Assembly (NCBI RefSeq): GCF_000143415.4
Contig: NW_003314264.1
Span: forward strand, 538,774-602,773
Origin: Selaginella moellendorffii
Lineage: Eukaryota; Plantae; Lycopodiophyta
Direction: 5' to 3'
DNA: 64,000 nt
Part shown: in pieces, positions 1 to 64,000 of the stretch
How positions within the stretch are numbered: the first letter of the stretch is position 1
Layout of the letters: every line of letters starts with the position of its first letter
Notes under the pieces: model-generated
Seen by the model: only the letters and a program-made list of their open reading frames with translations
Told to the model about the DNA's origin: nothing
Databases searched by the model: none
Program-made: the position numbers and the translations under genes

Positions 1-122
1 AGCATATTTTAAGTATATTCACTCACTCTCTTTAAAAACCTTCTTAAGTAAGAGATTTGATTTAACCTATAGCTAAAACTTTAATACAGAACATTATTTT
101 AAAAGTAAAACATTTAGGGCTT

Positions 123-1729
<1,607 letters not shown>

Positions 1730-1931
1730 CTTTATCTGAAAACGACACCGTTATGATCTTTATAATTCTTGGTTCATGATTCTTGCCACTACAATCCAGA
1801 TTGCATAATGACATGAGCCAACTATGTTCTGTGGACTTCTTCAGCATTGGTGGACCCATCAGTAGAAGCATGCGGTCAAGTTAAGTCTTTTGACACGGCA
1901 ATGAAATGAGAAGCGGAGCTCGAGCAATGCA

Positions 1932-4195
<2,264 letters not shown>

Positions 4196-4348
4196 TTCCA
4201 TTCTGATTTTGGAGCTTGTGGCGCGTGTTGATATGTTCTACCACGACACGAAAGGTTTAGAGAGACCTTTGTTTAGAAACGCAAGAGTACCTTATTTGCT
4301 GTCTAGACTTTAACGTGAATAAAAGATATTTGTGGCTGTAAAAGACGG

Positions 4349-7300
4349 TCACAGCTGAAACACCCCGACTTGGTGGTTGCCGCGGCTGAGAATTACAATT
4401 CGGTCCGACTTCCAATGCAAGCGAAAGGACAAATCAATCGTCTCCTCGCTTTCGCTTTCTTCCTCCTGCAAAGCACAAGATAAGATTGACAAAAGCAACA
4501 AGGCGCGAAGATTACCACTTCCTCGACATTCTTCGATCCACTCAAATTTCCGATAATGCTAGTGCTGGATGATTTTGGGGAGAATCCTGGCGAGGGTGGT
4601 AAGAGAACTAGCTTTGTGCACTGGACGGGCACGGTGGAGCGGCTCAGTTTGTCCCACCAAGCAGCGCCAACCGACCACCATCGAAGTATCAATCCTTGAT
4701 GTGAGAAAGCTACAAGACCCTGGAGCATGCAAACGAGCGATTAGAGTTTTTTATCCAGCTCAAGCTAAAATACCTCGCCATCATTCGAGAAGCTCAGAGC
4801 GGTAATTCCTAGCGTCCGAGTGGAGCTTCTAGCACTGGGAGACAATGCTGGATGTCCGGGAGGTCCACTGGCATCAAGAACCTTCATTATACTCGCACTG
4901 ACAAAAGAAAGAAAAAACATTTAAAAAACATGCTAGAAAAGAAAAACATTACCTGTAAAGGTCATATACATGAATCCTAAGCGACCGGATGTCACCCACT
5001 GGATCACCAACTGCAAGTTTGCCAGCTGCTGATTGAGCAACCGGATGGTAAAGAGCAACCATAGGAAACGCTTGAGACATCTCCTTGATCACTTCCATGA
5101 TAATAGGAAAGTTGTGCCGTCTTTGCAGCGAATCCGCAGGATCCAATAGACGAACAGCCAGCGAAACAATCTGCTAGCACAGAATAGTCACGAGCTATAG
5201 CAAAAAAAAAAGATAAAGATAAAGAAAAACTGACCCGTCCAAGACACGCAATGACAGTCGACGGAGACGTACGTATAACTTGAACTAGCGACGTGAGTCC
5301 CAGTAAAACGCTCGAAGAAGATTTCGTCGATGCTACTCTTTCCAGAGCAATCAAGAAAGCGGGCATGTCCGCGAGCGCAAGAGCTGACAAGAGCGCTCGG
5401 TGGTGTTCCGTAGTAGCAATGTGACCACCATGATCCCCGTCACCGCCAATGCATTGGATGAGAAAGAGCACGTCCGAGGTGAGCTGGGACACTTCCTCTG
5501 ACTGTATAAGTGGCTGCCAAGTGCTCGCCATCCCAGCACACAAAACCTCCGCTGCTGTAGCGCTGTGCCTATCACTTGTTCGCACTAGCTTGAGCAGTAA
5601 GGGAGCGGTGGAGCTCGACAAGTCATGCCGCACCAAGGACTTGTGCCAGATTGCCAATGCTCCACACATGATGATTCTGCAAGCTCTACCATCCTGGTCC
5701 GAGCCACCTGTGAGGCCAAGCCATGTTTCCTGTCCTCCTGACGATTCTAGCCACTCGAGAAGATCATCGAACGAGGAGCCGTTATCATTCTGTAAAATGT
5801 CTGGCACCGCTGTGGATGCTGCAGAATGGAATAAGAGACGGGCAGCCAGTCGGACATGCTCAGCAGGATCTTGCCAGAAACATGCAAATATCTGCACGTG
5901 AAACTCAGTTTAGAAGATCACATGGACAACTTACCTCCAGACAAGCATCACCAAGTTTCTCAACAGCTCCAGCCGTGTAGAAAGCAGCTAGTGCACTGAC
6001 CAAACACTCGTATCAGAAGTTCAACCACAAGAAGAAAGTTATTACCTGCAAATCATAGAGCCGGGAGCTGAAAACGTGAGCAAGCGCTGAGCGAGCGACA
6101 CCATCGTCAAAGCTCGCATTGAGAACAAAACCGACGAGCGGCTCCAAAACTGCGGAAATAAAGTTAGTATGGCGATGAGCAACGTAATGCCAACCTTAGA
6201 AGCTGCTTCTTTCGTTGGAAGTATTAGTGTAACGCTCCCTCTGTTCCCAGCTATACCTGCAGCAACGCGATGGTGCCTCGGTTGGAATACTTGCAGCTCG
6301 TCTGCCACAGATTTGTCAAGCTCCTCATCAATTCCCCAAAAGTGAAGAACTGAAAGGCTCAGCTTCAAGAGCTTCTCGTCAACAGTGCTTAAAAGCGACG
6401 TCATGTCGAAGTGGATGGCCGCTATACCGGGAAACGGGCATCCTGCTCTGATAGCATGTTGCTTGCAGTGTGGATCCATACTACCTTGCACCTGGCTGCT
6501 TGTCATTTCTTGCGAAGCCATCGGACTATGTACATCGTCAAGAGGTAGAAGCAGCGAAGAAGCCGAAGTGAAGTCCCCATGCAGCTCGGTGGTACGCCTC
6601 TTCCGACTTGCAAAGTGCTTCAGCATCGACTGAGCAGCTGCTCCACGAAGAATACGCTCACGAGCACCGGAATGGATGTCCCATATGTACAAAACCAGCT
6701 GACCATCGCCGGCAGTGCACAGGACTGCAAGATAAGCTCTGAACTCGTCCCACACAACTTGTTGTATCACACCAGCATGCCCCGGAAATATCCTCTCGGT
6801 TCTCAAGCTCGTAAGTGACGACAATGCCACGGTCGAATCATCGGCCACGGAGACGAAGCACTCATCCCAAGGTGGCGAGGACTCTGGTGAAGGTAAAACA
6901 AACTGCCTTACAGGAGCAACGTGTGGATGAAGAACTGCTATCAAGCTCCTATTCCCTGCTTCTATATCCCATAAGCACACCGAGCCGTCCATACTTCCAG
7001 AAAGTAACACTTGCCTCAACTCGGACTGATGAACAGCAAGGCACTGGATCGATGGGCCGTTCTCACTCGCGTGTACTTCTTTCCTCCCAGGCTCCAGCTT
7101 TATAAGATCAAAGTCCCCGTTGGCGTATCCACACACGAAGATCGATGGAACTAGAGTCCCATAACTGGGAACAAGTAGCGAAGACGTGATGGTAATGCTG
7201 TTAGCAGTTTCCAAACCTTTCCAAAGCCGACCAGAGCTACCAAAGCTTGCTCTTCCTGTAGCAGCACCTTTCCAACTGGAAGTCCACACTGCTACACTGG

Positions 7301-8412
7301 CCTCCCGATTATAATCAATACGAACTATGATGTCACCGATAGAGCAGAAGGTGATCTTGCAGCCTGCACTTCCTTTGAGACCTGGCACGACACTAACGCG
7401 AGCGACAGAATTGCTTCCCTCCACGGAGTAAACGGTGGCTGATCCCTGTCCATCCCAAACTAGAAATTGATGTTTCTCGACGTCCCTCAGAAAGTATCCA
7501 CCGACCAAACACGTACCGTCTTCCCGATAGATCGACAAGTTTTCGAGTGATCTGAGCATCCATCCCAGTGGAGAAACCAAGAGCAAAAGTTTTCCGTCAT
7601 TGGACAGTGAGACTGCTTCAGCTGCTTCTACATGAAGATCTCCCTCTGCACCTTCCTGGCCAGACTTGTTCTTGGACCATACTTGAAAGTTGCCTTTTAA
7701 ATCCGCAACAGTAGCCTTAAACTCGTCCTGCTGTGCTACCACCACTAAGTCGTTGATTTCCCTCAGTCCAAGGAGCCCATGGTAGATGTTCTGCGTGACT
7801 CTGAGCGTGCTCGTGTCGACAACAAGGACGCCACCTTTTGCCTGCCCGGAGCTGCTAGAATGGTAACCAACGCAGATGTGTTTCGTCTCACCAGGAACAC
7901 GAGAAACTGATGTAGGCTGCGCAATCGATGGAGGCAACCGTCGCCTCCTTAAACATTTCCCAGTATCACTATCCCATACGCACATTCCCCGCTCGCTACA
8001 TACGCTAAGAACTCCACCTTGACTCTGGCTCTGGCTCCGGTCGCATGCCTGCAAGCCAACTATAGCAGCAGTATGCCCGCAAAGTAGCGCCAGTGGTAGC
8101 ACATCCTGCGAAGATATCCTTAGTTCATGCACCAAAAACAAAAACGAGAAAAGAAAGAGATGAAGATCCTCACCTCTGGAACAAAGTGCTCCCCACACTC
8201 ATCCTGCCAAGAGCCGAAAAGTCATGAGAGGAAAATTTGGATGCGAAGTTCCAGACCTTTGAGGATGAGCGTGAATCAAAGCTCCACAGAAAAATCTTGC
8301 CATCGGCAGCTCCAGTCCAGATTGTCGCAGGCTTGTCCAGAACAAGCGCCACTCGGACATCGTGCGCAAAGGTGTTGGATGCCCACAAGCCTTGCGAAAC
8401 TTCTAGCTTCAT
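4349..8412 (-). CDS. Large WD40-repeat protein, WDR7/rabconnectin-3beta-like
   Basis: N-terminus MKLEVSQGLWASNTFAH..IWTGAADGKIFLW; LLCGHTAAI, GKCLRRRRLP, LLSGSMDGSVCLWD, RIFPGH; last exon ..HQVGVFQL ends at TGA 4349-4351. Confidence 0.88.
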
Positions 8413-8433
8413 GGGAAATCTAGAAGGAACGTA

Positions 8434-8777
8434 TCAGTCGAACCATCCCTTTTGTCTATTACGCTCCAGGCGTTGTTCTCTCTGCCAAGAGCACCCAAAG
8501 TTTATAATGTTGATCGAGTGGAGATCGATGAAATCTAGAAAGAATATGTCTTACCTCTATCTTCTTGCACGATTTATAGACCTTGATCACGTCCTTGCAT
8601 CGATTCTTATCGGAATTCCTCTCCAGGCCTGGAAGAATCGTCATGACTTAGCTTGAATCGTTGATCACAGCACTTACACTTAAGACTAGCAGTGTACTGT
8701 GGATAACACATAGAATCCGCAATGCGCATCACGCCGGATCCCTCTTTGAGCTTCTGCGGGCCAGATCGCGACTCCAT
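8434..8777 (-). CDS. Twin CX9C (CHCH) mitochondrial protein, COX23/COX19 family, 73 aa, 3 exons (8777-8678, 8628-8555, 8481-8434)
   Basis: Manual splice with GT-AG introns gives MESRSGPQKLKEGSGVMRIADSMCYPQYTASLKCLERNSDKNRCKDVIKVYKSCKKIEREQRLERNRQKGWFD*, with two exact C-x9-C motifs. Confidence 0.88.
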
Positions 8778-8851
8778 TCCCTCCAAAGACCCTAATTTCC
8801 ACTCTAAAAATGTAGGGTTCTTAGTTCTAGAGTAAATTTCTAGCTAGAGCT

Positions 8852-10314
8852 ATGGAGGCTTGGGCTGCAGAGATCTTGGAGGCCGCCAACGATCCAGGCA
8901 CGGTGGAGTGGGTAAGATCGGTCCGGCGCTGCATTCACCGCAACCCGGAGCTGGGATTTGAGGAGCACCAGACGAGCGCCCTCATTCGCAGGGAGCTGGA
9001 TGGAATGGGGATTCCCTACCGGTGGCCAGTGGCCAAGACAGGAGTGGTGGCGACCATTGGGAGCGGCGATCGGCCGATTGTGGCGCTCAGGGCGGACATG
9101 GACGGTCTTCCGATCCAGGTACTGAAAGGAAGAACCAGATTTTTTAAGCATTGGCTCTTTGAGTAGGAGATGGTGGAGTGGGAGCACAAGAGCCAAGTGG
9201 ATGGGAAAATGCACGCTTGTGGACACGATGCTCACCTAGCCATGCTCCTTGGCGCTGCTAGGATTCTCTCGCGAAGGCGCCATCTTCTCAAAGTAAGCTC
9301 TCCTCGATCGAGTCTTTTCCTTTGTGCTTGAAAGTTTCGCTTGCGCAGGGAACGGTGCTTCTTCTCTTCCAGCCAGCTGAAGAAGGCAAAGCTGGCGCTC
9401 AAGTTATGGTCCAGGATGGAGCTCTTGGAGACGCCGAGGCCATCTTTGGCTTGCACGTAGCACCGGAAGCTCCGACGGGAATCATCGCGCTCCGGAGAGG
9501 ACCGTGCTTAGCCGGATCTCGCGCCTTCGAGGCCGAGATCAAGGGCCGAGGTGGTCATGCCGGTTGTCCAGATCACACTGCCGATCCCATCGTTGCGGCC
9601 TCGTTTGCGGTGATCAGCTTGCAGCCGCTCGTCTCTCGAGAAATGGATCCTCTTGGTAATCAGGTGAGCATCTCAACGCTTATTCGAGTGTTGTTTGTTT
9701 GTTTTTTTTTTCCTTTTCTTTTCTTTTTTCTTTTTTCTTTACATTTGCGAAGGTTGTTTCTGTGACTAGCATAAGTGGTGGGCATACCTTCAATGTCATT
9801 CCAGATTCTGTGACTCTCAAAGGCTCGTTCCGCTCCTTCTCCAAAGAAGGCATGGCTAAGCTTAAAGAGAGAATCCAGCAGGTTTGTGAGAAGCTTTTCT
9901 ACATACAAACAAGCTCTGAAACTTGCGTTTTAGATCATCGAGAGCCAGGCAGCTGTTCACAAATGCACCGCTCGCGTAGTCTTCGATGCAGACCGCCCGA
10001 TGTATCCAGCGACGATCAACGACGATAAATTGCACGACCACGCATCCTGGGTCGCAACGTCACTCTTTGGAAGCCACTGCGTACGCAACATCAAGCCGGT
10101 GATGGCTGCCGAAGACTTCTCGTTCTACTTGGAACGCATTCCAGGCATGTTTACTGGCCTGGGGATTCACAGCGAGGCAAAAGGAACTACTCATTTCGTC
10201 CACTCCGGTCTCTTCCGCATGGACGAAGACATGCTCCCCTGGGGAGTAGCGTTCCAAGCAGCCGTAGCCGAAGCATACATCAACGAGCTCCAGCCTCCTC
10301 TCGGACGGACGTAA
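8852..10314 (+). CDS. ILR1-like IAA-amino acid amidohydrolase (peptidase M20)
   Basis: [59 protein letters not shown] motifs across 5 exons. Confidence 0.95.
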
Positions 10315-10458
10315 ACAGCAACACAGCTGACAAATTCAAGGTACTATTTTTTCTTCTATGTTCTGCGTGGACGAACCACGTTTGGTTTTAAACAGGGCGC
10401 GAATAACCATGATAAGTTACGAGCACCAAGAACTCCGTGATCTAGAACCAAGTAAATA

Positions 10459-11384
10459 TCAGACATTTCCAAGCCAAGGCCCAGCGTTCGAGCTCTCGCA
10501 TCCTCTAGAGCTGACACACTCGCAGGAGCCGCCTAGAAACGATGGCAAGCTCTCCGCGTCGACGAGCTCCAGCAGCCTGGGAACGTAGTTGGTTCCGTGA
10601 ACTTCGATCTTCTTCTGGGTTTGGTTGTCGAGCCACGGTTTGACGATGCTCCAGAGCGCTTTGAAGTAAACCGGCGCGTTGACGATCACCATCTTTCCCA
10701 GGAACTCGGGGTAAAAGTCCTGGTCGATCCGGAGGATGGCTCTCACGAACTGGCGGACCTGTTTGCTTACGTGCTTTACCACCTGGAGGAGCGAGGCAAG
10801 AAAAAAGATGGAAACTTTTACAGCAAACGAGCCAAAAAAAAAAAAGAGGAACTTTACCACTCCTTTGAGGTCGAGAATCGCGAGTGATTGAGTGATCGCT
10901 CGGCCGGCGTCACGGGACGCAGCAGGGAGCCTGACATCCACGAAAATCTCCCACTCTTTGATGTGATCCAGCAGCATTCTCTCCATACTTGTCACTTTAA
11001 AGAGCTCTTCCAAGCGCAGCTTTCCCAGCCTTTCGATGTAGATTGGCCTTCCCAACTTGTCCACCTTGTGATAGAAACGCGGATAGAGCTCTTGCGTTGC
11101 ATCACGCTCTTGGAAATCAAACTCCTTTTTCCAAAGTTACTCGGAGGAGTAAGAACTTCGGGAAAGCTTTTGTAAAAGTTTACCTGTTTGATAGCGTCTG
11201 CTCGAACTTCTGCGCGCCATTGGAGCATGGCCTCGTACATGGCCTTTGCCTTCCACACATCAAACGATCTTGCCTTGAGAAATCTCACCAGGGTATCGAC
11301 GTCCCCTTGAATCTGGCGATCGCCCAAGAGCTTTTGCAGCCTCTCCAACGCCTCATTTTGGGACTCGTCCAGTGCGTCGACCAT
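10459..11384 (-). CDS. SEC14/CRAL-TRIO lipid-binding protein (5' end uncertain; may have upstream exons to ~11970)
   Basis: LVRFLKARSFDVWKA, YHKVDKLGRPIYIERLG, QDFYPEFLGKMVIVNAP, LPSFLGGSC. Confidence 0.9.
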
Positions 11385-13723
11385 TTCTTTCTCGTTTTTA
11401 CTCTTTCTGGCAAGATCCGAGCTGTTTGTCACGAAGAACTAGAGGATGCGATCAAATTCACGGACTTCACACACATAAAAAGTGAAAAGGTCGGACAAAG
11501 CAAGACTCTTTAACTTGCCTCGTCGCGAGATGGAGAATCTCTCCACCGAAAAGCCTGTTTAACAGCCTCTTGAGGCCGACTCATTGTCTGCTACTCGACG
11601 ACACTGTGACTTCCGATCGCCCGAAGCCACGAAAAAGCAAAAACAACTTGATCTGCTCACCGCAAAATACGATCGGAGCTCTTTTCCGAGACGAAGACAT
11701 GGCTCCAAACTTGGGCCTAGCAGCCAAGTATCATATGATATTCCGCAAAGTATATCCCTGCCTTTGGCGAGCGAAGACCAAGCTCTTACAAAATAAGAGA
11801 TTCCCGGTTCCTCTTCCTTGTCCGTAAAGTTTGCGGCACACATCCTACTAGAAGAACAAACAGGATATATAGGCTAGAAGAAAGATCGAGCGCATCAATC
11901 AATCAAACAAGAGAGACGAGAAAAAGAAGAGAACACCTCGAATCGAAACGTACTTGGTTGTTGCCATGCACACTCATCCAAGAATCTAAAGCTCCCGACT
12001 GTCAATCAATCGAGAAACATTGAAAAACTCGCGCGAGAACATGGTTGACGCAATGCAAACAAAGAGAGAAAAACTAAAGTTTCCACAAACCTGGCAGCGT
12101 CACAGCGCGTTCCCTCGAGCACAGGAGACCTAGGTGGAGTTTTAAATTCAAATTCAAAAAGAGAGACGTGCGCGCGCGCGGGACGCGGTCCATGAACCCT
12201 AGAAAGCCCCTTCCTCCTCGCTCCTTCCTTCCAATTCATGGAAGTAGGGCCGATCGAAAACGACCCCCTTTTCTTTTCGCGCGATTGTCATCTTGTTGTT
12301 TATTGTCCATGCGAGGATCTGACAGCCGTATGCCAAGTTGCCCCGGCCGAGAAGAAATGCATCCCATTTCTTCCTCTCCTCCAGAGGAAAAAGGAAAAGA
12401 AAGAAAGAACAGCGCGTCAGAGAAATGGGAGAGGAGAGGAAAGGGATTTGCCGATGCTGCTGCTGCCACAGGATCAATCAATCACAAGACCCCAGCAAGC
12501 AAAGAAGCAGCGCGCACTGCTGCGCGGGCGCAGAGAACAAAAAAGTTTTCCAGCAAGTTTTCCTTTACCCTCGAATGGGACGTGTTCATTCGTCGTGTCA
12601 TCATCAATTCAATCTTCCTTTTTCCCCTCTTTCTTGCTCGCCCAATTCGCACAAACAAATCGATCCATCTATCGCTCGCGAGTCGCGACAGTAAAATTCC
12701 AAGCTAACCCCCAGACAATGATTTTCTCGATCATTAAAATCCCTGATCCCATCGCCCCACCAAACTCTTGTGTGTGAGATCATCACACCTGGTTTCACTG
12801 TTGCTGCCCAAAATTTCCCATGAAGCTGATCCAGCCAGCAAAATTCTTCAGTTCCTCTCTGCCAAGATCAGCTCGATCGATCCATTCCATCGCTTCGATC
12901 GATGAGACCGCGCACCCCACCCCAGCCAGTTTTTTCTCTGATCAGATGCCTCAGACCGGGACAGCGACGCCTGGCCCAATTCGTAAAATCAGAGGAAAAA
13001 AAGATCGATCCATTCATGCGATTGCCATAAAAACTTTCCCCACTGCGCTGCTAACTCGATCTTTCTTTCACGAGAAATCAATCAATATGATACACACATG
13101 GGCGTCTCTGCCAGTACTGGCACAGCAAGAACAAACAAAGAGGAAAAAAAAAAACAACACCTCTATATATATGTATACGTAAGCATATCTGCCGCGCGGC
13201 ATGCCGCCCAGCCGGTATCAACACTGCACGGCATACCGCGCGGCACGATCGTCTGTGCGCCGCGCTGCCGCCGCCGCCCCCTTGGCTCGCGATTGCTCCG
13301 TGCCAAAGGGATTTATTTTCCTTGGCTGCCGCCTGGCCATGGCGATCGATCGTAGATCCTCCCCTTCTGTCACAAACCAATGTACACGCTTGTAGATCGA
13401 TCGGCCGCGCGCGCCAGCCAGCCAGCCAGCCAGCAGCAAACCATGAAATGAAAGAATTGCCCCCTTGCTGCTCGTTTCATTCGCTCCAAAATCTCTTCTC
13501 GCCCGATCGATCGCCTCGAGGAGCGGATGAAACGCGCAGCAGCAACCCTCGAAAGAAAAAAAAAAAAAAAGCCCCCCCAATCCTCTGTACGTATCGCTTC
13601 CTCCACCATCGCTTATTTTTTCCAGTGAGTTCCTCTGTTTTGGGAGAAAACAGAGCACTGTCGATCTCGGCTCCAATTCCTCCAATCCTGCCGGAAATTC
13701 CCCGAATCCCGCGAGAACCCACT

Positions 13724-15510
13724 TCACATCTGATCGATCACCGCCGCCAGTCTCTGCAATTCTGGCGACATCGGCCCAAAGCTCGCCAGATCCACAGCCG
13801 CCGTGTGCGCCGCCCAGGAGACCACTCCTTGATCAGCCGACGACGATGAGATCATCCCCTGCGACGCCTTGTGCGCGCTGCCGTGGCTGTCAGAGAACTC
13901 CTGCATCGCGCACGACACTGGCAGGAGCTCCGACACTGCTCCCAGTGATTGGCTCTCGCACGACCCATCCGAGCTCTCGAGCTTGTGCGAGTAATTCCAC
14001 AGCGGCTGCTGGGGATGAGACGATCTCGATGTGCTGCTCGTGCTGCTAGTGCTGCAAAGATTCTCCCAGCCATTCCCCCCTCGGTGATGATCCAGAGGAT
14101 GGTGGTGGTGGTGATTGAGCATGACCAGCGAATTGCGCATTAGACTCGCGGAATCCGTGTCGCCATAGAAGGAGGATTGCAAGTCGGACGATCCGCCCGT
14201 GAAATCCATGCCTGCCGATGGAATCGACGAGGAATTCAGGTGATTTCCCTGCTGCTGCTGCTGCTGCTGGAAGACCCAAAACACTGGATTGGTGCTGTAA
14301 TTGTTGCTGCTCGGGACCGGGAGGAGCGATGGGAAGCTAAACTCGGGCTTGGCACCACCGCCCAGCAGAGGATTTCTTCGCGGAATCGCGTCTCTCGAGG
14401 AGGGGGTGGAGAGGAACTTCTCGAGCAAATTGTCCGTGATGAGCTGCTGCTGCTGCTGCTGCTGCTTGATCAAGCTGGGAGAATTCGAATCCAAGGCCAT
14501 CTTCTGGAGCTTCGCCGCCACTGGATTGTCACCGCCGGCGCTCTCCAAGAACTTGCCCAAGAAGTTATCCGTGGTGAGCTTGTCCGGCTTGTTCGCGCTC
14601 GCGATCTCGTCCGAGGGATGCTTCTTGTGATCCACCGCTGCCACCTGCGCTTGATTCCTCGACGCGAACAAAATGTCCTCGAGAACCGCGGGATAGATCC
14701 GAGGCCTTTTGCTCGCCGGCTCCACCAATTGATGATCCAGCTGGTGCGTCTCGTGCGGAATCGTCGTGTTTGTGATCGTCGTGGCTGTGGAGTTTAGATT
14801 GGAGCTGGAGATTGAGGAGCTCTCGGGATTGATCGCGTGCTCCGACGCCTGGATCACTGGCTTGTGTGTGTTGGGATCTATGCCGGCCTGCCGGAGCTTC
14901 TTCTTGATGCAAGTGTTCCAGTAGTTTTTTATCTCGTTGTCTGTTCGTCCGGGGAGCTGAGTTGCGATTTGCGACCACCTGGAAAAGAACACACAAGAAA
15001 TTTCCATTGCTCGATCAGCCAACTTCTCAAAAGCTGCGGAATTCACGAGAATTCACGAGAATTCACCACTGAATTTTGCTCTCACCGGTTGCCCAAGGCC
15101 GAGTGTAAATCGATGATGAGTTTCTCCTCGTCCGCCGAGAAAATCCCTCGCTTCAAATCCGGACGGAGGTAGTTGATCCATCGCAATCGGCAGCTCTTGC
15201 CACATCTCTGCAATCCTGCGAGAAAAAGATCATATCATCACAATCGAGCAAAGAAGGTCCTACATTTGGGAAGGGAAACAAAGCAATACGAAGATCAAAA
15301 GAGAAGAAGACCACGACCTCCAATTCCAAATTCCAAAGAGGTGACACCAAGAAAAAACCAAGAACGCAGTGGATTACCTGCTTGTTTGGGCACTGTACTC
15401 CAGCATCCATGCCCGTATTTCGTGATGTAATGTACCAATTTCTCGTCCTCCTCGGGCGACCATAGCCCCTTCTTCAATTTTTGCTTCTGGCAGCAAGAAT
15501 GCCGACCCAT
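13724..15510 (-). CDS. R2R3-MYB transcription factor (MYB50/55/61/86-like), 3 exons
   Basis: [71 protein letters not shown]; polyQ/polyH C-terminal region. Confidence 0.95.
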
Positions 15511-16277
15511 GCCTCGTCCAGGGAGGAGGAATTCTGGGCCGCCAACTTGGATCGGCCGCGGCGAGCTAAATCTTGGGAAGAACCAGCGAAATCAAGGAGA
15601 ATTCATAGGCATTGACTAGAGAAGACTAGAAAAAAGAGAAAAAAAAATGGGAGCAAACTAGGAGGATTAGGGTTCTAGCGGAGTCTCGAGGAGAGGAAGG
15701 AAATGCTGCCCAATTTTCGTGTCACTGCGACGAAATCCCATCACTCATCAGTGCCACTGCTACCACTCCTCTTTTTACCCTCCTCCTCCTTTTCTGGATC
15801 ATAACGCACAATCCCGCGGCCTTCTTCCCTGCTCGCGCTCGCGCTGCTGTTATAATCTATCCACACTAGCTAGCAAATGCCGGAATTTCTTTCTTGCGGA
15901 GCAAGATTCGTCGATCCAGCCCGGAATGCCCGCAGATCCTCCTCTCCGCGGCCTGCTGTGACAATCTGACGCAAGAAAAGAATCGCCGAGAGTCATGGCC
16001 CCGGCGGCCTTGCGATCGATCGGCCGCGAGCGAGCGAGCGAGCAAGCGAGCGATGGAGGAGGAGATTGGGGATGAATGAGAGATTTGGAGTTATTCCTCC
16101 AGGAATTCAAGGACTCGCGCCAGCGGGGACACGAATTCGTCAGTAGGGCGTCAGGGATGCTACGCGCTGCCGATGCCGCTGGAATCGCCGAAAATACTCT
16201 TCCCTCTTTTCTTTTCTTTCTCTCTCGCCTCCTCTCTGGCTGCACAGAACCCCTGGTCCGCTATGACATGGCTGCGA

Positions 16278-17535
16278 CGCCGACGTGGCACGGGAAAAAC
16301 GCCGACGTGGATTGCCACCACCGACACCGCCTCGCCAGGTAAAAAATCACTTTGCCGCGCTTTTTAAACCCGCGCCAGCATATTCGCCGGCGCTGCTTCG
16401 TGGTGCCATCCTGGCCCTTGGATGCCACTTGGCGTTTGACCAAGCACTGGAGCCGGCCAGCAGGCCCGTTGACTTCGTCGAAAACCTAGTAAACCCGCAT
16501 CGCTTATGCTTTACAATGTTTTACGCGATTTCTTAATCACACATTTCTCGTGTAGATTGATTGGAATATGCGGCCTATCCCCAAGTAGTAGGCCGTGACC
16601 TCATTCATACACATGCCAATCTCTTTCGGAGTCATCCTTTTTCTTTCAAAACTTGCGAGCGAGCCAATCACGAAATGAGCGAACAAGACAAGGCATCAAA
16701 TCAGGCGTAGATACCACGCCCTTTAAAATTGGAATGGACTCTCATAAACGAGCGTTGATTAAACAAGCCCTTGTTCTGATCACCAAAGCTTCCAAGTCAA
16801 ACTTGGGGAATTTACAAAACCCAGGATCACGGAATCGATCAAATTCCAGCCTAGAGTTCAACACAATTCGAAGAACAAATGATCAGCACCGTCGTCATGT
16901 CCTCGTCACAAGGCGTCATCCGACGGTCGCTAGCATGCCACGACCTGCCGACGGCCACGATTGGCTCGGGTATCACGGAGGTCAGACAACACAGATTTAC
17001 GCCCAGCACGGACAAGCAAATAGAACATGTACCAGCATGAAAACGATGTAAACTCTAAGGCTAAAGAAGGAGAAAGCGAGATAGGGCACACCCGTGAGAT
17101 CATCGATCATCACAGGGAGATTTTCCAGTGTAGCCATAACTTATAGCACAACAAGAGCCAAAAGGCGCACAGTGTGATCGATCAAGAGATTAAAACTATA
17201 ACTATAGGATGGATGGATGTTCTCCAAATTCTTGTTCCATGTTTTTCCAAATCGCATTTAAGATGGGTGACGTACGTGAAAACAAATGCCAACGGGCTCC
17301 ATGAAAGATTTCCGGGACCACGAAGAGCTTTGTTCGCTGCTATAAAAATCCCTGGCATCTTTTTTCTCTCTATCGATTCATACACACACAAGGTTTCATA
17401 CGATACGAAACTTTCGGGAGAGGAGAGAAATTAAAAGACTCGTGCCCTAAAAACTTGCCACGTTGCAAGGCGTACAGCGTGGACTCTCCGCCGCATTGAT
17501 GGACGGGGCCCGCCAACGTGGCTGCCACGTGGTAT
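16278..17535. promoter_or_regulatory. Clusters of ACGTGG/CACGTG (ABRE/G-box-like) motifs upstream of the MYB gene
   Basis: CGACGTGGC ~16281, CGACGTGG ~16303, GCCACGTT ~17457, CAACGTGGCTGCCACGTGG ~17514-17532. Confidence 0.35.
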
Positions 17536-18088
17536 TGCGCCGAGAATTCCTGTCGGTCCGTGCCGCGGTCGCTGTCTCTACACGCTCCCGGACCGTTGGA
17601 CGGACGCTTTGTCCGGCGGGTTGTCTGGGCTTTGCAAGGCTAGCTGGGTCAAGTGGCATTTAATGCGGCCAGGTCCCAGCCAATGAAATCTCTGGAAATA
17701 GAAAAATGCAAGTTTTCCATGTGCGGCAAAAACTTTGGAGGCATATGCCACGCTGCATGGAGGAATATGCTTGTTTTAGCTACGTATGGGACCATGCACC
17801 ATGTGAGAACGCCTGCAGCGCTATTCAAGTACTCGCAATAAGCTTTTCTCTCGTCACTTCGATCCATATCAATGTCTTGCCTCGCAAAGGAGACTTTATT
17901 TCTTTCTATCTTCCCTGCGATGAGAGAAGGACGATCCATAAGTTAACTCTTTGACCAATTATTGGATCTCCAGCTTTAACGGAACGGAAGATCAGCTCAT
18001 CCCTCTCCGACTTTCCAGAGTTTGCAAGCAGCAGCTCTTGGGCGATCGATCGACGGATTGGTTCGAGCGAGTGAATTGACCGACTGAA

Positions 18089-18115
18089 TGATTGATTGAT
18101 TGATTGATTGATTGA
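18089..18115. repeat. (GATT)n microsatellite
   Basis: About six tandem GATT units. Confidence 0.85.
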
Positions 18116-18599
18116 TCCGTGGCGAGCAGCTGGGCTGCAACGAAACAAGAGAGAGAGAGACAATCAAGCGCGAGTTTAGACAATGAAACAGACAAAAAAC
18201 AAAGCAGGCAAAAGGCGGAGAAGAAAAACAAGAAGCATTACTTTACCTCAGGATGATGAGCTTTGGTGAGATCATCCTTTCCGCTGTACGCCTGCTAGAA
18301 AACGATTTAAAAGCCTCACCTCCAAGTTGCAACCAGCCAGATGATCCCCTCGGGAACTCAAAACGAGCAAATGCTTCCGAGGATGCGTCCAAGCGGTCGA
18401 TCAACTGGATTTTCCTTCTCTTTTTCTTCTCTCCTCCATCCAAGCGCGTTTAAGACACGAGCACAGTCACCGGCCTCGCCTTTGTTTTGCTGTCCTCGCA
18501 GTAGTTTAGTCTCCCAGAAGATAGTTTATAAAGATCTCCTCCATGATTGGGAGTGCCCGCTGTTGGAGCTCGGAAGTTATGGCTCTCGGAATTTCCATC

Positions 18600-20040
18600 T
18601 CCGTTGGGAATCGTGCAAGTCTGCGGCCCACGGTGCGAGCACAACGCTGTCTGGATTCCTCTCGTTAAAGCGATAGTAGTCCGATTACTAGCGGCAAGTG
18701 GCAAGGCATGGGCCTCCGAAGAAAAGTACCTTCGCTGTCATATACATGCACAGTGGCAGCCATAAATTCGCCTTCGAAGTTCTCCGAAGACACCTGCAGA
18801 AGGCGACCAGCACTAAGTAGGCTTAGACCAAACTGTTTAAAAAGACTAACCACATTTCATGTTATATTCTTTTCTCGGAGTATCTCTGTCTGTCTCCCTG
18901 CATCGATGTCAGTGCTCCTTTCACTGAGAAAAAAAAAAAGGATGAAAAACCGAAGCAACTGTTGCTAACGTATCAGTCCTGCAAGCAGTGCCATGCAAAT
19001 GAATGCCAGATATTAGGAGCTAATAATCACCTGATTCCATACACTGCAGCGTCCCAGCTTGCTCAAACACATGGCGAGCTCCGGAATTTCCACTGGACCC
19101 ATGGATGCTCCTCCAGAAAATCTGATCCTATCACCTCTGGAAGATTTCGATCGAAAAGTATTCCCTTTCTCTGGTCTGCACACAACAAAGAACACTCAAA
19201 CGTCAGACAACACAACCCCGTTTTCCGGGAGCGGATTTCTAGAGCCGTACGAGGTACTTTGGGAAGAAGTGAGAAAACGAGATGACCCGGCCAGTAGTAG
19301 TGTGCCAAATCTCCGTTAAGAGAGCTAAGGTCGTCAAAATATCCGGAGTTCTGAGCTCGTCCGGCATGACAATCAATACAAGTCTGCACCACACATGCAA
19401 ACAATGTTGTCAGGAAACGTGTCCAAACGAAGAACCGCATAGATAGAATAGAAAACCAAAAACAAAAACAAAGAAGATAGAAAAGAAGCGGGGGAAAAAA
19501 AAAAAAGGAAAGAGGATAACGTGCCTTCTCGAGAGGTGGAATGTTGTGAGCCGATTTCTTTGTCAAAAGTCTGCAGTAGGAAGAATTGTCGAGTGTCAAT
19601 CCAAAGCACGTCTGCGCAAATACAAAAAAGATTGCCTAGTGGTATCCAGGAAAGTTGAGGAACGATCCAAATATCACAAGCTTTCCATGGCTTGGTGTCG
19701 ACGCAAAGTTACTCACAGAGCTCGCTCACCTTTGCCAGCAAGGTTTGTTTCTCTTTGTGGTGTTTCTTTTCATCCCAACATCATGATCACACAGGAGGAA
19801 AAGTCCAGCTACAAAGCCAAAGAATTAATCTCCATTCCTCTCACAGAGAAAGATGCACTTACGTGTTTGTGCTTCTTGCGTAAGTCCTCATTCCCAGCAA
19901 CCAGGAAGACCCGAAAAAAATCAGCCTGTCCGAGACATCAATCAAAGTATCTCGTTGCTAGAACTTCATCGATACTACATAAACCCTCCCGCCGCTCACC
20001 TGGTAAGAAGGAATGCGGCGGCGCCTCTTCTTGCTGACAT
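18600..20040 (-). pseudogene. Degraded copy of the calcineurin-like metallophosphoesterase gene at 25260-26934
   Basis: Colinear homology (IGSDFLE, WDAAVYGIR, last exon VVLAPW, and the promoter AAACCCTACATTCTTT), but the DLH/GD/GNHD region is deleted or altered and there are several frameshifts. Confidence 0.85.
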
Positions 20041-20969
20041 TGCGAGGTCAATTTCTATTTTCTTCCACTGATCGAAAACCATACCTTCTTCGGCGCCTAG
20101 ATTGGCTTCCCGATCCCGGCGCGCTGGCACTAAAGAAAAAACCCTACATTCTTTAGCTTTAAACATTGGTGACAATTGGGTTTCTCTCTGATAATTTCTT
20201 GTGCACCCCATATTCATGTATTATTAGATATTGGGTTAGCTGCCACACCGAGAAAAGTAATAAAAGTAGAAATGCAACATATCTAGCCATTGTTGCGGTT
20301 CGTGTTGAGCTTTAAAACATCTTGATTAACTTCAATTTCAGAGATCTCACTCAACTTCTTTATAGACCAGTTAAGAGCAAAAAAACATGTAATGTTTTGG
20401 TACCTGGTCGCACGCTTTTTTAAGGCAGAATCCTCCAAGTTTGAGATTATCTCTATAAAAACTGGACATAATCAGTGTAGCTTTTACTCATTTCAATCAA
20501 ATTATCAGACTTTTGTGGGAGCAGTTCCTTCAGGTAGTTGCATAGGAGAGACATGGAAGTTCGCATTCTAGTAAAATTACAAAACTTAATCGAATTAAAG
20601 AAAGTTTATGGGGCAGAAAGTGTTAGATACATCCCACTTTTGTTAATGTTAATTTTTTTACGTGCACTGATTGAGCAAGTTTGCACTCAACTCCTCCAAA
20701 ATTTGGAGATGACCGGACTGAATGAATGCCAAATCAAGCTTAGCTTGGTAATTTAGTGATGCCATAGTCTTTACCATATTCTTGTGGTGATGAAAACTGT
20801 GTGAAAACCATGACGATTGAGTTTATAACTTCCATTAATCCATACATCTTGCCAGTAATGTTCATGGTCACAACAAGAATACTCTCACCACCTTTTACAC
20901 ATCTTAATAGCCTTGGAAGCTGAGGATATTGTTACTTACACATGCTTGAGGTACTGAAAGCCATTCTGG

Positions 20970-20971
<2 letters not shown>

Positions 20972-21000
<29 letters not shown>
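20972..21000. repeat. (CT)n microsatellite
   Basis: About 14 CT units. Confidence 0.9.
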
Positions 21001-21003
<3 letters not shown>

Positions 21004-21394
21004 TTCCATGCTAACTTTTCCAGCAAGACTTAATTTTAAATAATATAAATGAATATAAATCAGATAAGAGATAACATGGTAAGAAAATAATAAATAAATC
21101 CATATAAAATTGCATTCTAATGCAAACTTTCATAAAAATGTATAAGCTACTAAATATTACAGTACTATTACCATAGTTCAGCATAAATGTTAATGTCAAA
21201 ATCTAAGTCCAGATTGTAACAATTAAAGAAAATTTTAAAAATCAAATAAAGCCCTTGAAGTAAGAAACAAAGTACTAACTTTCTTTCAATATTTTTTTTA
21301 TAAAAGATTAAGACATTTAAGGTGGTTAACAAATATATAACTATTTGACTTTTGTTGAAATTCCACCATTTACTCCTCTGGTCATAGCTTCTTT

Positions 21395-21970
21395 TCAAAC
21401 ACGAGCTCCGAGTAGGCGATATTCAGCCGCTGATCGCCGCCGCTGGTGCAAACGAGCAGCTCCGGCGTGCCAACATTCCAGCATCAATCTCCTTGCCAGG
21501 TTGATCTGATCGATCTCCTCCACAGCCATTGTTCCTTGCTCCACCTCGCGCGCCAGCGCCTGGCACGCCTGGACCAGATCGCTGTGACCACCGTAACCAA
21601 TCGCCATGACGAATTTCATCCCCGTGTTGCCGCTGGTCGCTTCCGAGATCTTAGCCTGGAGCGGGCGCGGGAGCCTGGCACTGTCGCCAATGCAGTGGAA
21701 TTGGATATCATTCCTGGCCAAAAATTCCACCTGAGTCAACCCAATCCATTCACAGCAAAACCATATCGAGAAATTCCACTCACAGCAGAATGGTGGCAGG
21801 ATCATCGACGCTGCGCTTTGATCCCTAAGTCACTGGATATCCTCACGATCTCCCGGGCATTGGAGTAGCACGCCTCCGTCGCGGTTGGCATCCTTGGCGA
21901 TCCCTCGCACCTTGTCATCGCAACGTGGTTCGGGAGCCGCAAAGGATCCCACCCCCGCGGGCAAATGCGT
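21395..21970 (-). pseudogene. cis-prenyltransferase (UPPS/dehydrodolichyl diphosphate synthase family) fragment
   Basis: LPNHVAM remnant at ~21920-21940; IQFHCIGDSARLPRPLQAKI..ATSGNTGMKFVMAIGYGGHSDLVQACQ; N-terminal catalytic DGN motif and C-terminus are disrupted; GC-rich patch in AT-rich flanks. Confidence 0.75.
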
Positions 21971-22277
21971 CGTCTTCGTAAATTAACTTTTAAGTTTTCT
22001 TCTAAAGAAGTAGTTTATTCTTTTAAAAGACGCCGGGCAGCAGACTTGTAAGTTCATCTCTCGAATGCGAGGCACCGTGCAAAACACGTAATAAACGATT
22101 GTGAGCAGAAACAAAACTAAAATGAACCTTTCTCAATGCAGTCACCTCCGCAGGATAGGTATCACACAAAAAAGCTGTCCGATATGAGTTTCCATTATAG
22201 TTTAGTTCACATGAAAGTTTCAAATACGGACATATCCTCATGCGTCATCGTCCAAATCCTAACTCAAAGAACGATTT

Positions 22278-22359
22278 CGTGGACGGCAGGATTCGAACCT
22301 GCGCGGGCAAAACCCACATGATTTCTAGTCATGCCCGATAACCACTCCGGCACGTCCAC
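22278..22359 (-). tRNA. tRNA-Ser(AGA)
   Basis: GTGGACGTGCCGGAGTGGTTATCGGGCATGACTAGAAATCATGTGGGTTTTGCCCGCGCAGGTTCGAATCCTGCCGTCCACG: paired acceptor stem, long variable arm, AGA anticodon. Confidence 0.97.
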
Positions 22360-22504
22360 ATTATCAATTAATTAATCTTGTTAAGATGGATTGTTTCTAA
22401 ACGAGGCCTTGAGCTTCAGCGCATAGCATAGCATTTATCGCCGTAAACACATCAAGCTTGAACCAAACAGTTTAAACCAACCACAATTTTATGTTGTATT
22501 CTTT

Positions 22505-23000
22505 TCTCTCGTATCTGTCTCCCTGCATCGTGCAACCAAGAGCGAGCAAATACTTAGCCTAACTTTATAAGTTCTAACATGAAAACCATTACCAAGAAAC
22601 TTTGATTTTCCCACGGCTTCATCACAGGCCTCAGAGACGGTCGATACATCACTGCTCCACTATAACTATCCATGCGCTGGGCAGCCAACGGACTCCATCT
22701 ATTTAACTGGATCTGGATATCTCTCTGGAAAGCAGACAAGGTTGCCATCTTCAGTGGTCACCTGATTCCATCCACTGTAGCATCCCATCTGAAATGCGTA
22801 TGCCCAAACACATGAAAAGCTCCGGAATTTCTATTGGATCCATGAATGCTTAGTCTGCGCTCCAGGAAATCTGATCCTATCACCTTTGGAAGATTTGGAT
22901 AAAAAGACATTCTTTTCTTTGGAAAAGCTCTGGTCTGTTCACAACAAACAACTCTTCATCTCCAACTAAAGACATAGCCTCACCTCCAAGTTGCGGCGGG
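22505..23000 (-). pseudogene. Chimeric fragment: phosphoesterase exon (~22759-22950) abutting an F-box 3' end (~22590-22750)
   Basis: YPNLPKVIGSDFLERRL..HVFGHTHFRWD matches 25695-25880; LAAQRMDSYSGAVMYRPSLRPVMKPWENQ matches the F-box C-terminus at 23133-23240. Confidence 0.8.
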
Positions 23001-23132
23001 AGCAATAGCTTTTTACAATGTTAAAATTGAAATGAATGGTTCTAGTTGGGCTTTAAAACATGTAATAATAAACTAAAAAGTGATGTGGCATGGTTGTTCG
23101 AAAGTGCTTGACAAGTGTAGAGGATTGTAGAA

Positions 23133-24290
23133 TTACCCAGATACTTGATTTTGCCACGGCTTCCTCACAGGCCTCAGAGATGGTTGATACACCACTGCTT
23201 CACTATAATGATCCATGCGCTGGGCAGCCAACCGACTCCAACTACTTGTGTGCAAGTCATATACAACCACAACTGACAACATTGCCGGACATCTCTCTGA
23301 GAAGCATACAAGGTTGGCATCTGCAGCGGTGACCACTTCTAGCAATTGTACAATTGGCTTGAGCCGAGGATATTGACTACAAATGGCCACAGTCACTGCA
23401 GAAACAGTAACCAAGCTGCCATCCTCGTCAACTCTCCAGATACCAAATCCATCCACTCCACAACACACGTCCTCGACACTTCCTGCATACACCCACCCGC
23501 TTGCAAAGTATCGCTGCCCATCCCACTCCCACAGCCTCGATGTGCACACGCCTGGCCGCGGCAAAACGCAGCGTGTATGCTTGACACCTTCGAGGCCTGT
23601 TGTGAACCTGAGATTGCGCACCACACTCCCGATGCTCCACTCGCAGCGACGAATGTCATACATGCCCAAGGTGGTGAGGTCATAGTATAAGGCGTCCATG
23701 TCTGGGAATGTTAGCGCTCTGGTCTTGAGCCACTGAGCCCTCGCTTGTACGTGCGCTTGTGTCAAGCACAGCATGCCCAGTGCTGACCATGCGCCGGTGG
23801 CCGAGTCGTAGACGTAGCACGAGTGGCCTGTAGTGGCTTCCGAGTGCTGGATACCCACCTTGAAGTAACCGGCATCGCCATCAACCAGCATCGCGAAGTC
23901 AATAATACCTGTCTCTTCTTTGTCCTCCCACTGCAGCGCGGGTACTTCCGTCCACTCTTGGGTGAGTGGATTGCCGACCACCAAGTGGAGAACATCAGAA
24001 TCTCTACCTCGGATGCATACAAGGCCGCCGGCGGAAGCCACAACGTCACCATGGCGTAGTCGAAGCTCCCGCCTGTGGCCAGACGACAAAGGAGTTCCGA
24101 AGGTGTAGCATCCCTCGCTGTGCATGGAGCTTGTCATGATCAGGGGGGCCTCTTTGACACCAGCGTTGCGGCACCATAGTTGGCGAAAAGCTGGCGAGCT
24201 GATGATGTTATTCCATGACTTACAAACGGCAGAGCAATTCGATAGTGTGGCCAGGTCCACAAAGCTGAGGATCCTATCAATCTCCTTCAT
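23133..24290 (-). CDS. F-box protein (intronless, beta-propeller-type C-terminus)
   Basis: N-terminal IDRILSFVDLATLSNCSAVCKSWNNII; VVASAGGLVC, VGNPLTQEWTEVP, VYDSATGAW. Confidence 0.88.
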   Translation of the reverse strand: MKEIDRILSFVDLATLSNCSAVCKSWNNIISSPAFRQLWCRNAGVKEAPLIMTSSMHSEGCYTFGTPLSSGHRRELRLRHGDVVASAGGLVCIRGRDSDVLHLVVGNPLTQEWTEVPALQWEDKEETGIIDFAMLVDGDAGYFKVGIQHSEATTGHSCYVYDSATGAWSALGMLCLTQAHVQARAQWLKTRALTFPDMDALYYDLTTLGMYDIRRCEWSIGSVVRNLRFTTGLEGVKHTRCVLPRPGVCTSRLWEWDGQRYFASGWVYAGSVEDVCCGVDGFGIWRVDEDGSLVTVSAVTVAICSQYPRLKPIVQLLEVVTAADANLVCFSERCPAMLSVVVVYDLHTSSWSRLAAQRMDHYSEAVVYQPSLRPVRKPWQNQVSG

Positions 24291-24737
24291 GATCCCTTTA
24301 ATGAAAACCTATCAAGGCTCAAGCTTATAAAGGCGACAGGATGAAATAGTCTTGTTCCTGGATGGTCTCGTCGAACGATTTCCTCCAGCCCACTAATTCC
24401 GTGTTTCCGTCTCTTGCATTACATTTGCATAGGACAGACATCTGATTATTTTCTTGATAATTGAAACCAGCTTCGCTACCTTTCATTGCTTCAACATGGA
24501 AGAAAGGCCACGAACAGTTTTTAATTTGTTTGGTTCATCTTCTAATAGCGTGAAATGGAACTGCAGGTTCGAGCCCCTTCAACTTCTTAAAATACAGATA
24601 TCAGCTTCGCATGAAGTTGTTGCTCAGAAGAACTTTCCAGCTGCAACTCAAAATCTGACAAAGGCATAAGTGAGGTAAACAAACAATGAAGATGATTGCA
24701 AATTCTTCATAGATAAACAAGGCACCAAATTTTCATC

Positions 24738-25185
24738 GTGGGCCTCAGAGACGGTCGATACACCACTGCTCCACCAAAACTATCCATGCGCTCGGCAGCC
24801 AACCGACTCTAACTACTTGTGTTCAAGTCATATAAAACCAAAACACCTCTCGCATTCCAATATTTTGGTTACGGCCCCGCAGAAACAGTAACCAGGCTGC
24901 CACCCTCGTCAAGTCTCCAGACGCCGAATCCATCCACTCTCCAATTTCCAGCATAAACCCAGGCGCTTGCAAAGTATCGCATTGCTGGCCTTTGTGCTCC
25001 CACAGCCTCGACGTGGAAACGCCTACCACCTTGGGTTGACATTGCAAGCTGCGAGAGGAGCACCATCAGGAGTATGGTTGGCGAGGTCGTAGTACAAAGG
25101 GGTCCACGTCTGGGAATGTTGGTGCTGTGGTGTTGAGCGTCTGGGCCTTTGCTTGTACGTGCGCTTGAGTGAAGCCCAGTGCTCA
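24738..25185 (-). pseudogene. Truncated, frameshifted copy of the 3' half of the F-box gene
   Basis: STSRLWEH, YFASAWVY, DGFGVWRLDEGGSLVTVSA and AAERMDS match 23150-23790 with indels. Confidence 0.85.
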
Positions 25186-25259
25186 TGAACCCTCTGTATT
25201 TAAGGCCAAGGAGAGAAGGAAGCGTATCTCACCTCGTTCTAGCTTGGCTCTCGGAGTTC

Positions 25260-26934
25260 TCAGCTCCTTTGTAAGCAGTATAAGTCTGCTACCCACGGTG
25301 CGAGCACAACGTTGTCTGGATCCCTCTTGTTCAAGCGATAGTAGTCCGACCAGTAGCAAGGCATGGGTCTCGGAAGAAGAGTACCTTCGCTGTCACATAT
25401 GCACAGTGGCAGCCAGCATTCACCACCATAAACTCGCCTTCGACGTTCCCTGGGATAAGCCAATGGTGCCTGTAGATACCTGTAGAGGACGATCAAACAA
25501 TTTTATGTCATCTCTCCTTTTCTTATAATCTTTTCTCTAGTATCTGTCTCCCTGCATCGTGCAAGCATGCAGTGTTAGTGTAAGAAAATTTCTTCCAGGA
25601 GGAAAAAGAGAAGGGGGGAAAGAAAAACGACACGCTTAACGTATCAGTGCAATGCAAGCAATGCCATGCAAAATGAAGGCCAAAATTTATCACCTGATTC
25701 CATGCACGGTAGCGTCCCAGCTGAAATGCGTGTGCCCAAACACATGGAGAGCTCCGGAATTTCCACTGGAACCATGGATGCTCCTCAGTCTGCGTTCCAG
25801 GAAATCTGATCCTATCACCTTTGGAAGATTTGGATAGAAAAGCATTCTTTTCTCTGGGCAAAGCTCTGGTCTGTTTCACAACAAACAACACTAAGAACGT
25901 CACACAACACAACCCCATTTTCTCGCACCTGGGAAGGAAGTGAGAAAAGGTGATGACTCGCTCAGTGCTGTGCCGAATCTCCGTAAGACACTGCTGGTTG
26001 CAAGAGTTAAGATCATCGAAGTATGCAGCAAGTGCTATATCAGGAGTCTTGAGCTCGTCCGGCCACTTACAGGCATGATAATCAGTGCAGCGCTGCACCG
26101 CATATGCAAACAGTGTTGTCAGAAAACATGTTCAAAGTGAAGAAGCAGAGAAGCAAAGAAAATCTTGAAACCAATGAAAGAGAAGATAACATGCCTTTTC
26201 GGGAGGTGGAATGTTGTAGCCGACTATGTCCCGTTCCTTATCAAATGTCTGCAGGGGGAAGAATTCTCGAATGTCAATCCAAAACACGTCTGCTAAACTA
26301 CGAAGGAGATTGCCTGGTGATACCAGGAAAGTAGAGGAACGATCCAAACTCCGCAAACTTTCCCTGGCTTGGTGTCGATGCAAAGAGACTCGCATATCGC
26401 ATTGAGCTCCCTCAACTTTCCCAGCGAGTCCAGCTGCAAAGCCAGAAAAGAATTAGTTTCTTTCTCCCACGAAAAAAAAGGAGGACGAAGTGTAATTACG
26501 TGCTTGTTCTCCTTGCCTCTACACCACAAATCGTGGTTCCCAGGAACAAAGAAGACGCGATGAAACCTTTCCTTCAACAGCCTCATAGTGTCTTTGAAAG
26601 TCTCCAAGTTGTCTGAGACGTCGCCCGCCACGATCAAAGTATCTCGTTGATGCAACTTGGTCGACAGCTGCACGATCCACTGCAAATTCTCTCGATAATC
26701 GGTGTGCAAATCGGACACAGCATAAACGCTCGCATGAGAAGAAATGCGGCGCCTCTTGCTGCCGATGCTGCCATAACCGATGCCTTCCCAGCTAGAAATT
26801 TCCAAAATCCAATCACTAGAAAATCTCCCCTCCGCCCACACATACCTCGATCGGCGCCAGAGCAATCGTTGATTGCTCGAGGAAGGAGACGCCGGCGCCT
26901 CGATCGCGGAGATCCCACAGCGCGGCGCAACCAT
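25260..26934 (-). CDS. Calcineurin-like metallophosphoesterase (multi-exon, apparently intact)
   Basis: VSDLHTDY, IVAGDVS, VPGNHDLW, PLLSWYH, TFSHFLPR, HVFGHTH, RYLQAPLAYPRER; stop at 25260. Confidence 0.9.
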
Positions 26935-27184
26935 GGCCGCTGCGCAAAGAGAAGAATAAAGAAACCCTACATTCTTTGAGAGTTTAAGCGCGGTAAATTT
27001 CGCTGGTGTAAAAATGATTAAGTTAGTAGGGATTAATTAGCACACTAATTTGTTATTAGTGGTCCATGCATTATGAATTGGAATTTATAATGTAGCTTTG
27101 TATGCTCCGCTGGGGGACTCTTGGAGCAAGGACGTGGAGGGAGGAGCGGTTTAGGGTTTTGGGTTTGCGAGGTCGGATCTAGCC

Positions 27185-29491
27185 ATGGAATGTGGATCGT
27201 CGCTCGCGGGATCGCTCTCGGCTGCGCTGTGCCTGCCACACAGATTCCGCGCCCGGGGAGGATGCGCCAGGAATGTGTCCGTGAGAGCGGCAAATTCCGG
27301 CTCTCGGGGGGGCGTGACTTGCAGCTATGACCAGGAGAAGATTTTGGTGGCCAACAGGGGCGAGATCGCGGTGCGTGTGATCCGGACGGCGCACGAGATG
27401 GGAATTCCCTGCGTTGCCGTCCACTCCACCGTCGACAGGGACTCGCTGCATGTCGAGCTCGCGGACGAGGCCGTGTGTATCGGCGAGCCAGCCAGTGCCA
27501 AATCGTAAGTCACATTTTCCTTTCTCCGCGAAGCTTTCCTTCCCAAAATCTCTTTTTTCCTTCTTTCTTTCAACTTTTCCTCCAAAGTCCACAGCTAACT
27601 TTTGACATGCAGCTACCTGAACATTCCAAATCTGCTGTCCGCCGCCATGACCCGCAATTGTACCATGCTCCATCCCGGATACGGGTTCTTGTCCGAGAAT
27701 GCGAAGTTCGTGGATATGTGCAAAGATCACGGCTTGAACTTCATCGGCCCAAACGTAAGCATTTGCTTTAGCGATGGATGAAAGGTCGCAAGTTGATTTT
27801 CATCCCTTTCTTTCTTGTGCTTTGCAGTCTGATAGCATTCGAACCATGGGAGACAAGGCTACTGCTCGAGACACGATGAAAAAGGCCGGGGTTCCCACTG
27901 TTCCTGGAAGTGATGGCCTGGTCGAGGTAAATTTTTTGTTTCTATGTTTGGTTTCTTTCTCAGCTTTGTCGCTGTTGTTTTCCAGACTACCGAAGAAGCC
28001 ATTCGTCTCGCTCACGAGATTGGTTTCCCAGTCATGATCAAGGTTGAATGTCTTGTCCTTTTGTTTTTTCATTTTTCTGATCTCTTGGAGTTATCATAGG
28101 CTACGGCTGGCGGTGGTGGTCGTGGTATGCGACTAGCAAATGAACCCGAAGAGTTTGTCAAGCTTTTGCAGGTTCGTGGAAATCAATCTAGTGTTAGATC
28201 TAATTTTTTATTTTCTTTCATTTTCTTAGCAAGCTCGCAGCGAAGCGGGAGCTGCATTTGGCAACGATGGAGTGTACCTGGAGAGGTACATCAAGAATCC
28301 CCGGCACATCGAATTCCAGGTCCTCGCGGACAAGCATGGAAATTGTATACACCTTGGGGAAAGGGATTGCAGCATTCAGGTAGAATTACTCTTTTTTTTT
28401 TCTTTTGTTTCCAGTTTTGAGGATTGTTATTACAGAGGAGAAACCAAAAGCTTTTGGAGGAGGCACCATCGCCGGCTCTAACACCAGAGCTGCGCAAAGC
28501 CATGGGAGATGCGGCGGTGGCTGCTGCTGCATCCATTGGTTACGTTGGGGTTGGAACCATTGAGTTTTTGCTGGACGAGAGTGGAGCCTTCTACTTCATG
28601 GAGATGAACACACGTATCCAGGTGAGGCAACTCTCTAGCTCTTCACCTTTCTAATGTCTTTTGCTTCTTCACAGGTCGAACACCCTGTCACGGAGCTCAT
28701 CTCCTCTACTGATCTCATAGAGGAGCAAATTCGAGTTGCTTTGGGAGAAAAACTTCGATACAAACAGGTGACGCGTTCTTACGTTCATCCATGAAATTCT
28801 CATTTCATAAATGTTTATTCTTGATGTTTAGGAAGATATTGTCTTGAAGGGCCACTCCATCGAATGCCGAATCAATGCAGAGGATGCCTTTCAAAACTTC
28901 CGGCCTGGACCAGGTAAGACATTGAAACTTCATAACGCTTGTCCTAAGACTAACCATCCATCCACAGGCCGTATAACAGGCTACGTTCCTCCAGGAGGCC
29001 CCTTCGTGAGAATGGATAGCCACCTCTATCCAGACTATGTTGTTCCTCCCACCTATGATTCTCTCCTCGGAAAGGTTTGCTATGCTTTCTCCTAAGCCTC
29101 GGTTAAAACTTTTCTTTATAGCTGATCGTCTGGGCACCAACACGGGAGAGAGCTATTGCTCGCATGCAGCGAGCGTTGCAAGACACCATAATCACAGGTA
29201 CTTTTATCCCTTCTCAAATCGATTTGTTTCTATTAAGAGTGTGGCTTTGCTCAGGGGTCCCGACTACAATTGACTATCACAAGCTTATCCTGGAGATTCA
29301 GGTGACTATCTTCTTTCTTGCCTTCCCTTTTCTCATGATCTCTTTCACTCTGGTTACATAGGACTTTAAGGACGGAAAGGTTGACACAGCTTTCATTCCC
29401 AAGCACGAGGAGGATCTCGTTGCTGTACGTATGCAATAATCGTCACTGTGATTACTAAACTACATTGTTTTGGTGTTTTTCGCAGCCATGA
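27185..29491 (+). CDS. CAC2: Plastid acetyl-CoA carboxylase biotin carboxylase subunit
   Basis: Transit peptide; [74 protein letters not shown]; final coding exon is only CCA TGA (29486-29491). Confidence 0.96.
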
Positions 29492-29692
29492 TCCTCTTCA
29501 ATGTTTTGTAGTCGCAGTTTCTCGAAAATTATTGACACTTAAATATTCATAAATCATTTGTTTCTGCGATAGTAAACTTCAAAATTTCCATGAGTTAACT
29601 CAAAAAGAGTTTGTCCCAAGCTTTAGCATCTCGTCCGCAAGTACTCTAGCTCTAAGTTGGAAAAAGAAATTATGTACACTATCCCCAGTCTC

Positions 29693-30591
29693 TCATTGCC
29701 GGACGTTCCTCACACGCTGTTCGTAGAAATCCAGAAGCTGCAAATTCATGTGTAAGTTCGCTACCATAAAACACGAAAGGAGAAAAAAAAAGAATGAAAA
29801 CTACCAGCTGGGGATAATTTTCGCGCAGGTACTTGTTATCCAGTAGAATCTCCTCGCCATCGGACCTACAGAGCGAAACAAAGCGAACAAGCTCAAGAGA
29901 AAAGCCTAGAAACAAAGGCCAGTCTTACCGTAGAACCTTGAAGGTCACATTGAGATCCTTCTCCCCGTTGCTGAGTTCTCTCGTGGAGTAGCTCATTGCC
30001 TTGAGAATTTTCTCCACCGCGACGTGATTCGCAACAGTGGACTGCAAACTCGGGCTTCCAAGGTCCTGGTGTGGCTTTGCAGCTAGCAATGGAGGCAGGG
30101 CCTTCTCGCCTTCCACTTCAGCTTTCACCTCAGCGTTCACTTCAGCTGCTACCAAAGCTTGCTGACTACAAGAAAGAAAAGAAGCGATTGTTTCATTTGT
30201 CATGAGAGGAAATGACGCTCTTACCTCCGCTCGAAGTCCTTGAGGGCCTGGGGGCAATTCGCTAGGTGCTTGTGCGGCTCCCAAGTATTGAACTCCTCTG
30301 GATATCCCTTCCTGCAGCGAAAGAAAGCCTTTAAGAAAAAAAACATAGAGCGAAGAACACGAAGCACACCATTTTATGTAGTAATGGAGTTTTCCCTGCA
30401 AAGAAAACAGAAGCAAGCATCTTGAGCGAAAGAAGAACCAAAGGAACAGCTCGAACCTCGAAAAGCCTCATCTGCTGGATGGATTCCACCTCATAAAACT
30501 CGTCATCGTCGTTGCGGGATCGCTTGGCGCGCTGCTTGTCCCACTGCTGCGAGCTGTAAAACGACACACTCTTTCTCTTTCTCTTCTCCAT
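29693..30591 (-). CDS. Chromodomain + chromoshadow-domain protein, LHP1/HP1-like, ~196 aa, 6 exons
   Basis: Spliced EFYEVESIQQMRLFEGKLHYYIKWKGYPEEFNTWEP (chromodomain with aromatic cage) and VTFKVLRSDGEEILLDNKYLRENYPQLLLDFYEQR (chromoshadow). Confidence 0.88.
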
Positions 30592-30745
30592 GGTCTAGTA
30601 GCACAGCGCTGCAAAAGGCAACCCAGCAGAGGCTAAAAACACACTCCAAAGCGATGAAAATAAGACTAGCAAGAAAAACGCGACGAAAAGATCGAATAAA
30701 AGAGAGTGAAACGAAGAAGAAAGAAAGAGGGGGAATCACTGGACT

Positions 30746-31036
30746 TTAGTTCAAAGAGAGCGCCGAGAGATTTTCCCCCAGCGAGCACTCGACATGGCAA
30801 GAAACGCGGCAATGCGTGGGGATGAGAACTAATCCCAGGCTCCGAGACTCCGTGCCCGCGCCCTGCCGCTGCTCCAGCGTGTCGTAGAGGATGATATTCC
30901 CTTGCTTGTCCAGGCAGTGGAACTTACCCACGAAAATCCGCCCGTCCGCAACGCCGATGCGCATGCTCCTGTACAGCAGCTTGCGGCACTGCTTCACGCT
31001 CGCCCTCTCCTCCACCTCCACTCCTCCTCCTTCCAT
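30746..31036 (-). CDS. LSm-domain NatC auxiliary subunit (NAA38/MAK31/LSMD1-like), 96 aa, intronless
   Basis: RKLLYRSMRIGVADGRIFVGKFHCLDKQGNIILYD..RSLGLVLIP Sm fold; telo-box just upstream. Confidence 0.85.
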   Translation of the reverse strand: MEGGGVEVEERASVKQCRKLLYRSMRIGVADGRIFVGKFHCLDKQGNIILYDTLEQRQGAGTESRSLGLVLIPTHCRVSCHVECSLGENLSALSLN

Positions 31037-31039
31037 CCA

Positions 31040-31060
31040 AATCCCTAAACCCTAAAACCT
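31040..31060 (-). promoter_or_regulatory. Telo-box (AAACCCTA) upstream of the NAA38-like gene; similar boxes at ~20139, ~26962, ~27151, ~36228, ~43264
   Basis: AATCCCTAAACCCTAAAACC directly 5' of the ATG. Confidence 0.55.
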
Positions 31061-31327
31061 CTCTTCTTTATTGCGCAGCACTCTTGTGTTCTTCCGGGAA
31101 ACGTGGAGAGCAAAAGAATAAAACCGCTCGACTTGGTTGTGGTCGCTAAAAAGAGAACTAATGTACAATTTTTTACTTTCTCACCACCATTTTTTTTTCT
31201 TCGGTAGCTCCTGCGAGATTCAATCCAAAAAGACGAGAAAGAAAACAGAGAAAAGAAATAAAGAAAGAGAGAAAAAGAAGAAAGAAAGAAAAATAAAAAA
31301 CCGAACGAAAAATGGGTACCGTGGTAG

Positions 31328-34300
31328 CTAGCAGTTCAATCCACACTGTTGCAAGTGAGGCCCCTGGGTCTTCGGCAAGAATGGATCGATCCTCACCCAA
31401 AGCAGCGAGAAGATCGAAGCCAGCAGGATCGACCAGACGATGACGATGGTTGGCGTCCTGTTTTGCCGTCCCATGAGCCCCTTGAGGAACGGATACAAGT
31501 GGACGATCACCCAGAACGCGAAGAACAGCTTCCCGAACAGCGGCCCCCACGACTGGTACCCGCTGTTGATGGCGTCCGCCAAACCGGCCACCACTCCCAC
31601 CAGGTTGATGATGAGCAGCGTCGTCGGGGGGACGAGCAGCGTCGTCCACTTGAGCGTGTAGAGCTCGCCAAACTCCTCGTCGTCCGTGGCCTTGGACGTC
31701 ACCGTGAAGTTGGTGTCGATACCGGCGAGGACTTTGAGCAGGCCCTGGAACACCGCGAAGAGGTGGGACGAGACGCCGCCGATGACCCAGAACTGCTCGT
31801 TCCTCCACCACTCCTCGATGCCGACGTTGCTCCACCGCATCTCCAGAATGGCCGTGGCGAAGATGGACACGAACATGGAGATGAACCACAAGCTGGCGAA
31901 GTTGCTTATCTGGACGTGTCAAAAAGGAGACGATGTGAGCTTCAAGAAACTTGTAACAAAGCTTCGTACGTACCTCTGGGATGATGAACTTGCCGGTGAG
32001 CAAACAGACTGCTGGAAGCGTGCAGTAGGCCACGAGAGGAATGGACGTGAGAGGATAGACCGTCGTGTTGATGTACGCAAATCTCTCGAGCCATTTCAGC
32101 CGGCCACCGTAGCCATACCACAGGGGACAATGCCTGCTCAGGAAGATCTCAACGGACCCCAAAGCCCACCGGAGCACCTGGTTGAGACGATCGGACAAGT
32201 TGATAGGTGCGGATCCCTTGAATGCAGCTCGTTGAGGCATGCAGTAGATTGATCTCCAACCACGAGCGTGCATCTTGAAACCAGTCAAGATATCTTCCGT
32301 GACTGAGCCGTAAATCCATCCAATCTGAAACAGTTACATAAATGTGTGAGGAATGTCTCTGAACTTGCATTGCGTTACCTCTTTTCCCCACTCGGTTTTG
32401 TCTTCGTAACCACAACTAATCACGTGAATGGCTTCTTTCAAAAGGGAGGCGGGGCTCGCGGACTGAGGAACACCTCCGTGCTCCAAAAGTGTTGATGCGA
32501 TAAAAACAGGAGATTGACCAAACCGCTTTTCAAAATTCTTTTGAGACATTAGCGTCGATTTCTCTTCATCAAATCCTGAAATGAAAAAAAGAGTTATGAA
32601 AAAAGAAAAACACCTGAGTAAACTGTTTACCTTCAAATCCTTCTTCTATGTCATCGAGGTTGAAGATTGGGACGGACGAATCACTCCTGGTAGACATCAT
32701 TCTCTTCTCCATCTTCTTCACTTTTTGCTTCTTGGTCTTCTTCCGCTTCCCACAACAAAATCCGGGACAGCAATCACAAGTACTGGCCGCTTCCTTCTCT
32801 TTCTCTCCAGCAGGTGCCTCGTAACCATAAAGCGATTGTCTTCGGAAGACGCAACCTGTACCCACGTATACGGGGCCCTGAATGCCATCGAGACCTTTCA
32901 TGTTAATCTGAAAAATCACAGAGTCAGCAACTGTAAACACCTAACGTTTAGTAGTCTTACGTCAAAGAAGACGGTGTTGCGGTTAGCGTATCGATCGTGA
33001 CGATCAATACCATCAAACCTCTGAGGAAACTGCACGTAGCAAACCTTCCTCCCTAATGTTGGATCCATCATAAAGCACATAGCCTCTCTCACAGCCTTGC
33101 TGTTGTTTATGTAGTGATCGCAATCCAAGTTAAGAAAATATGGAGCATTCGTTAGCACCGCAGACACTCGCACCTAGAGAAGTTGATTGTCAACAAAAAC
33201 ATAAAAGATCAGAGTATAGAGACCGTACCAAGGCATTCATAGCACCGGCCTTCTTGTGATGGTTAAACCCAGGGCGCTTCTCACGAGAAACATACACCAG
33301 GCGAGGTAACTCATTTCCTTCCGTGTCATGACCACCACTATGACCCAAGAACACCTGCAAACACTCATTCTTTATCGGTCCTGACAGAAATGAAGGAATA
33401 CGTACCTGAATCATGCCCGGATGATCGCGCGTATTGTTTCCAGGCCACGGAGTCCCATCTTGCATCGTCCATCCCTCCTCTGGAACTTTTTGCGCCTTTG
33501 CAACCAGAGCATTGATGCGAACTTTAAACTCCTCGTACTCCCTCTGCATGTTCACTGTTAGGAAATAGAAACACGAAATGCATATACATACCTTCATGGC
33601 GCGTCTTTCTTTTACAAAACTCGGTTGGACTTTATCCTTCAAATAGTCAATCTTTTGCGCAAAGTACCATTCGGGTGCCCGAGGCTCAATGTTGAACTTC
33701 TTGCAAAACGGCACCCATTTGCGAGCAAACTCGGAAGTTTCAGAGAGCGCCTCGAATGTCAACATTGCAGCACCATCGTCTGAAACGTAGCAAGAAACTT
33801 TGTCGACGGGATAATCAACTGACAAGATCGAAAGAACGGTGTTCGCCGTGACTAACGGCGGCTCTTTCATCGGATCCACAGTACTAACGTAGACATCGAC
33901 AGAAGCGAGTTGCGATGGCTCCCCATCTTTCTCATATCTGAAACGCACGCCATTAAAATCAACATCAATGGCAATGTATATACTACCGCGCCTACCTCAA
34001 AGAAAGTCTGTCCAGGTACGTCTCTCGTTCGATTGGAAGCCATTTTGGAAACTGATCAAGAATCCAAGACAACGCGAACCAGATCTCGCAAATGATCGAC
34101 GTCAACCACAAGGGGTATGCATCTCGCACGGGATTCATAATTCTATAACGGAAGAAGAATCCCAGGATCACCAGACGAATGACTATAATCATTCTGTAAG
34201 GATTGATCCTACTCGAGGGGATTGGAACCTTTCTTGAAAGAGGCTGTCTCGCCTCGTCCATTCTACAGAAACATAAAACCATTAGCAAGATGAGGCAAAA

Positions 34301-35562
34301 AGCAAAACGACGTACATTGGTAGGTCGGGTCCATTCCCATCGTCACCATGGTCTCCTCCCTTTCCATCTCCTTGGTTGCCTTCAGTCATCATCATTTGCA
34401 TTTTCTGCTGCTTTAGCTTCCAGCTCTCCAACCTCTCTTTCCAGGCCACGCTTCCATAGCCATAAGATGCCAGATCCTTATCAGGATCCATCATGGATCT
34501 GGGTTGAACTGTGACGACAAAACAAATATATCGTTTAATACAGCGTGCGTGTGCCATATCATCGTTAACACCAACCTTGAAGGTTCGGATCGATGTAAGG
34601 AAGAGGGTGTACGCGTTTTCCACCGAGCATAGGTGGCACAACGATTGCATGATGGTCGGGAGGAATTCCATGGAGCTCTCCAGAAAACTGGTAAAAAGAC
34701 AAAAGAGAGTGGTGAGTTTGCATGTAATCTAGCAGAAAAAAGATAAAAGAAAAAAAGTGAAAGCCACAGAAAAAGCTAGGCAGAAAGTTACCATCTCTCC
34801 GTTGGTGAGCAGAGGATGCCTTGGCTGGATGGGCTGCATCATATCCGGCGGCAAGTCCTGCTCGTCCCCGCGCCCATAGCTCATGTGCCCATGCAGCATT
34901 GCCTCGGCAATGTGCTGCTGCCTCTCCTGGCGATCCTCATTGAAATTAAACTCGTTCTCGAGATCGTCAACATCGTCCTCGTCCTCGTCTCCCTCGACGC
35001 GAGGGCTACCTGCATTCGCCCAACAGGAAAAGGAAAACCCAGTAAGCCACAGCTCCTGCGAACCCGAGCAAAGATCACGCTAGCTCTTTACCTTTGTGGC
35101 GCCGGTATCGCGTTTTACACTGGGGGCACGACTGGTTTCCATCCTTGCGCTCGTACTCGTAGCAAGGGCGACACACCGGGAAGGCACACTCGTTGCACGC
35201 AACGAAGAGCTCGCCATCGACTGTACACCCGACGTCATCCCCACAGATTTGGCAGACTTGGCCGTTGAGGTGCTTCAATGGCTTCACCTGCATTGAGCAA
35301 ATAAATCCACCAACATCATCCAACGAGGCCAACCACCAAGAACAAAACAAAAGAAAAGAGAGATTGCGCGAAAAGGCCCGAGAGCCCGAGGCCAGGCCGC
35401 CCGGGCCTAGGATTCCCGGCCAGATGCGCGAAATTCGAGAGAAAAGAAAGAAATCTCGAGCAAGGAGAGGAGATTTTGGCGTACCCCGTCTCCTTCCTGC
35501 CGGATGACCACCAGCTCGTTGCGATTGTGCGACCCCGCGACTAATCCCGCGCTCGCCTCCAT
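31328..35562 (-). CDS. CESA: Cellulose synthase catalytic subunit
   Basis: [22 protein letters not shown]-type [38 protein letters not shown]-terminal TM helices. Confidence 0.98.
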
Positions 35563-37222
35563 TGGCCGCCAAAAACCCCCCCGGATCGAAATATCACCCG
35601 ATCACTCCTCCCCCGCGATGGATTCGCGGCGGCGCTGCCGTGGCGACGATGAATCGGGGCCGAAATCCCGCTCCTGCTGCTGGCGCCGTGCAAATGCGGC
35701 CCCGCATTCACGCGAGACAAAAGCTCCCAGCGGCGATCTTCACAATGCCGCGCCTCCAACCTCGCGAGATCGCTGTGCCTGGGCCGCGCGGTCACGCTGC
35801 ATGCCCTCGCCCTCGCGAGCCACCACAAAAAACGCTAAAACGCGCACACTCTCACTACCAGGCACACGAGAGCTCCCCATCATTCGCCATGCCCAAAAAA
35901 ATGAAGGTCTCCGCCGCCAGAATATCCCCCACGCCGCCGGAATATCCTTCCCCCGCGCACGTGCCTGGCTGCCCGCGGGCAGCGGGCCGGACAGCTAGCT
36001 CGGAAGCGGAATAGGTGGCCTCCGTAACCCGAGCCCGCCAAAGGCCAGGTGGCGGGCAGATTCCCCAGAGTAGGTGGCGGGAATATGCCCCGCCGTGTGG
36101 CGGCCACTACTAACGTATGACATGATGTCCTGGAAAAGTTTGCGATACAAGGCAATCTGACGCTCATGACACGTGGAAAATCACTATTACGATTATGATC
36201 GCACCCGGGTCAAAGCTAAATCTTGCTTTAGGGTTTACGCGGGTTCGCGCCAGCCTGGCATGCCCTAGCGCCGTCAGCTAACGGCGGGCAGCGTGGGCCT
36301 GCCCGGGGTTTACCCCCAACCCCACTGTTTGTGTGGAAAAAAAGGGTGGTGCACAAGGCTTATATGTTGGTTTGTGACAGCCAGCTTGTCCTCCTCTTTC
36401 TTTTTTGCTTTCAATTATCAACTTCATTGCTGTCCCTGCTGTGTTGCATGCCCCATTGTTTTTTTTTTCCTCTCTTTGCTTTGCCTGTGCGACTAGTGGT
36501 GCCCGTCTACATCTTTGCTTGTCCCTCTCACACAGCCCCTTTCTTTGCTTCGCTTTCTTTGCTTGTGTTCGTCTTTGGCTGCCAATAAAAACACCCCATT
36601 GACAAGCGCGCAAGTCCATAAACTTGGAGCTTTGTCTGTTTTGTTGTTGAGCTCTCTTTCCACGCTCGAGAACGATTTACGTTAATGTACCATTTAAAGT
36701 GTCGTGGCGCGGTGTCCCCACCCATATGGCATTTTGGCAGCCCGGCCAGGAGTCAGTTGCAACGAGAAAGCATCGCTTGACTTCGCCTGGGATACAACGC
36801 GCGTCACATCAAAACAGAGGTTACTCTTACCCCTCCAGGAGGATCAAAGCCGATCCGGGAAAACAAAAACTGTCTGTGCTGGTGTACTACTGTAGTGTAG
36901 TGTAGTCGTGTCGCTCCTACGTTTCGGTGGCAGACGGTCCGGCTGGAAAATGAAAAGGAGAAAAATCAGAAAGTGAATATCGAGTGAACTCCTTTACCAG
37001 TAGGATCAGATGCAGTAAGAGGGGGAGGATGTCGGTGTGGTTTTTGTGGGAAATCTTCCCACTTTGCGGCTTTTAAGACCTTCCTGCCAATCTCCCAGGC
37101 GCTTTTCATTTGCTTTTCCCCCCTGACGTTGACATGAAATGTCTCCTATTGGGACGCGTCCTATGCTTGAATCTCACTCCACCTAAATGTCCCGTCCTTA
37201 AAAACTGGACTAAGTTAGTCCA

Positions 37223-37244
37223 CGAGAGAGAGAGAGAGAGAGAG
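37223..37244. repeat. (GA)n microsatellite
   Basis: About 11 GA units. Confidence 0.85.
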
Positions 37245-37462
37245 AATGAAAAGAAAAGCATACGCTTGCCTGGGAGAGATGGCCCAACATGAAAGGCTCA
37301 CGGGGCCACTAGATTTGCACATGGCTCCACCGCTGCTACACTGGATACTGTTCGACAAAAACCCCAACAAGAAGCGTAAGCAGAATATAGCGACTTTGAC
37401 AGATCCTTCTTCATAATTTAGCTCACGACTTGTGAAACACTACACCGGTCTGTAGTCAGTTC

Positions 37463-39496
37463 CTACTTGTGATACAAGAAGGCGATGCCGAAAACAAAAA
37501 AGCCTGCCATCTGTAATAACAAGGATCAGATCATCCACCAAACAAGCAACCACCGTAATATATGTACCATTGAAAACGCGCCCCCGTAGTAAGGGTATGC
37601 AGCCTTGATGAACCTTTCGTACTCGTTATGACGAGAAGGTCTCACAGGGATCTGCATGGGCACGCATTTAGTACCACATTTGAATGTCTTCAAGTCTATT
37701 TACCTGCTTGCTCAGGTCCAGAGTGGTGTAGCCGAGTCTCTTATAATCAACCTTGAATTGGAATACTCCATAGACGTCCGGGACTTGAAAGGATGTCTCG
37801 TATTTACCCTGCATTGCCATACAGCTGATAAATCCATAACTCAGTCCAGCCCTTACAGCACCTTCCCGTTGTGATTCAATGTCTTGAGTACATAAGGGCT
37901 CATCATGTAGAACTCCACTTGGACGTCATCTGCTTGGTATGGCTGCCAGTTTTTGCCCGTCCATTCGTAAATCTCGAGAGAAAATTCCTGCGTCAAACAG
38001 AAAGCAAAGAGTAAGAGCTACGCATTCAGTCAACTTGCTTAACCCACCAGATGGTCGGTGATTCTGTACATCGAAGGCTCGCCGCTCTCTCCAACTTTGT
38101 GATGTTGTAGATTTACAGCCTGGAGAATGAGAGGTTAGCGCCAAAATAGTCCTGCGTTTTTAGGATCACCTTTAAGTGGCCCCTTTCATGAAACACCCAC
38201 TTGCTCAGCTCATCAACGAACTCCTGGTTGCCTGATTTATCGAACCTAAAACAAACACGAAACTTTAGAAATGAATCATCATCAGACTGGAGCTCAGACC
38301 TCTCTGTACTTCCAGTGATTCGAACAGGAGAATTGATGAAACTGCAAGAAGACAAGCTCACCAGTCACAACCAAATTTAGAGAAGCAAACAATGCTCACT
38401 TGTCGCTGAACATGTCCAAGGACCCCGATATTAAGATGCGTGCGTTGTTTCTAGCCTGCAAGGAAAAATAAAAAAATGAAAAGAAGCAGAAGAAATGAAT
38501 ACAACGCATACCTGGACAACAGAGACCAGTCCGATACTTGTGCCAGTGAGAGCAGGAGGACTCGCCAATACAGCATTCGGATTCGCTGAATACGCTGAGG
38601 ACGATGCAGTCAACACCTTTATAGCCTGGAATTCTAGATGAACAATACGTTGAAACTAGCAGAAAGCACACTCACCAGGCTATTCGCGGGACTCACTACG
38701 TGCCCTATGCCACGGTAGAGAATGGGAGCCTAGCAGAAATATTTGTTAGACAGTAAGCACCTTACAAAAAGAAGAGCTATTCGATACCTGAATTTCCTTG
38801 GCACCAAGAATGACCTTAGATTTTATAAGGTTCTTCGCTGCAAGCAAACTGTGGTCTTTGGCATCGCGTGCATCATCAAAACTCAGATGGTCTATCACAA
38901 CGGAATCGAAATCCTGAAAATGACGAGATGAATTTTCCAGAATGCTAAATTCACAAAGCTTCACGTACCTCTTCAAACTCTACTCCACATTCGGCAGCCA
39001 GGTTGCGAATAAACTGCGAGGTGGTGGAATTCGCAGCCAAAATCAAGTCATGTCCCGAGTCCACAAAGTCGAGCACTGCCTCGCTCGTGAGCGAGCCACC
39101 CAATTCTTCACGAACAAACCAAAAACGTGAGGCGATATTTCTACTTTCACACAGATCTTTGCAATGCTTACTTTCGACCGAAGGAGAGAAAATCACGAGA
39201 GCGTCGTACAAATACTCTCCATACCTTTGAAGCGCTAGCTTCGGATCTGTCGAAAGCTTCAAATCCAGCTCGTAGCCTCTGTCTACAGCCTCGGATCAGC
39301 AAAGAATGCACGAAAATGCGATGCTGCGCAGCAAACCTGAGAGGGATTTGAAGAACAACGAATGCGTGGACTCGATGGCGAGATCCTCCAGAAGAACAAG
39401 AACGCGCCGATCGGTTGGATTCTCCTCAGTAAAGGCCGCGCAGCTGAGCATCAGGGACGCGACCACTGCCGCGACGATTGCCTCTGCCCCCGCCAT
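37463..39496 (-). CDS. DGL1: Oligosaccharyltransferase 48 kDa subunit (OST48/WBP1/DGL1)
   Basis: Signal peptide; [66 protein letters not shown]; C-terminal TM ending FLYHK*. Confidence 0.95.
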
Positions 39497-39909
39497 GGCA
39501 CCCGACAATATAGGTCACACCAGATTCAGGGTTCTACAAACAAATTAGAGCCGACGGTTTGGATTTCATCAATCCAACGGCTGCTATGGAGCTTCATCCG
39601 ACGGTCGACAGTTTCGGAAATGATAGAATTGATCGATCTTTCGAAGAGCATTGCCTTGAAGACGAGTTACATCAAAACTTCCATTCCTCTTCAGCTATAA
39701 AGATTAGAATTTGCAGCCAGTGGAAGCAAGCTTCGGCAAGTAAAGATACATACTTTTGAGTTGTTCTCAAAGAATGAATTTCGTGGTGTTCACTCCGAGA
39801 GCTGGAACATATCACCGTTGTTCAAGCCTTCTAAAACTCCAAGGCACGTATCAAGTATGTCAGCCATGGGAGTTTAAACGATCTTACTACACTTTGGACG
39901 AACTCTAGC

Positions 39910-41519
39910 TTAAGTGGCCGCCACACCCTTCCCCTCGCAGTCTTCACAAACCACAGTCCCCGAGCCATCACAGTATGGGCACTTGGCCCCTTCGCCGGCC
40001 CAGTCGAGGAACTGCAAGTTTAAACGAGTATAAGTAACACCGAATGGAAGTGCTTGAAAGCTTGCCTGTTCTTCGACGTTAAGTTCTCCAGTGCCATCGC
40101 ATTCTGCAAACCAATCTTTGAGATATGTAGAAGAGAAAGTTTGAGAAGTACCAACCCGAGCACAGTGTCTGGCCTTCGCCTCTACACGTATAGCAGTTCT
40201 GAGACGCAGCGGGATTCGCTTGCCGCCTGTGCAACAGTCTCTCCGGATCCTCCCATCGATTTTCTCCCAGGAGGTAAACTCGTCCGGTGGAGCTTCTATC
40301 CACAACCTCTGGGCTCTGTATAAAGTCGAAGGGTAAGGCCTCAAAAAGCTCCAAACGTTTTACAGGAACTAAGATACCTCGGGCGGTTTGATCGCAGCAG
40401 AGGTATTCACTGTTATGACTTGATGCTCACTGATAAGTTGCGACAACACTTGCGCAGTAACAATTCCATCCTCTGCAGCACCTATGGATGACTGCATGCC
40501 AGATTCAAGACACGGGGTCATACCTTGCGAGACGAAGGCAAGACAGAGGAAGTAGCAAAAGAGTACCTGCCATGACTTCACAGCCCGGTCTGTGCCGCTA
40601 GAGAAAGAAGCATACTCCATGTCGTCGTCCCCGCAATAGAACCCAAGCTTTGCAAGAGCCTCCTGCGAATTCACAAGGAAAAGAACAAGATGGCAATGGT
40701 TTAGAAATACTTGGAGCAAGAAAGAAAATGAAACGAAGAGAATGCCGGACGCAAAAACGAAAAGGAAAGCACGTACCACACCTGGAGAAGCTTAACATCA
40801 TCGCCCTCAGCCCCGTATTTCAAGCTCCGCGCTTCCTGCTTGTTGGAGATGGCGTGCTTCTTCTCTGTCTTGGAAGAACCTTTGGTGCCACCTTTGGAGT
40901 TGGAAGAACTTTTGGTCTGGCCAGCGCTAGTCTCCGAGGGCGATAGAACGAACTTGATGCTCTCCACGGATTTCTCGGTAACCATGGGTGGAGCCTTCGC
41001 TGGCTGGGACGGTGGCGCCACTGCCTCTTCATTTCTATCGCTCAAAGTTCGCAGGAGACCCACGAGAACATCTCTAAGCGACGAAGGAGAGGCGTCGTGC
41101 TTGTCAGGGACTTGATCGCTGCGGCTCAACCTCTCCACCTCCTTCCTGAGGCTAGTGATCTCTTCCTTCATCCGCGACGACTCAACTGCCCAATATTCTC
41201 GATCGCTGTTCCAGCGCTTCTCTTCACGTAACCATCGCTGCTCCTCCCTCTTCCACCTCTCCTCCTCGCGGAGCCACCGGGCCTCCTCGCGCTCCCAGTA
41301 GGTGCCGCTGCTCGATTCCTGGGCCGATACAATGCGAGCGCTGCGAAATCTCGTCCTCGCGGCGATTCCCTTGCGGAGGCTGTGAGCGCCGCGAAATTCA
41401 GACGGGAATCTGCGCTGGGAGCTCGTGAGGTTGTTGCCATGGATTTGGAACGCGCAGGAGCCCGATGACGCTGCTGCCGCTGGAAATCGCCCGGTGACGA
41501 TGCACGATAGGCAAGGCAT
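39910..41519 (-). CDS. PTAC5: pTAC5-like plastid protein (W/E/R coiled coil, peptidoglycan-binding domain, DnaJ-type zinc finger)
   Basis: WEREEARWLREEERW; LKYGAEGDDVKLLQEALAKLGFYCG..DMEYASF; RVYLLGENRWEDPERL; CxxCxGxG repeats. Confidence 0.9.
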
Positions 41520-41841
41520 TTCTCGCGCTCGCGATTAAGCATCAAGAGAGGGGAATGTGGCCCTCACCGGAGATCCCCGCGCATTTTTTTCGTCCACACC
41601 TCCAAACAGCCCTAAAACCATAGCCAAGATGACATAACAAATACCAACCGATGGATAAAATGCATGACATCCAGACCGTCGATTTTAGTTTCAAGATTTC
41701 GAAGAGAATATGCGTCGATTCTCCAAATTACCTTTTTAGAAGAATAAGAATATTCTTGAACCATGAAAAGGTTCTCGCGCTCTAAACTATAAAGCCCCAT
41801 CTCCCCCAAATCCTAATTCTCACAGTGAAAGAGAAAAGAGA

Positions 41842-42063
41842 ATGGCGACAAAAAGGAGCATTTGTTTGAGGATCCTTTTGGTGATCCTGGCAGTTCTAGC
41901 TTTTGTTGCTGAGAGTCGCATGCTCCCAGGATCATCAAGCAGCAGCAGTAGCGAGCCACCCTTTTGCCCGGTGCCAAATGTTGGAGCGTCTTGCAAGGCC
42001 GTGGGCGATTGTTGTCTAGGCTTGGCGTGCATCGACCAAGAGTGTGTGGAATTCGGGTTTTAG
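41842..42063 (+). CDS. Small secreted cysteine-rich peptide with a knottin-like pattern
   Basis: Hydrophobic signal peptide ending AES, Ser-rich spacer, then C-x8-C-x5-CC-x4-C-x4-C; TATA-like CTATAAA at ~41787. Confidence 0.7.
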   Translation: MATKRSICLRILLVILAVLAFVAESRMLPGSSSSSSSEPPFCPVPNVGASCKAVGDCCLGLACIDQECVEFGF

Positions 42064-42199
42064 ATAAAACGAGCCTTCCAACAGTGAACTAATCTAGGTT
42101 TAACAAAAGTTTGTCTTGTAAAGGCAATGTGTAATGGACTATCACCTCAAAATATTTTGTGATCTAAAGAAAATCTTGTCAAGCTGTAATCATCCTAAT

Positions 42200-42243
42200 G
42201 CCTCTATAGCTCAGTGGTAGATCGTCAGTCTTGTAAACTTGAA
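42200..42243 (+). pseudogene. 5'-half tRNA-Thr(TGT) fragment
   Basis: GCCTCTATAGCTCAGTGGTAGATCGTCAGTCTTGTAAACT matches the tRNA at 44833-44904 with one mismatch; T-arm and 3' acceptor are absent. Confidence 0.85.
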
Positions 42244-42372
42244 ATTTCGGTCCTTAACCCTAGACTTGCTTATCTCAAAAGAGCTTTCAAGCATACGGTC
42301 TTACGGTATAGAAACGAGGGAGTTAAACACTGGACCACTTAGTCTACACAGAAAACTTACAAGATTATACAT

Positions 42373-43302
42373 TTACGATTTGGCAGCTTTAGACGGCTTG
42401 AACAATTGCCTAACACCATCAGCCGGTGATATGTTCCAGCTCTCGACGTGCCTGATCGACAACAAAATTATTTCTTGAAGCACAGCTCGAGAGTATGGAT
42501 CTTACTTGCAAATCTTGCCAGACTCGTCATCGAAGAAATACTCCGTGCTTCCACTAGCTGCAAAGTAATCCTCAAACCTTTAGAAAGTGTGAAAGATTGG
42601 AGACGAGAGGTACCTGATATAGCTGGCCTCCAAGGCAAAGCAAGAACGCATCTAAAACGCCATCCTACTTTGAGACTATCCTGCTCGAACACCAAGAAGG
42701 AAAAAAAAGAGAGAACGACGAATTTGGTTTTGTGATCCAGAAAATCGTCACCTCTTTTTCGTCCCAGCTCGCAATCTTGAGTGTCGACTTCTTCATGAAA
42801 GCCCCGAGATTGGAAACGTTTTGCTTGAATCGCTTCAGGCCTTTAAATGATACAAAAGGGTCTGCGAACTCGCAATCGCTCTTGTAAATCCCGGTGGTCA
42901 TCTTTCCTGTGAGCCGATCAAAGGAATTACTTCCAAGAAAAATACGAATGTACCTGTGACAAAATAAGACTGCTCGTAGTCCTTCCTGATCAGATCGCAC
43001 GCCATTTCTCTCGTCACGACCTCAAAATCCCCTTCTTCTTGCTCCTGGCCCTGCGATTTCCCTAGCCCGGATTGGAAATTTCGCAATCCGGCAGCAGCGA
43101 TCCCGAATGCCTCGGACAGATACCAAACCATTCTCACCGGCACGCTCGCATTTGCCGTGGGAGGAGTGCGCCGCCGCTCCTCCTTGAGCTGCCGCGGGGC
43201 CTCGCATCGCGCCCCAAAACTTACCCTAGAGCCCCGGCATCGCGATCGCGAGCAAGGGACGCGAAACCCTAAGCACGAGCTCCGCAAGGAAGAAGAATCC
43301 AT
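42373..43302 (-). CDS. SnoaL/NTF2-like (DUF2358-type) protein with a probable plastid transit peptide
   Basis: IRKDYEQSYFVTG, YKSDCEFADPFVSFKGLKRFKQN, WRFRCVLALPWRP, HVESWNIS. Confidence 0.85.
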
Positions 43303-43389
43303 TAATCTGGGATGAAATTTTCCCGCCACTAGTACCTCGAGATAAGAATATTCTCCAAGAGATAGGGCAAGACTTCCAGTGCGCATTGG

Positions 43390-44653
<1,264 letters not shown>

Positions 44654-44832
44654 AGACACAGTTTTCTCTGTAGAAAAAGTGGTCTGCGGTGTTGCTACCG
44701 AAAGAGGTTCACGTGTTAAACTCCTTCGTTTCTATAGCGCTTGAAAGCTCTTTTTTTGTTCGCCTCCTCAGAGAGATTTTTGCTTGACTATACTGAAAGA
44801 CCAAGGTCTAATTTTCCCAGAACAAAATACAT

Positions 44833-44904
44833 TGCCTCCATGGAGGATTGAACTCCAGGCCTTCAGTTTACAAGACTGACGCTCTACCACTGAGCTATAG
44901 AGGC
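44833..44904 (-). tRNA. tRNA-Thr(TGT)
   Basis: GCCTCTATAGCTCAGTGGTAGAGCGTCAGTCTTGTAAACTGAAGGCCTGGAGTTCAATCCTCCATGGAGGCA; all stems pair. Confidence 0.93.
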
Positions 44905-45689
44905 ATTACAGCTTGATGCCACTAATGCATTTAATGAAGTTGTTCAGTTAACCACTCAGGATAATGCCAACTTCATCATGCTGCAGTATGAGGAAGTTTT
45001 TGCCTTACAGAATACCATTACAGCCCTTGAGGTGAGGGCATATAGGGATGTTGAAGTTCTTTCACAAGTGTAGTGGCTGAAACATAAACTTCTTGGTTGC
45101 TTTGGTATGGAGAGTACACGTGACAAATAAATGCTATATACTATTGCTAGACACTCTAAGTTATATTAAGCTAGCAGTGAAATATTTCTTCAACACGTGC
45201 TTTTTCAGCCAAGCCATGCTTCATTAGCAGGATTGGGAGAGTGTTCTCCTTAAGCTTGGCCTTTTAGAAGCGCGTGTTTTGTGACAATACAATCCAACAA
45301 CTCTTTGCTAAAGTAAGTATCAATGTGCCTTCTTCAATTGTTGAGTCCACAATAGCATGGTTCATTGACAAGAGGTATGTGTATCTATTTCTTAGCACTT
45401 AGTACCATTTTATTATTTTGTGCAAAGACCTACGTAGAAATTAGGCAGCTACACAACAATTAAAAGAATTATTGGCCACTACTGAAACACTATATTGTAA
45501 GTTCTCTCGTTTTTGCATCGAGAAGGCTATGCTTTGGCCATACAATCTTGCTTATACATGTTTGAGGCTGTCTCACATTCTGGTAAGCAATGGATTGCCT
45601 ATGAATTAAAGTTCCCTCACTTGTCCTTTCAGATTGCACCAAACAATGAATTCAGTTGTTTCTAATTCACCTTCAATACTAATCTCCGC

Positions 45690-46620
45690 ACACTGAATTA
45701 CAAAGTGGTCTATGCATTTGAGATTGGAGGAGCTTTGGTGTGGGAGGAATCCATAATAAATGCAGGTGGGCCACATGCAAAAGCCATTAAGGAGGCTATT
45801 TGCCAAATTCCAGGATTAGGAAGTTTAATTTTCACTTGGCTCACTAAAGTAACTTTGTGTTACAAATGCGTGGACTCTTTATGCTTAGGGAAGGAGCCAC
45901 ATATTGGCATCCCAAAATGCCAATGCATTCTAGGACGTTAGGACAAGAAGAGCAGGATGTGGTAAGTTAAGTTTAAAGCACAAATTTTATATGCTCCTCA
46001 TTTCTATATGCACAAGCTATCTTTGTGGGATGGTTGCTATTCCAAGCGTTCGAATGTCATGCACAGGTATCTCGCAGGTGTACAATTGCAATATTGGCAA
46101 TTGCAGCCCGAGAGGTTCCAAATGAGAATGATCAATGACTTGCCCGATGAGGACTATATGAGATGGACCTCAAAGCATACGCGCCGTATATTTGGAATGC
46201 ACTCAACCAATTGCGAGGTGCATCAACCCTAAAGGAGGAGGGCAATCGACACAAGTCTGTGGATTCCATCTTAGAGAACCTTGCATTTACTAACTACAAC
46301 GCAGTGCTTGAGTCTAGACTCACCGAACTTGGTGAAGGTTATGAGCAGGCTGTGGAGGCATGTGTGGCTGTGATGGTCTGGCGTTACCTATTCATTGAGC
46401 CAAACGTAGTGGGATATTTACTCCAAGATGGCTTCCAACACTCAATGTGCATGGAAGCTCGTCAGAGGCCTTACAAGGGTCCAGCATTGTTAGGTGGGCT
46501 TTCACTCATTGGGAGAGATGCTTTGTTACAGGTCTTTCGGGTAAGGACAATCATTCCTCCCATGGAGTTCACCAACTGCCTAATCTTTGATTAGGACTTT
46601 AGAGAGAACTTCCACAACTG
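45690..46620 (+). pseudogene. Decayed gene, possibly a HECT-domain remnant
   Basis: VYAF..EESIINAGGPHAKAI resembles the HECT N-lobe GE.xIDxGGPxREF motif; further broken ORFs with intron-like interruptions follow. Confidence 0.3.
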
Positions 46621-46783
46621 GATTGTGGACATTATTTGAGGTAACTATTTACTGTCACAAACAACTAAAACTCTTGTATGTTTGAACATTTTATAAATAT
46701 GAGCCCGAAAGAGTTATCCAAGTTCCATCACTTTGTAGTTGATTCTTTAGAGTTCTGACCGAGAGAGCCTAATTGGATCCACA

Positions 46784-47378
46784 TGTAAGCTCCTGAGTTT
46801 GGACTTCCTGGGAGGTCACCCAACCCAGTACTATTCAAACCCAAGGACGCTTAACTCCAAATATCCCAAGACCCTTAACCGATTGGAAAAGGGGGTGCAC
46901 TTTTGTTCATGGGCCCTTTCCCTCTATATTTGAACCCCAATGGATCGTTTCTCGAGTCGTTCCCTTTAGTTGCTTACAATCCACCATGCTTCCCTGCAAG
47001 TTCACGCCCTCGTGAACGGAAGCTGAGAGCCGCAACTCTCCCAAGAGCCCCGCTCTCTTGACACCCTACCCCTCGGGTTGAGCCCAGCAGAAGCAAACTG
47101 GACTAGCCAGATGTCAATCAACATGTGGTGTGATTCCCCTAGCCAACCAACAAAGTCGGACCCAAGACCCCTCTGATACCAAATGTAAGCTCCTGAGTTT
47201 GGACTTCCTGGGAGGTCACCCAACCCACTACTATTCAAACCCAAGGACGCTTAACTCCAAATATCCCAAGACCCTTAACCGATTGGAAAAGGGGGTGCAC
47301 TCTTGTTCATGGGCCCTTTCCCTCTATATTTGAACCCCAATGGATCGTTTCTCAAATTGTTCCCTTTGGTTGCTTACA
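46784..47378 (-). mobile_element. Cassandra-type TRIM retrotransposon (195-bp LTRs carrying 5S rRNA promoter sequence)
   Basis: LTRs at 46784-46978 and 47184-47378 (TGTAAGC..GCTTACA, 6 mismatches); 5-bp TSD CCACA; PBS TGGTATCAGAG (tRNA-iMet) and PPT ..GGTGGAT on the minus strand; 205-bp non-coding interior; LTR contains GGAGTTAAGCGTCCTTGGG..TAGTACTGGGTTGGGTGACCTCCCAGGAAGTCC. Confidence 0.95.
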
Positions 47379-47683
47379 CCACATTGAGAGATAGGGTACA
47401 TCATCTACTCGATTTCCCAGGTTCTCCACATGCACACGAGAGGTTTTCTTCCCTTTAACATACATGTCAATGGAGTGGACCAAACACAAGATCCACCGGG
47501 CACTCCAAAATCCAGAGAGTTTGTATGGATTAGGTTGATGTTGTGGAAGTACCATAATCTAAACACTTTCACAATAAAAATAGATAATTATCTTAAAATA
47601 TGTTTCACACTTTGAAAGAAACTCTTTCTAATTCATTGGTGAAGTTAAAGGTAAGAATATTCAAAATATTCCACAAATGCCCA

Positions 47684-48259
47684 TTATAAGCACTTGCGGC
47701 CCTTGGTACCCTTTTGGCTTATGCTTACCTCACCAAGGGTAATCACTATAGCTTCCAAAGTAGCTCCTTGTTTAGGATCTGGGTCAAAATTATTGAGTTT
47801 GGGTGCTACATAATGCACATCCTCGCTTGAGGAACTCTCAACCTGTTTCATGGTAGAACCAAAATCACCCTCTGGGTCTATGAACTTGTCCTCGCTTGCA
47901 TCTCGAGCAGTAACATATTCCTTACTGTCACTTTCTTTAGCAGGACTTTTCCCCTCGGTGATTGGCACAACATTAGAAGTAGTCTTGGGCTGCCTTGTCG
48001 AAGGGATTATCAAGTCTTGAGAGGAGGAGGCATCATATAAAATCCTTGGTCCTGTCCCCTGTTGGATCCATTGTTGTGCCTCAAAGAAGTTATAGAATCC
48101 TCTCCAATTTGTTATGCCAGGAGGAAACCTAAAAACCTCAAACATTACAAAAGGGTTAGAGCATATAGGAAACTGTCACAAATCTACTTTTACCAAAGTG
48201 AGCATGAGCTTTCAATCCCTGAAAAATCCAGTTCTTCGGCCGCAGCACGTAGCATACAT
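47684..48259 (-). pseudogene. RNase H1 N-terminal hybrid-binding (caulimovirus viroplasmin-like) domain pseudogene
   Basis: Spliced MYATCCGRRTGFFRD*KLMLTL|VFRFPPGITNWRGFYNFFEAQQWI fits YAVxxGRxxGIxxxW..V..F.G...K.F...EA; the conserved W is TGA at 48212-48214. Confidence 0.55.
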
Positions 48260-48305
48260 TGAATAGTTTTGCCCCATGCTTGGAAACCCTTTTTACAAAT
48301 TTCAA

Positions 48306-48571
48306 AATTTGAAACAATTATGATTGGAAAATATTGTAAATGTCCATTGTTATTGTTTTTCTCACCTGAATGTTACTACATGCAATTGCAACTTCCATAT
48401 TCTCAAATCTCCTTCAGCATGCTCCTCTTGAGAGAACTCCAAGTCCAATTTGAAACAATTATAATTGGAAAATGTTGAAAGTGTTTTTTGTTATCCTAAA
48501 TGTTACTACATGCAATTGCAACTTCCACATTCTCAAATCTCCTTCAGCATGCTCCTGTTGAGAGAACTCCA
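48306..48571. repeat. Imperfect tandem duplication, ~130-140 bp unit
   Basis: AATTTGAAACAATTAT..TGTTACTACATGCAATTGCAACTTCCA..GAGAGAACTCCA occurs twice. Confidence 0.85.
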
Positions 48572-49240
48572 GATCCAAACATTAACAGTATGCACTTTTG
48601 TGTAGTATACAATTGAAGTATGAGCCCCACCAATTCATCGAATTGGTTAAATTTAAACATACTTTTGAGTCATATGCAAATCTTCTAAGCATCATGGTAC
48701 AAAACTAAAGTGTTAAGAGAGCTACACTAGAAATCAATGGCAACGAAAGATAAACTCAATGGGATGCATTAAAGACATAGCTCTAGACAATATATATCCA
48801 TGGCTTTCCAATCTTTCAAATCTTTCCTTCTTTCAAATCAACTTGGAAAGATTGAAAACTCCATCTTCCAGATCCTTAGCCTAGATGGAGTTCACTTACG
48901 CTTGCTGTGAACACTATGTTAAAAGAGGTGTGCCAAAAAAGGATAATTTAGTTCTTTTGCCATGAGTGCCAAAAGCAAGATGTGAGAACATAATGCTCTA
49001 GATAGGGTAGTATGGTATGCAATTTAGTCAATTGTCCATTTGGTTTGCAACATTAACAATTTGCTAGAATGCATGGGCTCTATGGGCCATGAATGGCTTC
49101 ATTCCATACATAGCATTGGTCATTGCTGTGGGCATTATGCCCCATCCGGGGCATAAGGATTGGATATTCGTAAAGTATTCTATGCTTGTGTTTTTTTCAC
49201 ACTCATTTTTTCACAATTTTTGTTTGTATTGTGTGCAATT

Positions 49241-49705
49241 NNNNNNNNNNNNNNNNNNNNNNNNNNNNNNNNNNNNNNNNNNNNNNNNNNNNNNNNNNNN
49301 NNNNNNNNNNNNNNNNNNNNNNNNNNNNNNNNNNNNNNNNNNNNNNNNNNNNNNNNNNNNNNNNNNNNNNNNNNNNNNNNNNNNNNNNNNNNNNNNNNNN
49401 NNNNNNNNNNNNNNNNNNNNNNNNNNNNNNNNNNNNNNNNNNNNNNNNNNNNNNNNNNNNNNNNNNNNNNNNNNNNNNNNNNNNNNNNNNNNNNNNNNNN
49501 NNNNNNNNNNNNNNNNNNNNNNNNNNNNNNNNNNNNNNNNNNNNNNNNNNNNNNNNNNNNNNNNNNNNNNNNNNNNNNNNNNNNNNNNNNNNNNNNNNNN
49601 NNNNNNNNNNNNNNNNNNNNNNNNNNNNNNNNNNNNNNNNNNNNNNNNNNNNNNNNNNNNNNNNNNNNNNNNNNNNNNNNNNNNNNNNNNNNNNNNNNNN
49701 NNNNN
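49241..49705. other. Assembly gap (N run)
   Basis: Run of n. Confidence 1.
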
Positions 49706-49774
49706 CTGAGCGCCCTTGATCGCTCTCCGGATCATCGATCCCAGCGCGCGGCGGCGAGGATTTCAACTAACGAA

Positions 49775-52700
49775 ATGGACGAGGAATTGGCTAAGGTGCA
49801 GGCTCAAATCGGGCTTCTTCAGCCGCAGATCCAAGCGGCTGGGGAATCTTTTCTCTCTGCCTGTGAGAGTGGCAATCAATCTCTGGTGGAATATTGGCAG
49901 AAGGAAGAAGAACAGCTGTGGAAGGAAGAAGAACAGCTGCGGAAGGAAGAAGAACAGCTGCGGAACAAGGAACTCCTCCTCCTCAAATCTAATGGTAAGT
50001 CATTCTTTGTGTATTGCTTTCCCCCTCGAGTTTGGACGTTTTACTGTGTGTGTGGTTCCATGTGGCTATGGCTGCTTTCGGCCATGGTTAAGGATTTTGC
50101 CAGAGGTAGCTTCAATTCGCTTTTATTTTGGGTTGCTGGAAGTGTGGCTATGGTGGCTTTTGGCTATGCTGCCGGTGGATGCATGCTCCCTTATGGATCC
50201 TTGGTCGTCCTTGTATGGCTATGGCTGTTGAGACCCTGGTTTTTTCTTCTAGATCTAATGCTAACTTTGTTTTGTTCTGAATGTTGCAGTGCGCGGATCT
50301 GGTAAGCAATTGCGAAAGCCCTTCGTTTCCTTGCACATGCATCCCCATTTTCTGTCCAGTTCTTGGTATTCCATTTGTCCAGTTCTGGATGCTACTTTAA
50401 TGCTGTCTGTCTAGTAATAGTTGGGTGTCTTCTCTTTGGGATGACTGGTATGTTTTTCGGCCTGACACTAGAGTTTGCTCAGTTCTGCTCACAAGTCTGT
50501 GCGTTCCTCCAAAGCCCCCTTGTTTGCTTTTCATGTCTGTCTTGTGTTTTACTTGGTCATTCCCCGATGCCTTTTCTTTCAAATTTCGTCGCTGCCAATC
50601 TGGTAGCCCTCTCTGTCGAGTCCCATTAACCTCTCAGATCTGTGTTGCGAAATCCCTGACCATAACCACACATGGAAGAGATGACTAAGGATCTCTTTCT
50701 CCTCTCCCGCAGCAGCCTCTCTTTCACCCGGAGCAGCAGCAACTCTTTATCCCGGAGCGGCTCCACTGTCCTGCTTTGCTTTCCCTGTCTGGTCACGGTT
50801 AAGGATTTTTGCTTCCTGAATCTGTTTCTTTCTTTCTGTGTGGATATCTCGTAATCTCCACCCCTGTTTGCCCTTTGGCTGTGTTTAATTCTGTGGCCAT
50901 TCCTCCATAGACTTTATTGTGCCTCTCACAGCACCAGCGCCAGCAGCGGGACTTCCTCCAGCCGATTCTTACGTGCCTGGTAAGAATGATGTCTAGGGGA
51001 CTGAATGCCATAGTTTTTTGTTTCAGACATGATCGCCTGGGCCAAAAAGCTGGACGAGAACCTGACCGCAGATTTTGCTGACGGCGGCATTGACTGGACA
51101 AGCCATGCGACTTTTCGGGAGCTCCATATTCCCGCTTTCTCTGGAACTGATGGCAATCAAACATACATGTACATGGGTCGCTCACTCTTCAAGGAGATAG
51201 AAAGTTTTGTATCGGCCTTGAGACACGGCACTTCGGATAATGACAACAAACCTCCAGGTATAATTATTGGAACTCCGGGGTGGTCTGGGAAGACCACTGT
51301 TCTTGCTACTGTGGCTGGATATCTTCGGCACCTTTGGAAGAACACCTCCAAGAAGGTCGTCTTTATCAATGGCGAAGATTTGGTCGACAATCCCTTGAGG
51401 ACAATGTGGCTGGCTCTTTTGCTGAGCTACATAGACGACCTTCCAGCCGAGCTTTTGTGCCGGGGGTGGACCTTGGAAGCATTAGAATCTTGGATCCTGT
51501 CGAGATGGTCAGAGCAGCTTTACTTTCTTGTGGACGAGGCCAACGCGTTTGACACCACGCTCAACAGAAAACTGGGGGCTCCCAGCGCGGAAAGAAGAGA
51601 CGAGGCTTACCATTCTATGAAGACGATGCAATTGCTGCACGTCGTTGTCTACTGTTCGTCCGTCGGACCTCTGTGGAGGAGCAGAGTAGTGAGCGACAAA
51701 AGCCCTCCGTACATGTTAGTCACAGGTGGTTACAGCGTAAGTAGCGACTACTTTCCAACACTGGTGTGGGGCTAACTTGTGTGCTTTTCCTTTTATCCAA
51801 CAGGCTGAGGAACTGCAGGCATATTGCGAACACGAGGTTCGTCGTGCCGGGCGGCTCCAAGTGGTAGTGTTTACTGTTTCTTCCTTTAAAGCCTACTAAT
51901 GGTTTGGAGTAGGAGGATCCAATTGTGGCGTATTGCAGGCTTCGCACAAGGCAAGAACACCGGAAGTTGAATGCAAATGCTAAGCGCATTAAGGTAAATG
52001 AAATGTGTGATTTTACGGCTTACCGACGCGATGAAGCAGGTTGATGGATCTGAGGAGGAGCTGAATTTGTCCGACATGGAGCTCTGCTCGGAATTCAAAA
52101 GTGAGACTGGCTGGGTTCCCGGGCTTGTCGCTCATTACGGGACCTGGAAACTACGGACCACGTACCACATGTACGAAGCTGGGCTGCGAGAGTATATCCA
52201 AGAGGCGGTCAAGGACCGAGATCGCTGGGATTCCTTCATAGCTGTGCTCGGCGGAGTGGAAACGATTAGAAGGGTGTTGCGAGACGCGCTAGACACTCGA
52301 TGCTTCTACGTGGATCCAGAGACACAAACAGGAAAATGTCTATCAGATTCTCTGCGTGCGCGCACTATGGTGCTCATCACCGAGACTCTGCGGTACGCGT
52401 CCGACTTTGAGGCTAGGATGGGCATCGGCCAATGGACAGGGCTGATCCGGCACGACGACAACAGTGCTCGGGTTGGGTGGAACGCAGAAATGGCAACTCT
52501 CATTTTCATCAAACACTATGGTATCGTTATTGACACGGAAGGTCTGCAGCTTAACTTCAAACCTGAAGTGGTTGTCAGATTCGAAGGTGATTTCTCTCCC
52601 CAATTTCTGATCGCGGACAATGTTTCTCGTTTCTTCCCACCTGTGAAGTTCAACCACACGGGAGTTGATTGCCTTGGAGAAAACGAGAAGCACGTTTTGT

Positions 52701-53110
52701 GGGTGCAAATAGCGACTGGGGTGGATGTGGTATTGAAGCATGGAAATACGCTCTCGCGATTTTTGGAGATGACAAAAGGTGACGCGCGAGAGAAGGTTCT
52801 TGTCTGGATCTTGGCAGTGGACAGTGCTGATAAGATATGGATACGCAATGGCGTGGGTTACAAGGAGGTGTTCATTTGTTTTGGCCGTTTGAGTGAAATG
52901 CTGAAAGTCATCGACGTTGCATGCTGCAGGCTGCATCTCGAGAGTAGCAAGAACGTCAAGGTGGCAAGCAACCCTGAAGAAGCTAAAGCTGAGGCGGAGG
53001 AGTTGAGAAAGCTTGGTCGGTGCGGTTCCTTGAGCACGGGAAGTGGAAATCCCTGTCGGCGTTTTCGTGGTGACGAGCCATATTGCCATCACCACGATAA
53101 GCGTCCTTGA
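49775..53110 (+). CDS. Crinkler/CR-effector-like protein: coiled-coil header + P-loop NTPase + PD-(D/E)xK-like nuclease + C-terminal C3H motif, ~729 aa, 6 exons
   Basis: Exons 49775-49994, 50932-50979, 51027-51736, 51804-51863, 51913-51993, 52040-53110 splice GT-AG into one open frame; IIIGTPGWSGKTT, LYFLVDEAN, GGYSAEEL, TGWVPG, E..NHTGVDCL..VLWVQIAT, CGSLSTGSGNPCRRFRGDEPYCHHH. Confidence 0.65.
49900..49962 (+). repeat. 21-bp coding tandem repeat x3 (heptad KEEEQL[W/R])
   Basis: GAAGGAAGAAGAACAGCTG(T/C)G repeated three times. Confidence 0.9.
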
Positions 53111-54730
53111 ATAGTCTTCAGTGTTTCAGCCTTGGATGTTTACATTTAACCATCACATTTTGGAAATTTTGGGAATTGTTGGTTTTTCTAGCCAAGCTTG
53201 TGCTTCTCGACGATTGCAGCGATAAGCCGATGCTGCAGATAAACGAAGCGGGTGCTTCTAAAGTGCGGGCTTCTAAAGTGTGGACTTGTGGACACGGATT
53301 TGTGGTCAGAGGAGGACAAGGATGATGATGAGGATGGAGTTCTGCAGAGGTACGAATTTTAGAGACGCTAGCATTGACAAACCTGTAATGGACTATCACC
53401 TCAAAATATTTTGTGATCTAAAGTTCAGTAAAGGCTTGAAAATCTTATCAAACCACTTCATTGCAATCCATTATTGTTGACGCTCCAACAATCTACATGC
53501 AAATGTTAGTTCAATTTTGAATGGCACAATTTTCAATTATCTTACTCTACTGTAGAAAAGTTGTCAAGCAACTCCATAAGAGTAAGTGAAGTGGAGCTCC
53601 TTCCCTCTAGAAAGGGGGGTGGAGGCACACCATGGTCTTCAAGGCCTCTGCCATCACTATCATACACTACCATTGGCTTATCTACACTCAAAAATTAGAA
53701 AATGAAGAAAATATTTATTTATGTTCATGCTTTTTACCAGCTATATGGCTTGGAGCCACTATCTCTAGTGACAAGGATGTCTCCGAAGATCCTTGATGCG
53801 GTTCATCCCCACCATCACCTTATTCTTTGACTCCGGTGATGTCCATGTTATCTTGTATGGGAAGAGTATCTTCCGATACTGGAAGAATGTCCTCTTCATC
53901 CATAGAGTCTTCTTCATCATTATTCTCATCTTGGTTTGGTTTTTACGTGGCTGGCCTTGGGAGAAATGGCTCTATCACCAAAGGATCATCATTTGCAGTC
54001 AAGGTATTTATAGTAGCTACAACTGCAAAGACCACAACATATATTTGTGAGCAGGGAACTTAAAAAAAAAATGACTTATGTTCACGAACATCCTTCTCCT
54101 CGAATGCTTGGGCCTGCTTTTGATAACTTAGCCAATGTTTGTCAATATGATGCTCCATAATATTATATAGGTATATTACTATTACCCAGTTACTATTGGC
54201 CTTTGTTTGTTATAGCTCCCCATGATGTTTGAGGAGGCCAGTAGAAATGTCGGATAGAGTTGAGGCTAAATTTTGCAAATTGAGCATGGGCCTCACCACC
54301 ATTAGACTGCCTTGCACGCTGGACAAATGCTTCTGGGTTGGTCATGGATGAAGGTTGGATTCTTGAGGCTTGGAGTTATAGTAGAATCGTATGTTGGGCC
54401 ATGTTGGGCTAGAAAGGAATACTGGAGTATAAGCCACCCCATATGAGACACTTTGGGAGGTCCATTGCCAGCTCGTCAAGTTCCGTCACCTTCACAGATG
54501 GCTCTCTTTTCTGCTCATACAAGTGTGCATGCCAAGTTTTCGGGATTGCAATCCACTTGGTGATAAGAACTGTGGTGAATGGCCGGGGGACCAAGGGTGT
54601 CATAGATGACATCCCACCAATGACTTTGGATTGACTGCTACGACGTCTATGATGACAAAATAAGGACTACTAATTATTATCAGCATAAGTGTGCACTACA
54701 ACCATAAGCGGTGAGAGAGTCTAACACAAT

Positions 54731-54763
54731 AAAACTGATAAAACTGATAAAACTGATAAAACT
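54731..54763. repeat. 9-bp tandem repeat (AAAACTGAT) x3.5
   Basis: Seen directly in the sequence. Confidence 0.85.
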
Positions 54764-55471
54764 ATCTAGATTGGACAACACTGTGGGCATGAGGCGTTCG
54801 GACTTGCTCATTTCAGATGCTCGGGCTGCTACTTTCCAAGGAAGGTGAGGAGAAGGAAACATGCTGGAGGTTTCGCATATGTTGCATTGTATGCAATGTT
54901 AGGCGGCACTTTACTTACTAAAATGCAGTCAGGAGCTGTGGATGGGATGCTATTGGAGTTGATGTCCTTGTTGCAGAACTTGGAAAATCAAGTGGTTGGT
55001 GTGTGTCTTGTGGGATTGTTGGCTGTACCGATTGCGGAACATTGAGTGCTTAGTTGCGTGCTCACAAGGTGTTTCCTACATAGTGTCTACTACTGTTGAG
55101 GCGTGTGGTGGTCTTACTTCGAGCCTAGAAACCATAAGGGATTGGTTATGCAAACCTGATCAAGGAGAAACTACCCACTATCACAGCTGTGGTGCTTTTG
55201 CTTGGGCGGTGGTCCTGCAATTGGGGGAGTGTGCACTAGAAGCCTTGCCTCCAGTTAGATGATGTGAATCAATTGGAAGAACGAATGAACCACTGACAAA
55301 ATTATGTCATAAAATGAAATTGCCCCGTATCCAAGGCACAATTAATATAGGTGGGACTTGGTGCAAACCCAAATCTCGAACGTGGAAACCCTAAAATTGA
55401 AGAAATCAAGAATTGAATTTAAATTTGAAATGTACACTAAAGAACACTTAATTTTCTCTGAGTATGGCCAA

Positions 55472-57100
55472 CTATAATTTTTCCAAAACTCCTTGCTTCA
55501 TTGGTATTGCTGTAGGCAAGGCACTCTCGATGTAAAGTGGTAGATCTACACCTATAACATCAGCCATTGCACACTCCATTGTTAGATCCAAATGAAGTAG
55601 ATATTGTTTATCCAAGTTGAGTCCCTCCCGATGCATAAAATGCCTAGTTTTGAACAGTGCCATGAGCCAAAAACAACAAAATAGATTTAAAGAAATTGTT
55701 CTATTTTTGTTCTAAAGATTACCTCTGACAAAGTTGCACCTTCGACATTGGAGAGAAATGGTCCAGGAAGGTTTTCAATATCTTTTCCACCAACAGCCGG
55801 CATAATCCTACAAAAATACAATTAATAAAGAATTCTGTAACATTACCAAAATTCTTACCCAAACTCTCGTTCCATCGGTTGAAATAAGTTTGCAGGAATA
55901 TGAGATGGTCTAAAGTAATCACCACATTGATACAGACGGACCTCATGGGCGTTCCAAGTTGCAACCCAATGTGAAACTTCTTGAGGTACGGAGCAAAGCC
56001 ACAACATAGACTCTGGTCGTGTTATGGATTAGATACATCAAGAATTCCTATATCTTCCATGGACTCAAAAAGGTGCTTATAAAACCACAGCACGCGCTCA
56101 AAGAGCTCTCTCCACAAATGCTTTATGTGCTGTAAAACAAATTTGATTTAGTCCTTATTTGGAAAAACTCTAATGCTGTGAGTACCTGGTTACATGTTGA
56201 TGTCCCACATATAAAGCTCCTAGCTGTAGGACCCCAACAGCGGACCATGTCCCTCTTAACCTCATTGTGTTCTGGAGCATTGTCGCTTCGGATGTGCTTG
56301 GGCCTTGCAAATCGACGAACAGCCTGTGCATATGTGTTGAATATTGCATGGGATTTTTTGGAGGTAGCTAGCTCGCAAGCTACAATATATGAGTTGCCTA
56401 GCAAATAATGGCATATACATAGAAACCATAGCTTACAAGCTTGCAATATGCTACAATAAGCATGTTACCACATGTGCTAACAAAAAAGCAGAAATGAAAA
56501 AATACTCACAATCCATATGGCAAAGTGCATATGCCTCCTCGTTCCTATAAATCCGTTGTCAAATCCTTGTCATGTGCCTCTGTTCCAGCCTTATGGGATC
56601 GTGAGTGGCTAAAGCCTCACAAATTTGGCATCGGCTAAACTGGTATCCTCCAGTTCAACAGCTAGATTGGGAATTGATAATCCCCCAGTTTGTGCCACCT
56701 TAATTCATGGCATTGTTAGTTCGAACGTGATGAAGTATCTCTTCGAGTGGTACTTTGTAATATACACCTCTCCAATTTAAATCAACAAGCCACATGTATT
56801 TGTATAGTGTTGGCTTAGAAATTCTAAGATAGCATGCGAGGTAAGTAGTAGTCTTAGTCTTGAGGATCTTCAGGTGCATCCAAGTACCAAATGCAGCTGG
56901 ACTACCGAATCCCCTTAATTGCAAAAAATTATAGAAAGCCTAGAAACATGCAAATCATGAATTTAGGAAGCTAGAAACTAAGCAAACCTTTGGGAGAGCA
57001 TCATTGTCACTATCCATATTGGAACCGCAGTCCGGATTACTAAAATTGGATGGAAGGCTATCCATATTATCTTCCTCCACGTCTTCTAGTAACCTGGAAG
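55472..57100 (-). mobile_element. Decayed intron-containing DDE transposase (integrase-core, IS3-like eukaryotic type)
   Basis: YIVACELATSKKSHAIFNTYAQAVRRFARPKHIRSDNAPEH..SFICGTSTCNQ followed after an intron by LWRELFE, matching the RSD..G.S..NQRIERLWR signature; stops and frameshifts present. Confidence 0.65.
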
Positions 57101-59516
57101 AAAAATTTTCAGTGACAAAAATTTGAAGTAAACTAGAGAGGGAACTATACTCATGGTAAAAACTTGAAAGTCCATAGAGAGCAATCGAGTAGTAAATCAA
57201 AGCCACTTCCAACACTGCCCACAAAAACATTTGAAACCAATCACTAGCAAACCAAGTTACCTTCCACATGTGCTACCAAGAAACATGCCAAATAACAAAG
57301 CACTAAAGCAGGGCGCTAAAACAAGGAAGCATCTCTTAAACCCTATGACCTAATGAATCCCTATGTCATGGGGTCAAACTTGATGATATGTGGCATCTAT
57401 ATATAAAACATTGTTCATATTATGGGGACATCATCAACCCATCGGGCCAGCATCCATGGGGTATCCATGAGGGATCCAAATGACATTTAATGCCAAACCA
57501 ATAGAAAAACTACCACATGGACAATGTATTGTGAGTGAAATCTACCACAGTAACACTCACCCTTTTACAAATTGCATGCCATAGCTTGTTTAAGTAGCTT
57601 CTATGTATAGGTATGCTCATCCCTCTAGATGTTGTGAATAAAGGGTATTCCTGCCACCAAAGTAGAGAATGTGGCAGCCACCAATGCCATCCTATCTTAC
57701 CACTCTTAGAGTCAAGCCAAGTGGCTTCAGTCACATTATTTCAATTTAAGTTTTTTATTTTTTTTGCTATTTTGTAAGAGCTGCTCTCTTTCTTTAGAGT
57801 GTTAGATGGAGACTCTTCACATGGTATTAGAGGCATAGTGCTTTAGACATTAGTGTCATCTCTATCCTCTTGGAGAAATGGAGCAATGAATTTTCTTGTT
57901 GCAGAATTCTGGTTTGTGAGGTGGGGATTTTGGCTTGTGGTGTTTGATAAAAGTTGATAAAGGTTTGTGGGTTTATTTTTTATTGCTTGGCTTGTTGCCA
58001 CACATTGCCATTTACAGTTGCATTGTGTGGCAAAATCATCTATACTAACAACAAAATCAGTTTTCATTTTCTATAGCAACAATTATACAATGCATATATG
58101 TGGTGAGTGTAAGCAATTTTGAGTTTGAGTGTAAGCAATCTTGAGTTTGAGCTTTTATTACTACAAGTGGTTTTTAGGATTGCATATTTGAGACTTTTCC
58201 TTTTTGTTTCATACTTTTTAATTTTTTTTTCCTTCCCTTTATTTTTATTTTATTTCTTTTTACATTTACTTCCATCACTTTGGTGTTCCCATCAATTTTT
58301 TTGTTCAATATTTCTATTTTGCTCCTTTATTTCTCAATCCCTCCAACAATCTTTATATTATAGCGATTGACTAGCTCAAGAAAGAGTATTCTAATGGAGA
58401 AGGGAGAAAAAGACAAGCTCGAGGATTCAAGCTTAGGAAAGTAAACTTGAGAGGTTCAAGGTTAGGACTGTATTCCTAACCTTGACGTGAGCAGTAGCGA
58501 CTATAAAAGTAGGACTTAGAATGTTTTTAGACTTATCCCTAATACAAAATACATTGCAATACATCATCATTCTGCCTATCTCTTTGGCTTTTCACAGCAA
58601 TGTCTTACTTACCCACCGCCTTTAAGGGATCAAAGGCGTGGGACTAACACCTTCAAGCACATGTTCACAGTCTCTACTTGGCTTGGCTCAAGCAGGTAAG
58701 TGCATTCATTTTGTAGTGTAGTTTTAGATTTAGGGACTAGATTAGATTTGAATCTCCTAGGAAGATCTCGTGTGGACGTTTTCCTCCCAGTCCAGAGAGT
58801 CCAGGAGTTTTCACTGGCGACCACGGTGGGATAGAGCAGATCAAGACGATCATTTTCCCCAAAACTTCAAGGAAAACGGACCAAAGACGCTCAAGAAAAT
58901 GGCATAGGAAGAAAAAGCCCCAAAAATCAAGAAAAACAAGACCGTAAAACAAAAACGGTGGAAGAGCATGAAGGAATGAAGAAAAAAATGGAGCGTAAGA
59001 CCAAAAGATGAAGAACACTTGAAGATTGAAGCCACCCAAGTCGTGGAAAACTTGGAGCGTACGCGTAACTGTTTTTGGCGAGAGGTTGAAGAAAGCGAAT
59101 ATTCCAAGAATCTGCGAGAAGGAAACGACCAAGGGAAAATTCTAGCGGCTGGAGATGGAGGAAGAATGAAAAAGCACTACTGCCCATTTGGAGACACAAG
59201 CTGTACAAGATACGAAGACTGCCTTTTGTGTGGTTTCAGAAATTGTGCAAAACCGTACAAGCAATGCTATCCAAAATGACGATGTGACACTTGCAAGCAA
59301 GCAAAAGCTAGACTTCGAATCAAGGATGAAAATGCCATAGCGGAGGAGAGAAGAAAACGAGAAGAAATAGCCCAAGAAAATGACACTAAAAAGAGAGACG
59401 ATAGTTTAGAACAAGCAGCGAAACAAAGCTTTAGTTGCTTACAAAAACTTCAAGAAACGATTCTGCGACTCTTCTACAAATTGTCTAGCAGATAGGAAGG
59501 ATGCAAAAATGAGGAA

Positions 59517-60368
59517 ATGTTGAAAGAAAAATATGTTTACTTCGATTTCTTTGCAACTCGAAGAATCCTGACTTGGGTGTATCGCGGACACCTCTTTCAA
59601 CAAACAATTGTCGAATTCCTAGGCATACACAAACATGAAACTTTTCAACCATTAACGCTTGCTTTCAACACTGATTTGACGAGAGTCATAGTAGCAACAG
59701 AGTGTGGAACCTTTGAACCACAAGTTCGTTGGTTTGTGGACACTCTTAGATTTAGAGATTTCGAAGAGAACGCGGAATTACTTTACCGACTTCTTCAAAG
59801 TCCTCTTCGTGTAACGCTACCAACAAGCACTCTTATCGAACTATATACTATAGCATATTGGCACCGTTTAGGATGGACGAGAATAGCTGGGGAATTAAGA
59901 AATCAAGGACAAGGCCATCAACAAAATCGAATTCGGAATTCGAGATTAAGAAACCGACGGGACCGTGAACTTGAGACAAGTTCAAGCGAACGACTTGGAA
60001 ACTCGAGGATAACAAGTCGAAGGAGGAGAAATTTAAGACAGGATCACAATAGGCCAAGATTAAATACAGTACCGAACTTCAACTTTGACACTGAGGTCCA
60101 ACGCCGAAACCCCAGCCTAGAGCAACATATCACTCGCAACCAACAAGGAAGAGTGCGTCCAAGCAGTCTCAACATTTTGAGGAGTATTTTAGGAGATCCT
60201 GCATCAAGGATTCAAACTTATAATGCAAGAGTGTTAATTGAGACTATCCCTTGGGAAGTTCGTGAAGCGATTGACTCTGATCGTGAAAGAGAACGTGCTA
60301 TACGACTGAGGGAAGTAGAACACCACCGGCAAGAACAGCATCAGGGAAATGCACCATCACGAAATTGA
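59517..60368 (+). CDS. Extra ORF (283 aa, Arg-rich C-half) upstream of gag inside the LTR element; function unknown
   Basis: Uninterrupted ATG-initiated ORF between the PBS and gag. Confidence 0.45.
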   Translation: MLKEKYVYFDFFATRRILTWVYRGHLFQQTIVEFLGIHKHETFQPLTLAFNTDLTRVIVATECGTFEPQVRWFVDTLRFRDFEENAELLYRLLQSPLRVTLPTSTLIELYTIAYWHRLGWTRIAGELRNQGQGHQQNRIRNSRLRNRRDRELETSSSERLGNSRITSRRRRNLRQDHNRPRLNTVPNFNFDTEVQRRNPSLEQHITRNQQGRVRPSSLNILRSILGDPASRIQTYNARVLIETIPWEVREAIDSDRERERAIRLREVEHHRQEQHQGNAPSRN

Positions 60369-60884
60369 TCATAGAGAAAATTGCGCTGGATAAACCCGCG
60401 CACACATAGGCTTAAAGCAGCAAGAATCTGTTGGAAACTATATTGTGACGTGTGAACGTCATTAGAGACTAGAAACATACGAGAATTAGGACATTAAAAT
60501 ACAACTACTGCTGTATTCAGCATTTTCAAATACTACCAACGACTGGGAAACACAAACACTCATAGTGAGAGCTCGCATTCCAGTACGACCAAGATATTGT
60601 AAGAGACCAAAACAATTGTTCAAGAATTTAGATAAGATTGCACTCCTAAAGAGAGTTGCAATCGTTTGCATACCTGCTCGATCCCAAACTTGGAGAGCAG
60701 CACCAAATATCACTAGCAAACAGCTATATCGATCAATTTATGACACAACCAACCTCCTTCCACAAACAAAATCGTACTTACATACACCACCAGATTTTTC
60801 AAATACAAGACCTTTTCTGAGCTAGATACAGGAAAGTGACCTCGAAAAGAAACTCGGGAAGAATCGAGAAAGAAAAACTCGATT

Positions 60885-61027
60885 GAAGACTCAAGACACA
60901 AGAGCTTGACTTCGTATTTATACAACAAAATCACACTTGCAGAAGACTCAAGACACAAGAGCTTGACTTCGTATTTATACAACAAAACCAAACTTGCAAC
61001 AGACTCAAGACGTAAGAGCTTGACTTT
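60885..61027 (+). repeat. 57-bp tandem repeat x~2.5 in the element leader
   Basis: GAAGACTCAAGACACAAGAGCTTGACTTCGTATTTATACAACAAAA units at ~60885 and ~60942, partial at ~61000. Confidence 0.85.
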
Positions 61028-61106
61028 GCAATCTATGAAGAACAACATTTGACTCAAGACAATTTAGGCAACACATAAATTCAGGAAACTTACCTCAACA
61101 TTCACG

Positions 61107-63500
61107 TTGAGAAGACTCAGCAAATTGAATGACAAACGCAAACCAGACCCAATCAAGATCCGGGAAAGAGATCTTCGACAAAAGAATCGAGAAGTGAAAA
61201 AGGAAGGGATAGAAAAAGAGAAATTAGAACAACAACAGCAACAAATTTTAGAAACGATATTAGAGAAGTACGACAAGGAGGATAAAGAGATTCAAGTTGC
61301 CGAGTCGAGCAACCCAGTTAAAGATAACAAAGAACTAAATATCGAAGACGCCCTAGAGTTTGAGGCATTTGAAGAAGCAGAATACATAGCACCAAAGTTT
61401 TACTTAAATCCAGACTCACCAGAACAACAATTTCACCAACAAAGTCTACAACTTCAAATGGCAATCATCAACCTAGCGACAGCCATAGGGAACATGATTT
61501 CCTATCCCATTTTTACTGGTGGAAAAACCGAAGATGCAAACCAGCATCTTAAACAATTTGATCAAATTGTAAAGATGAACAAACAGGAAGTGCATCGAGA
61601 AATACTTTTCCCATACACACTTAAAGGAAAAGCACTCGATTGGCATAATACACTCGATGATGCTTTGACCCATGATGAAAAGGTCACACAATTCAAGGAG
61701 CAATTCCAGACCGGTGGAACTCCAGAAGAACACTATGAGATCATCAAAAACTTCAAGCAAAAATCACGTGAAGGAATTCAAGATTACACTCGACGATTTA
61801 AGTTTCATGCAAAGCACTGCAAGGATTTGATAACAGATAAAGGAAAGAGCTTATCCTATATCCAAGGACTCAAAGAAATCTATAGAAACATGGTAGCAAT
61901 TGCTGCTGCAACAGAGAATCCAGATGATGAAAGTGTTGATACACTCTCCAAAGAAATCCTCACATTGGAAAAGAGATTCAAGCAATTCACAAAAGCTATA
62001 CCTTCACAAACCGATGACGGTTCAGATGATGAAGAAGAGGAAGAAATACGCATTAAGACAAAGAAGAAAACACCAAAAGACCAAGACTTGAAGGATATAA
62101 TCAGGAAAATCTCACAAACCGAACTCAAAGCAGGAGTGTGGTGTACAAAGTNNNNNNNNNNNNNNNNNNNNNNNNNNNNNNNNNNNNNNNNNNNNNNNNN
62201 NNNNNNNNNNNNNNNNNNNNNNNNNNNNNNNNNNNNNNNNNNNNNNNNNNNNNNNNNNNNNNNNNNNNNNNNNNNNNNNNNNNNNNNNNNNNNNNNNNNN
62301 NNNNNNNNNNNNNNNNNNNNNNNNNNNNNNNNNNNNNNNNNNNNNNNNNNNNNNNNNNNNNNNNNNNNNNNNNNNNNNNNNNNNNNNNNNNNNNNNNNNN
62401 NNNNNNNNNNNNNNNNNNNNNNNNNNNNNAATAGCAACTACAATAGAATACCCCCTCAAGATCAAAGACCAAACAACTATCCTGGAAATTATGGAAGAAA
62501 CTACAATACATATCAGCAACGTGATGACAACTACCAATGTCCTCCCCCACGAAATTACAATTATGATCAAGAACCATATCGCAACTATAATCAAAGACCA
62601 CCTCAAGCTCAAGGTTACAATTACAACCAGCGACCTGCACCACAACAAGATAATCGACCTCGGCAACCTTACCAAAATGCAAATCGTGAAAATAACCAAG
62701 TCGTAAACAATCAAGCTCCAAGAGCAAGACCACCTGCAGCACGGAATGTTGAGGTCGAAGTCGAAGACTCACAAACTTATGAAGAACCAGCAATACGAGC
62801 AATCACGAGACAACAATACAAGTATCAACAACCAGATAATTTGGAAGAACAAGATCACGATGATGAACTGGAAATTATCCCAGAAACCGAATGGAAGAAA
62901 AGCAAGAAAATACTTAAAGCAATTCAAGCTGAATTGCAAGCACAAGATCCAGAAACAATCAAAGAACACAACAAACAATCAAACAATCAAGAAACAAGAA
63001 GTTTTACCCAAGAGGAGTTGGCACCTGTTCAGCAGAAAGAAAAGTTTCATGTGGAAGAGCAAGCTGAAGCAAGGTTGAAGCAAAACCTGGTGGAAGATGA
63101 ACAGCCTGATCAGATTGAGCAACCAGCAGAAGAAGACGAAGACCTGCAGTGGCTAAAGGTGTTTCAGACGCAGGAACTTGAGGTGGTGCTTCCGAAGTTT
63201 TGTGAGCAGACAGAGCAGAAGAAAAATTCAATGCCAGAGTTTGACGTGGAACAGGCAGTAGCTGGTCAAGCTGGCTTGGAGCAGAAAGCTGTTGTGAAGA
63301 AGAAAGAAGAAGATGTTAGACAACAAAGAGGTGTAGAAGTTCATAACCTTGTGGAGCAGCCATCAAGAGGAGCCGTATACCCAGGCCAAAGTTTGAACTT
63401 GAAGGTGGCTGGTTTGAAGTTGCTGAAGAGACGAGGAAGTGTGTTTCTCAAGTTCTGGTGGGACAGAGGCAAGCTGGTTTCATCCTTTGTAGCTCTGTAG
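61107..63500 (+). CDS. gag: Retrotransposon Gag (spans an N gap; start codon uncertain)
   Basis: PIFTGGKTEDANQHLKQF, FPYTLKGKALDWHNTL, FKQKSREGIQDYTRRF, GVWCTK (start of a zinc knuckle), N/Q/P/Y-rich region, AITRQQ. Confidence 0.85.
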   Translation: MRRLSKLNDKRKPDPIKIRERDLRQKNREVKKEGIEKEKLEQQQQQILETILEKYDKEDKEIQVAESSNPVKDNKELNIEDALEFEAFEEAEYIAPKFYLNPDSPEQQFHQQSLQLQMAIINLATAIGNMISYPIFTGGKTEDANQHLKQFDQIVKMNKQEVHREILFPYTLKGKALDWHNTLDDALTHDEKVTQFKEQFQTGGTPEEHYEIIKNFKQKSREGIQDYTRRFKFHAKHCKDLITDKGKSLSYIQGLKEIYRNMVAIAAATENPDDESVDTLSKEILTLEKRFKQFTKAIPSQTDDGSDDEEEEEIRIKTKKKTPKDQDLKDIIRKISQTELKAGVWCTKXXXXXXXXXXXXXXXXXXXXXXXXXXXXXXXXXXXXXXXXXXXXXXXXXXXXXXXXXXXXXXXXXXXXXXXXXXXXXXXXXXXXXXXXXXXXXNSNYNRIPPQDQRPNNYPGNYGRNYNTYQQRDDNYQCPPPRNYNYDQEPYRNYNQRPPQAQGYNYNQRPAPQQDNRPRQPYQNANRENNQVVNNQAPRARPPAARNVEVEVEDSQTYEEPAIRAITRQQYKYQQPDNLEEQDHDDELEIIPETEWKKSKKILKAIQAELQAQDPETIKEHNKQSNNQETRSFTQEELAPVQQKEKFHVEEQAEARLKQNLVEDEQPDQIEQPAEEDEDLQWLKVFQTQELEVVLPKFCEQTEQKKNSMPEFDVEQAVAGQAGLEQKAVVKKKEEDVRQQRGVEVHNLVEQPSRGAVYPGQSLNLKVAGLKLLKRRGSVFLKFWWDRGKLVSSFVAL
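62152..62429. other. Assembly gap (N run)
   Basis: Run of n. Confidence 1.
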
Positions 63501-64000
63501 GAGTAGAGGAAGTAAGTAGGAAAGCAGCAAAACTGAAAGCCGTCCAGGAGAAGTTGTGGCTGTTTCAAGTCGGATGTTTAAAGTTTCGAGAAGAGGCGTT
63601 TGTGCAACTGATCTCAGGAAGAAGCTGGTCAAATTCAGATCACAAGACTTTGAGGAAGCAGCTCAGACTTATGAAGAGGAGGAAGAGGAGGAGGAACCGC
63701 ATGAGGGAGCAGCTACCCACGATGCAGCAATGGAGCAGTGACTGCGGGATGCAGCACAAGGCAGTTGTGGGAGAGTGGAGAAGGGAGAAAAAGACAAGCT
63801 CGAGGATTCAAGCTTAGGAAAGTAAACTTGAGAGGTTCAAGGTTAGGACTGTATTCCTAACCTTGACGTGAGCAGTAGCGACTATAAAAGTAGGACTTAG
63901 AATGTTTTTAGACTTATCCCTAATACAAAATACATTGCAATACATGGACATTCTGCCTATCACTTTGGCTATTCACAGCAATGTCTTACTTACCCACCGC

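Follow-up and report, generated by a model that had tools for sequence, protein, structure and literature searches.

A COX23/CHCHD7-like ORF ends 21 nt upstream of a WD40 gene in Selaginella moellendorffii: a candidate lineage-specific bicistronic transcription unit

In Selaginella moellendorffii, a small three-exon ORF with a twin-CX9C motif ends 21 nt upstream of the ATG of a large WD40 gene. Contigs of spliced RNA from four studies run collinearly through both. We favour the reading that both genes belong to a single transcription unit, in which the COX23-like ORF is the upstream, protein-coding cistron and the WD40 ORF the downstream one, and assign it a probability of roughly 0.55. This reading is based on the 21-nt gap, the joined spliced contigs, their similar depth over both parts and the lack of a poly(A) hexamer, as well as on the absence of an upstream ATG, the exons and spacer free of haplotype differences, the conserved clade to which the small product is assigned and the precedents of uORF homology group 8 and CDC26-TTM3. 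It is weakened by the layout of AUG codons, by the poor reinitiation expected, by the rare translation of second ORFs in Arabidopsis and by the lack of conservation of the pairing. All positions refer to the window, the whole 64,000-nt stretch of DNA that was analysed.

Under the favoured reading, a tiny divergent promoter region, shared with an ILR1-like gene, would drive a pre-mRNA that holds the COX23/CHCHD7-like twin-CX9C ORF and then the AT4G11270-like WD40 ORF, and the removal of four introns would yield a structurally bicistronic mature RNA. The small protein would be the favoured translation product, because its AUG comes first and carries a G both at -3 and at +4. Little WD40 protein would be produced, either through ribosomes that occasionally bypass the small ORF or reinitiate after it, or from a minor RNA starting inside the exons of the small gene. 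The small ORF would in effect be a long repressive coding uORF, probably NMD-sensitive, and the pairing would have arisen by transcriptional fusion within this lineage, where the genome is locally very compact. The anatomy, the splicing, the collinear RNA and the lack of conservation were observed; that one RNA molecule carries both ORFs, that both are translated and how the WD40 ORF is translated are points we infer from the locus. If one RNA does serve both genes, it would be a young, lineage-specific plant bicistron and could show how bicistrons originate when compaction of the genome joins a small mitochondrial gene to the gene beside it.

Layout and spliced RNA of the locus

The minus strand was read from 7400 to 9400 with its ORF list and translations, and the exons of the small ORF were joined with a local script for a frame check and an AUG count (Table 1). 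The small ORF opens at ATG 8777-8775 and closes, after three exons, at TGA 8436-8434, giving a product of 73 aa. Intron 1 splits the codon of Cys34, and intron 2 lies four residues past the fourth cysteine (Cys4). This reading, together with the translations, confirmed the anatomy put forward in the original prediction (three exons, 73 aa and a 21-nt in-frame gap), and the divergent ILR1-like gene that had been placed 74 nt beyond the small ATG was found there, with its own ATG at 8852.

Table 1. Positions of the features of the locus in the window
Feature	Position	Strand	Remarks
Small ORF, exon 1	8678..8777	-	ATG 8777 through first CX9 stretch; splice joint in four runs
Small ORF, intron 1	8629..8677	-	49 nt, GT..AG; joint 8627/8677 (cut +1) in 4/4 runs
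Small ORF, exon 2	8555..8628	-	Second CX9C, CKDVIKVYKSC
Small ORF, intron 2	8482..8554	-	73 nt, GT..AG; joint 8481/8555 in four runs
Small ORF, exon 3, coding part	8434..8481	-	Ends with TGA 8436-8434
Inter-ORF spacer	8413..8433	-	21 nt, TACGTTCCTTCTAGATTTCCC, in frame, stop-free, same in both haplotypes
WD40 gene, exon 1	8257..8412	-	From ATG 8412; protein begins MKLEVSQ
WD40 gene, exon 2	8174..8203	-	30 nt, DECGEHFVPE; from RNA joints and protein sequence
WD40 gene, large exon 3, start	6042..8105	-	Gene extends leftwards to about 4350
Divergent interval	8778..8851	.	74 nt between small-ORF ATG and ILR1-like (M20 peptidase) ATG 8852

The stop codon of the small ORF and the WD40 ATG at 8412 lie in the same frame, 21 nt apart. 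Chance gives a shared frame once in three, or with a probability of ~0.24 when a stop-free 7-codon spacer is also required, and the shared frame is by itself not beyond chance. The 21-nt spacing and the intact twin-CX9C ORF over three exons are not chance features. Dense packing was also seen across a wider region, from about 1350 to 11400, which holds CRAL_TRIO, M20 peptidase, WD40, stress-antifungal receptor kinase and MT-A70 genes.

Logan contigs of four runs from four studies (X1, X5, X9 and X13) were mapped on positions 6900-9600. All four minus-strand introns were spliced out in 4/4 runs, and in each run a single contig links WD40 exons 3, 2 and 1, the spacer and the three exons of the small ORF. 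Each bin had the depth obtained by multiplying contig depth by the bin's exonic fraction, showing that there are no intron-retaining or alternative contigs over 8100-8780; likewise, no second contig, intron-retaining contig or loose end was found across 8256-8481 in the assemblies of the four runs. In X13, the joining contig had a depth of 20.0 and the WD40 body one of 19.7, and in X9 the corresponding values were 11.9 and 12.1-16.1, which we count as weak evidence from contigs that are free of ILR1 sequence, contig depth being one mean per contig that is distorted by allele bubbles. X1 was left out of the depth argument, because its contig continues in the direction of the strongly expressed ILR1-like gene.

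In X5, the ILR1-like gene, with its splicing on the opposite strand, is part of the same contig, demonstrating that the assembler merges overlapping transcripts and that a contig is not equivalent to a single molecule. The earlier claim that one mRNA encodes both proteins therefore stands as far as collinear spliced contigs over both ORFs in four studies can carry it, and falls short at the step from such merged contigs to one molecule. The divergent interval is itself transcribed in X1 and X5, whose contigs span all of its 74 nt and reach into ILR1-like exon 1 (8786-8913), indicating that the 5' ends of the head-to-head transcripts overlap. The point at 8785 where the X9 and X13 contigs stop was considered as a transcription start and ruled out, since the two haplotypes, A and B, carry a SNP at 8786 and the contigs stop at the resulting allele bubble. 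Two further allelic features were seen within the WD40 gene: a 125-nt contig at 7502-7626, present in all four runs and overlapping its neighbours by 30 nt, is an allelic bubble, and residues 139-215 of the WD40 protein are a mixture of haplotype A and B residues in runs X5 and X13.

Because contigs are merged in this way, a WD40 start inside the small gene combined with polyadenylation of a small mRNA inside WD40 exons would look identical in these assemblies. This is the main competitor of a single transcription unit: two separate overlapping mRNAs, a short COX23-like one polyadenylated inside the WD40 exons and a WD40 one starting in small exon 2/3 or in the spacer. We consider it a serious alternative, though less likely than a single unit, and several observations speak for it besides the merging in X5. 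Nearby CDS-to-CDS gaps in the locus measure only 145-203 nt, so that UTRs commonly overlap in this region; with its AUG layout, a bicistronic RNA would yield WD40 protein inefficiently; and mRNAs of WD40 orthologues from other plants have short leaders (48-116 nt in three contigs). In Arabidopsis, moreover, start sites were detected for 202 second genes at 271 readthrough loci (PMC9768141), which points to monocistronic transcription there as well. On the other hand, no branch, intron-containing start or alternative end occurs in any of the four assemblies, contig depth is alike over both parts in X9 and X13, and separate mRNAs would need both a promoter and a terminator within coding exons. 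In addition, no A-rich, AAUAAA-like poly(A) signal hexamer is present for ~1.3 kb 3' of the small-ORF stop, which is mild evidence against a short separate small mRNA.

The small ORF and its family

The small product reads ADSMCYPQYTASLKCLERNSDKNRCKDVIKVYKSCKKIEREQR and carries C24-x9-C34 and C44-x9-C54, that is, a twin CX9C within 73 aa. It was compared by eye with the CHCH clade alignment in Additional file 1 of Hayden & Jorgensen 2007 (PMC2075485). There, the plant CHCHD7-like rows Phypa (MCAPQYAASLKCLDE..DKSKCQDHFDAYKEC), Arath2 (PCYLQYSASLKCLEE..DKSKCQDHFDVYKECKKKEREAR) and Erate (ACFPQYTASLKCLE..DKSKCQQQFDDYKECKKKEREAR) directly adjoin those of human CHCHD7 and yeast Cox23 (PMC2075485), and we take the block containing these three plant rows to be the CHCHD7-like clade of that paper. 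Counted by eye, ~27 of 44 residues of the Selaginella product are identical to the Erate row, and the clade-specific pattern QY.ASLKCLE ... DK..C......YK.CKK.ERE.R is likewise recognised by eye in the small product. The COX23-like label that the gene had been given at the outset thus holds, since the product fits the plant CHCHD7-like rows of the published alignment (PMC2075485), and judged by its sequence the small ORF belongs to a conserved plant COX23/CHCHD7-like clade. From its family, the small protein would be a Mia40-type intermembrane-space protein for cytochrome oxidase assembly.

Searches with single exons returned little. Exon 2 alone scored 16.5 bits (E 0.011) against Pfam COX17, under the cut-off of 24.9 for this single-exon query, and matched yeast Cox17 weakly in the PDB (E 1.6); exon 1 alone had no match in the PDB. 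No protein of 31-98 aa that shares words with exon 1 (plus the in-frame intron read-through) was found in a set of 5.8 billion protein clusters. The GenBank assembly annotation holds no gene model for the small ORF on either haplotype scaffold and leaves, on both, a 440-nt gene-free gap between the M20-peptidase (ILR1-like) and WD40 genes. We conclude that the small ORF is a real gene so far left unannotated. The Selaginella gene set gains a COX23-like gene, and the case is a caution that the supposed '5' UTR' of a larger gene model can conceal a conserved small gene.

Haplotypes A and B differ at 5/461 aligned positions, two in the leader and three in intron 1. The coding exons of the small ORF and the spacer carry zero differences, which has a probability of about p=0.02 if changes are spread evenly. 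One of the haplotype B changes, a T>A at 8786 in the minus-strand leader, introduces a further ATG in frame, three codons ahead of the small-ORF start (MEG-MESRS...), and the two alleles may therefore yield small proteins with different N-termini.

The missing gene model and the empty search of the 5.8-billion-cluster set for proteins of 31-98 aa would also fit a small ORF that is a decaying relic, which now does no more than provide the WD40 gene with a regulatory uORF or an intron-bearing 5' leader and makes no functional COX23-like protein. We regard such decay as improbable, as the frame is intact over three exons, all four cysteines are kept with exact x9 spacing, the match to the plant CHCHD7-like rows is close (~27/44 against Erate, by eye), the haplotypes are free of exonic differences and the start context is strong.

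Start codons, translation and known bicistronic loci

In the window, no minus-strand ATG occurs within 136 nt upstream of 8777, and the small-ORF start has a strong context, GGA-AUG-G (G at -3, G at +4). Four further AUGs lie between the small AUG and the WD40 AUG. Two of these are in frame (M17 and M23), and the other two are out of frame, each opening an 8-codon ORF; the second out-of-frame AUG has a strong context and its ORF ends 7 nt before the WD40 ATG. The WD40 start itself has a weak context, CCC-AUG-A (C at -3, A at +4). This AUG layout points to inefficient translation of WD40 from a bicistronic RNA. Reinitiation after 73 codons across a 21-nt gap is also expected to be inefficient.

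Leaky scanning had been suggested as one route to the WD40 protein and fits poorly, given the strong small AUG, the four AUGs that follow it and the weak WD40 AUG. Green-algal bicistrons that use leaky scanning have a weak Kozak context at ORF 1 and few AUGs before ORF 2 (PMC7896298; PMC11291117), whereas the Selaginella pair has a strong first AUG and four more, and so departs from the algal type on both counts. In other respects the pair resembles green-algal polycistronic loci (Gallaher 2021, PMC7896298; PMC11291117), with a small ORF 1, a tiny gap and independent ORFs separated by a stop.

A more specific version of events is that of a recent functional bicistron, in which the only COX23/CHCHD7-like gene was pushed against the WD40 gene and both proteins are made, WD40 by termination-reinitiation and not by leaky scanning. 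We hold this to be rather unlikely. Termination-reinitiation over the 21-nt spacer after a 73-codon ORF, if true, would tie WD40 output to the translation of the mitochondrial assembly factor. If one RNA serves both genes, the locus could also show how a downstream ORF is translated where the algal leaky-scanning rules fail. Together with uORF homology group 8, a recent bicistron of this kind would mean that CHCH small genes have repeatedly been captured as upstream cistrons.

In-frame UGA readthrough, another of the routes first suggested, would produce a fusion of the CX9C domain, YVPSRFP and the WD40 protein and is highly improbable: its one support is the common frame with a 7-codon spacer free of stops, but a shared frame arises by chance in 1 of 3 pairs, the stop context (UGA-UAC-GUU) contains a UGA-UAC that to our knowledge is no readthrough-promoting context, other plants have the same WD40 N-terminus as at ATG 8412, conserved and free, and an intermembrane-space protein would be hard to target correctly as part of a fusion. 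The same proportion is found among algal bicistrons, about one third of which are in frame, and this chance-level share argues against readthrough in them.

A single transcription unit has precedents in plants. In all land plants, a single transcript carries the CHCH ORF of uORF homology group 8 followed by a Mic1-like ORF; Hayden & Jorgensen 2007 explain this arrangement by a small gene that was formerly independent and became stably fused at the level of transcription (PMC2075485). The Selaginella locus is like group 8 in that a twin-CX9C small protein of about 60-70 aa forms the upstream cistron of a large unrelated ORF, and in that the second intron lies four residues after Cys4. It is unlike group 8, which represents a sister CHCH clade, in that its small ORF is CHCHD7-like, and the downstream partner is Mic1-like in group 8 and an AT4G11270-like WD40 protein in Selaginella. 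The first intron lies three residues after Cys1 in group 8 and in the Cys2 codon in Selaginella. Finally, group 8 is land-plant-wide and backed by cDNAs, whereas the Selaginella pairing was found only in Selaginella and from assembled contigs.

The bicistronic CDC26-TTM3 mRNA, conserved in plants and green algae according to the summary in PMC11291117, likewise encodes a small functional protein (65 aa there) ahead of a larger ORF. Regulation of the CDC26-TTM3 transcript through NMD is reported in that summary, and the same is expected for the Selaginella pair. Unlike the Selaginella pair, CDC26-TTM3 is deeply conserved and both of its products have been experimentally shown.

Arabidopsis has 271 polycistronic readthrough loci, at which the second ORF is rarely translated (PMC9768141). 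The Selaginella pair would be like these transcripts in comprising tandem genes that are co-transcribed, in being a target of nonsense-mediated decay and in the rare translation of its second ORF (PMC9768141). The Arabidopsis pairs differ in that most of their second genes have start sites of their own, so that the genes are also transcribed separately across real intergenic gaps, whereas the Selaginella ORFs are 21 nt apart and the assemblies show no separate form.

Conservation of the pairing and the WD40 gene

In the 10 kb upstream of the WD40 orthologue in Diphasiastrum complanatum and in Dioscorea, neither a match to any one of the three small-ORF exons nor a helix-like CX9C motif was found. 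The CHCHD7-like clade patterns had no match throughout the Diphasiastrum and Dioscorea loci (36 kb and 29 kb, respectively), nor in six orthologue mRNA contigs from four other plant sample sets; among the sequences scanned, they match only the two Selaginella haplotypes. The synteny check proposed with the original prediction therefore came out negative, the pair being conserved neither in another lycophyte (Diphasiastrum) nor in a monocot (Dioscorea). Absent from these two plants and from the other plant contigs, the pairing looks specific to the Selaginella lineage.

The downstream gene is LOC9643384 (XP_024521936.1, 1193 aa; scaffold GL377568.1), as found by querying exhaustively with the large WD40 exon in HMMER and looking up the members of the matching cluster. 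Residue 1 of XP_024521936.1 is the Met encoded at 8412; the protein opens MKLEVSQGLWA..., MKLEVSQGLWASNTFAHDV..., and agrees with WD40 exons 1 and 2, which encode 52 + 10 aa ahead of the large exon. An N-terminal motif, MKC..(L/C)W..P..H.V, is common to the Diphasiastrum and Dioscorea WD40 orthologues, showing that ATG 8412 is a conserved start and not an annotation artefact. The start that had been predicted at 8412 is thus the true WD40 N-terminus, as judged from residue 1 of the RefSeq protein and the alignment of orthologues.

Orthology of the WD40 protein to animal WDR7 received no confirmation from the searches. One orthologue is named 'like AT4G11270' in one source, a PDB sequence search with the WD40 protein returned generic WD40 chains only, and the protist and algal relatives of the protein bear no informative names. 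AT4G11270 is presumably linked to WDR7.

Two details of the WD40 gene models were observed as well. At about 6100-6200 on the minus strand, the large exon has an open stretch of 15 residues (VGITLLIAILTLFPQ) missing from the RefSeq protein, which implies an annotated 45-nt intron or an alternative form. Isoforms X1 and X2 of the WD40 protein differ by 10 aa.

Follow-up and report, generated by a model that had tools for sequence, protein, structure and literature searches.

Two short genes of Selaginella moellendorffii, one for an LSm protein similar to NAA38 and the other for a protein similar to HP1/LHP1, lie on the same strand with only 154 nt between the stop codon of the first and the start codon of the second. 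This arrangement raises the question of whether the two open reading frames (ORFs) are carried by one mRNA or belong to separate transcription units. The original prediction for this locus held that both ORFs form a dicistronic mRNA from which the spacer is removed as a single intron. We examined the locus within a stretch of 64,000 nt (the window), which belongs to scaffold GL377568.1 of assembly GCA_000143415.2; the 96-aa protein encoded by the small ORF has an exact match on this scaffold. A second haplotype is found in the same assembly as GL377614.1 and carries a 98%-identical allele of the 96-aa protein. All positions on which the prediction was built (telo-box, LSm ORF, spacer, GT, both AGs, ATG and stop) proved to be right on the minus strand. 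The features of the locus, numbered from the first letter of the window, are the following.

31056-31040, minus strand: tandem telo-box GGTTTTAGGGTTTAGGG, read as AAACCCTA on the plus strand at 31047-31054
31036-30746, minus strand: LSm ORF, NAA38/LSMD1-like according to the ORF call, Pfam, PDB matches and the RefSeq allele name
30750-30745, minus strand: ACTAAA, a possible poly(A) signal, AAUAAA-like with one mismatch
30745-30592, minus strand: spacer between the ORFs, 154 nt (135 nt in the other haplotype)
30739-30738, minus strand: GT of the proposed donor CCA/GTGATT, 6 nt after the stop, score -3.5
30733-30698, minus strand: pyrimidine tract of 36 nt with one G and one A, seen in the sequence
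30616-30609, minus strand: acceptor-like motif TTTTGCAG, 17 nt before the HP1-like ATG
30591-30457, minus strand: HP1-like exon 1, 45 codons, with ATG context GACCATGG
30395-30370, minus strand: HP1-like exon 2 in the exon model, 26 nt, chromodomain
30311-30225, minus strand: HP1-like exon 3, chromodomain; PF00385 matches this exon alone
30165-29929, minus strand: HP1-like exon 4 in the exon model, hinge and start of the chromo-shadow domain
29865-29805, minus strand: HP1-like exon 5, chromo-shadow domain, from the domain match and the exon model
29737-29693, minus strand: HP1-like exon 6 in the exon model, ending with the TGA stop at 29695-29693

The small ORF has no introns; it begins with an ATG at 31036 and ends with a TAA at 30748-30746 (96 aa, 291 nt). 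Its product contains an LSm domain (PF01423, 26.8 bits against a cut-off of 23.4), and its closest matches in PDB are NAA38 chains (7mx2_C, 3.6e-8; 7l1k_C, 1.3e-7; 6yga_C) from the human, fission-yeast and budding-yeast NatC structures, with SmB ranking behind them (1e-5). In RefSeq the other allele is titled 'N-alpha-acetyltransferase 38, NatC auxiliary subunit-like'. The LSm domain, the best matches among solved structures and the name of the RefSeq allele all agree with the NAA38-like identity proposed originally, and the product is NAA38-like, probably the small subunit of NatC, in which it would join NAA30 and NAA35. The small ORF can be aligned with 15 plant homologues up to the very C-terminus, therefore its stop codon is genuine. 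The protein has the LSm fold in common with NAA38/LSMD1 (Mak31), the core motif of which is kept across land plants and charophytes. Plant homologues have 114-166 aa, whereas the Selaginella protein is the shortest among those compared and lacks both their N-terminal extension and their mid-loop insertion. The intronless state of the gene is common to Selaginella and Physcomitrium. A word search found only one NAA38 gene in S. moellendorffii.

The start codon of the small ORF lies in a weak Kozak context (TTTGGATGG, with T at -3 and G at +4). The tandem telo-box is located 4-19 nt upstream of this ATG and may belong to the promoter or the 5'UTR of the NAA38-like gene. Telo-boxes are about five-fold enriched in the 64-kb window (8 against 1.6 expected; none of 100 shuffles reaches 8), and three of them are found 11-33 nt upstream of annotated ATGs, namely those of the LSm, biotin carboxylase and metallophosphatase genes.

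The six exons of the second gene translate into a protein of 196 aa that is identical, residue for residue, to RefSeq XP_024521250.1. This protein contains a chromodomain (PF00385, 56.6 bits, residues 33-82) and a C-terminal chromo-shadow domain (PF01393, 33.3 bits against a cut-off of 22.4, residues 163-192). Both domains, as well as the RefSeq name 'LHP1-like', bear out the LHP1-like identity that had been suggested for this gene. In the alignment with the chromodomains of CBX5 and Arabidopsis LHP1, residues Y, W and Y are placed opposite the aromatic-cage positions of CBX5, which we take to be Y20, W41 and F44, and the chromodomain is predicted to carry a methyl-lysine aromatic cage. The second gene is a short HP1/LHP1-like gene, and its product is a putative reader of methylated histone H3. 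The N-terminal chromodomain and C-terminal chromo-shadow domain are common to HP1/LHP1 and the Selaginella protein. With its 196 aa and short hinge, the latter has the size of animal HP1 and not that of Arabidopsis LHP1 (TFL2), which is about 445 aa long. The HP1-like ATG at 30591 lies in a perfect Kozak context (ACCATGG).

The annotated order along the minus strand is cellulose synthase (CesA), the LSm gene and the 196-aa Chromo/Chromo_shadow gene, and RefSeq treats the NAA38-like and HP1-like genes as separate gene models in both haplotypes. The CesA stop is at 31328, which leaves 291 nt up to the LSm ATG. These include a plausible 3'UTR intron of about 109 nt, and the remaining ~182 nt must hold a 3'UTR, the telo-box promoter and a 5'UTR. 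Past the HP1-like stop there is a convergent biotin carboxylase gene, with 201 nt between the two stops, followed by a divergent metallophosphatase gene; the ATGs of the last two are about 250 nt apart. This amounts to five genes in about 10 kb, and the neighborhood shows that complete gene boundaries fit into very little space. The spacer between the NAA38-like and HP1-like genes, at 135-154 nt, is the tightest boundary at the locus.

In order to evaluate the spacer as an intron, we scored it with donor and acceptor matrices derived from 30 local introns (13 from biotin carboxylase, 12 from CesA and 5 from the HP1-like gene). The underlying models reproduce 499 of 499 aa for biotin carboxylase, the exact HP1-like protein, and 1113 of 1114 aa for CesA, where one intron boundary may be off by 3 nt; the metallophosphatase gene, the model of which did not match the annotated length, was excluded from the intron set. 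Leave-one-out scores of the 30 real donors range from -0.9 to 4.8. The proposed donor at 30739 scores -3.5, an alternative at 30744 scores -2.9, and the other GTs of the spacer all score lower, so that none of the GTs of the spacer reaches the level of even the weakest of the 30 real donors. The best donor of the spacer is also worse than that of 98.6% of dinucleotide-preserving shuffles. Additionally, haplotype B lacks the 10 nt that include the 30739 donor, and its spacer retains only the donor AAA/GTCCCC (-3.0). On the acceptor side, TTTTGCAG, with C as the next base, scores 3.7 (83rd percentile) and is identical in both haplotypes; an acceptor as good as this one arises in 24% of dinucleotide shuffles. 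The TAG/A acceptor ending at 30595 is poor (-2.3). The proposed intron would measure 131-145 nt, as against 47-82 nt in 27 of the 30 local introns. The T/C-rich tract after the CesA stop has both a credible donor (ACG/GTACCC, 1.2) and a credible acceptor (CTCGCAG/G, 1.9), which indicates that the method can recognize such an intron where one is plausible.

The composition of the spacer is unusual. It consists of 10% A, 46% T, 26% C and 18% G, the AA dinucleotide is absent over 161 nt, and only three 150-nt blocks in the 64 kb, counting both strands, are A-poor to this degree. The pyrimidine-rich body noticed originally is thus real and rare. The spacer resembles the introns of the HP1-like gene (T 37-50% in all five), and the 150 nt upstream of the HP1-like ATG contain 9% A, compared with 15-30% for four other local ATGs. 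Tracts rich in T and C occur at this locus in introns, after stops and before starts, therefore an intron-like composition is, by itself, a poor guide. A-rich sequence follows the CesA and HP1-like stops, whereas the spacer has no such stretch. The sole AAUAAA-like hexamer from the LSm ORF to HP1-like exon 2 is the ACTAAA that overlaps the LSm stop codon. Y-patches are a type of plant core-promoter element, and the 36-nt pyrimidine tract is a candidate core promoter of this type, or a 5'UTR tract, for the HP1-like gene. The spacer contains no ATG (1.2 expected) and no telo-box. It has no match in Rfam at E <= 1, and its predicted fold is no more stable than those of shuffled sequences (z = +0.63); we rejected an IRES-like element or non-coding RNA in the spacer as unsupported.

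The two haplotypes differ in the spacer by 3.9 events per 100 nt, including deletions of 10 nt and 9 nt; the corresponding figures are 3.5-3.8 for the flanking intergenic DNA and 0.5 for the HP1-like exons. The spacer evolves like neutral intergenic DNA, and we rejected haplotype conservation as a sign of spacer function, since the divergence equals the intergenic rate. The last 65 nt before the HP1-like ATG are unchanged between the haplotypes, which is not significant (about 0.09, a Poisson estimate).

Among the plants examined, the adjacency of NAA38 and HP1 is found only in the two S. moellendorffii haplotypes. In Physcomitrium, Marchantia paleacea and Diphasiastrum no chromodomain gene lies closer than 10 kb to NAA38, and in assembled contigs of Physcomitrium NAA38 is the only sizeable ORF. 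For both the 96-aa and the 196-aa protein, in either haplotype, exact matches came only from the NCBI genome assembly, and the 90% clusters of both proteins comprise two alleles each and nothing more. A word search returned no candidate fragment carrying HP1-like exon 1, and a 29-nt exact anchor at the HP1-like start had no match in metagenome contigs. Our literature search found nothing linking NAA38/LSMD1 to bicistronic expression, and nothing linking Selaginella to nuclear polycistronic mRNAs. In a Logan contig of another plant, the neighbor of NAA38 is a lipoxygenase.

These observations bear on four ways in which the two ORFs might be expressed. The predicted dicistronic mRNA, with an intron from GT 30739 to AG 30609 or 30595, would keep 23 or 9 nt between the ORFs. 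The GT and both AGs are where they were said to be, the composition is intron-like, the acceptor at 30609 is strong, the similar T/C-rich tract behind the CesA stop has credible splice sites, and intergenic splicing is known from 158 read-through loci in Arabidopsis (PMC9768141). However, both donors lie under the real minimum of -0.9, the one at 30739 is gone in haplotype B, one acceptor is poor while the other is of a grade that shuffling often produces, and the intron would be too long for this neighborhood. The claim that the spacer is one intron therefore does not hold up against the donor scores, the haplotype B deletion and the chance-level acceptor; an intron between the two genes is very unlikely, and so is an mRNA spliced in this manner. 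The strong acceptor at 30609, identical in both haplotypes, could instead be used by a donor that lies further upstream. In such a case one telo-box promoter would give rise to two mRNAs, one keeping the NAA38 ORF and the other spliced from GAG/GTTTTA at 31058 or TGG/GTAAGT at 30927, upstream of or inside that ORF, to the 30609 acceptor; the spliced form would encode the HP1-like protein and no longer contain the NAA38 ORF in full. Donors at 31058 (-0.4), 31015 (0.8) and 30927 (0.9) have scores inside the range of the real donors and are preserved in haplotype B, for which there are also two RefSeq accessions with the same LHP1 protein, as would be produced by transcript variants differing outside the coding sequence. 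These donors nevertheless stand at the weak end of the range (7th-17th percentile), the GGTAAGT at 30927 is explained by conserved G-K-F codons, and the resulting introns of 318-449 nt would be GC-rich and unlike the local ones. We consider alternative splicing from a shared promoter improbable, if slightly less so than an intron in the spacer.

The two ORFs could also share an mRNA in which the spacer is simply retained. This RNA would run from the telo-box promoter through the NAA38-like ORF, the spacer and the spliced HP1-like ORF, with polyadenylation after the HP1-like stop, and the HP1-like protein would be made by leaky scanning past the weak first AUG or, alternatively, by reinitiation after a 14-codon out-of-frame ORF ending at 30753-30751. 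The dimensions of the locus (spacer of 154/135 nt, first ORF of 291 nt) lie within the range known from algal bicistronic loci, the spacer has neither A-rich sequence of the poly(A) type nor a telo-box, and its lack of structure would suit scanning. The context of the first ORF (TTTGGATGG) is weak and that of the second (GACCATGG) is perfect, and the 445 nt contain just two further ATGs, both outside the spacer. The scarcity of donors in the spacer, greater than in 98.6% of shuffles, is what would be expected for sequence kept in mature RNA. The depletion of AUGs, however, is not significant (the 445 nt upstream of the second ORF contain 3 ATGs, with 5.2 expected; P = 0.13), and both internal AUGs have G at -3. 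The spacer freely accepts indels, and the pairing is not conserved outside Selaginella in the plants examined. Furthermore, the stop of the first ORF would lie upstream of five exon junctions, which in Arabidopsis is the geometry of an NMD target (PMC9768141), and this would be problematic, given that a single NAA38 gene was found in the genome. We regard an unspliced bicistronic mRNA as a tentative and rather doubtful reading, although it has considerably more in its favor than either of the spliced forms. If true, it would tie the dose of the HP1-like protein to that of a protein-acetylation subunit.

The reading that we prefer, with a probability of about one half, is that the genes form two transcription units which abut or overlap, with read-through being probable. 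The NAA38-like gene would be transcribed from the telo-box promoter, and its transcript would end either shortly after the stop codon or a little way into the 5' end of the downstream gene. Transcription of the latter, the HP1-like gene, would start from a TATA-less core promoter with a pyrimidine tract inside the 154-nt spacer, and its 5'UTR would be short and AUG-free. With units so close together or overlapping, a certain amount of read-through is to be expected, and RNA carrying both ORFs would be a by-product, sensitive to NMD and with a poorly translated second ORF, as in Arabidopsis. Several lines of evidence argue for two units: the separate RefSeq genes in both haplotypes; neighboring boundaries of ~182, ~250 and 201 nt, which are almost as tight; the neutral-like spacer that tolerates deletions of 10 and 9 nt; the absence of the NAA38-HP1 adjacency in moss, liverwort and clubmoss; the lack of a credible spacer intron, together with the ACTAAA over the LSm stop; and the scarcity of AUGs before the HP1-like ORF, which is without significance (P = 0.13). 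Against two units stand the size of the spacer (135-154 nt, the tightest boundary of the locus), its lack of an A-rich stretch, an AA dinucleotide or a telo-box, and its composition, which is unlike that upstream of four other local ATGs. The poor Kozak context of the first ORF and the perfect one of the second, along with dimensions within the range of green-algal bicistronic loci, also speak against separate units. Because a spacer of 135-154 nt can still hold a start site, the locus is a relatively weak candidate for an mRNA with two ORFs, and it lends no independent support to the idea that polycistronic expression is general in this genome.

The locus can be compared with two types of known system. 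In Chlamydomonas, bicistronic loci have median distances of 183-260 nt between ORFs, and the first ORFs of algal bicistronic loci have medians of 291-600 nt, with 291 nt in Auxenochlorella (Gallaher et al. 2021, PMC7896298; a leaky-scanning study of 2025, PMC11892635). The land-plant CDC26-TTM3 bicistronic transcript is cited in the same algal studies (PMC7896298, PMC11892635). With the green-algal loci and CDC26-TTM3 the Selaginella locus has in common a short first ORF and a distance between the ORFs that is within the algal range. The two ORFs likewise encode conserved proteins that are unrelated and lie in different frames, the start of the first is weak and that of the second strong, and the spacer is free of AUGs. 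However, many algal pairs as well as CDC26-TTM3 are deeply conserved, whereas the Selaginella pairing is not, in the plants tested. The second ORF in Selaginella also differs from this type in having five introns downstream of the first stop codon. If the two ORFs do share one mRNA, the locus would be a further, vascular-plant example of a phenomenon that is firm so far only in green algae and for CDC26-TTM3. It would then belong to a group of bicistronic genes specific to the Selaginella lineage, and polycistronic expression of the algal type would be a recurrent feature of a vascular plant.

The other type is represented by the read-through loci of Arabidopsis, where splicing of an intron that reaches from one gene into the next takes out the poly(A) site of the first gene (Kurihara et al. 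2022, PMC9768141). These loci resemble the Selaginella locus in being co-oriented neighbors in a land plant, and their mechanism is the one assumed in the original prediction; in contrast to them, the Selaginella locus has no credible donor at the end of the first gene. Read-through RNAs in Arabidopsis are minor, targeted by NMD and coexist with monocistronic mRNAs; most of the loci also have such mRNAs and start sites of their own, and the second ORFs are rarely translated (PMC9768141). Read-through is likely at the Selaginella locus too because of the tight spacing, but read-through of the Arabidopsis type rarely leads to translation of the second ORF and therefore would not couple the two proteins even if present. 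Both genes are already annotated as separate, every reading considered here is of a known kind, and the locus mainly shows how tightly Selaginella packs its genes.

RefSeq holds two records from the second S. moellendorffii haplotype (L002), XP_024542344.1 and XP_024542346.1, in which the LHP1-like protein is identical. The presence of the same protein under two accessions implies that the LHP1-like gene of this haplotype has transcript variants differing outside the coding sequence, and the UTR structure of these variants would be directly relevant to the question of whether the NAA38-like and HP1-like ORFs are carried on one mRNA or on two. The NAA38-like alleles of the two haplotypes differ at only two positions (30847 and 30762); both differences change the amino acid (S/P and A/G) and none is synonymous, counts that are too small to interpret.

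When the window is considered in 150-nt blocks, the composition of the spacer between the two ORFs is matched in only two other places:

36357-36580, plus strand, spacer-like 150-nt block, equally T-rich and A-poor
58854-59051, minus strand, spacer-like 150-nt block, equally T-rich and A-poor

A T/C-rich tract also lies directly 3' of the CesA stop codon (31211-31319, minus strand). It is flanked by a credible donor, ACG|GTACCC, 9 nt past the stop, and by a credible acceptor, CTCGCAG|G, at its other edge. Both sites are present in the other haplotype, and the tract is a candidate 3'UTR intron of 109 nt.

Gene boundaries nearby are compact. The HP1-like and biotin carboxylase genes are convergent with only 201 nt from stop to stop (29492-29692), and therefore their 3'UTRs must be either very short or overlapping as antisense. 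The biotin carboxylase and metallophosphatase genes are divergent, with their ATGs separated by about 250 nt (26934-27185). This spacing, together with a telo-box about 30 nt upstream of each ATG, indicates that the region is, judging from its sequence, a compact bidirectional telo-box promoter.

In Logan contigs of Physcomitrium patens (L008-L011, 2.7-2.9 kb) the NAA38 ORF lies close to the 5' end and is followed by about 1.9 kb without a sizeable ORF. This stretch is either genomic DNA or a 3'UTR of exceptional length.
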